From sequence record SRR20825006_316: 33,281 bases of DNA. The stretch is one strand, 5' to 3'. The notes below the pieces were generated by a model. The model worked only from the letters and a program-made list of their open reading frames with translations, was not told the origin of the DNA and made no database searches. The first letter of the stretch is position 1, and each line of letters begins with the position of its first letter. The position numbers were made by a program, and so were the translations under genes. Below, one piece after another: positions 1-33,281 of this stretch.

Positions 1-760
1 GGTTCGGGCGGTTCACCCACTGCACCGGCAGCCGGAACGGCGCATCGGCGCGGACGTCATCCACCTTCACGGTCTCAAGGTGGTGCATCAGCGTCGGGCC
101 TTTGTACCAAGCCGTCTTCTCGGATTTGGTGAGGATATTGTCCCCCCGAAGCGCCGAAAGCGGGATGGGGGTGATATCAGTAAAGCCGAAGTCTTTCGCG
201 AACTCGCGGTACTCGGCCTCGATATCATTGAGAACCTGTTCGCTATAGTCCACTAGGTCCATCTTGTTTACGGCCAGCACGATATGCTTGATACCAAGAA
301 GCGACGCGATGAAGCTGTGGCGGCGGGTTTGGGTGAGCACACCCTTGCGCGCGTCAATCAGCAATATCGCGAGATCAGCCGTTGAGGCCCCCGTCGCCAT
401 GTTGCGGGTATATTGCTCGTGGCCCGGTGTATCGGCCACGATGAACTTGCGTTTGTCGGTAGAGAAAAAGCGGTAAGCCACATCGATGGTGATGCCTTGC
501 TCGCGCTCGGCAGCTAAACCGTCCACCAGAAGCGCGAAGTCAATCTCCTGCCCCTGTGTGCCCATCTTTTTACTATCGCTCTCAAGCGCGGATAACTGGT
601 CTTCAAAGATCAGCTTGCTATCATACAGAAGCCGCCCGATGAGCGTGGATTTACCGTCATCAACGCTGCCGCAGGTAATGAACCGCAGCATGGATTTTTC
701 TTCCTGCGCCTTGAGATACGCGGTGATGTCTTCAGCAATGAGGTCTGACTGGTGCGACAT
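1..760 (-). CDS. cysN: Sulfate adenylyltransferase subunit 1 (CysN; possibly bifunctional CysNC/NodQ-type), runs off the window edge
   Basis: Manual minus-strand translation from the ATG at 760: [45 protein letters not shown]...[18 protein letters not shown]...[18 protein letters not shown]...NKMD (EF-Tu-like GTPase motifs of CysN). Start overlaps the cysD stop (TAATG). Not in the ORF track because it has no stop in the window. Confidence 0.96.
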
Positions 761-1665
761 TAGAAGTACCCCTCTTGCTTTTTCTTTTCCATGGAAGCGG
801 CGCTGTCATGGTCGATCACCCGGCCCTGACGCTCGCTTGATTTGGTAAGCAGCATTTCCTGAATGACATCCTCAAGCGTATCGGCGCTTGATTCCACCGC
901 ACCCGTCAGCGGGTAACAACCAAGGGTACGGAAACGCACCATCTTCATCTCAGGCTCTTCGCCTGGGTTGAGCGGCAGGCGCTCGTCATCCACCATGATC
1001 AGTTGGCCGTCACGCTTCACCACCGGGCGTTCTTTGGCCAGGTAAAGCGGCACAATGGGGATGCTTTCAAGGTGGATATATTGCCAGATGTCCAGCTCCG
1101 TCCAGTTGGAGAGCGGGAACACGCGGATGCTTTCGCCCTTGGCTTTGCGGGTGTTGTAAAGGCTCCAGAGCTCGGGGCGCTGGTTCTTCGGGTCCCACCT
1201 GTGCTGGGCAGACCGGAAGGAGAAAATACGTTCTTTCGCGCGGGATTTTTCCTCATCCCGCCGCGCGCCACCAAAGGCTGCGTCAAAACCGTACCGGTCC
1301 AGCGCCTGCTTGAGGCCCTGTGTTTTCATTACGTCCGTATGGTAGGCAGAGCCGTGAGTGAACGGGCCAACACCCTCGCGCACACCGTCTTCATTGATGT
1401 GCACAATCAGCTCCAGGCCTAGGTCTTTGGTGAGCCGGTCACGAAATTCGATCATCTCCCGGAATTTCCACGTGGTGTCCACATGCATCACGGGAAAGGG
1501 CGGCAAGCTTGGGTAAAACGCTTTCATCGCCAAGTGCAGCATTACCGCACTATCCTTGCCGATGGAATAGAGCATGACGGGGTTATCAGCCTCTGCCGCA
1601 ACCTCGCGCATGATCTGAATGCTCTCCGCTTCCAGACGTTTCAGATGAGTAAGCGTTTTTGTCAT
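760..1665 (-). CDS. cysD: Sulfate adenylyltransferase subunit 2
   Basis: Motifs [39 protein letters not shown] and C-terminal [11 protein letters not shown]. Start placed at MTKTLTHL (ATG 1665) rather than 1707. Confidence 0.97.
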
Positions 1666-1780
1666 GAAATCCGCACCAAACTTATAATTTTCACCGCTGT
1701 AGTCCACAGGGTTTTAAAGATGGGGTGGGTTTAGCGCAAGCGGAAGAAGAAAGGGAAATTATTTTTTCTATTTAAGGGGA

Positions 1781-1821
1781 AAAGCGCGCCTTAGTTAGAA
1801 ATATTTTCCACACTAAGGCGC
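1781..1821 (-). terminator. Probable intrinsic terminator downstream of the LicD gene
   Basis: Inverted repeat GCGCCTTAGT (1786-1795) / ACTAAGGCGC (1812-1821), followed by a short T run on the minus strand. Confidence 0.5.
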
Positions 1822-1871
1822 TATATTTTGGAAATTTCAGCCCTGATCACCCCCCAAAGGATAATCAGAGC

Positions 1872-3914
1872 CTAAATTTCAAAGCTTGGCTCTGGCGTGC
1901 GCCACCCGGCACCATACCGCGCTTCTGAGACAGCCTCCGGGTCAAATGGTGCTTTAAACCGCTCACCTTTGAACTCAATCTCGCTTAGCGGCAGGAAAAT
2001 ATCCGCCCGCTCTGGTACCACTACAAGGCGGGTATGCGGCCAGTAAATGGTGTCATCCTTAAGCCCAAGCACGAAGATATCAATGGTAATGTCCCCCCGC
2101 TTGCAGTGAATAAGCGGTGAGCGACGCGTTGGCGCGGAGCATGGCACCCCATTCTCATTCAGAAACACCACGATACGGTCGCGCTCATCCACCAGGTCCT
2201 CCGGGTCTTCGCAGTCAATAACGATGGCCGTATCGAGGTCATCATCATGCGGGATAAAGTCTTTTTCCCGGATCGCACCCAGAAGCGTGCCATATAGCAG
2301 AAACGGCTCAAATCCAGCCCTTTCCATCGCGTCCCGGTAATCCACAAGCAGCTTCATGATCTTGGCTTCGTTCCGCTCGCGCAGCGGCACGTTCATACCG
2401 TGTTTGGTAAACAGCATGCGGCGGGAATGGTTGATCTGTTCCGCCACGTCTTCTGACCCTTTAAGAAGGGCTGAAAGCGCAGGGCGGCTGTATTTACCAA
2501 CCATCTTGGCGGTCGACCGTGCCGCAAACTTACACCGGTAAACCGTGTACAGCTTGCCAATCATACGACCGTAGCCTCTCGTCAAGTGGCCCCCAACAAG
2601 CATATCAATCATCTGCCGCGCGCCCATCACATGGCGGAACGTCGCGCCGTGGTCATAAACCGTGGTCCAGTTTTGCTTATCAGTGCTGAGCGCCACCTGC
2701 AAAAACATGGTGCCGCCGCCCAAAAGCTTGCTGCGATTCCAGAATTGCACACGGGAAACTGTGGTCTCTTCTTCAAGTTCGATCGTCTTGGTGGAAACTG
2801 GCCCCTGCAAATTGAGGCCATATGACTCGGTATCAACAAATGCCGCGCGATCATGATGAAACTTCATGACCTTGCCGCCAAATGCTTGCGCCAGCGTTTC
2901 GCCGTCATCGCCGGTGTAAACCCTGAGGCCACCAAGGCCTTTGCAATTCACCCCGACAGTACGCACACGAATATAGCGAGCGTGGGCGGGTGCGATACGC
3001 ACATCCTGCGAAGTCTCTGGTGTGCCGCCAAAATCTCGTACGCTGGAGATCGCGATATCAAACGCATCAAGGAGCTTGCGGGCGATCTCTATCCGTTCGT
3101 CTTTAATCCGCTCAATCAAACGCTTGTCCCGGCCTGGCATCAGGCGCTTGGCAAGCCTCCACTTGAACGCGCGCCACTTGCCTTTCGGCGGATTTGCGCG
3201 GCGGAAATGCTTCACCTTGCCCACATCCTGAAGCAGACAGCTCAGCCGCCCGAGCGCAGAGGACACCAGTTCTTCATACTCGCCTTGTCGCTCAGGAGCA
3301 CAAAGCACGTGAAGCGCCTCAACATCATCCAGCGCCCGCTGCAACCTACCGTCAATGAACGCCCGCAGATGTGAATGAGGGTGATAGAGGTCATGTTGCT
3401 CACCGTTCGCATCTTCAGCAAAAATACGTAGCGAGTTTGTACGTGTGATGTTTCGGTCCATGCGATGGTAGAAATAGAGATGGCTAACCTTCACCCTGCT
3501 TGGGAACTCTGCCCGCCACCAGGGTTGGGCCTCCCGCTTACTGTGAATATTGGGGCCAAACACCCCGCTATTAACAGCAGCGTAGGGGTCCGCGCGCTTT
3601 TCATGGCAAGTGCTTTGTGTACAAACCGCATGCTGGGAAACATCCTGCAAACGGGGTTCTCCCTCCACCTTCCCAATAAAGCGGGCAGCGGCGAAATTCA
3701 GGATCTCGGGGTTCTCGCGACACAACTGAAACGTGAATGCCTGGAAGTCACCTTCCACTGGCAGGGAAATCGGCGTAAGTGCCGAACCAAGCGAGACAAT
3801 TTCGCCCGGAAATACCTCTTTCAGCTTCGGGCGCTCACGGCGCATAGAGAAACGAGTGCACACCTCGCGTGTATGGCTGAGGGTGTCAGAATAGTGTTTA
3901 CCCGGCTTATTCAT
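1872..3914 (-). CDS. LicD-family phosphotransferase with N-terminal F-type lectin / F5-8 type C (discoidin) domains
   Basis: C-terminal LYGTLLGAIREKDFIPHDDDLD...IDIF...YG(A)GW(R)TP LicD signature. N-terminal HSKREAQPWW...HRMDRNITR. Start uncertain (3971, 3914 or 3845). Confidence 0.85.
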   Translation of the reverse strand: MNKPGKHYSDTLSHTREVCTRFSMRRERPKLKEVFPGEIVSLGSALTPISLPVEGDFQAFTFQLCRENPEILNFAAARFIGKVEGEPRLQDVSQHAVCTQSTCHEKRADPYAAVNSGVFGPNIHSKREAQPWWRAEFPSRVKVSHLYFYHRMDRNITRTNSLRIFAEDANGEQHDLYHPHSHLRAFIDGRLQRALDDVEALHVLCAPERQGEYEELVSSALGRLSCLLQDVGKVKHFRRANPPKGKWRAFKWRLAKRLMPGRDKRLIERIKDERIEIARKLLDAFDIAISSVRDFGGTPETSQDVRIAPAHARYIRVRTVGVNCKGLGGLRVYTGDDGETLAQAFGGKVMKFHHDRAAFVDTESYGLNLQGPVSTKTIELEEETTVSRVQFWNRSKLLGGGTMFLQVALSTDKQNWTTVYDHGATFRHVMGARQMIDMLVGGHLTRGYGRMIGKLYTVYRCKFAARSTAKMVGKYSRPALSALLKGSEDVAEQINHSRRMLFTKHGMNVPLRERNEAKIMKLLVDYRDAMERAGFEPFLLYGTLLGAIREKDFIPHDDDLDTAIVIDCEDPEDLVDERDRIVVFLNENGVPCSAPTRRSPLIHCKRGDITIDIFVLGLKDDTIYWPHTRLVVVPERADIFLPLSEIEFKGERFKAPFDPEAVSEARYGAGWRTPEPSFEI

Positions 3915-4160
3915 ACTCAAAATATACTCCGCCCCGCTTGACAGTTTGGCCTGCCTCAGCCTTACCGGCAAACCGAAATGGTTTTCCGCGATGAATGGAT
4001 GAGGGAGATGTCAGGCACTTGTCGCTTGGGTGTTCTTGGTTTTATCAAACGTCTTTTGTTACATTTTTATTTACACAAAATTGCATTTTCTTTACAAGTC
4101 CTGATAGAAATACCTTTTTAACGTACGCCACACAATAATTATTGGATAATTTGTTTAATC

Positions 4161-4577
4161 ATGAAACGCGTCATCACATTCGGCACTTACGATCTTCTGC
4201 ACGTTGGTCATATCCGCCTTCTCAAGCGCGCAGCTGCGCTCGGTGATCACTTGACGGTGGGCATTTCCAGTGACGAACTGAACATAAACAAAAAGGGCCG
4301 TGGACCCGTTTATACGACAGCGGAGCGACTGGAGATCATCAGCGCGCTTGATTGTGTTGATGAGGTATTTGTTGAGCATTCACTTGAAGCCAAGGGCGAC
4401 TATATCAAGGAACACGAAGCTGATATCCTTGTGATGGGGGACGACTGGGCTGGCAAGTTTGATATGTTCAACACCTTGTGCGACGTAGTCTACTTGCCGC
4501 GCACCGAAGGCATTTCCACAACATATCTGATCAGCAGCATTTCTGACGTCGGCAAAAAGGTCGCAAAAGCGGGTTAA
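4161..4577 (+). CDS. Glycerol-3-phosphate / alditol-phosphate cytidylyltransferase (TagD-like)
   Basis: TFGTYDLLHVGH (HxGH), MGDDWAGKFD and RTEGISTT motifs. Confidence 0.93.
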   Translation: MKRVITFGTYDLLHVGHIRLLKRAAALGDHLTVGISSDELNINKKGRGPVYTTAERLEIISALDCVDEVFVEHSLEAKGDYIKEHEADILVMGDDWAGKFDMFNTLCDVVYLPRTEGISTTYLISSISDVGKKVAKAG

Positions 4578-4581
4578 GCCT

Positions 4582-6570
4582 TCAGGCTGCCCTCGCTTGC
4601 TCTCCTGCCTTCTTCCGTGCATTTTCAAGCTTTGAGCGCACGCCCGGTTCCGGCGTAAGTGCAAGGCCTTCATCTGCGCGTCTGAGGGCTTCATCAGCCT
4701 GCCCCCGTTCCAGTGCAATCTGTGCAAGCTGAAGCTCGATCGCCGGGCTGCTTCCGTGGTTTTCCCGCAGCTTGGTCAAAATTCTCTGCGCTTTTTCCAG
4801 CTTGCCAAGCACCTGTAGAATACTGGCAAAGAGCTTTACATTGCGGGGCTTCCTGTTGCCCATTTCCCGGAAGTAGATCACAGCAGCCGAACGTGCTTCT
4901 TCATATCGCTTTTTGCCATAAAACAGGTTGGCGAGGCGGAAGTAAAAATCCGGGTCCGGTGCCATCCACACCTCTTCAGGCGCTTCAAGAAAACGCGCGA
5001 GGCATGCGGAGGCAGCATCAAGCGCGTCGGCTGCCAACAAAGCCCTGATCACCAGCTCAAAAGGCGCGGCCGCCCCGCCTGCTTTTTCAAAAACATTCAT
5101 TGCTGCCCGCACCCGCGCTTGCGGGTCCACATGGGTTTCAACAGCTGGCTCTACCGGCTTATGCAAAAAAGCCAACAGCTTAGGTCGTTGATGCTTCGTG
5201 GTGCCCTCGACAGCAGGAACAGCATGTGGTTTGGCAAACGCCACAATATCCTGCACCCAATCAGGTGCGCTTGCTTCCTGCCCTAGCGCTACCTTCCCTA
5301 TATTGCTCACGGGCGTGAGACCAACGTCCGAACACAGTTGATAATATTCTTTAAGTCGCGCGGCATAGGTGTCCTTGAACTCTTCAAGGCGAGCAGCTGA
5401 AAGCCGGGTATGCACCAGCTCTTCAAGGTTGTCGCCCGTCACCTCATTGAGCGCGCAATTGGGGATACCGTAATGCTCGGTCAACTCTCGCACACGCAAA
5501 TCATCGTAGACAAAAAGCGAGGGCCTTGAGGCCTGCAGCGCCACAACACCACCATGAAAACGATCTCCAAAATAGAAATCATGCTCCGCTGCAAACTGGC
5601 GCCACGCCCGTGCATCGCGGAAATGCCAGCTGCCTTCAAACGCAGGGGCCACTGCTCCGTGGGCAGCCAGATAGTCGTTCAGGGTTATCTGGTCGCACTG
5701 CCCTGTTGCGTCGTCATACAGACCGTCAATATCCTTCAGTTCATGATAGCTGTAGATATCGTTCTGGAACACATAGCTGGTGCGGTACTGTGCCGCGAGG
5801 TTACGTAGAAACTGAACGCGCGCATCCTGAAACCCGAACAGGTGACGAAGGCCCATATAACCGGCAGATAGCACACGAGCGTCAACCCCCAGGTTCGCCG
5901 CCTTAATGTTAAGAATATTCTGGGGATAGACATAAAGGCTCGGGCACCCAAGTGCGACCGCGTTTTCGCAGCCGATACGGTGCAGAAAAGCTTCCGTTTC
6001 AGCGCCGCGCACCCCAACAAGACGCGCTTTTTTATTGAGAAGTTTGAGAAACTCAACCATCGCCGGGACAAGCCTGCTCTCGTCCTCAATGGGTTCCTGC
6101 ATACCCATGCCAAAAACATAAAGCGGTATAGGCATCTGATCGACAATCTCACACAGCCGCTCCATATGCTCCTGCTGCGCTTCTTCCCGCCCCGGTGGTG
6201 GCGGGGCAATCATATTGGCGAAGGAGAAAACAACAGCATCAAAGTTATCCCGCAACAACTGCTGATACTTCTCTGCGCTGCCTTTGCATTCCTTATAAAA
6301 AACGTGTTCAATGCCCGACATACAGCTTTTGCCACGCTTCACCTCAAAGCTTTTCGCCACCGCTTCGTTGTGCACAATATTGCCAACGTTCAGGGTGGTT
6401 GCCTTCACATCATTGTGCAGCCGCTCAATTGAGGTAAAGGCCCTGAGCGGCAGGGACGCCTTATATTTCAAGGCCGCGCCGTTGGGGGCAACGCCAAAAT
6501 TACCAGGGTGAAATAGCACACGCTGTGTCATCACATTATCTACAACTGGCCGAGCTGAACCGACACCCAC
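4582..6570 (-). CDS. Polysaccharide pyruvyl transferase family protein with C-terminal TPR region
   Basis: NVGNI, FGMG, VGVRGAET, LGCPS and GDRFHGGVVAL motifs. Helical TPR-like C-terminus. Alternative ATG start at 6531. Confidence 0.8.
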   Translation of the reverse strand: MGVGSARPVVDNVMTQRVLFHPGNFGVAPNGAALKYKASLPLRAFTSIERLHNDVKATTLNVGNIVHNEAVAKSFEVKRGKSCMSGIEHVFYKECKGSAEKYQQLLRDNFDAVVFSFANMIAPPPPGREEAQQEHMERLCEIVDQMPIPLYVFGMGMQEPIEDESRLVPAMVEFLKLLNKKARLVGVRGAETEAFLHRIGCENAVALGCPSLYVYPQNILNIKAANLGVDARVLSAGYMGLRHLFGFQDARVQFLRNLAAQYRTSYVFQNDIYSYHELKDIDGLYDDATGQCDQITLNDYLAAHGAVAPAFEGSWHFRDARAWRQFAAEHDFYFGDRFHGGVVALQASRPSLFVYDDLRVRELTEHYGIPNCALNEVTGDNLEELVHTRLSAARLEEFKDTYAARLKEYYQLCSDVGLTPVSNIGKVALGQEASAPDWVQDIVAFAKPHAVPAVEGTTKHQRPKLLAFLHKPVEPAVETHVDPQARVRAAMNVFEKAGGAAAPFELVIRALLAADALDAASACLARFLEAPEEVWMAPDPDFYFRLANLFYGKKRYEEARSAAVIYFREMGNRKPRNVKLFASILQVLGKLEKAQRILTKLRENHGSSPAIELQLAQIALERGQADEALRRADEGLALTPEPGVRSKLENARKKAGEQARAA

Positions 6571-6677
6571 ATCCGGCCAGCGTTGATGCCAAGCGTCACG
6601 TCCGGCGCCTGTCTCTCAGGCTTCGGTACAGGCTCAGGCTATTAGATCTGTATGACAGTAGCGTTGCAGATGCTGAC

Positions 6678-7838
6678 TTAAGCTGCGTAGGCTTTGAGGA
6701 ATGCTTTGGCGCCGTCGTTCTCACCATCAAGTGACAAGGCCTGCTGTGCTGCTTCCCGGGCTTGCGGCATCAGGTCCAGCCGCTTGAGTGTGTGGGCAAG
6801 CCCCACATACGCATCAACATAGTTGGGGTTGAGCTGAATGGCCTTCTCAAGGCAGGCCCGCGCCAGCCTCGGATGGTTATGAGAGGCATATACCGCCGCT
6901 TTTTCACGCTCGGACCGTGCGACGCAAAGGCGCTGCTTCACCCGGTCCGGCATCGGCGTTGCCCGCATGATTGGCGCATATTTGGCGTCGGTCTTCTTCT
7001 CAAAGGCGAGATAAAGCTGCGCGGCCTCGATCAGGTCATTGTGCTGGAAAAAGCCAGCAAGCTTCTTATAGGCCGCTTCCGTATGCCGGGCTTGGTCGTA
7101 GTCACCACGAAGGCGTGCCATGCTTTCCTTGAAAAGCGTATCATCATAGGTCAGCTCACCCTCGCCGCTGTCTGGCCCCTTGCCGTCCAGCACCATCTGG
7201 TGAAGCCGCTTGTCTATCGGGCTGCGGTCATACACTTCTTCCGCCGTCAGGCCTTCAAGGTCTGCGCTGTTTTTGGAAACGCGGTAACGCCCTTCCACAG
7301 GCGGTATGCCCATCAGTTTGGTGATCGGGGCAGAGTGTTCCGTCAGCTTCTCAGTTGCGCACAAGAAGCGGAATTGACGCAGGATATAAGCCAACTTGTC
7401 TTCCGAGAAGTCCGCCCCCGTTTCGGGGTGCAAACGACGGAAAAACTTGAACAATTCCCGTGACACGCTGTTGGGTCGCCAGGTTTCAAAATAATCACGC
7501 GCGGAAATCGTGCGGCCTTCACCGCGAATAACACTCAAGTGATATTTATACTGGGATACAAAGTGCGTGAACGGGTCGCGCAGCACAGTGAAAAGCCCGG
7601 CGTTATTGTCCGGTAGGCAGGCAAGAACCCTGTGGTTAACATGGTGGCCAAATACAAAGCGGTATTGGCTGCGCGCCTCTGGGCTAAGTTCTTCCCACAG
7701 TGGCTGGCCTTCAAAGAACAGTTTCTGCGCCGGGTGGTTGCCATAACCAAAATAAACATCTTCCCCCAAATGATTGAAGATATGGTGCATGACCGTGGTG
7801 CCACCGGTTTTTGCAACATGATATCCAACAATCAACAT
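6678..7838 (-). CDS. Sulfotransferase family protein with C-terminal TPR repeats
   Basis: 5'-PSB motif HVAKTGGTT, FVFGH and 3'-PB motif TVLRDPFTHFVSQY. TPRs LEKAIQLNPNYVDAYVGLA...QALSLDG. Confidence 0.85.
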   Translation of the reverse strand: MLIVGYHVAKTGGTTVMHHIFNHLGEDVYFGYGNHPAQKLFFEGQPLWEELSPEARSQYRFVFGHHVNHRVLACLPDNNAGLFTVLRDPFTHFVSQYKYHLSVIRGEGRTISARDYFETWRPNSVSRELFKFFRRLHPETGADFSEDKLAYILRQFRFLCATEKLTEHSAPITKLMGIPPVEGRYRVSKNSADLEGLTAEEVYDRSPIDKRLHQMVLDGKGPDSGEGELTYDDTLFKESMARLRGDYDQARHTEAAYKKLAGFFQHNDLIEAAQLYLAFEKKTDAKYAPIMRATPMPDRVKQRLCVARSEREKAAVYASHNHPRLARACLEKAIQLNPNYVDAYVGLAHTLKRLDLMPQAREAAQQALSLDGENDGAKAFLKAYAA

Positions 7839-7894
7839 AAGGTCTCTTTCCTCACCTGGGAACTCACTGCCTGTTTGCGCTCACATGTTTATGT

Positions 7895-9982
7895 TCAGCG
7901 AAACAATGCCTCGGCCAAATAACGGGTTTTACGAATAAAGCCAAGCGCGCCTGAGGCTTTTTTGCCGCCACTTTCAGCGGCCTCTTTTGCGATGGCAGCA
8001 ACGATACCTTCAGCGCTTGTGCTTTGCCCACTGGGCCAGGCAACATACCGGCCGTAAACACATAAAAGCGCATACACCAGCCCATCAAGCGGCACGTCAC
8101 GCCCGCGCCGGGGCTCATCCGCAATCATGTCTGTTGTCAGCCCCCAGCCCGCATAAAACGGCATGCCGTAGGTGGTGACATCCACGCCTCGCAAAAGCGC
8201 TTCAAACCCCGTGAGGCTGGTCATGGTGTGCACACTGTCAACCGCCTCAAGGCAGTCGATGATATCAGCGTCCCTGATCGTTTCGTTAAAACAACGATCC
8301 CAGACATCCTTGGGCACAGCGCCTTCCCGGTTACCGCTCACCACATCCGGGTGCGGTTTATAGACGATATAAGCCTCTGGCTCACTGGCCCGCACAGCTT
8401 CAAGAAGCGCCGCGTTCGTACGTATAATCGGGGAGCCAAAGTTGATGGAGGCATCAGCTTCAACCTGACCGGGCACCAGGATGACCTTGCGGCCTTCGGC
8501 CCGAGCCCTGAAGTCAACAGCGCCCCGCTCACCCACATTATATTTGCTGACACGCGACGCGAGAATGCTTTCCCTCAGCCCAGCGCCGCGCGCCAGATCG
8601 GAACGGTCAAACTCATGCGTTTTCAGGAAATGCTCAAGATCACTAGGCGCTGAGCCATCATAATAGATGCCGCGCTGATCGAGCACGAGGGAGCTTGGCC
8701 GCCTGAGGTCTGACCCCAGCCCGACAGAGCGCAGGAAACCATCTTCCATGCGCCAGACCGGTATGTCTTCAGGCACAGCTTCCAGTATGTCATCAAACTT
8801 GCGGCCCCATACCATGACGCTATCGCCAGCCTGAAACTCAAATGTCTTAACCGCCGCGGGTTTAATGAAGGTGACCTCGCCAGCAGCCTCACCAAAAAAG
8901 CGGTGCACAAACTTGCGCTTCCAGAAGGAAAAGCCAACCGCAACGGCGCGTTTGCCGCGCGGGCGGGCAAGTTGGCGCTCAGCCACCAGGAGGTCAAGGA
9001 TGCGTTCCATCTCCACCCGCTCACCGGTGAACGGGTCAAGGTAGCGACTGTAGACGATGAAGGCCGCCGCAAACAGTTCTTCAAGTGTGCGGTTGGCGAT
9101 GCGTGCCTCACAAAGCTGCCGGTCGTGCGTGAGGCCCCAGCCAGCATAAAACGGCAAACCAAAACAGCTCACCTTTTTGCCTGCGATCAGCCCTTCAAGC
9201 CCCATCTGGGAGGTCACCACATATACATGATCGACCCGCTCAATCAGCCCCACTGGCGCCACATCTTCCGCCACAAAAATCACACGGTCGTAGGTGCGCT
9301 CAATATCAAAATGGCCCTTCTTGGTGCCCGCCAGCACGTCGGGGTGGATCTTCACAATCACAAGCGCTGTGGGGTTTTCCTCAAGGGCGGTGTTCATCAT
9401 GTCAATGAACATGTCATCCGACGCCATGCCATGCATGATGGACTTGTCGCCATAGGTCTGGTCAACCACCAGCACCTTCGGCCCCTTGAAGGCAGCCAGC
9501 TTTTCTTCAAGCTCAGCTGATATATCAAATGGTGCCTGGTTATATTTGGAAACGCGCCAGCGCTTCATGCGCGCCATGGCGTCCCGCGCGCGCTTGAGCA
9601 ACTCATCTGTGATCCAGTCGTCCCGGTTCAGCAGCGCTTCCAGATCGCTGGGCGTGTGCGCGTCATAATAGATGCCGCTTTTATCAACAACGAGCGACAG
9701 CCGCCTTTTGTCTACTGACGGATGGCTCAGATATCCAAGGAAACCATCTTCAAGCCGCCAGTATTCAAGCCCGTTTTTCTTCGCGTATGCCCTTGCCTTT
9801 TCAGTATTTTCCTTCTGGCCCCAACCGACAACAACGTCGCCCTCGCGTGCACCAGACAGGCCTTTTTTAACCGGCACCCCAAGTAGGTTTGGCATCATCG
9901 GGTCTGCGGCGATACCGGGGGATGAGGTCAGCGCGCGGCCACCCGTATCAGTGCTCTTTTCCTGGCTAACATCTTCGTTCAT
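7895..9982 (-). CDS. kpsC: Capsular polysaccharide beta-Kdo transferase KpsC (two tandem GT107 modules)
   Basis: Duplicated RxEDGFL, GIYYD, SKYN, KxHPD and G(L/M)PFYAGWGLT motifs. Confidence 0.93.
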   Translation of the reverse strand: MNEDVSQEKSTDTGGRALTSSPGIAADPMMPNLLGVPVKKGLSGAREGDVVVGWGQKENTEKARAYAKKNGLEYWRLEDGFLGYLSHPSVDKRRLSLVVDKSGIYYDAHTPSDLEALLNRDDWITDELLKRARDAMARMKRWRVSKYNQAPFDISAELEEKLAAFKGPKVLVVDQTYGDKSIMHGMASDDMFIDMMNTALEENPTALVIVKIHPDVLAGTKKGHFDIERTYDRVIFVAEDVAPVGLIERVDHVYVVTSQMGLEGLIAGKKVSCFGLPFYAGWGLTHDRQLCEARIANRTLEELFAAAFIVYSRYLDPFTGERVEMERILDLLVAERQLARPRGKRAVAVGFSFWKRKFVHRFFGEAAGEVTFIKPAAVKTFEFQAGDSVMVWGRKFDDILEAVPEDIPVWRMEDGFLRSVGLGSDLRRPSSLVLDQRGIYYDGSAPSDLEHFLKTHEFDRSDLARGAGLRESILASRVSKYNVGERGAVDFRARAEGRKVILVPGQVEADASINFGSPIIRTNAALLEAVRASEPEAYIVYKPHPDVVSGNREGAVPKDVWDRCFNETIRDADIIDCLEAVDSVHTMTSLTGFEALLRGVDVTTYGMPFYAGWGLTTDMIADEPRRGRDVPLDGLVYALLCVYGRYVAWPSGQSTSAEGIVAAIAKEAAESGGKKASGALGFIRKTRYLAEALFR

Positions 9983-10728
9983 GCGCCCGCTCCAAGCAAA
10001 GAACGCACGGCCACAAGGTCCGCCTCGGTATCAACACCGTGAGGCGGCGCTTCAGATGTTTCCGCAACCCGGATGGTCAGCCCATGATGCAGCGCCCGCA
10101 GTTGCTCAAGTGCTTCTATTTCTTCCACCTCAGCGGGGTTGAGAGCTGTCAGCCGCTTGAGCGTATCCACTTTATAGGCATAAATGCCGATATGGCGCTG
10201 GTAGGCGTATTTATTCACGTCCGGTACATCCGCGCCCCGCATATACGGGATAACACTGCGCGAAAAATAGCGCGCATAACCAAACACGTCAGATACCACT
10301 TTCACAATATTGGGGTTCAGTACATCATCAGTGCTGGTGATACGGGTGCTTGCGGTCGCCATATCGGCGCGCCCGTCAGCCGCCAGCCCTTCGCCCACAA
10401 GCGCAATCAGCGCGGATGGGATAAGGGGCTCATCACCCTGCACATTCACCACAATCTCGTCATCCGCCCAGCCAAAGGTATCCGCCACTTCCGCGATGCG
10501 GTCCGTGCCCGAAGCGTGGTCCGCGCGTGTCATCACACCCTGCCCGCCAAAGGCTTTTACTGCTTTCAGGATACGGTCATCATCCGCTGCAATATATACA
10601 TCTGCCATTGGCGCGGCCTCGCAGGCCCTGTCCCACACATGGGCAATCATCGGTTTGCCTGCAATGTCGGCCAGCGGCTTGCCCGGCAGCCGTGTTGAAG
10701 CATACCGTGCGGGGATGACAATTTTCAT
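9979..10728 (-). CDS. kdsB: 3-deoxy-manno-octulosonate cytidylyltransferase (CMP-Kdo synthetase, KdsB/KpsU)
   Basis: IPARYASTRLPGKPL, SGTDR, NVQGDEP, HIGIYAY, EALEQLRAL and GVDT motifs. Confidence 0.96.
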   Translation of the reverse strand: MKIVIPARYASTRLPGKPLADIAGKPMIAHVWDRACEAAPMADVYIAADDDRILKAVKAFGGQGVMTRADHASGTDRIAEVADTFGWADDEIVVNVQGDEPLIPSALIALVGEGLAADGRADMATASTRITSTDDVLNPNIVKVVSDVFGYARYFSRSVIPYMRGADVPDVNKYAYQRHIGIYAYKVDTLKRLTALNPAEVEEIEALEQLRALHHGLTIRVAETSEAPPHGVDTEADLVAVRSLLGAGA

Positions 10729-11240
10729 TGCACCAGCACCCTGGTTTCGCCTTCAGCTGCATCCCTCAGGCTGGCGCCAAGTTTGCCCGCCAGATGCTCA
10801 CACGCTTCGCGCACGGCTCCCATACCGCCTGAACGCGCGGTAATAAAGTGCGCCAAGGCTTTCACATCATCCACAGCGTTCGCGGGCGCTATCGCGTACC
10901 CACAGGCTGCCATGGCGGCCATGTCGATCAGGTCATCTCCCATGAAGGCAACCTGATCAAGCGGGAGATCAAGCTCCGCACACAGCTCAGCCAATGCCCG
11001 AACCTTGTCCGCGCATCTGAGCCTGCGGTGCGTTATGCCAAGGTCGTCCAGCCTTCGCTCAAGCGGGCTACTGGTACGGCCGGAAATGACAGCCAGTTCC
11101 ACACCCAGTTTGTGCAACAGCTTGAGGCCAAGCCCGTCGTGCGCATGGAAGGCTTTGCTCTCTTCCCCATGGGCTGCGTAATAAAGCCGCCCATCGGTCA
11201 GCACACCGTCTACATCCAGCACAAAAAGGCGGATCGTCAT
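10725..11240 (-). CDS. kdsC: Kdo 8-phosphate phosphatase (HAD, KdsC/YrbI)
   Basis: LDVDGVLTDG, FMGDDLID and GGMGAVRE motifs. Lies between kdsA and kdsB. Confidence 0.93.
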   Translation of the reverse strand: MTIRLFVLDVDGVLTDGRLYYAAHGEESKAFHAHDGLGLKLLHKLGVELAVISGRTSSPLERRLDDLGITHRRLRCADKVRALAELCAELDLPLDQVAFMGDDLIDMAAMAACGYAIAPANAVDDVKALAHFITARSGGMGAVREACEHLAGKLGASLRDAAEGETRVLVQ

Positions 11241-11244
11241 TGCG

Positions 11245-12087
11245 TTACTCCGTCACCAGTGGCGGGAAGCTTTTGGAAAGATCATCAACCGCCTTCATCT
11301 GCACAAGATAGCCTTCAAGCTTATCAAGGGGAAGGGCGCACGGGCCATCGCACAGCGCCTCGTCCGGGTTGGGGTGTGCTTCAATAAATAGCCCAGCGAT
11401 ACCAAGCGCCATACCAGCACGCGCCAGTGCGGCTGCCTGCTCGCGCCTGCCGCCGGCGCTATCGGTTTGCCCGCCGGGGCGCTGCAACGCATGTGTGGCG
11501 TCAAACACTACCGGCGCCATGGTTTTCATCAGGTCCATGCCCAGCATGTCCACAATCAGGTTGTTATAGCCAAAACAACTGCCCCGCTCGCACAGCATCA
11601 CATCCGCATTGCCGCTTTCGGCAAACTTTTTGATGATGTGCCGCATCTCTTCCGGCGCCAGAAACTGCGGTTTTTTCACATTGATTACCGCGTCTGTAGC
11701 CGCCATGGCACGCACAAGGTCTGTTTGCCGCGCAAGGAAGGCGGGCAACTGGATCACATCGGCGACCTCAGCCGCAGGCGCGGCTTGGTCAGGCTCATGC
11801 ACGTCTGTGATAACCGGTACACCGAATTTGGATTTGATGTCGGAAAGCAAACGCAGGCCTTTATCCAGCCCTGGCCCCCGGAAGCTATGCACACTGGAGC
11901 GGTTCGCTTTATCAAACGACGCCTTGAAAACATAGGGAATGCCAAGCCTTGAGGTGACCTCAACAAAATGCGCTGCCACTTCAAACGCAAGCTCATCGCT
12001 CTCCAGCACATTCATACCGCCAAACAGAACAAAGGGAGCCTCATTTGCAACCCGAATGTTTGCGCCGATAGAGACAGAACGAACCAT
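11245..12087 (-). CDS. kdsA: Kdo 8-phosphate synthase
   Basis: [29 protein letters not shown] and [14 protein letters not shown] motifs. Confidence 0.97.
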
Positions 12088-12227
12088 GCTTTCCCCCAGA
12101 AGTCTTATAGGAAACCTTTGAAATAGTGATAGCCATGGCTACCCCGCGCAGGTCCAAAGCGCAAGGTGGTTTTACCCCCACAACCTATATAACCCCGAAC
12201 TAAAACAGGGGCTGTTGCCGGGCGGCA

Positions 12228-13055
12228 TTACCTGAAGAGGGAAAGGATCGAAGACGGGCTTTGGTTCGCGATGGAAAGCGCCTGCAGGCCAAGCTGCTGT
12301 TTCACCTGCAAGGCTTGCAGGTTTGCCGCCTCTTTGGCGAGGTCTGCGTCCACCAGATTGCCGATGCCAACTTCAATGGTATCCGAGAGTTTGGCGACAA
12401 ATGACTTCTGGATCGCAATGCGCTTCGCCCCCGCACCAAACTGAGACAGCACAGAGTTTACGCTATCAATGGCGGCGGCGATTTGGTCAACCGCCACAGA
12501 CGCCGCCCCCTGGCTATCAATCACTTGTGTGGCGCTGAGGGATACGTTTGAACCGCCAAGCGAAAGATCCTGCGCGGAAATAGCGAGGTTTTTATCCCCG
12601 CTTGGGTCCGTGATCGCACTGATGGAGCGCCCACCCGATTTAACCGCGTTCACGCCGTTAAATTCAGCATTCTCGATGATGGAAGATATCTGGTCCCTGA
12701 GCTGGGCAAAATCCTGGCTGAGCGCGGCACGGCTGGCTGTATCAAGCCCGCTATCTTTTGCGGCCACGGCCTTTTCTTTCATCTGAATAAGGAGGTCAGA
12801 CACCGCTTCGGCCGCCGCGATCGCCACATCAAGGCTGGAGCTTGCCCGCGCGAGGGAACCCTTCACGGCGCTGAGGCCGCTTACATCTGCGCGCAGATTT
12901 TGGGCAATAGCAAAGGTAGCCGCGTCATCTTTCGCGGAGGAGACCTTGAGGCCTGTGTTGATGCGTGTCTGCACCTCGCCAAGCATTTTGTTGGTTTTGT
13001 GCAGGTTCTGAAGCGCAACAAACGCGCCCGCATTAGTGTTTACCGAGTAAGACAT
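12228..13055 (-). CDS. Flagellin (short, Caulobacter-type)
   Basis: N-terminal SVNTNAGA...RINTGLKVSSAKDDAA and C-terminal GNLVDADLAKEAANLQALQVKQQLG...ANQSPSSILSLFR. Confidence 0.96.
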   Translation of the reverse strand: MSYSVNTNAGAFVALQNLHKTNKMLGEVQTRINTGLKVSSAKDDAATFAIAQNLRADVSGLSAVKGSLARASSSLDVAIAAAEAVSDLLIQMKEKAVAAKDSGLDTASRAALSQDFAQLRDQISSIIENAEFNGVNAVKSGGRSISAITDPSGDKNLAISAQDLSLGGSNVSLSATQVIDSQGAASVAVDQIAAAIDSVNSVLSQFGAGAKRIAIQKSFVAKLSDTIEVGIGNLVDADLAKEAANLQALQVKQQLGLQALSIANQSPSSILSLFR

Positions 13056-13151
13056 TCTGCCTTCTTTCAGCCCTATAGGCCCATACCCAATTCAGAGTAT
13101 ACCACACTCGCTCATCACCAGTAGCGTGAAAGTGCGCGGCCTATCTGGCCG

Positions 13152-13907
13152 TCACGCGCTTTCCACCTTATTCTTAAGTGGGTCAGGTCGTCGTTCCATC
13201 GGCTGGATATCGCAATCCAGATCAATAGCAACGTTTTCTGACGCAACAAGCGCTATCATCAACTGGTGCTCAGGTACAAAATGAAAGTAAATCATGGCAT
13301 TTTCACGGCCCTTTGGCGTGGGTGCCGCAAGTTTTGGTGGCCGGGCAGTCAAATCCACCTGAATATTGCGCAGGTAAGGCATCAACTTGCCGTCTTCCAT
13401 CTTCACGAATGCCTCACGGATAGACCAAAGCGTGAAAAACAGCATGCGGCCAATCTCATTCGACATGTTGGATAGAAGCACCCAGTCCTCTGGCGGGAAA
13501 CGGCGTTCCGCCACCCGACGCCAATCTACCACCGGGTCAAGCTGCTGGATATCAATGCCGATAGGCGTGGTCTCAGAGACCACAACGGCAGAAATCCCCT
13601 CCTCTGCCGCCCCGGTATGGGAGACAGAGAAGAAAGGCGGTTCATCATCTGAGAAACCCTCAATGCGAACCCTGCCCGCGCCTTCCTGGGTGAGCGGCAC
13701 GGCGCCCGGCAGCAAGCCCATATATTCACCAAGGGATGCCCTGAGCATACGGCGGGCGGTGACAAACGCAGGCCGCGCACCTTCATGCATCCTGGCGAGG
13801 CGTTCGTGCTCAGTTGCAGACAGGTCTTCCTGGCCTGAAAGCGCCGGGTCTGCTGCCCTCACCTTCAAGGTCACCGTCTCGCGCAACTTGTCTTGCTCGT
13901 CAGCCAT
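13152..13907 (-). CDS. Sfp-type 4'-phosphopantetheinyl transferase
   Basis: FSVSHT, IGIDIQ and WSIREAFVK (variant of GxDxE / WxxKEAxxK). Confidence 0.8.
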   Translation of the reverse strand: MADEQDKLRETVTLKVRAADPALSGQEDLSATEHERLARMHEGARPAFVTARRMLRASLGEYMGLLPGAVPLTQEGAGRVRIEGFSDDEPPFFSVSHTGAAEEGISAVVVSETTPIGIDIQQLDPVVDWRRVAERRFPPEDWVLLSNMSNEIGRMLFFTLWSIREAFVKMEDGKLMPYLRNIQVDLTARPPKLAAPTPKGRENAMIYFHFVPEHQLMIALVASENVAIDLDCDIQPMERRPDPLKNKVESA

Positions 13908-13986
13908 TACTATCCGCTCTCATAACGCCCAAATCAGATTCTGCCATATAAAACAGGCAATTCCAACGTTTCAAGCCCATGATGCC

Positions 13987-14022
13987 AAAACAAAACGCCC
14001 CACACCTTGTGCGGGGCGCTTT
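13987..14022 (-). terminator. Intrinsic terminator of the metalloprotease gene
   Basis: Minus strand GCGCCCCGCAC-AAG-GTGTGGGGCGT followed by TTTGTTTT. Confidence 0.75.
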
Positions 14023-14045
14023 CTACCGTACATACGGTGATTTCG

Positions 14046-16463
14046 CTAGAAGGTATAATCGACTGTTGCGAGGTTTGCGGTTGTGAGGCCAATGAGGAAG
14101 ATGCTGTCGCCGCCGCCGGTGTCGATCATCACGCCTGCTTCACCACTCACCGTTGTGTTTGTGGCCGCTGCCTGCACACTTGCCGCTGAGGTAAAATCGG
14201 TTGTTGTGCCGCTCAGGTCCAGCAGGTCATTGCTGGTACTGAAATCTGTGACCACATCGTCACCATGGCCTGAGGTGAAGATAAGCTCATCACTTCCACC
14301 ACCGGTGTTGATCTCGTCGTCCCCCGTGCCGCCGGTGATGGTATCATCACCAGAGCCGCCCCACAGCTCATCACTGCCGGAGCCGCCGTCAATCACATCA
14401 TCTTCCGTGCCGCCAAAGATAAGATCATCCCCTGCATCACCAGAGACACTATCATCCCCCGTGCTGCCATAAACACTGTCGTTGCCGGCGCCGCCAGAAA
14501 GGGTATCCCTGGCGTCTGATGCCACACCCTTGCCGCCATACACCCGGTCATTACCACCAAAGCCGTATACAGCGTCATCCCCCGGCCCGCCGCGCACAGT
14601 ATCAGCGCCGCCGCCGCCATAGACAAAGTCGTCTTCAGAGCCACCCCACTGGAAGTTATCGCCATCACTTGCCGAGGTAACAATCTCATCCACTTCAACC
14701 ACCCCGTCACCGTCGTCATCCCATGACGTGCCGATCACGGTATCGTTGCCGCTGGAGCCATACATCACATCAGCCCCGTTCTGGCCAACGCTGTTTGACG
14801 AGAAGAAGGAGGCGTCAGCCCCGTCACCGATCAGAAGGTCAGCCCCGTCCCCGCCACCGATATAATCATCACCTTCATCACCGCGCACGGTGTCATTACC
14901 GTCACCACCTGCGTAGATGCGGTCATCCCCCGATCCGGCTTCGGCGATATCGTCACCGTCATTACCGCGCAGGAAGTCAGCCCCTGAGCCGCCATAAAGC
15001 GTGTCATCACCCTCGTTACCACGCAAGGTATCATCGCCCGAGCCACCGCTCAGCATATCGCCACCAGCCTGACCGCGCATGTTGTCGTGCCCGCCGCCGC
15101 CGGTGAGTACGTTTGCAGCGCTATTGCCGGTAATTCGGTCACTGCCCGACCCACCGATAGCGTTCTCGATCGTAACCTCAGGTGGCGTGTAAACGGTGTC
15201 TGTCTTCGCGGAATTTGGGCCACCGTCGCGGTAGAGCGTGATGGTGGTGCCAACATCGCTCCAGCTACCGGGGGTCAGGTCAAGGTCGAGGCCTGTGGTT
15301 TGGGAGGATGCGTCATAAGTATCTGTGCCGCCCGTGTCCCAAATGGTTTCATAATACTGGGTGCCATTACTGAAGGTATATGTGGTGTTACCCACCTCAT
15401 TTTCCGCCTCACCATACAGGTGCTGAAGCGCGAGGATATCAAGATACATGTAGCTTGTGGGGTAGAAACTCGCGCCTGCAATATCTTCATCTTCAATGGA
15501 GACATTGTATGACATCACCGTATATTCCAGCCCGTCATACGCTGACGAAAGGATAACGCCGGAACCATCGTCATCAAACGGGTGCTTGAGCCCCATCGCG
15601 TGGCCAAGTTCATGCGTCAGCACAAGCTGAAAATATGAACCACGGCCTCCGGTTGACTGATTCTCGCTCACAATCCATATATCGCCTGCGGTGACCGTGC
15701 CGTAGGGCGTGTAAGCGTATGCCGCCGAATCTGCATCGGGTTCGTCTGTCCAGGTTACTCGGATGGTCCCTGCTGATGAGGTGTTATCATCTACCTCCTC
15801 AAAGGTAACTGCCGCGAAACTTTCGATCTGAGACAGGGCATCTTTGAAAAGGTTTTCTTCCGATGTCGTCAGGAAACTGATGCCATTCCAGGGTTCGCCG
15901 TCACCGTCCTCAGGGCCATAACCGCCATTTGACGATGTTGACCACGCGCTGGACGCGTTTGGAAAACTGTAGGTGACGGTCGTTGTCGCCGCGCCCAGAA
16001 CGTTCTGGTAGCGGAACAGATCGAGAAGGCTGTCTACCCTGTCGTCACCCGTGATATCCACCTGATCCACCACCGCATTGGTGGTTGGCGACGGGGCTTC
16101 CGCTTCATATTCTTCAAGCGATATTTGATACGTGCCGGTCTCGGTTTCCCAACCACCCGCTGAGACATAATAGGTACCGCTTGTGTTGGGCGTGAACACC
16201 AGCTGGCTGTTGCGGCTTCCAGCACCGTCATCGTCAAACCGGTTCAGGGAGGTGCCGCTGGCGTTATAGAGCCCCTTGATGAAAGGGTCGACAAGGGTGC
16301 CGTCACCAATTGTTGAGCCCGTCATCTGGATGGCATAGGTCACACCCGCCTGCAGTGTTACTGCAACCCAGTCTTCGTCGCCTGCTACCTCGATCTCACC
16401 ATTATAGGTGCCACCAAACGCCAGCGTTGCTGTTGTGCTTGTATTATTGGGAACATCAACCAA
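14046..16463 (-). CDS. Serralysin-like M10B zinc metalloprotease with N-terminal PPC-like domain and RTX Ca2+-binding repeats
   Basis: HELGHAMGLKHP (HExxHxxGxxH), TVMSY Met-turn, TIWDTGGTDT, TIENAIGGSGSD and many GGxGxD nonapeptides. TTG start with upstream GGTGAGGG. Confidence 0.92.
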   Translation of the reverse strand: MVDVPNNTSTTATLAFGGTYNGEIEVAGDEDWVAVTLQAGVTYAIQMTGSTIGDGTLVDPFIKGLYNASGTSLNRFDDDGAGSRNSQLVFTPNTSGTYYVSAGGWETETGTYQISLEEYEAEAPSPTTNAVVDQVDITGDDRVDSLLDLFRYQNVLGAATTTVTYSFPNASSAWSTSSNGGYGPEDGDGEPWNGISFLTTSEENLFKDALSQIESFAAVTFEEVDDNTSSAGTIRVTWTDEPDADSAAYAYTPYGTVTAGDIWIVSENQSTGGRGSYFQLVLTHELGHAMGLKHPFDDDGSGVILSSAYDGLEYTVMSYNVSIEDEDIAGASFYPTSYMYLDILALQHLYGEAENEVGNTTYTFSNGTQYYETIWDTGGTDTYDASSQTTGLDLDLTPGSWSDVGTTITLYRDGGPNSAKTDTVYTPPEVTIENAIGGSGSDRITGNSAANVLTGGGGHDNMRGQAGGDMLSGGSGDDTLRGNEGDDTLYGGSGADFLRGNDGDDIAEAGSGDDRIYAGGDGNDTVRGDEGDDYIGGGDGADLLIGDGADASFFSSNSVGQNGADVMYGSSGNDTVIGTSWDDDGDGVVEVDEIVTSASDGDNFQWGGSEDDFVYGGGGADTVRGGPGDDAVYGFGGNDRVYGGKGVASDARDTLSGGAGNDSVYGSTGDDSVSGDAGDDLIFGGTEDDVIDGGSGSDELWGGSGDDTITGGTGDDEINTGGGSDELIFTSGHGDDVVTDFSTSNDLLDLSGTTTDFTSAASVQAAATNTTVSGEAGVMIDTGGGDSIFLIGLTTANLATVDYTF

Positions 16464-16677
16464 AACCAGACCCTCACCTTTTGGGTATTCAGCCGCCGCC
16501 CAAAGGGCTGACCATCACAGTTCATCATTGAATAGCAGGTGGCATGCCTGTCAACTGCCTAATGAGAACTCTCTATACCTCCGCCACCTTCACCTTATAC
16601 GGTCGCCGCTTAAAAAAACGTTGCCGATCCTGGATTTTTTAACAAAAACACGCCCTTTTCAGGGCGGGCAGTAAACG

Positions 16678-16704
16678 AAAAAAAGCGCCGCCCGAAGGCG
16701 GCGT
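16678..16704 (-). terminator. Intrinsic terminator of the RTX protein gene
   Basis: Minus strand ACGCCGCC-TTCG-GGCGGCGC followed by TTTTTTT. Confidence 0.85.
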
Positions 16705-16758
16705 CATAGTTGCTCTTAAGGGGGATCAACCTGCCTCGGATAAGCCTGGGTAGCGACC

Positions 16759-17832
16759 TTAGTAGATCACGTCCAGATCGTGCAGTTCATCCCATGATAT
16801 TCCTGTCAGGAATATGCTGTCGCTCGCTGTCGTCTCAATCACCACGCCCCATGTGCCGCCCACATAAGCGTCGTATGAATAATATTCCAGGTCGTCGAGA
16901 TCATCGATATCACCAACCCCGCTGAGCACAAGCGTGTCTTCGCCGATATAGAAGTCTTCAACGATGTCATCACCGTCACCGTCACGGAAGATGAAATAGT
17001 CCTCGCCATAACCGCCATAGATGATGTCATCGCCCGCACCGCCGATCAGGTCGTCGTCTCCATCATCACCCCAAAGGGTATCCCAGCCCGAACCGCCATA
17101 GATCAGATCGTCACCACTGTTGCCAGTAGCAACATCGTCACCGGAGCCGCCATAGATCGTATCGTGGCCACTGCCGCCGAACAGATCGTCCCAGCCGGAA
17201 CCACCGCCCATGCGGTCATTGCCCGAGCCACCATATATGTCGTCATCGCCGGAGCCGCCCCAGGCCGAATCGTCACCGCTGCCGCCATCAATCGTATCGT
17301 AGCCTGTGCCGCCAAAAAGCCGATCGTCATCGCCCCAGCCAAAGATGTCATCATCGCCTGAGCCACCGCCGATGGTATCGCGGAAATTACCGCCGACAGC
17401 CACGTCATCCCCAGAACCACCCCAGATTTCATTCTCAGGGGCCAGCGTAAGATTGCTACTGGCGATCGCTTCGCCCGACACAGCCTCACCAATGTCATAC
17501 TTGCCGTTGTCGTTCACGCGGCTATCATCCCAGCCACCACCAATGAGCGTGTCGTTTCCCCAGCCGCCGATCAGCGTATCACGGCCCTCATATTGCGGCG
17601 CATCGGGCACAACCGCCACAAAGAAGTTGTCGTCGCCGTACCAGTCAATATCAAAATAGTAGCCGTCGTCCATGCCGCCGCCGATGATGAAATCATCACC
17701 GCCCGCACCTTTCAGCAGATCATCTCCGCTGCCGCCCACGAGGAAATCGTCACTCCATGAGCCCCGGAAATTGCTGTGTTCGCCCGAGCCGTTAAAAACT
17801 ATCCGTCCGTCTACAACATTATAAAAAGCCAT
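16759..17832 (-). CDS. Acidic RTX-repeat (hemolysin-type) calcium-binding protein, probable T1SS substrate
   Basis: About 15 GGxGxDxhx repeats, no signal peptide, typical C-terminal GDDIVEDF..GED cap. Confidence 0.88.
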   Translation of the reverse strand: MAFYNVVDGRIVFNGSGEHSNFRGSWSDDFLVGGSGDDLLKGAGGDDFIIGGGMDDGYYFDIDWYGDDNFFVAVVPDAPQYEGRDTLIGGWGNDTLIGGGWDDSRVNDNGKYDIGEAVSGEAIASSNLTLAPENEIWGGSGDDVAVGGNFRDTIGGGSGDDDIFGWGDDDRLFGGTGYDTIDGGSGDDSAWGGSGDDDIYGGSGNDRMGGGSGWDDLFGGSGHDTIYGGSGDDVATGNSGDDLIYGGSGWDTLWGDDGDDDLIGGAGDDIIYGGYGEDYFIFRDGDGDDIVEDFYIGEDTLVLSGVGDIDDLDDLEYYSYDAYVGGTWGVVIETTASDSIFLTGISWDELHDLDVIY

Positions 17833-17919
17833 TGGGTATCCCCCGGTAAGTGTCGTTTCATTTTATGCGAGGCAGTTATACCGCCATCTCCTTGTGTCAC
17901 CCTTATGGCAGGGGTCGCC

Positions 17920-17935
17920 TGAACCAAAAATGAAC
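17920..17935 (-). promoter_or_regulatory. Candidate OmpR/PhoB-family response-regulator box
   Basis: Direct repeat GTTCA-N6-GTTCA (11-bp period) on the minus strand, about 90 bp upstream of the RTX gene. Confidence 0.4.
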
Positions 17936-17970
17936 GTAGATGTATGGTTTTTGTTATAATCCAAAACGAC

Positions 17971-17995
17971 AAAAGCCCCCAAATAAGGGGGCTTT
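17971..17995 (-). terminator. Intrinsic terminator (possibly bidirectional)
   Basis: AAAAGCCCCC-AAATAA-GGGGGCTTT. Confidence 0.75.
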
Positions 17996-18091
17996 CATGG
18001 TCACAGCTTTATAAACTTGTCCTCGCAGGCCGTGATCGGCTCTTGAGCGTTAGACGGTGCTGCGCATTAAAAGGTTCGCAGGCACCCTATC

Positions 18092-18667
18092 CTATTTTGA
18101 GCGGCGCTTGTTGCGCATCGCGTCCCGTTCTGCGTCGGTGCCGATAAATTCGTCCACATCCATCACGCGCCTGAGCTCGTCCACCAGGCGTTCGAGCTTC
18201 CTGCGGTCTTCAAACCCGCGGCACCCCGTGTACCACTGCACAGATTTATTAATCTCTGCGGTACGCACCTCGATTGTCACCGTTGGGTGGTCTGTTGCCG
18301 GCATCTTGCACGACATGCGATCATAGGCGCCATCAAGCTCGGTGAATTTTTGCATTCTCAGGGTTTCAAGAACTTCCAGAAACTGCCCAACGCTGCGTTG
18401 AGCCAGATGCTGACCACTAAGTTTCGAGAATCGGTTCCCGTGGAAGGTGATACGCCCATCGCCCCTGATGGTCAGGTCATACACCGGGCAGGCACCAAAG
18501 CACGGGCCTTCGCTCAATTTCACATAATGCATTGGGCTTGGATCGCGCGCCACGTCACCCACTCCATCCGCCGCATCACTGGTGCCATCGCCACCGGTCG
18601 CGCAGGCAGCAAGCATTAAAGCAACCACCGTGACGGAAAACATCTTGGTATAACGTGAAAAACGCAT
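18092..18667 (-). CDS. Lipoprotein, DUF6438-like
   Basis: Lipobox LAAC. GPCFGACPVYDLTI.GDG and TDHPT motifs. Confidence 0.75.
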   Translation of the reverse strand: MRFSRYTKMFSVTVVALMLAACATGGDGTSDAADGVGDVARDPSPMHYVKLSEGPCFGACPVYDLTIRGDGRITFHGNRFSKLSGQHLAQRSVGQFLEVLETLRMQKFTELDGAYDRMSCKMPATDHPTVTIEVRTAEINKSVQWYTGCRGFEDRRKLERLVDELRRVMDVDEFIGTDAERDAMRNKRRSK

Positions 18668-18747
18668 GGCATATCCTTCCGCGCCCTATTTAGCACGAGC
18701 GCGAGGTAAACCAATGCAAAGTTTCACAAAATTTCACGCAGCCGCTG

Positions 18748-19287
18748 TCAGGCAACACGCATGTCTCGGACGTCAGGCACGCCATATCCAACATCAACAA
18801 AATAGCTAAAATGCATCTCACCGTTCACGATCGTGGTGGTATCGCCCAGCAGGCCATACATATGGCGGGCTGCGGCAAAATCAGTGATCGAGACAAGCTG
18901 TCGCCCGCGCTTGGATACAACAGGCAGATAAAGTGTTTCATGCTTCAACTTGTTGCCAGACGACTTCTCAAGCGTGCGGCTAACATGGATGCCGCAGGGC
19001 TGGTTAAGCGCCGCCAAAGCTTCCTCACACGACAGGTTCGCACCAAACTTGAGGCTCATGGTGCCGCTTGACGCGCCCACCACATTACGGCCCCATATAT
19101 GGTCAATTGCCGTACCCGACTGCACAACAACAAGTTCACCATGCTCACCGGCCCTCAGCGCCATAAAGCGCGAGGTAAGCGCACCCAGCCGCGACAACGT
19201 GAAATCAGCGCGGTCAGGCAAGCTGTCCGATGTATTAAATTCTTCCCAGATCGCGGCCAGCCGCGATGCGCCTCCCCCAAGGCTCAT
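18748..19287 (-). CDS. Stand-alone PAS_5-type domain protein (paralog 1, most divergent)
   Basis: W..LPDRADF..., SGTAID..WG, QPCG, ETLYLP and C-terminal FVDVGYGVP. Start placed at ATG 19287. Confidence 0.7.
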   Translation of the reverse strand: MSLGGGASRLAAIWEEFNTSDSLPDRADFTLSRLGALTSRFMALRAGEHGELVVVQSGTAIDHIWGRNVVGASSGTMSLKFGANLSCEEALAALNQPCGIHVSRTLEKSSGNKLKHETLYLPVVSKRGRQLVSITDFAAARHMYGLLGDTTTIVNGEMHFSYFVDVGYGVPDVRDMRVA

Positions 19288-19518
19288 TTCCAGTTTCAAA
19301 CGCAAACTCCATACACATACCAAACCAACTACCGGACCCCCGTACGGCGCTGCCAGCACACGGGCAGATTCGCTGATTTCCGCGCATATTATATTTCTGG
19401 ACTTCAGAGTCTAGGGACGGTTAAAATTTTATCTAATTTTGAGAATTTGTTTACCCTAATCACCACATCTGCTGCCAACATGAAAAATTAACGCGACACA
19501 CCGCCACATGCCCAATTC

Positions 19519-19533
19519 TTAACTTTTTGTTAT
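19519..19533. promoter_or_regulatory. Candidate CtrA box
   Basis: TTAA-CTTTTTG-TTAT (TTAA-N7-TTAA with one mismatch) in the AT-rich divergent intergenic region. Confidence 0.4.
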
Positions 19534-19643
19534 TATCCTGCTGCGAGAACAGAAGCGCACAATCTCACCTTAACGCGTGGCGAGTTGTCGCAAAAAAATC
19601 GTGCTACGCTATATGTATGTTCCCCTGTGTAAAGAGGTTCCCC

Positions 19644-20492
19644 ATGGACCAAGAATCCGCTCAGACCATCACCGACCAACCCGCAACACCGGCGGACAAG
19701 AATACACTCCCAAGTGGCCCCCGTATCCTTGTGGTGGAGGATAACCCGGTGATGGCCAGCATAATGGGAAAATTGCTTGGCCGGTTTGAAGCACGCTTTG
19801 ACGTTGTCGCCAACGGGCTGGAGGCTATTGATGCTGCAAAAGAAGCTGATTACGACCTTATCCTGATGGATATCCTGATGCCCACGCTTGGCGGTGTGCG
19901 CTCTACGCAAGCCATCCGCAAGCTCTCAAGCCACTATGAAAACATTCCGATCATTGCGGTCACCGCACGAGTGTCTGAGCGCGCCGAAGAAGAATACCTG
20001 GCTGAAGGCATGACCGGCATGATCAAAAAACCCATCAACCGGGTGAACCTGTCGGAAGCACTGCGCACCCATTTGGGCCTTGAGGAAAACATCCCCATCT
20101 CAATAGAAAGTGAAAGCGCCATTCATGACAGGGACGACCTTGATGCGCTTAACTGGGAGGTCTTTAACGAATATCGGTCATTGCTGGGGGACAGCTTTAT
20201 GGGCTTCCTCAAGGACTATCTGACCGTAGGGCCGAACATGCTGTCTGATATTGGAGATGCTATCACCGCAGATGATGCACCACGCATTCAGTTCCTCGCG
20301 CACAAGCTCAAATCAACCGCTCAGGTGTTTGGCGCAGAAAGCGCGGCAGATCTCGCCGCCCAGCTTGAGATCATGGGTAAAAATAACGAGACCGGCCCCG
20401 CCCCGCAGATATTTCATGAGCTTCATATCGCTTATGAACGCACTCAGCGCGCCCTGCGTAAAAAATATATCCTGATGCAGAACATGGGGTAA
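19644..20492 (+). CDS. Response regulator receiver domain fused to an Hpt domain
   Basis: ILVVEDN, LILMD (phospho-Asp), AVTA, KKP, and C-terminal LAHKLKSTA..FGA (Hpt His). Start at ATG 19644. Confidence 0.9.
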   Translation: MDQESAQTITDQPATPADKNTLPSGPRILVVEDNPVMASIMGKLLGRFEARFDVVANGLEAIDAAKEADYDLILMDILMPTLGGVRSTQAIRKLSSHYENIPIIAVTARVSERAEEEYLAEGMTGMIKKPINRVNLSEALRTHLGLEENIPISIESESAIHDRDDLDALNWEVFNEYRSLLGDSFMGFLKDYLTVGPNMLSDIGDAITADDAPRIQFLAHKLKSTAQVFGAESAADLAAQLEIMGKNNETGPAPQIFHELHIAYERTQRALRKKYILMQNMG

Positions 20493-20643
20493 GCGCGGTA
20501 TGGTTAATCAATTTTAACTATAAGTTGTAAATTAACCACCTTCAGTAACCATTCTTTTACAGGGCAGCCGCTATGCTGTGCCTATAAGAACATAATAATC
20601 ACCAACCACTTCGGGTGGGGCCACCATAAACCGGTGATTGGCG

Positions 20644-20951
20644 TTACCTGGTCCTGATGGCCACCCCACCCGGCTTTTCACTAGCTTGCAAACCCTTCAA
20701 AAGCGGCTTTTGACCCACGGCTGGGAAGCTATATCCGCCGCCCACTGATTTATGTATGGCCCGGGGCAACCACATAGATGAGAACAACCAGGCATAAAAC
20801 AGGTGCTCCGCCAGATAAGCCCCAGCAAGGTCAGCGAGAAAAGCGGCAGGAGCAATAACAGGATACTCAACACGAAGACGAGGCCATTCAGAAGTTTCGC
20901 TATATGGGGTTGGCAATGAACCCAAATATCAGCATGCTCCCATTGCCGCAT
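20644..20951 (-). pseudogene. Small membrane protein, apparently split by a frameshift (candidate immunity protein)
   Basis: One frame gives a TM stretch (GLVFVLSILLLLLPLFSLTLLG). A second frame continues with AYLAEHLFYAWLFSSMW. One extra G in the GGGG run (plus-strand CCCC 20820-20823) would join them. Confidence 0.35.
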
Positions 20952-21018
20952 TTGACCCCGTTTATTCTTCCTCAGCCTGAACCCGATTTATGTCAAAACC
21001 TGGGTAGTATCCGCAATG

Positions 21019-22674
21019 CTAGTTGGGTTTTCTCGCCCCCGCTTTCTCTAATAGGTTTCGCTCAAACGACGTGAAAAAATCAGGCTCCCCATCCACGGAG
21101 GCATTTCTTCCTCGTTGACTAAAATCGGCCCCAGCTTTCTCTAGCGCGACCGCCTTTTCCTCAACCTGCATTTCTATTTGTGCGAGGGCAGCATCCATAT
21201 TTTCAATGAGGATTGGACCGAAGGCATCCGCAATCTTTCCTCCAAGCATATGACCAAAGTAACCACCGAGAAACGCGCCTGCTACATATCCGATCAAGGC
21301 TCCGATTACTGCTCCCGCTTCCCCTCCGAAAAACGCCCCTATCCCGCCACCAATAACAGCACCTACATAACGTCCAACGATACGTAAAATCCTGGCACCG
21401 ATATCCTGCAACAATTCCTTCAGCGCAACCTGCACATAGTCCTGCCATTCAGATCCGCTACCAAGTAACAGTCCAATCTCAACAGCTAAAGTAGCTCTGC
21501 CCAAGCCTTCTGCAGCAGCGCCATACATCTTAAGTGTTGCAGCAATCTCTCGCTGCGTGCGAACGCTGGCAGCGGCAGCGGCGCTAGTGATCTTTGGTAG
21601 TTCTTTCTGAAGCGCTTCGTTCCATATTCTGGCGCGCCTCCTACGCCCCCGCTTTCGGCTTTCTGCCGGGTTTGCTATCCCCTCATCTTCAAGGCTTGCC
21701 TCCAGGTCTTTGATAACAGACCGCATATTTTCATCGAACTGTTCGAGCGTGTCCCTAGCTGAGGTCATAAAGCCGTTGCGGGCAGACATAATCACCCGAC
21801 GGTCCCTGCCCAACGTCTGTACGCCCACAAAGTAGAGACGCTCTATCGCTGTATTAACGGTAAAGCGTCGCCCCTGAAGGTCGCGCGAGAGTTCAGCTGC
21901 AAATGCCTTAACGGCCTTTTCACGCCCCAGAAAAACGTCTTCAATCTCAGATGCGGCATCACCTACAGCGCCAAAAGACGCAGCCACTGCATCGGCTGCA
22001 TTATTGGCCTTCTCAAGATCAACGAGAAATTCCATAGCAAATTGTTCAAAAGCCGAACGGGAGGGTTTCTGTAGCGCCGAAAATATGTTGGGCTCGCTTT
22101 TCTCGATGAGCCTCAAAAGGTCAGCCACCGCACGACTATCGGGCCTAATTAATGCTGTTCCAACTCTCGTCAGTGAGCGCCCGAACAAGTCCTGCTCATA
22201 AGCGCCCAATATCTTGATAGAGGCCGAGAAATTTGGTTTGAATGATTGTAGCCCAAAAATTTTCAAGAACCGGTTGCTGGGAGGTTGTGGTTTCGAACCA
22301 CCAAATGAAATAATGGGTGGGGAAAACTCTTTTTCTCTCAATTTATTCCAGCGCAGCTTGAAAAAAAGCGTGGCAACACCGGCGGACAATTCCGCTTCGG
22401 AAGCAATTGCTCCCTTAACCGCTTGCGCATCTATAACAGCTGCTATTCGCCGCCCGGAGGCGATAGAGAAATCCTTTAATTCAATCAATATACCCTGTTG
22501 ACCGGCCAGTTTCACAATAGCTAATAAAGCACGCTCTTCTCTCTCAAAGAGAAGTGTCTTGCCTTTTAGGCGACTAATCTCCCTAGCGCTGTGGCGAATA
22601 GACTGCGAAAGACTGGAGACAGGTATTGGCGTGCTTGTCCAAGGGACATTTACCATTCTCACCGCAGCACTCAC
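21019..22674 (-). CDS. Large helical hypothetical protein with C-terminal glycine-zipper hydrophobic hairpin (pore-forming-toxin-like)
   Basis: About 551 aa from the GTG at 22674, preceded by GGAGGGA. C-terminal VGAVIGGGIGAFFGGEAGAVIGALIGYVAGAFLGGYFG. Confidence 0.7.
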   Translation of the reverse strand: MSAAVRMVNVPWTSTPIPVSSLSQSIRHSAREISRLKGKTLLFEREERALLAIVKLAGQQGILIELKDFSIASGRRIAAVIDAQAVKGAIASEAELSAGVATLFFKLRWNKLREKEFSPPIISFGGSKPQPPSNRFLKIFGLQSFKPNFSASIKILGAYEQDLFGRSLTRVGTALIRPDSRAVADLLRLIEKSEPNIFSALQKPSRSAFEQFAMEFLVDLEKANNAADAVAASFGAVGDAASEIEDVFLGREKAVKAFAAELSRDLQGRRFTVNTAIERLYFVGVQTLGRDRRVIMSARNGFMTSARDTLEQFDENMRSVIKDLEASLEDEGIANPAESRKRGRRRRARIWNEALQKELPKITSAAAAASVRTQREIAATLKMYGAAAEGLGRATLAVEIGLLLGSGSEWQDYVQVALKELLQDIGARILRIVGRYVGAVIGGGIGAFFGGEAGAVIGALIGYVAGAFLGGYFGHMLGGKIADAFGPILIENMDAALAQIEMQVEEKAVALEKAGADFSQRGRNASVDGEPDFFTSFERNLLEKAGARKPN

Positions 22675-22892
22675 TTGGTCTCCCTCCATTTTTCGCGGCT
22701 AACACCCTTCAGTTTTTCAACCGTACGCAGGCCGCCAAGCCCGAGCATGGACAGAAGCACGGTCATCAGGGTTTCTGTGCCTGCAAGCTGCGGCGGGGCG
22801 GGAATGTGCGGGAAGAAGGCAAGCCGGGCCCAGTTAAACACATCATGGCCGATGAAATGCCAGCCCAGCGCGATGCCACAAACCCAGCCCAC
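22671..22892 (-). pseudogene. 3' half of a 3TM holin (GTA_holin_3TM-like), N-terminally truncated
   Basis: GWVCGIALGWHF...LMTVLLSMLGLGGLRTVEKLKGV matches the conserved holin C-terminus as I recall it. The expected preceding 'GWRP' and N-terminal half are absent, and the upstream lipoprotein stop lies about 25 bp away. Confidence 0.7.
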
Positions 22893-22917
22893 AAGCTTTA
22901 ATTTACGTTTTTCGTAA

Positions 22918-23730
22918 TTATTTTTCAGGATAGTCTTTTTCCATTATTTCTATAACCGCAGCCATCAACTCGTGGCGCTCTTTACCCGCAAAGGACCCAT
23001 CGGTCAGAATGTACGGCAAACCAATCTGGTATTTCGAATTCATAATGAAACTTTTGGTGTATCTGTTTTGCCCGACAAAATTCTCCGCAGGCATTGTCGC
23101 GGCAGAGCTGTAGCCAAGGTGATAATAGTGCCCACGATTGATGCAGGAAACTGCGGCTTTCTGCTCTTCCCGAGAAGCCTCGTCCCGCATGTCAAAAGCA
23201 ACCAATACCAATGTTTTCTGGATTTTATAGCCGTCTGTCAGACGTAGCAGGGCACAGCGATCATTGTCTGAAAAGACAGCCTGCTGCAGTGCGGATGCGA
23301 AGGAGCTTTCCCCTAAAAAGGGAACAAGGATGTCGCGGTGCTCGCTCAATTTTTCCGCGTTGATATCATCAAGACCAAGGAGAAGCAGTTCAGCTTCAGC
23401 TGGGGCTCGAATGTCTACGAAAAAACGAGTAGAGAAAAACTGTCTGAGCCGGAATTTCACCGGATTAAATAGTGGCCGATCATCGCTGACCGTACCCATA
23501 TATTTTCTTGGTATTATGTTAATCAAGTTCGCACGGTCCACAATGCTGTAATACCGACTTGATGCACTCGGGAATGCCATCTCGTCAAACAACCGTGCTC
23601 TATGCACTCCCTCTTCCGGCAAACTGGAGCTGGCGAGCATGTCTTCGATCGCTTTATCGCTGTTTCTGTCCTCCACCGCACCGCAGGCGGCGGTTAGCAC
23701 CAGTACCAACGGAAGGAGGAAGGCGCGCAT
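22918..23730 (-). CDS. Hypothetical lipoprotein (weak DUF2927-like resemblance)
   Basis: Signal peptide and lipobox MRAFLLPLVLVLTAAC. C..(x)n..SCINRGHYYHLGY segment. AT-richer codon usage. Confidence 0.7.
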   Translation of the reverse strand: MRAFLLPLVLVLTAACGAVEDRNSDKAIEDMLASSSLPEEGVHRARLFDEMAFPSASSRYYSIVDRANLINIIPRKYMGTVSDDRPLFNPVKFRLRQFFSTRFFVDIRAPAEAELLLLGLDDINAEKLSEHRDILVPFLGESSFASALQQAVFSDNDRCALLRLTDGYKIQKTLVLVAFDMRDEASREEQKAAVSCINRGHYYHLGYSSAATMPAENFVGQNRYTKSFIMNSKYQIGLPYILTDGSFAGKERHELMAAVIEIMEKDYPEK

Positions 23731-23846
23731 TATGCCGCGCGCTACGTAGTTATCTGAAAAGGTCATACCTGAGCCGTGTTCTGTTTTTCCTCTACCAACG
23801 GTAGATAGAAATCGCGCTTACTACAAGAAGTACGATCAGAACGCCC

Positions 23847-24779
23847 CTAGTTTCCGCCGCGCCGGGTTTTTGCCTCACTGTCGCGGGGGTCGGGGTGGGC
23901 ATCGTGGCGGGCCATGATGGTGTCAAAATCCGTGCGGGCGTCATCGTCCAGCCACTCCCGGTAGAAGCGCCGGTGGGCAAGCCGCACGTCCGCCGCAATT
24001 TTGTTCACACTTTCGACCACGGCCGCACCGAAGGCGGATTTGTTGCAGCCCACATAGTTCTGCAGGAACTCGGGCTCCCCCGCGATGGGCAATGTGAAAT
24101 AGCTGTCGGCTTCATCCAGCTGCCGGAAGCGGTAGGCGGCTTCAAACGCAAAGGCAAAACCATAAGAGATGCGCCCGCGGGCGATCAGGGCACCCAGGCG
24201 GGGGTCCACCAGCTCCACCTTGCCCTCTGCGCGGGATTTGTCAGCCAGCAACCTGTTGATATTGCTGCTGTAAAACCGCCCGCTATCAACCCCGTAGAGG
24301 AATTTACCCGATGCCAGCAGGCGCGGCAGGTCAATCTCCTCCGCGTTTGTCAGGTAGGGGTCAAATATGTCCCGGTTGCTTTTGAGGGCAATGACCCGGT
24401 TGGGTAGCACTTCAATCAGCGGCTCGGAAAAAGTGGCGTATTCCTCGCGCTCCGGCGTTTTGAAAAGCCCAAGATGGCAAGCGTTTTCGCGGGTGCGAAC
24501 CTCGTTATGAATGCGGGTGGCGGAGGTCAGTACCTTCAGGTGGTCATAATCCGGCAGGCGTGCATGCATATAGGAAATGGCCTTGTCCGCGAAGCCCTGG
24601 CCCGCATCTTCGCCCGTGATGATATGGATGGGCGGGAAGTTCTGGTAATACCAGCGAATGACCGGGCGCTCGGCTTCCTCGTCGGCGCGCGCTGTGAAGG
24701 CCGGGCCTATAATAAGCGGCGCCAGAAGCAGTGTTAAAAGAAGGAAGCGGGCACGGTGCAACATGGAATTCAGGCTCAT
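23847..24779 (-). CDS. Periplasmic solute-binding protein, TIGR02285-like (family 3 fold)
   Basis: Signal peptide ..FTARA, W.YQNFPPIHI.TG...GQG..D, KTPERE..A.FS, YVGCNKS..G. Confidence 0.8.
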   Translation of the reverse strand: MSLNSMLHRARFLLLTLLLAPLIIGPAFTARADEEAERPVIRWYYQNFPPIHIITGEDAGQGFADKAISYMHARLPDYDHLKVLTSATRIHNEVRTRENACHLGLFKTPEREEYATFSEPLIEVLPNRVIALKSNRDIFDPYLTNAEEIDLPRLLASGKFLYGVDSGRFYSSNINRLLADKSRAEGKVELVDPRLGALIARGRISYGFAFAFEAAYRFRQLDEADSYFTLPIAGEPEFLQNYVGCNKSAFGAAVVESVNKIAADVRLAHRRFYREWLDDDARTDFDTIMARHDAHPDPRDSEAKTRRGGN

Positions 24780-25038
24780 GGTGTTATCTGTTAGTGGGTC
24801 CGGAGCCAGCGTGTCAAACACCCAAAGCCCTCGCTGTTTTGCTATGCTTTACCACGGTGGCCGCGTGCTGCCTATGCTTGATCACCGGTCCGGGTATTAT
24901 ATGTTTTCATCTATAGCGCCCACGAAAAACAGACGGTTTTTCAGGCATATCTGGTGATAGAAACCTGTTGAAGTGAGAAAAAGCAAAAGCTTTTCTACGC
25001 ATCCTTGCACTGAAACACCCACTGGCTGAGTGATCAGC

Positions 25039-25100
25039 AAAAGAAAAGCCCGCCTCCGGAAATTAATCCGAGAGACGGGCCTATTCGGTCACTATGGCTA
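25039..25100 (-). ncRNA. Candidate ~60-nt sRNA ending in a strong intrinsic terminator
   Basis: Minus strand: TTGCTT (25134-25129), N17, CACCAT (25111-25106), then hairpin GCCCGTCTC-T-CGGA-TTAATT-TCCG-GAGGCGGGC and TTTTCTTTT. Confidence 0.45.
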
Positions 25101-25306
25101 AACCCATGGTGCAATACGGGCGGGCTTGAAGCAAGTCTTTTTTTATTAATTTTTATGAGTTTTCCCTAAGTTGATGCAATAGCTGATCTTACGGAAACAG
25201 GCGGCAATCGCAGCGCTACCAAGGCGGTAAATGCGGTGTCTGTTTTACCTGAAAAAAATACCCTTATCTCTCACGATGTTAGCGGGCTTAAAGCAACGCC
25301 TGCCCG

Positions 25307-25894
25307 CTACCGGTTATGGTTGAAATGCTCGAGCGTGCAGGCAGGTAGGCCGAAGCCTAGGTCAACAAACGCGGCTTCCCGTATGGTGGGCGGTATTCTC
25401 TCCTCACGGTAAGGGCGGGCGCTGTTTTTGCGTTTCTCACTCGCTTCCATGCTTTCTGCCGTGTTGGCCTCGATGTAGCCAACACCCAAGATATAACGCA
25501 CCTCGCCCGAGGCATCCGCAAGCGGCGCACCAAGCGTGTGAAGGTCATATATGCGGCCGCCATCGCCGGTTACCCGGCGCTTCACCCGTGCGGCACAAGG
25601 GTGCTGGCGATAGGCCTGCAGAAAAGCTTCAAAGTGGTCCCATTCGTCCTCATGCAGCCGGTCAAACAGGTTTTCGCCCGATACACGAAAGCTGGGCCGG
25701 GCTTCGATATCTGTGCCCAGCAGGCGGACCTCAAGCTTATACCTGGCTATATGCTCAGCCACAAAAAGGTTAGGCACCAACGCGGGTGCGAGTGTGGGGC
25801 TGAAACATGCCTTCGCTGGCACGTTGCCAACACTTTTGGGCAACGTCTTCCACAGCGCGATAAAATCTTGGAACATACGGCCCCCCGCGTCCAT
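25307..25894 (-). CDS. Stand-alone PAS_5-type domain protein (paralog 2)
   Basis: W..VPAKACFSP, VRLLGTDIE, HPCAA, LGAPLAD..G.VRYILG, FVDLGFGLP. Confidence 0.8.
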   Translation of the reverse strand: MDAGGRMFQDFIALWKTLPKSVGNVPAKACFSPTLAPALVPNLFVAEHIARYKLEVRLLGTDIEARPSFRVSGENLFDRLHEDEWDHFEAFLQAYRQHPCAARVKRRVTGDGGRIYDLHTLGAPLADASGEVRYILGVGYIEANTAESMEASEKRKNSARPYREERIPPTIREAAFVDLGFGLPACTLEHFNHNR

Positions 25895-26094
25895 ATAGCT
25901 CTCCGCCCGACCCCCATTTGCCGGTTGGCGCGAAGGGAGCTTAGCAGATCACCCGTAGAAGAAGAAGCACAACCATGCGCAGCCTTAAATGGCAGTTTTT
26001 AGCGGTTTTCTCGCGGGAGCTGTAGAAAAATGGGCTTTTAACCGCTTGTGGTTTTATGTATAGTTCGCCCCTAGGGGCAAAACGGGAGCATGTT

Positions 26095-26214
26095 ATGAGG
26101 AAGAACTGCGCGAATGCGCAGCCCCGGCACGGTGCACTGTGCCTGTTGGGGACGTTCGCATTCTTTGGCATCATCGGCGCTGCTTTTTACTGGAGCATTA
26201 CCGCAACGATGTAA
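26095..26214 (+). CDS. Small (39 aa) single-pass membrane protein
   Basis: Manual translation MRKNCANAQPRHGALCLLGTFAFFGIIGAAFYWSITATM*. GGGAG SD at 26084-26088 and TATAGT -10-like element upstream. Below the ORF-track cutoff. Confidence 0.6.
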   Translation: MRKNCANAQPRHGALCLLGTFAFFGIIGAAFYWSITATM

Positions 26215-26254
26215 CGGATTGAGATCGGGGCAGATCAAAATCCAGATATGAATT

Positions 26255-26508
26255 CAGGGTCATATACCCTGCCACTCTTGGGCTACGGCCCTTGAGGAAA
26301 CCGCGACCGGCAAGCCAGGCACCCCCTTTGTGCCCGTGTGAACCGGAAGCAACCAAGAGAGGGAACCTGGGGCAAACAACCCAACAGGGGTTATCTCGCC
26401 GCTGAGACAGGTTCCACCCACGAGCCACCGGCACACATGCCAAAAGGCTCAGCAGGGATGTCGGGGCTGCCATGAAAGTCATGGACGGGGAAGCCCGGCA
26501 CCACCTGC
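26255..26508 (+). ncRNA. Putative large structured RNA of unknown family
   Basis: About 11 nested or adjacent helices in 255 nt, including a C(UACG)G tetraloop and multi-way junctions. A G-U pair favours the + strand. No credible ORF. Confidence 0.5.
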
Positions 26509-26570
26509 GATCCTCAGACCATTGTTCAATTCAATGCACTTCCCATGTTTTTTGAAGAGATGGTCATGTC

Positions 26571-26990
26571 ATGCCGCAATATCGCCAAATCACATCCAGC
26601 ATGTCCCAACTTGGGGTTTTGATCTTCGACTGGATCGCTGCCGGAGCAATCGGGTTCAGCTCGATTTTCATGCTTGACCTTTTCGTACCCTCCCCTCTTG
26701 AAAATGACGTTCCCGATCGGGCGGGTGGTATGATCACTATACTAGCGCTTCACGTCTATTTCGTCTCAACGATGCCTTTTCTCAACGGCCGAACATTGGG
26801 CATGTTACTTTTCAAGAAACGGGTTGTTTGGCGGGAACGTGAAATGCCAATCCTTTTGACGACTGCGCGTGCTTGTATTTATATCATCATCTCATTGGTG
26901 ACAGTATACCCAATATTGCGAAACCTACTCGCTGGCAAAAAAGGCCCCTATGATTCAGCATTTCAGGTCTTTATGGTCGACGAGAACTAA
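26571..26990 (+). CDS. RDD-family membrane protein
   Basis: IFDW, GRTLGMLLFKKRVV, AR and PYD motif pattern with three TM segments. Confidence 0.75.
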   Translation: MPQYRQITSSMSQLGVLIFDWIAAGAIGFSSIFMLDLFVPSPLENDVPDRAGGMITILALHVYFVSTMPFLNGRTLGMLLFKKRVVWREREMPILLTTARACIYIIISLVTVYPILRNLLAGKKGPYDSAFQVFMVDEN

Positions 26991-26991
26991 C

Positions 26992-27375
26992 ATGGAATTT
27001 GAGCCGTTCTACGCAAATCAACGGTCTACTTCTGAACCGTTTCTCGCCGAGAAATTGACAACCATGCCAATTTCAAAACCTTCGATCAAAACACGTGTAA
27101 TTGAGCAGTTCACAAAGCAATTCATAAGATGTGATGCAAAAACCCTACTCAATTTTGTTTGCATATATGTCGAAAACGAACTGTTAGACATACAGGCAGA
27201 CCCAACCCTTCCTTCAGGAGATGTCGTCATCCATGTGCTCAATGAGAGCGTACTTACAGTTGACGTTCGCTTATATTCACCCGGTGAGCCAGGAAGCATC
27301 ATGTATGGCCATTCTATCCGCCGTTTGAGCCAACACGAGTTTCTGATCAACACATACGGATGCCTGCATTTCTGA
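26992..27375 (+). CDS. Hypothetical protein (127 aa)
   Basis: ATG immediately after the RDD stop (TAAC ATG), operon-like, AT-richer. Confidence 0.55.
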   Translation: MEFEPFYANQRSTSEPFLAEKLTTMPISKPSIKTRVIEQFTKQFIRCDAKTLLNFVCIYVENELLDIQADPTLPSGDVVIHVLNESVLTVDVRLYSPGEPGSIMYGHSIRRLSQHEFLINTYGCLHF

Positions 27376-27582
27376 GGTCTCAACATCCTGTCGCGCATTC
27401 TGCACCATATTCGATCATCCAGTTTGCATGCCTGATCCTGCACATGCGGTATTTTGCGCTGGACGAAGCCGTGCGTGCGGGCGCACAATAAGGTTCAGGA
27501 TACCAGTGCAATAAAGCGGCACAAGACCGCCAGCGCCCTCATATATGGCCCTTCACACGACAATGACGACGGACCCAAAACC

Positions 27583-28524
27583 ATGCTTGATGCTGCACGC
27601 CCGGATTTTGAAACCAAAAACCGCCTGACGGAACTGATTAAAACCCATGCGCTTGAGCCGGGCCGTACAGCCTCCCCGCTTGACCGAGTGGATTTTTACC
27701 GCGCGGATGAACCAACCGAGTGCAGGCCGGTTGTGTACCAGCCCAGCATCATCATTGTGGCGCAGGGGTCCAAATGCGGGCTGCTGGGTGAAAACCGCTA
27801 TCAGTATGACGCGTATAATTACCTTGTGCTTTCCGTACCGCTGCCCTTGGTGGCGCAGGTTGAGGAAGCAAGCCCGGAGAACCCTTTCCTTTCCATGTGC
27901 ATATCGGTGGACCCTGTCACCCTTGGTGATCTGCTCATTGATCTGGAGGAAGACAGTGCCCGGTGTGAAGACGGTATTTACGCGGAAAACCCTTCAGGTA
28001 TTGAGCAAGCGATCCACGCCGCGCCGCTTACGGACCATATCGCCAGCGCCGCCGTGCGGCTGATTGAGGCCATGGACCATGAAACCGACCGCAAGGTGCT
28101 CGCGAACCAGATCCTGCGGGAGATTATCTACCGCGTGCTGGTGGGCGAGCGCGGCGCGTGCCTGCGTGCGGCCGCCCGCCGGGGCGGCAAGTTCCATCAG
28201 CTGGCGGAAGTTTTGCGCACCATCCACACCCGCTATAATGAAGCTTTCTCGATCGATGATATGGCGTCTATCGCTGGCATGAGCGCCACGGCCTTTCATG
28301 CCAACTTCAAGGCAGTGACAAGCATGACACCCCTTCAGTATCTGAAGAATATTCGCCTGCACCAGGCGCGCGGCATGATGATACGGGACGGCATGAATGC
28401 CTCCACCGCCGCCTTCCGGGTTGGCTACGCAAGCCCCTTCCAGTTCAGCCGGGAATATAAACGCCTGTTTGGCGCACCACCCAGCCGGGAAGTGCGCGAC
28501 GCAGCGCTTGAATATTCACTGTAA
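27583..28524 (+). CDS. AraC-family transcriptional regulator with AraC_N domain (YqhC-like)
   Basis: YQPSIIIVAQGSK, REIIYRVL, MS..AFH..FK.VT.MTPLQYLK..RL, VGYASPFQFSREYKRLFG.PP. Confidence 0.93.
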   Translation: MLDAARPDFETKNRLTELIKTHALEPGRTASPLDRVDFYRADEPTECRPVVYQPSIIIVAQGSKCGLLGENRYQYDAYNYLVLSVPLPLVAQVEEASPENPFLSMCISVDPVTLGDLLIDLEEDSARCEDGIYAENPSGIEQAIHAAPLTDHIASAAVRLIEAMDHETDRKVLANQILREIIYRVLVGERGACLRAAARRGGKFHQLAEVLRTIHTRYNEAFSIDDMASIAGMSATAFHANFKAVTSMTPLQYLKNIRLHQARGMMIRDGMNASTAAFRVGYASPFQFSREYKRLFGAPPSREVRDAALEYSL

Positions 28525-28567
28525 AAGGATGCGAAAGAATGACGCCCAAGAATGATGCTCGGGCCGG

Positions 28568-29149
28568 TTAGATATCCGGCTTGATCGTTTTTGCAGGCGG
28601 CAGAGCCGGGCTCTCATCCGGCAAACCAAAGCCCACGTCAATATAGTGATGCGCCGTGATGTTGGAGAAATCGAGCACCGGCGGGTCATAGGCCGTAAGC
28701 ACAAGGTTGTTGCCCACGCCAGCCACCCCGATGATATAGCGCACGCTGCCTTCTTTGTCCGTGAACGGTAAACACCGGGTATTGAGCGAATAGATATCCC
28801 CGCCCGCCAGGTGGATATCACGCCTGAAAAAGGCACCGCACGGCACCTCTGTCATATCGGTAAACACCTGCTTGAAAAAAGGTGCGTCGACCTTGTAGCA
28901 GATTTCCAGATAGTTTTTACCCGTAGCGGCAAAGCCCAGCACCTGCTCAATGGCGGAACCGGCCAGCCTAATATGCAGATCATCCGGCGAGCGTCGCTCA
29001 ATGATGAAAACAAACGGCAAAAGGTCCTTTAACACCGCCGGGCTGAAGGCCGCGCGGGTAGGCACACCACCGGCATCGCTCGCCAGGGTTCGCCAATAAT
29101 TGTGAAAGACCTCAAAGTGGTCCGCTCTCGGCAGGGTAAACTCAACCAT
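28568..29149 (-). CDS. Stand-alone PAS_5-type domain protein (paralog 3)
   Basis: YW..VPTRAAFSP, IRLAGSAIE, VPCG, LPFTD..G.VRYIIG, YIDVGFGLP. Confidence 0.82.
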   Translation of the reverse strand: MVEFTLPRADHFEVFHNYWRTLASDAGGVPTRAAFSPAVLKDLLPFVFIIERRSPDDLHIRLAGSAIEQVLGFAATGKNYLEICYKVDAPFFKQVFTDMTEVPCGAFFRRDIHLAGGDIYSLNTRCLPFTDKEGSVRYIIGVAGVGNNLVLTAYDPPVLDFSNITAHHYIDVGFGLPDESPALPPAKTIKPDI

Positions 29150-29307
29150 AAATTCAGTTTCATCCGGTGATTGTTAACAAGTGGTGAAAATCCGGTTGAA
29201 TTTTAGTTTATTCCCGCACTTTTTCTGCCTTGTGAGCGGGCATTTGTCTCATAACTATATTTCTGGCAAACAGCGAGGGCACCGCCGCCTGCACCCTGCG
29301 TGAAGAA

Positions 29308-29769
29308 CTAGCCCAACACCATCACCTTCTGGCGTTCACACGCTGCAGTACGGTGGCAGAAGGCCGCGATATAGTCCGGGTTGCGATACAGCTTCCAGAA
29401 AGCTGCCATGTGAGGATAGTGACCGATAGCAACCATGTGCCAGTCTTCATCTTCCCCCAGGAACCCGCCTTCATATGGCCCCATATGCAGGAAACGCCCG
29501 CCTGCCGCCGTGAGCGCAGGCATGGAAACAGCTGAATATCGGCCAAACGCTTCTTGTCCCGCTACAGGAGCCGCCCCCGCGTGTGGGGTGCCCGTATAAT
29601 CAGCCTGTGCCCGCAACTTGAAAAAGTTCACCAGCACAAGCGGTGTGGATGCACCGCGTTCAATAAGGCGCCGCCACTGGGCTTCTGTCGGGCTGTCACC
29701 ACCCTGGCCATTGCCATAGGCATCCAGCAAGGTTTGCAACAGTTCCTCGTTTTCATGGTTGACCGTCAT
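29308..29769 (-). CDS. DUF1330-like dimeric alpha/beta barrel protein
   Basis: PLVLVNFFKLR..A.Y, GQEAF.RY, GGR, W..VAI..YP...AF, Y......HRTAA. Confidence 0.75.
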   Translation of the reverse strand: MTVNHENEELLQTLLDAYGNGQGGDSPTEAQWRRLIERGASTPLVLVNFFKLRAQADYTGTPHAGAAPVAGQEAFGRYSAVSMPALTAAGGRFLHMGPYEGGFLGEDEDWHMVAIGHYPHMAAFWKLYRNPDYIAAFCHRTAACERQKVMVLG

Positions 29770-29786
29770 GCTCTTCTCTCCATATG

Positions 29787-29827
29787 CTTTACACGTGTCA
29801 AATAGGAGTTAACTTTACACGTGTCAA
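29787..29827. promoter_or_regulatory. Duplicated TetR operator overlapping divergent promoters
   Basis: CTTTACACGTGTCAA occurs exactly at 29787-29801 and 29813-29827, each near-palindromic. Minus-strand TTGACA-N17-TATTTG promoter for the DUF1330 gene. Confidence 0.8.
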
Positions 29828-30420
29828 GCAAACGGGATAAAAAAGCCACCCGCGAGGAACTTCTCGATGCGGCGTGGGAGCTGGTTGCCTTTAAGGGCGC
29901 ACAAGTGGGCATGGCTGAGATTGCCGCCATCGCAGGCGTGAGCCGCCAGTCGGTCTATCTGCATTTTGGCAACCGGGGCGGCCTGTTGATGGCGCTCCTC
30001 AAGCGTACCGATGACCGCCTTGGCATCCGCGAAGCCTTCGAGCACGCACGCACAGCCTCCGGCCCCGAAGCCAAGCTCGATGCCACGCTCAAGGTGTGGT
30101 TTGAATTTGTTGCCGAGATCCTGCCGGTCGCACGCGATATCATTCGCCTGCGCGCAACAGACAAGGAAGCCGAAGCCGCATGGCTTGACCGCATGGCTGA
30201 CCTTCGAAGCTGGATGAAACTGCTGGTGGGCGACATAAGCCGCGCAGGCGCCCTAAAGCCGCACTGGCAGGTGGATACCGCAACAGATTACCTGTGGGCG
30301 GCCGCGTCTGTGCAAAGCTGGGCGCTGTTGGTGGATGACAGCGGCTGGGCGCCGGAGGAAGCTTCCCGCACGCTGCGGCGCAGCATCGCTGACAGCTTAT
30401 TGGTGACCTCCCCCAACTAG
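29821..30420 (+). CDS. TetR/AcrR-family transcriptional regulator
   Basis: N-terminal HTH: TREELLDAA...MAEIAAIAGVSRQSVYLHFGNRGGL. GTG start. Confidence 0.93.
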   Translation: MSSKRDKKATREELLDAAWELVAFKGAQVGMAEIAAIAGVSRQSVYLHFGNRGGLLMALLKRTDDRLGIREAFEHARTASGPEAKLDATLKVWFEFVAEILPVARDIIRLRATDKEAEAAWLDRMADLRSWMKLLVGDISRAGALKPHWQVDTATDYLWAAASVQSWALLVDDSGWAPEEASRTLRRSIADSLLVTSPN

Positions 30421-30579
30421 AGCCATACCCCAAACGCGCATCACTACCTTGCCCTGAAATTGCCTGAAAGCTTGCGCACCATGCATTTCAGCTTGCCGGT
30501 GTGGCGATGCACCGCTAGCGTCTTTTAAAGCTTGGAGTTTCGAGCGCTTTTTCTTGCTGTGCCGATGATGGGGGACTCT

Positions 30580-31272
30580 ATGGCAACGGAAAACATGAGC
30601 GTGACACCCTGCCCCGGATGCGGGCAGAAGGTACGGTTCCCGACCGACCGTGGTTTTATCAAGTTCAAATGCCCGGCGTGCAGCGCAGGGCTTGAATGGG
30701 GCACGCCCCCCGCTGAACCTGATGTGATGGACGTGGTGATTGAAGGCGAGCCACCCGCTCAAAACATCCCCACGCACGATACCACGGCCAGCTTTTATGA
30801 TGCGCTCAAGACCGCGCCCCCAATACCGCAGGCAGCACAGCAAACCGGGCAGAAACAGCAACAGGCGGAACAGCAACAGGCGAGCCATAACACGCACGCC
30901 CATAAGCCGCGCCTGCTTGCGCTGCTTTATATCGCAGGTTCACTGGCGGCGGGCTACGGCAGCTATTGGTTTGACAAAAACATTGGTGACAACACCCTGT
31001 ATTTTCTCTTGTTCGCGGCCTGCCTGGTCCTGACCTATTACCTGTTTTTCCGTGCCATTCGCGTGGCAACCCGCTTTGGTGTGGGCGGCTCAATCGCAGT
31101 GCTGTTCTTATTGGCTGTCACCCTGCCGTTTGCCATGCCCTACCTTCAAGAGCTGGACATCGGCAGCATAGAGAACCCGTTCGAGCCTGACGAGTTGGCG
31201 GAAGGCCACTTCAAGGGCGCGTCCAAAAAAACCACACCGTCCGAGATGGATGACCTGATGGAGGACTGGTGA
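30580..31272 (+). CDS. Hypothetical membrane protein with N-terminal Zn-ribbon
   Basis: CPGC..x..CPAC, Pro/Gln-rich linker and three TM segments. Start at ATG 30580 after GGGGAC. Confidence 0.75.
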   Translation: MATENMSVTPCPGCGQKVRFPTDRGFIKFKCPACSAGLEWGTPPAEPDVMDVVIEGEPPAQNIPTHDTTASFYDALKTAPPIPQAAQQTGQKQQQAEQQQASHNTHAHKPRLLALLYIAGSLAAGYGSYWFDKNIGDNTLYFLLFAACLVLTYYLFFRAIRVATRFGVGGSIAVLFLLAVTLPFAMPYLQELDIGSIENPFEPDELAEGHFKGASKKTTPSEMDDLMEDW

Positions 31273-31273
31273 C

Positions 31274-32995
31274 ATGCGCCTGATTTTATGCCTTGCCCTT
31301 ACCGCCCTCATGAGCCTGCCCGCAATCGCGCAAACACCCAAACCGGCCAAGGCGAACTACAGCATCAGCCACAAGATGCAGGACACCTATGACACCCGCC
31401 TGCAACCCTACTCGGGCGTGAATTTGAGCGGTATGTTCAGCGTGTGGTATCTGCTTGGTGAAGCGGCAGTCAACTGCACAGCACGCTGGGAAAACCCCGG
31501 TGTTTTGCAGGTGATACTGGACGACGGCACGCGCATCCTCTCTGAGCCCGGCGAAGAAGAGATGTGGAACCTGATGCTGATGGCGCAGTTCCCCAACCCT
31601 GATAAAAACGCCCGGCGGCTGACGAACGGCGGCGGCGCGCACCTGAGCATATTTTGTGATGCAGGTGTGGTGGCGCAAGGCGGCAGAAACGGTTTTAACG
31701 TGGCGGGCAGCCCGAACTGGGACAAGTTCATTTGCGCCACCCCCAAAAAGGTCGACCCCCGCTATAACGCGCAGATTAACCGCGAAGCCAAAGACCAATG
31801 CGCTGCCATCGGCGGTGACTGGCTATCAAGTGCTGAGGCCAAGAAGGTGGCAGTCGCTGGTGTGAAGGTGGACGAGATATCCGTGCTGAGCGTGGAGCTG
31901 AGCGCGGGCGATACCCTGCGCCGGGCCGAGAAAATGTTATGGCGCAAAAAATCGTTCGACCGCAAATATGCCAAGGCGCAAGACCTACAGGCACGGCTGG
32001 CGAAAAAGGGGCTGAACAAGGGTATTGATGCCGCGCGGCGGATCTATAACACCACGTCTGGCACCGGCAAATACCCCACCACAGCGCACCTTGATGAGAT
32101 GGAGCGCATGCTGGATGCCCTGCGTGCAGAACTGCGTGATGATGTGGCTGATTTCAACGATGACTGGCGCGGGCGGGACCGGGAGCTTGTGGCCGCCCAG
32201 CTTGAGCGCGTGGCAGGGATAGACCGCACCTTGCGTGAGCGCGAAGCCGAACTGGTCACCTACCGCAACATCCTGACGGAAATGGCGAAAGATGCGCCGG
32301 AAGGCCCCACAAACCCGCTTGAAGAATATATCGTGACCGAGCATACGCTCACGACCTTCACCAAACCCTACAGCGGCAATCATGGCCTCAAAAACAAATC
32401 GGGCCATGTGGTGCTTGAACCCAAGCAAGGGCGATACAAGCCGCTTGAGGGCAAAAGCGGCACCAAATATGATTTTTACATCGGGGATATGGACAATTTC
32501 ACCAACGCATACTGGATCGTGGACAAACACGGCAAAAAGCTGGGGCTGGACCTCTATCGCGGGTATCCGCGCTTTCATGAAGAGCTGGGCCTTGTCTCTT
32601 TCGCAACCGGTGACGAGCATTCAAGCCGCGCTTATCTCAGCGTTTATTCGCTTGCGGAAAAGCGGGTGCTGTTCAACAGCGGGCAAACGCCGATTGGGGA
32701 TGCTTACCGCAACAAACAGAAAATTCGCACCCGCAGTGAAAGAGGCGAGGCTAATACCTGGAGCCGCGATTATAACATGGACATATCCCGCACCACGATC
32801 GCGGGCAGGTCTGTCATCTACGGTTTGACGAACGGCCTGTACCCCTACAAGTTTGAAAACGAATGCACCGCAACAACGGAAAAAGGCGAAGAACAAGGCG
32901 TGATGCCCGCCTTCATGTTTGACCTTGAAGCGAACCGCCTGCTACGCCCCAGTGAGCACCTGTGCGTGCCCAACCCGAGCGTGAAATGGCATTAA
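31274..32995 (+). CDS. Secreted hypothetical protein (signal peptide, coiled coil, C-terminal beta-rich region)
   Basis: MRLILCLALTALMSLPAIA/Q signal peptide, 573 aa, host-like codon usage, directly follows the upstream gene. Confidence 0.8.
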   Translation: MRLILCLALTALMSLPAIAQTPKPAKANYSISHKMQDTYDTRLQPYSGVNLSGMFSVWYLLGEAAVNCTARWENPGVLQVILDDGTRILSEPGEEEMWNLMLMAQFPNPDKNARRLTNGGGAHLSIFCDAGVVAQGGRNGFNVAGSPNWDKFICATPKKVDPRYNAQINREAKDQCAAIGGDWLSSAEAKKVAVAGVKVDEISVLSVELSAGDTLRRAEKMLWRKKSFDRKYAKAQDLQARLAKKGLNKGIDAARRIYNTTSGTGKYPTTAHLDEMERMLDALRAELRDDVADFNDDWRGRDRELVAAQLERVAGIDRTLREREAELVTYRNILTEMAKDAPEGPTNPLEEYIVTEHTLTTFTKPYSGNHGLKNKSGHVVLEPKQGRYKPLEGKSGTKYDFYIGDMDNFTNAYWIVDKHGKKLGLDLYRGYPRFHEELGLVSFATGDEHSSRAYLSVYSLAEKRVLFNSGQTPIGDAYRNKQKIRTRSERGEANTWSRDYNMDISRTTIAGRSVIYGLTNGLYPYKFENECTATTEKGEEQGVMPAFMFDLEANRLLRPSEHLCVPNPSVKWH

Positions 32996-33169
32996 TTAAC
33001 CAGCGGCAAAAGATTCCGCGTTATAAGCACTTAACGGTCTCATGCTCGGCATTTTTTGCCCCACCCGGCAAAAAATTCCACCCTAGGCCGGGACCATTTC
33101 CGCCACACCCTTTTGGTGTAAGGCGCGCGCTTCCGCCATTTAGCTAAAATTTTAACAAAGTGTAAAAAT

Positions 33170-33185
33170 TGGCACACTTAGTGCA
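33170..33185 (+). promoter_or_regulatory. Sigma54 (-24/-12) promoter
   Basis: TGGCAC-ACTTA-GTGCA, with GG (33171-72) and GC (33183-84) separated by exactly 10 nt. Confidence 0.75.
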
Positions 33186-33262
33186 ATATCCCTGGGTGGC
33201 GCAGAATGTGCCCTGCCTGAACAGAAGGTCAGGCTGTAAAAATTTACCGGAGCATCAGAAAG

Positions 33263-33281
33263 ATGTTTTCAGTTAATACAA
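33263..33281 (+). CDS. Probable second flagellin, N-terminal fragment at the window edge
   Basis: ATG TTT TCA GTT AAT ACA A = MFSVNT(N), like MSYSVNTN of the flagellin at 13055, and preceded by a sigma54 promoter. Only 6 codons are visible. Confidence 0.65.

Follow-up and report, generated by a model that had tools for sequence, protein, structure and literature searches.

The stretch of DNA analysed here (the window; 33,281 nucleotides of sequence record SRR20825006_316) carries on its minus strand, in this order, genes for a lipoprotein-like protein, for one half of a holin with three transmembrane (TM) segments and for a protein of 551 or 556 amino acids with a glycine zipper (in the following, the cargo protein), and then a small hydrophobic open reading frame (ORF) (Table 1). 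This gene order, which had been noted in an initial annotation, was recovered, as was the translational coupling of the half holin to the glycine-zipper gene: the start codon GTG of the cargo gene (22674-22672) and the stop codon TGA of the holin (22673-22671) overlap in the tetranucleotide GTGA (22671-22674), and a Shine-Dalgarno-like sequence can be read inside the holin tail. The G+C content was 59.5% for the holin piece, 50.5% for the cargo gene, 48.9% for the lipoprotein gene and 54.6% for the whole window. Earlier counts of G+C in 60-nucleotide samples (39/60 in the holin piece, 28/60 and 24/60 in the flanking genes) were reproduced exactly; the contrast between the holin piece and the flanking genes is modest.

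The 282-aa ORF was considered lipoprotein-like because of its N-terminal hydrophobic segment (aa 6-34) and a cysteine preceded by L-T-A-A; it had no family in Pfam, NCBIfam or PHROG. No family in Pfam, NCBIfam or PADLOC was found for the small ORF either. A 133-aa relative of it occurs in the genome G013, where the 556-aa cargo gene is absent; the coding status and the role of the small ORF are uncertain. Pfam scans of 33 ORFs of the window agreed with the earlier observation that phage structural genes, an endolysin and an integrase are missing from it.

Table 1. Features of the region behind and around the half holin; positions are those of the window.
Feature	Position	Strand	Basis or remark
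282-aa lipoprotein-like ORF	22918..23766	-	ORF call; chromosomal, borders the deleted cluster on its left
Palindrome TTACGAAAAACGTAA	22903..22917	-	Element conserved ahead of the cluster's promoter-like region; retained in the window
Deletion junction, TTG microhomology	22892..22894	-	Comparison with G001; contigs of X1 and X2 across it
Holin stump, 73 codons	22671..22892	-	C-terminal half of phrog_3427; equals residues 67-139 of the 139-aa holin of G001
Shine-Dalgarno-like GGAGGGAG in the holin tail	22680..22687	-	5 nt ahead of the cargo GTG; sequence reading
Cargo gene	21019..22674 (GTG, 551 aa) or 21019..22689 (ATG, 556 aa)	-	100% identical in G001
N-proximal LAS/M15-like domain, cargo aa 18-175	22165..22638	-	AF2 model and structure alignment
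Glycine zipper, cargo aa 439-487	21229..21375	-	12 GxxxG steps
Small hydrophobic ORF, 84 aa	20697..20951	-	Strongly hydrophobic aa 13-53
93-aa ORF, other frame, overlapping the 84-aa ORF	20644..20925	-	ORF call

The 73-aa ORF matched the PHROG holin family phrog_3427 with an E value of 1.2e-9, its residues 1-65 being aligned to positions 80-139 of the 141 positions of the profile, and therefore represents the C-terminal half only. A Pfam match was not obtained for it even at E ≤ 10. It is identical to the 3' half of a 139-aa holin in G001, a conspecific genome; the intact gene, of the GTA type, passes the threshold of PF11351 (GTA_holin_3TM; 58.4 bits, cut-off 24.8), which the window ORF fails. 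Both the assignment of the ORF to the 3' half of a holin and the expectation that an intact copy exists were thus borne out. The stump comprises two TM segments and a charged tail, i.e., the two-TM core of the holin, and its ORF starts with a GTG without an evident ribosome-binding site.

Exactly between window positions 22893 and 22892, G001 contains 23,923 additional bp (C1:2998810-3022732). On both sides the sequences are 100% identical (window 22893-26000 with C1:2995702-2998809; window 17000-22892 with C1:3022733-3028625). The alignment departs exactly at the junction, where TTG is common to both parental sequences (a microhomology of 3 bp). The junction is spanned, with 0 differences, by contigs of the runs X1 and X2, which stem from two studies, and contigs of run X5 contain the undeleted form of the cluster ends. 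On this comparison the half holin is almost certainly the product of an illegitimate deletion, by which this marine bacterium lost 23,923 bp with an adjacent particle cluster; in the window strain the deletion is very recent. The loss begins directly behind the palindrome and extends to holin codon 66: the window keeps the palindrome, and the part that follows it, beginning with GCACCC, is gone. In 15 of the 27 TerS loci of the genus, TTACGAAAAACGTAA and then CTTGCACCC are located upstream of TerS. The absence of phage genes from the window is explained by the loss of the cluster. The lipoprotein gene belongs to the chromosomal left flank, since its region in G001 lies directly left of the cluster, and is outside the module.

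The undeleted cluster of G001 starts with the palindrome and promoter-like region, followed by TerS, TerL, portal, protease, capsid, connector and tail genes; then come an M15 peptidase, a phrog_3108 protein, the 139-aa holin with three TM segments and the coupled 551/556-aa gene. PHROG matches were obtained for 19 of the 28 ORFs of the additional segment, with TerS, TerL, portal, protease, capsid, adaptor, terminator, tail tube, tape measure, distal tail, a J-like protein, endolysin and holin among the families matched, and none of these 28 ORFs matched an integrase or replication gene. The tape measure of 292 aa (phrog_13674, E 2.1e-27) is in its normal position. Families recognised by Pfam were GTA_holin_3TM, Phage_TAC_11 (GTA-gp10) and Peptidase_M15_3. 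A survey of the genus revealed the holin in 28 and TerS in 26 of 32 genomes, and in 12 genomes the two were found on a single contig at a distance of 21-27 kb. Head-tail families like those of the gene transfer agent (GTA) RcGTA, without integrase or replication genes, are thus present in G001 and its relatives at one locus across the genus. We regard the region as what is left of the right-hand side of an RcGTA-like head-tail-lysis cluster with a fixed place in the chromosome.

The likeness to RcGTA clusters extends to the order and families of head and tail genes (HK97-type portal, protease and capsid; a GTA-gp10-like tail protein; a short tape measure), the lack of an integrase, the fixed chromosomal locus across the genus and the PF11351 holin. 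The lysis genes of RcGTA are situated at a separate locus, whereas those of the G001-type cluster are inside it, with the cargo gene coupled to the holin. The G001-type cluster is also different in its size of 22-27 kb with extra ORFs, namely one of 1138 aa and five unknown ORFs that separate protease and capsid. Release of the GTA of R. capsulatus has been attributed to a classical holin-endolysin pair (PMC13236601).

The 551-aa form of the cargo protein, starting from GTG, is P0001 in a public protein collection. The protein is rare, being represented by 2 proteins among 5.77 billion, with 15 relatives among 1.84 billion representatives at E ≤ 1e-3; in G001 its gene follows directly behind the intact holin. 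Reading of the N-terminus gave no evident signal peptide. An N-proximal domain is followed by a long helical middle part (about 250 residues) and a C-terminal glycine zipper. The AF2 model of the N-proximal domain had a pLDDT of 88.1 and a pTM of 0.80, and alignment by VIA-align placed it closest to 2vo9_A (Z 8.4, rmsd 3.3, 99 residues aligned) and 6akv_A (Z 7.7, 98-99 residues aligned), followed by DacB, VanX, the T5 and RB49 peptidases and Hedgehog at Z 5.0-5.7; Foldseek gave no match at E ≤ 1e-3. According to this high-confidence model, the domain has the L-Ala-D-Glu-peptidase (LAS/M15) fold. LAS enzymes bind zinc by the ligands His/Asp/His. The domain shares its fold with the LAS/M15 endolysins PLY500, LysB4, T5 and RB49, but identity to LAS/M15 structures is 9-11%, a Pfam M15 match is lacking and a conserved set of zinc ligands is absent: among 30 aligned sequences, near-invariance was limited to L38 and W97. 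Conserved positions in the 11-sequence alignment of the family are W114, E165, L396, G443 and G471. The domain is probably a non-catalytic LAS derivative. The 556-aa family (A3) and the "SVG" cargo family (A4) were aligned by hhalign over aa 34-167 with 94% probability (E 1.2e-7). In other genera, too, relatives of the N-proximal domain occur, in some cases as 3 copies, and there no holin lies within 1.5 kb of them; thus, the family is not tied to holins.

The zipper, whose 12 GxxxG steps follow each other without a gap from aa 439 to 483, is the most hydrophobic stretch of the cargo protein and is predicted to form a membrane hairpin. Pfam matches to Gly-zipper and DUF6861 were weak and below the cut-off. 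Sequence matches in the PDB were limited to the zipper, whose strongest likeness is to tape-measure proteins; colicin A was matched at E 0.19. The model of the whole protein had a pLDDT of 51.5, with low confidence for the C-terminal two thirds, and the cargo protein had no Pfam match to the ten-helix pore domain of colicins (PF01024). Colicin leads from Atlas scored 0.86-0.87, under the bar of 0.9. The likeness to colicins is thus only a lead.

Behind the 16 holins of the genus which were examined there were different cargo genes or none, as had been expected for homologous holins with exchangeable downstream genes. G013 differs from the window by a clean indel of 1.67 kb (window 21004-22679), which begins about 6 nt ahead of the holin stop codon; besides this genome, G009, G014 and G003 are without any cargo gene. 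The slot proteins, of about 500 aa, are very different from each other: 13 of them were 16-69% identical, and conservation was confined to the first approximately 250 columns. They have the N-proximal LAS/M15-fold domain in common and differ in their C-termini, a pattern typical of polymorphic toxins, whose homologues combine a common N-terminus with unrelated C-termini. The neighbours of the slot are variable genes for membrane or exported proteins; in G024, G015, G002 and G011 the neighbour gene co-varies with the cargo, and the co-varying genes had no family match. The response regulator in the flank is 84% identical between G024 and G011 and 76% between G024 and G002, vs. 62-66% to G015; the cargo proteins of G024 and G015 are 69% identical, vs. 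24-34% within the clade. The relationships of cargo and neighbour thus conflict with those of the flanks, and cassettes must have been exchanged between lineages. On these comparisons, a polymorphic slot for cargo genes is highly probable at this place behind the holin. That both hold together, a deletion remnant and a polymorphic cargo slot, appears probable.

The right endpoint of the deletion, at holin codon 66/67, is common to at least four independent deletions (in the window, in one metagenome contig and in two species lineages), and the stumps of other species are found at the original locus beside the same response-regulator genes. Pairs of stumps from deleted lineages gave pN/pS values of 0.059/0.581, 0.113/0.694 and 0.068/0.595. 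In the old deletion lineages dN/dS of the stump was about 0.06, at near-saturated synonymous divergence, and 0.06-0.11 was obtained in the same comparison for pairs of full-length holins. G002, G024, G011, G005 and G012 have intact cargo ORFs. If each shared junction represents one inherited event, these values show purifying selection on the two-TM core beside an intact cargo gene in the older deletion lineages; the argument collapses if identical junctions arose recently and independently in each species. From the common endpoint, the dN/dS of the stump and the variable slot it follows that a holin-linked polymorphic cargo module apparently outlives the loss of the particle genes, which goes beyond "prophage debris". 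The initial annotation had stated that simple debris would be indicated by the lack of an intact holin copy and of variable cargo behind homologous holins. Both were found, and that objection to its proposal therefore falls away. Its description of the module as silent may be correct for the window strain, which lost the promoter-like region; it does not suit the older lineages, where the stump appears to be under purifying selection and without decay.

Another explanation is simple debris, a decaying remnant of a defective prophage, with stump and 556-aa gene functionless in this strain and the cargo subject to ordinary "moron" turnover. Since the sequences flanking the recent deletion are 100% identical to those of G001, selection has yet to test the window copy. 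The promoter-like region and the M15 peptidase, the presumed partner of the holin, were deleted, and in the interval from the lipoprotein gene to the stump no sigma-70-like promoter was predicted. The 556-aa family has very few members, and the four genomes named above manage without any cargo gene. The low dN/dS and intact cargo ORFs in older lineages, the conservation of the cluster at a single place in the majority of the genus and the single right endpoint, which is unlike random decay, all argue against decay, and we regard this explanation as unlikely.

Quite unlikely is a function of the cargo protein in lysis alone, as a late factor of the lysis cassette which disrupts the envelope or outer membrane, or is tethered to peptidoglycan, in place of spanins, with no role against other cells. 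Its gene lies directly behind the holin and is coupled to it, in a cassette which includes an M15 peptidase but in which no spanin was recognised; the N-proximal fold is of the endolysin type, the protein has an extended helical middle, and many slot proteins start with a PG_binding_1-like segment (E 3.4e-4, below the cut-off, in 1 of 14; Atlas leads). However, cargo genes are intact in lineages stripped of the peptidase and all particle genes, several species with intact clusters are without cargo, the extreme C-terminal diversity and the co-varying neighbours are unusual for a housekeeping lysis factor, and the LAS zinc ligands are not conserved.

The initial annotation had favoured another origin, in which the half holin is a conserved arm for recombination and belongs to a silent orphan cassette of toxin and immunity genes, which can swap its cargo into an intact holin locus elsewhere. 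The strong conservation of the holin 3' end in front of content that differs among species is consistent with this, as are the exchange of cassettes and the G013 indel starting at the holin 3' end; orphan Rhs/CDI cassettes likewise have a conserved upstream fragment, then a variable C-terminus or cargo and a variable neighbour, with evident exchange. But in those cassettes the fragment is the 5' part of the toxin ORF and here it is a separate gene, made by deleting 24 kb of neighbours. G001 has one holin match and one match to the 556-aa protein, both at the locus equivalent to that of the window, where the intact holin is followed by the identical cargo gene; a search of this genome gave no full-length master locus elsewhere. 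The stumps of other species are likewise at the original locus. Nothing shows a recombination of the cassette into an intact holin locus, and an origin as a recombination arm is very unlikely. Finally, that the 556-aa protein is a tape-measure-like protein or tail-associated lysin of the particle is hardly credible: its matches to a tape measure (phrog_167, E 1.3e-7), a tail-associated lysin (phrog_1047, E 9.7e-6) and the tape measure 9ki1_g in the PDB (E 4.5e-6, over 50 of its residues) centre on the glycine zipper, the cluster has a tape measure of its own, and the gene is placed after the lysis genes and missing from species with otherwise complete clusters.

For the holin-linked cargo module, parallels exist in several systems. 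In operons of pore-forming colicins, a membrane-active protein is released by a co-encoded lysis gene; the module would be similar in logic, with the small membrane protein as a candidate for immunity, and differs in that the cargo has no recognisable receptor or translocation domains and no Pfam Colicin match. Type 10 secretion systems (T10SS) consist of a holin and a peptidoglycan hydrolase, with or without a spanin, and release toxins or chitinases that lack a signal; Serratia ChiX is an L-Ala-D-Glu endopeptidase. The holin and the M15-family peptidase of G001 likewise adjoin a large protein without signal peptide, but unlike type 10 secretion genes the cassette is still within the particle cluster; the window strain has lost the peptidase as well as holin residues 1-66, about a third of that protein's length in the report of other lineages' terms its first third, and the combination of holin and hydrolase beside signal-less cargo is thus present in G001 and not in the window. 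It is established as a concept that a lysis cassette from a phage can become a means of release, and cassettes of holin and peptidoglycan hydrolase have been described as releasing toxins in T10SS. A C-terminal run of GxxxG as the hydrophobic part of the protein is shared with the LXG toxins TelE and EsxX and the T6SS toxin Tde1, for which the glycine-zipper part has been reported to be required for toxicity or translocation; in the T7SS effectors TelE and EsxX, such C-termini are described as membrane-depolarising toxins. No sequence homology was found between these toxins and the cargo, which lacks an LXG, PAAR or Rhs delivery domain and a T6SS or T7SS context, and whose zipper is unusually long and is preceded by the LAS-fold domain and the helical residues.

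By analogy with these systems the cargo protein may, tentatively, be a membrane-active effector. Lacking a signal, it would be made together with the holin and would reach the envelope or the outside via holin lesions, and its glycine-zipper hairpin would insert into membranes and permeabilise them; it would therefore be a lysis-linked effector or a bacteriocin-like protein. Once the particle genes are gone, core holin and cargo could persist as a minimal type-10-secretion-like module. In the window strain, due to the recent loss of the promoter-like region, the copy is perhaps transcribed by read-through from the lipoprotein gene only, or is not expressed.

The recurrent endpoint could even mean, although this is a very doubtful reading, that the GTA repeatedly deletes itself from a programmed DNA end at codon 66/67 and bequeaths a type-10-like toxin export unit. 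The endpoint might be, e.g., the first cut of the terminase, and particles might deliver fragments starting there; the right side would recombine with the recipient by homology, and the fixed left end would be joined illegitimately upstream at a microhomology of 0-3 bp. Should this improbable course of events be true, the particle cluster would be erased, and a self-standing release module consisting of a "mini-holin plus polymorphic effector" would be left by design or selection.

The truncated holin gene on the minus strand of the window (see table), here called the stump, encodes a product which matched the PHROG holin family phrog_3427 (E 1.2e-9) at profile positions 80-139 of 141 only, and which had no match in Pfam even at E ≤ 10. 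The GTGA at 22671-22674 is holin stop and start of the following "cargo" gene in one; GGAGGGAG lies 5 nt upstream of this start, and the cargo protein contains 12 consecutive GxxxG steps (aa 439-483). Neither the stump nor the lipoprotein-like gene, and none of the small ORFs and cargo neighbours, had a family in Pfam, NCBIfam or PADLOC. The remaining window is ordinary chromosome, with genes for sulfate activation, capsule and KDO synthesis, flagellin, RTX proteins and regulators, and a Pfam scan of the window ORFs revealed no phage genes elsewhere. Gene order, GTGA overlap, glycine zipper and absence of phage genes were present as described in the initial annotation, the three GC counts of which were exact on recount. 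Two RTX-repeat proteins are encoded 3-6 kb from the module; RTX proteins occur also beside the locus in genomes G005, G012 and G048. The small membrane ORF is about 136 bp longer in genome G013 (window 20846-20857 versus locus L026 5952-6088; 133 aa versus 84 aa); the extra length is not divisible by three, which casts doubt on the frame in which the window ORF is read.

Features of the module and its surroundings in the window
Feature	Position	Strand	Remarks
Lipoprotein-like ORF	22918-23766	minus	282 aa
Conserved palindrome	22903-22917
Stump ORF	22671-22892	minus	73 codons; PHROG holin family
Cargo ORF	21019-22689	minus	556 aa; 551 aa from GTG at 22674
Small ORF	20697-20951	minus	overlaps the next
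Small ORF	20644-20925	minus	overlaps the preceding
RTX pair	14046-17832		serralysin-like M10 peptidase (805 aa) and repeat protein (357 aa)

The nearest genome, G001, which is of the same species, shares 100% of the sampled 31-mers of the window. There the stump matches within a frame that stays open over 143 codons and specifies a holin of 139 aa, with 58.4 bits on Pfam GTA_holin_3TM (cut-off 24.8); the gene behind it is 100% identical to the 556-aa ORF and has the same overlap. An intact holin in a relative, as the initial annotation had anticipated, does therefore exist. Window positions 22893-26000 correspond to G001 C1:2995702-2998809 and positions 17000-22892 to C1:3022733-3028625, both with 100% identity, and G001 carries 23,923 additional bases precisely between 22893 and 22892. 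The half holin originated by deletion. Only TTG is common to both G001 ends and the window junction, and the deletion was therefore illegitimate, not a homologous or site-specific exchange between long repeats. An insertion of the 24 kb into an older two-TM gene was rejected, since a promoter-like -10 box is situated 1 nt from codon 67 at the junction in G002 and G024, start signals are lacking at this junction, and PF11351 spans the full-length protein.

Ten sequencing runs contain at least half of the words of window 22500-23200, and four of them were examined. The junction is crossed with no difference by contigs of two runs from separate studies, X1 and X2, X1 being perhaps the source of the window itself. 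Run X5 represents the undeleted allele: one contig departs from the window at 22892 and enters the left end of the cluster, and another departs at 22894 and enters the holin 5' half. In X10, a seawater metagenome, a contig of 262 nt follows the holin 3' half without difference as far as 22893 and then continues with 30 nt which match G001 exactly within the prohead protease gene (C1:3002348-3002366 for the 19 nt searched). Judged by this single contig of low depth, the species would have lost about 20.4 kb in another, independent deletion that ends on the right at the same place. Intact (G001, X5) and deleted alleles (window, X1, X2, X10) thus occur within one species.

Of the 28 ORFs in the missing segment, 19 match PHROGs: the head genes TerS, TerL, portal, prohead protease, major capsid and head-tail adaptor; the tail genes for tail terminator, tail tube, tail protein, a short tape measure of 292 aa, distal tail, hub-like and J-like proteins; and, at the lysis end, an M15-type endolysin, phrog_3108 and the holin. 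Pfam and NCBIfam added an HK97-type portal, protease and capsid, the GTA-gp10-like Phage_TAC_11, Tail_completion_gp17 and Peptidase_M15_3, and no integrase, repressor or replication gene was recognised among the 28 ORFs. Between protease and capsid G001 has five ORFs without a family match, three of them on the opposite strand (L006 5482-8553), and the capsid gene is followed by an ORF of 1138 aa, only the last 43 residues of which match a virion-protein PHROG (L006 9952-13368). Within the genus, 28 of 32 genomes have the holin and 26 of 32 have TerS; in 12 genomes the two are 21-27 kb apart on one contig, and the cluster always adjoins the same response-regulator genes. In G004, a genome 76% complete, the distance is 11.8 kb (C30 164-12350), and the cluster may be shortened. 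The pattern is that of a domesticated, vertically kept RcGTA-like element with putative particles. A conserved palindrome, TTACGAAAAACGTAA, and a promoter-like region precede TerS in 15 of 27 TerS loci of the genus (L085-L108); the palindrome is followed by CTTGCACCC and then by a second motif, (G)TGCACCATAGG. The region looks like operator and promoter of the particle cluster, i.e., a putative regulator site. The window retains the palindrome and lacks everything from the promoter-like GCACCC onward.

Genomes of other species likewise retain no more than the holin 3' half. In G002 and G024 the promoter-like region, through the -10 box, is joined to codon 67 of the holin; in G005 almost the entire TerS gene, and in G012 and G048 TerS to codon ~119, is fused to this codon, in frame in G005. 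Counting G002 and G024 as one event and G005, G012 and G048 as one or two, at least four independent deletions took place, including those of the window and X10. Their left endpoints are scattered over 3.5 kb; on the right, with microhomology allowed for, all end about 3 nt or less from the border between codons 66 and 67. A further stump, in G011, starts from codon ~113, 120 nt from a contig end. By a rough estimate (about 3e-5), four of five endpoints in a span of 6 nt, of about 340 possible positions, would be far from chance; deletions of the whole holin were not counted because stumps were found by a holin search, and a holin match is absent in 4 of 32 genomes. A hairpin at the breakpoint has no support, since the DNA folds no better than shuffled sequence (z -0.37, -1.34 and -1.45). 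In-frame fusion as the cause of the common endpoint was likewise rejected, since at the X10 junction the protease gene and the holin are in different frames. Codon 67 is the beginning of the two-TM core, and a natural prophage holin of 128 aa in G048 begins right there (…SWRPT/IGWICV…) and has a long charged tail, so that the core exists also as a natural stand-alone holin; this holin is encoded in two near-identical copies of another prophage-like region (C2 and C6; L060, L061). Selection for an intact core may contribute to the sharing of the endpoint; it does not account for the nucleotide-level precision of two very recent events.

Behind the holin, the genomes differ. Against G013, which has a holin of 93% identity, the 556-aa gene stands out as a clean indel of 1.67 kb (window 22679 to 21004), which starts about 6 nt before the holin stop. 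Among 16 holins examined, those of G013, G009, G014 and G003 have no large gene behind them; the slot of G020 contains a 537-aa relative of the window protein (20% identity), and most other slots contain proteins of about 465-615 aa which open with an "SVGxxGxN...DVxxVQ" segment. These SVG proteins have mutual identities of 16-69% and are alignable chiefly in the first ~250 columns. Profile comparison related aa 34-167 of the window protein to the shared SVG part (94% probability, E 1.2e-7), and in one family member, P0013, an SVG segment stands ahead of the window-type domain. The cargo of G024 is 69% identical to that of G015 versus 24-34% to those of its own clade mates, and the adjacent gene, which encodes an exported or membrane protein, varies along with the cargo (53% versus 26-44%); cargo relationships thus conflict with those of the flanking genes. 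Different genes downstream of homologous holins, as proposed in the initial annotation, were borne out, and the comparisons show a cargo slot with exchange between lineages and a conserved coupling to the holin. An orphan, holin-anchored toxin-immunity cassette, as had been suggested there, would agree with the variable slot but is unlikely, the anchor itself being a product of illegitimate deletion. Other genera of the order also have SVG-type proteins with the N-terminal domain (on L075 and two more contigs of G069, and on L078 of G063), up to three copies per genome and none with a holin within 1.5 kb; in G069 a 211-aa protein with a hydrophobic start adjoins one such gene. A search of genome contigs for related loci with alignment A2 gave 92 pattern matches, none of which was confirmed, and an SVG profile search in a 5.8-billion collection found at least three proteins among the candidates scored.

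The cargo protein is rare, with 2 proteins among 5.77 billion in a word search and a family of 15 among 1.84 billion representatives in an exhaustive profile search. The AF2 model of the whole protein was poor (pLDDT 51.5), and a fold search with it gave mostly generic helical bundles. Residues 18-175, modelled with 30 sequences, reached pLDDT 88.1 and pTM 0.80, and the best structural matches were L-Ala-D-Glu peptidase endolysins, i.e., PLY500 (2vo9_A; Z 8.4, 99 aligned) and LysB4 (6akv_A; Z 7.7), followed by DacB, VanX, the RB49 and T5 peptidases and Hedgehog (Z 5.0-5.7), and among the matches from Z 5.7 downward there are also unrelated folds; Foldseek with this model gave nothing at E ≤ 1e-3. 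Since a conserved His/Asp/His set is missing from the family alignments of the N-domain, it is read as a predicted non-catalytic LAS-fold domain. An accessory role in lysis would be in line with the endolysin-like fold and the coupling to the holin; the lack of conservation of the His/Asp/His set speaks against it. The middle of the protein is helical, and the zipper is its sole strongly hydrophobic part. In sequence the zipper resembles phage tape-measure and cargo proteins, and colicin A weakly; Atlas colicin leads remained below the 0.9 bar, and no PADLOC family matched. The tape-measure likeness could indicate a structural protein, which is improbable since the cluster has a tape measure of its own. 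Among the lineages with deletions, G002, G024, G011, G005 and G012 have intact cargo ORFs (G048 has none); stump and cargo were retained after loss of the particle genes. Pfam gave only two sub-threshold matches on 14 slot proteins, PG_binding_1 (E 3.4e-4) and Phospholip_A2_3 (PF09056, prokaryotic phospholipase A2; E 0.0022), the latter at aa 333-363 of the G016 slot protein (L035 3138-4535) and a hint that some cargo C-termini may be lipases.

Stumps were compared between species, with one genome per species. The pairs G002-G024, G012-G048 and G005-G012 had pN of 0.068, 0.113 and 0.059 and pS of 0.595, 0.694 and 0.581, respectively. Pairs sharing a junction have dN/dS of about 0.06, values near synonymous saturation, and full-length holin pairs 0.06-0.11; pN/pS is 0.21-0.31 for the fused TerS parts and 0.22 for an intact pair. 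Inheritance of each shared junction is parsimonious because left endpoints are not site-specific, and in the flanking response regulator G024, G011 and G002 group together (76-84% identity), apart from G015 (62-66%), which fits one old deletion in this clade. If the shared junctions were inherited, selection has maintained the two-TM core long past the loss of the particle genes. The in-frame TerS-holin chimeras of 190-254 codons (L039 of G005, L040 of G012, L059 of G048) consist of a TerS N-terminal part and the two-TM core behind a conserved promoter-like region; both halves have low pN/pS between species, and they may be domesticated fusion proteins. In the window strain, promoter-like region, peptidase and holin N-terminus are lost, and its copy may therefore be silent. 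The scan of 20400-24000 gave three promoter-like sites versus 3.0 expected and four terminator-like sites, none of either between lipoprotein gene and stump, so that stump and cargo could be expressed solely by read-through out of the lipoprotein gene, the end of which lies 25 nt upstream. The initial description as "silent" may thus hold for this strain, but not for the old deletion lineages, where the stump is apparently under selection. Mere debris, conceivable for the window copy, would fit poorly with these lineages.

None of the components is new in kind: a GTA-like cluster, a PF11351 holin, a LAS fold, a glycine zipper and release through a holin have all been described. Colicin operon layout and homology-facilitated illegitimate recombination belong to the general background. 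We infer that the signal-less cargo would be produced together with the holin, that holin lesions would let it reach the envelope or medium, and that its glycine-zipper hairpin could then permeabilise membranes, with the cargo neighbours as candidate immunity proteins. As far as the published accounts consulted go, toxin release by T10SS cassettes may serve as model for the export, and the mode of action of T7SS glycine-zipper toxins for the zipper step. A narrow literature search, which included portions of PMC13236601, yielded no description of a GTA-type holin with a polymorphic cargo slot coupled to it, of the persistence of such a slot with a two-TM holin core once particle genes had been lost repeatedly, or of the common deletion endpoint.

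The cargo family would offer a new domain combination, a predicted non-catalytic LAS fold with an exceptionally long glycine zipper, which appears worth studying as a membrane-active protein. That one endpoint was used repeatedly may point to a fragile site in such clusters, or to a specific DNA end. If the interpretation is true, a domesticated GTA-like cluster would bear a polymorphic, holin-coupled cargo slot, and the two-TM core and its cargo would outlive the particle genes as an independent unit. This would be a natural series from a phage lysis cassette to a protein-release device, the proposed origin of type 10 secretion, and the series should be directly testable, because intact and deleted alleles coexist in one species.

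Follow-up and report, generated by a model that had tools for sequence, protein, structure and literature searches.

A probable structured 3' domain of a small-protein mRNA in a marine Kordiimonas species

The locus and its transcripts

The element considered here is 254 nt long, has a G+C content of 62%, and occupies positions 26255-26508 on the plus strand of a 33,281-nt stretch of SRR20825006_316; this whole stretch (33 kb) is referred to below as the window. Related loci are titled Kordiimonas, and the window belongs to a marine bacterium of the same genus. The neighbourhood includes capsule synthesis, flagellin, RTX-repeat, PAS_5, response-regulator and regulator genes. A short open reading frame (ORF) precedes the element, and an insertion with two ORFs of its own follows it (Table 1).

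Table 1. Features of the locus in order of position, with the helices of the element
Feature	Coordinates	Strand	Remarks
TATAGT, likely -10 box	26059-26064	+	ends 8 nt before tagged 5' end
5' end of RNA, A26073	26073	+	template-switch tags in X13 and X16 contigs
Shine-Dalgarno GGGAG	26084-26088	+	6 nt before ATG
Small ORF, 39-aa peptide	26095-26214 (including stop)	+	MRKNCANAQPRHG, then 22 hydrophobic residues, then TATM
Invariant spacer, 40 nt	26215-26254	+	40/40 nt identical to G013; contains candidate promoter
5' domain of element (helices H1-H7)	26255-26392	+	26 differing columns over 138 positions versus G013; ~82% identity
Helix CAGGGT/ACCCTG	26255-60 / 26266-71	+	fully paired
Helix CTCTT/AAGAG	26275-79 / 26355-59	+	fully paired
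Hairpin GGGC-UACG-GCCC	26280-91	+	fully paired
Helix CCGG/CCGG	26307-10 / 26343-46	+	fully paired
Helix GGCAC/GTGCC	26318-22 / 26330-34	+	fully paired
Helix GGAACCTG/CAGGTTCC	26362-69 / 26408-15	+	fully paired
Helix AACCC/GGGTT	26378-82 / 26388-92	+	fully paired
3' domain of element (helices H8-H10)	26393-26508	+	2/116 columns differ versus G013 (114/116 identical)
Helix TCTC/GAGA	26394-97 / 26404-07	+	fully paired
Helix GAGCC/GGCTC	26422-26 / 26446-50	+	fully paired
Helix GGCA/TGCC	26430-33 / 26438-41	+	fully paired
Helix GCAGG/CCTGC	26452-56 / 26504-08	+	fully paired
Helix TGTCGGG/CCCGGCA	26459-65 / 26494-500	+	fully paired
Helix CCATGA/TCATGG	26470-75 / 26479-84	+	fully paired
AT-richer insertion, ~880 bp, not in element	26511-27390	+	GC 0.466-0.468
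RDD-family ORF in insertion	26571-26990	+	start codon 26571-26573
141-aa ORF without family in insertion	26950-27375	+	

The product of the small ORF has one hydrophobic span and is predicted to be a single-pass membrane peptide; it belongs to no Pfam family. Six-frame searches found the ORF, a single-copy, syntenic gene, in 21 of the 32 genomes of the genus; a class-wide sample of 301 genomes gave one positive, the nearest genome itself, and none among the other 300. Nine peptide columns are invariant (M1, N7, A8, G13, F23, F24, G28, W33 and S34). Comparison with G013, the one congener outside the window's own species in which the element has a homolog, showed identity at 117 of 120 nt of the ORF, with two of the three changes synonymous. 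A 52-aa form was rejected as the product because its start, at 26056, lies upstream of the RNA 5' end. The only protein relative of that form in the collection searched is the window's own 39-aa protein, and it therefore appears that gene callers mostly miss the small ORF.

The signals upstream of the ORF are widely shared. A GTATAGT box precedes the ORF in G013 and in two sister species (G014 and G019), and GTATTGT or GTATGGT is found in three further species, in each case some 30-36 nt before the ATG; a strict consensus scan leaves out the TATAGT box. The leader between the RNA 5' end and the ATG is 22 nt long and contains a GGGAG ribosome-binding site, which precedes the ATG in eight of nine homologous loci (the window included), the ninth (L017) having GAGAGGG.

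Evidence on transcription comes from the contigs of four public runs, compared with positions 25800-27600. That these runs represent RNA is a guess, supported by the tag described below; none of the run entries for the stretch is listed as RNA. Two runs, X13 and X16, which come from different studies, each have a contig whose match starts at 26073 and is preceded directly by letters ending in GTACATGGG, the X13 contig having 20 loose letters before this position. As described in bioRxiv 10.1101/2019.12.11.873505, this tag consists of a template-switch oligo plus GGG and selects reads from transcription start sites; the string itself turns up in 86 papers. The genome letters before 26073 are CCT rather than GGG, and so the junction is unlike one made by annealing of the oligo at an internal GGG. 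The tagged position is also the exact onset of complete identity to G013, which differs from the window at 26065, 26071 and 26072. Each tagged 5' end is represented by one contig per run, and the contigs are silent on 3' ends, strand and level.

The X13 contig continues unbroken from 26073 to 26548 with no differing letters, spanning the ORF and the whole element, which indicates that one cDNA-type population of molecules joins the two. The ORF followed by the element on the same molecule is the arrangement of a 3'-UTR-derived or dual-function RNA, with the RNA status of the run being guessed. The cDNA-type contigs extend 40-66 nt past 26508, to 26548 and 26574, so that a 3' end at the terminal hairpin of the element would be placed there from conservation alone. 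One contig carries a reverse-oriented tag behind 26574. More widely, 19 of the 23 entries for public sequencing runs contain all or part of the stretch, where shares below 1 reflect partial cover and not variants, and the four runs aligned over 25800-27600 have zero or one differing letter and add no new sequence diversity. Gaps in the cover of X13, X16 and X19, like the depth values, are given no evidential weight.

No terminator-like site was found on the plus strand between 26215 and 26600. The letters past 26508 read GATCCTCAGACC and contain no U tract, and the element does not show the combination of GC-rich hairpin and U tract that defines an intrinsic terminator. The preliminary description had placed the element at a switch to AT-richer DNA carrying an RDD gene and a hypothetical gene. 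The drop in GC is real, from 0.564 in 26001-26500 to 0.466 and 0.468 in the next two 500-nt bins, but the AT-richer DNA is a separate insertion that lies outside the element. By BLAST, homology to G013 ends at 26509 and picks up again at 27403, the two blocks being 9 nt apart in G013, and the junctions were also inspected by eye; the insertion starts two bases past the last helix. G013, G014 and G019 have no such insertion at this locus, and the RDD protein occurs in 2 of 32 genomes of the genus, namely the nearest genome and, as a 42% match elsewhere in the genome, G005.

Folding and conservation of the element

All 13 of the helix segments proposed in the preliminary description consist wholly of Watson-Crick or GU pairs when recomputed at the coordinates in Table 1. 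The plus strand of the element has a minimum free energy (MFE) of -107.1 kcal/mol and a z score of -2.65, with 1 of 200 dinucleotide shuffles folding equally well; the corresponding values for the minus strand are -2.32 and 4 of 200. Among 130 non-overlapping 254-nt plus-strand segments of the 33 kb, with a background z of -0.33 (sd 1.13), the element ranks second both by z and by MFE, on a grid that was positioned to frame it and is therefore biased in its favour. The whole unit (26073-26560) gives a z of -2.97, and none of 100 shuffles does as well. The expectation that the folding would exceed that of shuffled sequence is thus borne out, moderately and not to an extreme: the structure is real and above chance, yet of moderate degree. 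Taken together, the sequence data support the view that the element is a structured RNA read from the plus strand.

The comparison with G013 adds considerable detail. Background identity between the two loci is 76% in the PAS gene, 87% in the upstream intergenic region, 83% in the AraC upstream region and 90% in the AraC coding sequence, so that the flanks are 76-90% identical and the neighbouring non-coding DNA 83-87%. Against this background, positions 26073-26254 differ at 3 of 182 columns (179/182 identical). The 5' domain of the element then drifts at the background rate in sequence with its helices kept, the differences other than the helix changes discussed below being in loops and linkers. 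The 3' domain is again nearly identical; both of its differences (26476 and 26478) fall in the terminal loop of the 57-nt three-tier hairpin (26452-26508) with which it closes, and divergence returns at 26510. At a local rate of 15%, the binomial probability of two or fewer differences in 116 positions is 1.5e-6. The 83 bases of 26393-26475 are invariant, unpaired linkers among them, and this invariance suggests that sequence-specific contacts, besides structure, are under constraint. The near-identity of the two blocks could in principle derive from recent DNA exchange instead of selection.

Does G013 conserve the proposed helices? They had been proposed on the sequence of the window by itself, at a point when no homolog had been seen, and the test is therefore non-circular. 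Only 5 of the 24 differences fall in these helices, which cover 136 of the 254 positions (hypergeometric P=6.6e-4), and so the helices do hold up in the sole available homolog. Two of these five arise from the alignment and not from real helix changes: with GGGCAC-CCCTT-GTGCCC, G013 retains the GGCAC/GTGCC helix, lengthened by a G-C pair, while its loop has shrunk by two bases. The remaining three are an A-to-G change opposite U at each of 26364 and 26365 and a C-to-U change opposite G at 26380. All three are G-U wobbles on the plus strand and A-C mismatches on the minus strand, so that pairing is kept only if the RNA is the plus strand. In a random-substitution control (300 sets of 23 substitutions), the real set gave an MFE of -103.9, as against -90.8 +/- 6.5 for the random sets, 9 of which did as well; scored on the window's own structure, the values were -86.3 and -68.9 +/- 7.2, with 3 of 300 sets as good.

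Other parts of the comparison are less favourable. The covariation sought in the preliminary description was not seen, none of the 73 consensus pairs having changed on both sides in the two sequences. Five of nine substitutions within the window's own MFE pairs break them, mainly in an MFE helix that competes with AACCC/GGGTT, and G013 folded alone adopts a different long-range MFE structure (z -1.88, with 7 of 200 shuffles equally good). A long-range pairing of GTGTG (26336-40) with CACAC (26432-36) had also been proposed; both segments are present in the window, but only one of the five pairs is kept in G013, and this pseudoknot was rejected. The comparison involves two sequences only, and no strong structural or functional claim is warranted yet.

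Distribution and the sister loci

The element is very narrowly distributed. Of 41 related genomes searched by BLAST with positions 26200-26560, two contain it, namely G001, which is the nearest genome (100% identity, one copy), and G013, and a covariance model built from the window/G013 pair (R1) recovered the same two among the 32 genomes of the genus. When R1 was run against 151 genomes of the order, eight had a match at E<=1, of which only G001 and G013 were significant; the other six matches were partial (25-107 nt, 11.6-12.4 bits, E 0.15-0.45) and are taken as chance. With its filters off, R1 gave no match downstream of the ORF when applied to the small-ORF locus in seven cases from other species. 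A scan of 185,579 species genomes (one per species) with two helix-anchored patterns returned a single record, a Kordiimonas MAG, whose element row and model score (333.5) equal those of G013 and which is counted as one sequence with it. No match to the element was found in plasmids or phages by blastn, in viral contigs by one scan (0 matches) or in metagenomes by two pattern scans (0 matches).

The preliminary description could assign the element to no known family, and this stands: no Rfam 15 covariance model matched anywhere in the window at its gathering score. The models covered RNase P, tmRNA, 6S, SRP, riboswitches, ribozymes, the group II intron and alphaproteobacterial sRNAs, and none of these was found. 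Permissive filters over 26000-26700 yielded just three chance-level matches (E 2-4, 10-16.5 bits against gathering scores of 40-100), neither ribozymes nor introns being represented in this region at E values up to 10, and ARAGORN found no tRNA and no tmRNA. A limited search of the Kordiimonas small-RNA literature turned up no published description of this RNA.

The sister loci offer a view of what preceded the element. The order of small ORF, spacer and AraC-family regulator is common to four species, and what differs is the content of the spacer. In G019 it is 274 nt long, and its sole such feature is a GGGCCCCATGGGGCCC hairpin that runs into a T-rich tail; G014 has a hairpin of this kind too, followed by seven copies of a 15-nt unit and then by a strong terminator. 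The window and G013 have the 254-nt element where these sisters have a plain hairpin or repeats, the sister hairpins lying 50-75 nt past the stop codon, at the same position as the element. At this very position in the element stands GGGC-UACG-GCCC, with the T-rich tail lost (TTGAGG / CGGAGG) and about 215 nt of helices following, and this hairpin looks like the counterpart of the one in the sister species. By parsimony, the domain would date from the ancestor that the window's species shares with G013 and would have formed at the former terminator or just behind it. Since G014 and G019, the two nearest species that keep the small ORF, do so without the domain, the ORF does not need it.

Interpretation of the element

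How does the element relate to the ORF that precedes it? The reading that we favour, with a little better than even confidence, is that the element is the structured 3' domain of a plus-strand transcription unit of about 436 nt (26073-26508), which is the mRNA of the small protein. The preliminary description had proposed a novel large ncRNA. An unclassified structured RNA is indeed present, but free-standing status is unsupported: the element lies within a conserved unit that begins at 26073, and the X13 contig joins it to the ORF, so that it appears to be the tail of an mRNA rather than a free-standing RNA gene. The unit would start at A26073 downstream of TATAGT and run through the 22-nt leader, the 39-codon ORF, the 40-nt spacer and about ten helices, closing with the long terminal hairpin (26452-26508). 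The domain would then act as a 3' module of the small-protein mRNA, in which the stacked hairpins, above all the terminal one, may block 3'-to-5' exonucleases. A stable 3' end set by processing is proposed because no U-tract terminator follows the element. In addition, cleavage or an internal start near 26255 may set the module free as a regulatory RNA derived from the 3' UTR, in which case the single-stranded linkers of 26393-26475 would form the contact surface of the released RNA.

Perhaps, instead, the element is an independent sRNA gene. Transcription would start near 26254-26256 under the control of TTGAGA-N17-CCAGAT and yield a free trans-acting RNA of about 255 nt, read-through from the ORF being incidental. 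This candidate promoter was part of the preliminary description; its letters are present at 26219-24 / 26242-47, but the consensus scan does not list it (no sigma-70-like site was found in 25850-27600), and CCAGAT makes a poor -10 box. The spacer that contains it is invariant in G013, a start 7-8 nt past CCAGAT would fall on the first base of helix H1, and 3'-UTR sRNAs with internal promoters are a known class. The two X16 contigs meet at 26252-26254 without a tag, and in X19 only 26267-26500 is present; these are weak hints at most, and contig breaks at a depth of 2-4 are expected by chance. Unlike 26073, positions 26252-26255 carry no template-switch tag or loose end, and the X13 contig crosses the spot unbroken. 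An independent gene is on the whole unlikely.

A bolder form of the favoured reading, more doubtful still, is that the unit is a recent orphan dual-function RNA, in which the mRNA of a genus-specific membrane micro-protein has acquired, on a former terminator hairpin, a new 250-nt domain with a function of its own. Its function might be that of a riboregulator acting in trans, a sponge for proteins or a sensor of ligands, with the linkers of 26393-26475 as the active surface. If this were true, the locus would record a datable birth of a complex structured RNA domain.

At the opposite extreme, the element could be functionless filler, left over in one lineage from an insertion or duplication that took place long ago in a variable spacer, with hairpins that reflect GC-rich composition. 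The spacer between the small ORF and the AraC gene is wholly different among the four related species, the element is limited to 2 of 32 genomes of the genus, its folding z is modest and falls to -1.88 in G013, and there is no strict covariation. It is difficult to see, however, how filler would keep 114 of 116 positions in 26393-26508 when neighbouring non-coding DNA is 83-87% identical (P=1.5e-6), or why differences would avoid helices defined beforehand (P=6.6e-4). Furthermore, the conserved blocks are split by a block of background divergence, which fits selection better than a single recent exchange of DNA. We regard filler as quite improbable.

Scarcely more likely to be correct, and if anything slightly less so, is the proposal that the element is a cis-regulatory leader, riboswitch-like or acting by antitermination, for the AraC-family regulator (the ancestral arrangement) or for the inserted RDD gene. 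No terminator separates the element from the next plus-strand genes, the cDNA-type contigs reach 26548 and, slightly beyond the start codon of the RDD gene, 26574, and only about 190 nt separate the element from the AraC start in G013. Against this, no riboswitch or leader family was matched, and an 880-bp insertion between the element and the AraC gene is tolerated. The AraC upstream region of about 190 nt is, moreover, common to all four species, including the two that have no element; in those two it follows a terminator-like hairpin, which argues that the AraC gene probably has its own promoter.

The preliminary description also raised a mobile-element RNA or remnant (such as a MITE, retron, group II intron or transposon-associated guide RNA) and a ribozyme, possibly self-cleaving; the mobile-element idea has largely been refuted already. 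The sharp boundaries, the unrelated 880-bp insertion exactly at the 3' end and the many-helix architecture count in favour of such readings. The nearest complete genome, however, holds one copy; plasmids, phages, viral contigs and the two metagenome pattern scans gave no match; and among the 185,579 species genomes the two helix-anchored patterns found only one congener. Terminal inverted repeats and flanking direct repeats are not convincing, ribozyme and intron families are absent even among matches up to E 10, and the suggested check of neighbouring genes came back empty, none of the 31 ORFs scanned across the window matching a reverse transcriptase, transposase, integrase or nuclease family. 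Either reading is very improbable.

The chance that the element is a protein-coding gene or pseudogene, through either a 94-aa minus-strand ORF (26198-26482) or a plus-strand frame (26338-26475), is negligible: the minus-strand frame is open in both genomes (94 aa in the window, 109 aa in G013) and has three weak library matches of repeat or composition type (HMMER against 1.84 billion representatives, best E 6e-8), but indels of +4 and -1 shift the frame between the two genomes and leave unrelated residues between them, nearly all substitutions alter the amino acid in either frame, the best match is summed over a 9-fold repeat of a 1137-aa protein (14/41 identity) across a part unconserved in G013, no Pfam family is matched, and the RNA 5' end evidence belongs to the plus strand.

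Known systems and the proposed 3' domain

Among the published architectures that we found, the one closest to the proposed unit is the ccaF1-CcsR1-4 locus of Rhodobacter sphaeroides, where, according to PMC8034643, the 3' UTR of a small-protein mRNA is processed into structured sRNAs. The likeness lies in an alphaproteobacterial transcript in which a very small protein ORF is followed by several hundred nt of hairpin-rich 3' UTR. CcaF1 is described there as a 71-aa DUF1127 RNA-binding protein, whereas the Kordiimonas product is a predicted 39-aa membrane peptide without a Pfam family; the element also differs in having no Rfam match and occurring in only two species, and processing and action in trans are hypothetical here. 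CcsR and other cuckoo-type RNAs are characterized by paired hairpins with a CCUCCUCCC loop motif, located downstream of a DUF1127 gene. This motif is absent from 26073-26560 even with one mismatch allowed, the five one-mismatch matches in the window all lying elsewhere. Identity with a CcsR or cuckoo-type sRNA was rejected, given the lack of the motif, of DUF1127 and of an Rfam match.

Several other systems combine a small peptide with a folded RNA. Dual-function sRNAs such as SgrS/SgrT, RNAIII/delta-hemolysin and AzuCR/AzuC encode a small peptide within a structured RNA of a few hundred nt, and they have demonstrated base-pairing targets and end in intrinsic terminators. The Kordiimonas unit resembles them as a short transcript made of a small ORF and a conserved structured part; it differs in having no U-tract terminator, and neither sequence nor family membership links it to them. 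A small hydrophobic peptide is likewise encoded by type I toxin mRNAs, hok being one example, which are about 400 nt in length, extensively folded and equipped with a long structured region at the 3' end, a description that also fits the present unit. Type I toxin loci, however, have a cis-encoded antisense RNA and are patchy and often multi-copy, whereas the small ORF is single-copy and syntenic in 21 of 32 genomes of the genus, with no antisense RNA gene identified. Closer to home, the terminator-type hairpins of G019 and G014 occupy the same place after the small ORF, 50-75 nt past the stop; the difference is that the T-rich tail has been lost in the window and G013, and that the cDNA-type contig reads through.

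The element is best placed in a known category, that of structured 3' domains in small-protein mRNAs, as a new case with a narrow distribution. Its value is modest but real, and no new RNA class is involved. The locus presents a cleanly bounded structured RNA domain, found in two species and absent from their nearest relatives, that is attached to an unannotated, genus-wide gene for a predicted 39-aa membrane peptide and whose RNA 5' end is independently evidenced. It may serve as a small model for the origin of long 3' UTR domains, and possibly of 3'-UTR-derived sRNAs, from a terminator region, and it adds a missing small gene to Kordiimonas annotations.

Two further possible pairings may be mentioned. 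A pairing of the 5' leader with letters past 26508, predicted in the full-length MFE structure, was dropped because the latter are part of the insertion peculiar to the window, and G013 has other letters there. Separately, a 12-nt complementarity connects the ORF (26118-29) with helix H10b (26459-70), and it is unchanged in the window and G013.

The small membrane-peptide gene and its surroundings

Upstream of the structured 254-nt element, the small ORF has a promoter box of its own, an SD sequence and an RNA 5' end marked by a tag. Searches located the gene for the 39-aa peptide in 21 of the genus's 32 genomes; a sample of 300 further genomes from the class yielded no copy. Its tail-to-tail neighbour in most species is a PAS_5 gene. 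The window's three PAS_5 paralogues fall inside 11 kb, and two of them flank the small-ORF/AraC locus.

Features at the locus and elsewhere in the window, with the sister-species array
Feature	Position	Strand or placement
Small ORF, unannotated gene for a 39-aa single-pass membrane peptide	26095-26214	+
AT-richer insertion, ~880 bp, GC 0.47	26511-27390	
PAS_5 (PF07310), three paralogous single-domain genes	18748-19359, 25307-25894, 28568-29149	all -
Flagellin gene	12228-13055	-
Phosphopantetheinyl-transferase gene	13152-13907	-
Head-to-tail array of a 15-nt unit, seven copies	L012 3225-3330 (= L015)	downstream of small ORF

The AT-richer insertion, which begins two bases past the last helix of the element, holds two overlapping ORFs, one of the RDD family and one of 141 aa that matches no family. 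Three related species lack the insertion at this locus, and the sole repeat seen at its junctions is a short CCTG-type similarity at both ends. In a sister species titled Kordiimonas aestuarii, the spacer that corresponds to the one holding the element (small-ORF locus L012/L015) is occupied by the 15-nt repeat array, followed by a strong intrinsic terminator.

Possible pairing between the ORF and the terminal hairpin

A 12-nt segment of the ORF coding region (26118-26129) is complementary at 11 of 12 positions to 26459-26470, the 5' arm of helix H10b in the terminal hairpin of the element. Because this coding segment is similar to the 3' arm of H10b as well, an alternative pairing is conceivable. 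Both stretches are identical in the congener genome G013.

A reverse-oriented tag and the strongest fold

One contig from the public sequencing run X16 stops at 26574 and carries 15 loose letters there. The final nine of these spell the template-switch tag in reverse complement; the six before them do not match the window at that place. The reversed tag could mark an antisense molecule's 5' end, or the template-switch oligo itself could have acted as a primer.

The top folding z-score in the window (-4.05, 25 shuffles) belongs to the plus-strand fold of 13047-13300, which spans the gap between the flagellin and phosphopantetheinyl-transferase genes and may represent a flagellin leader on the minus strand.
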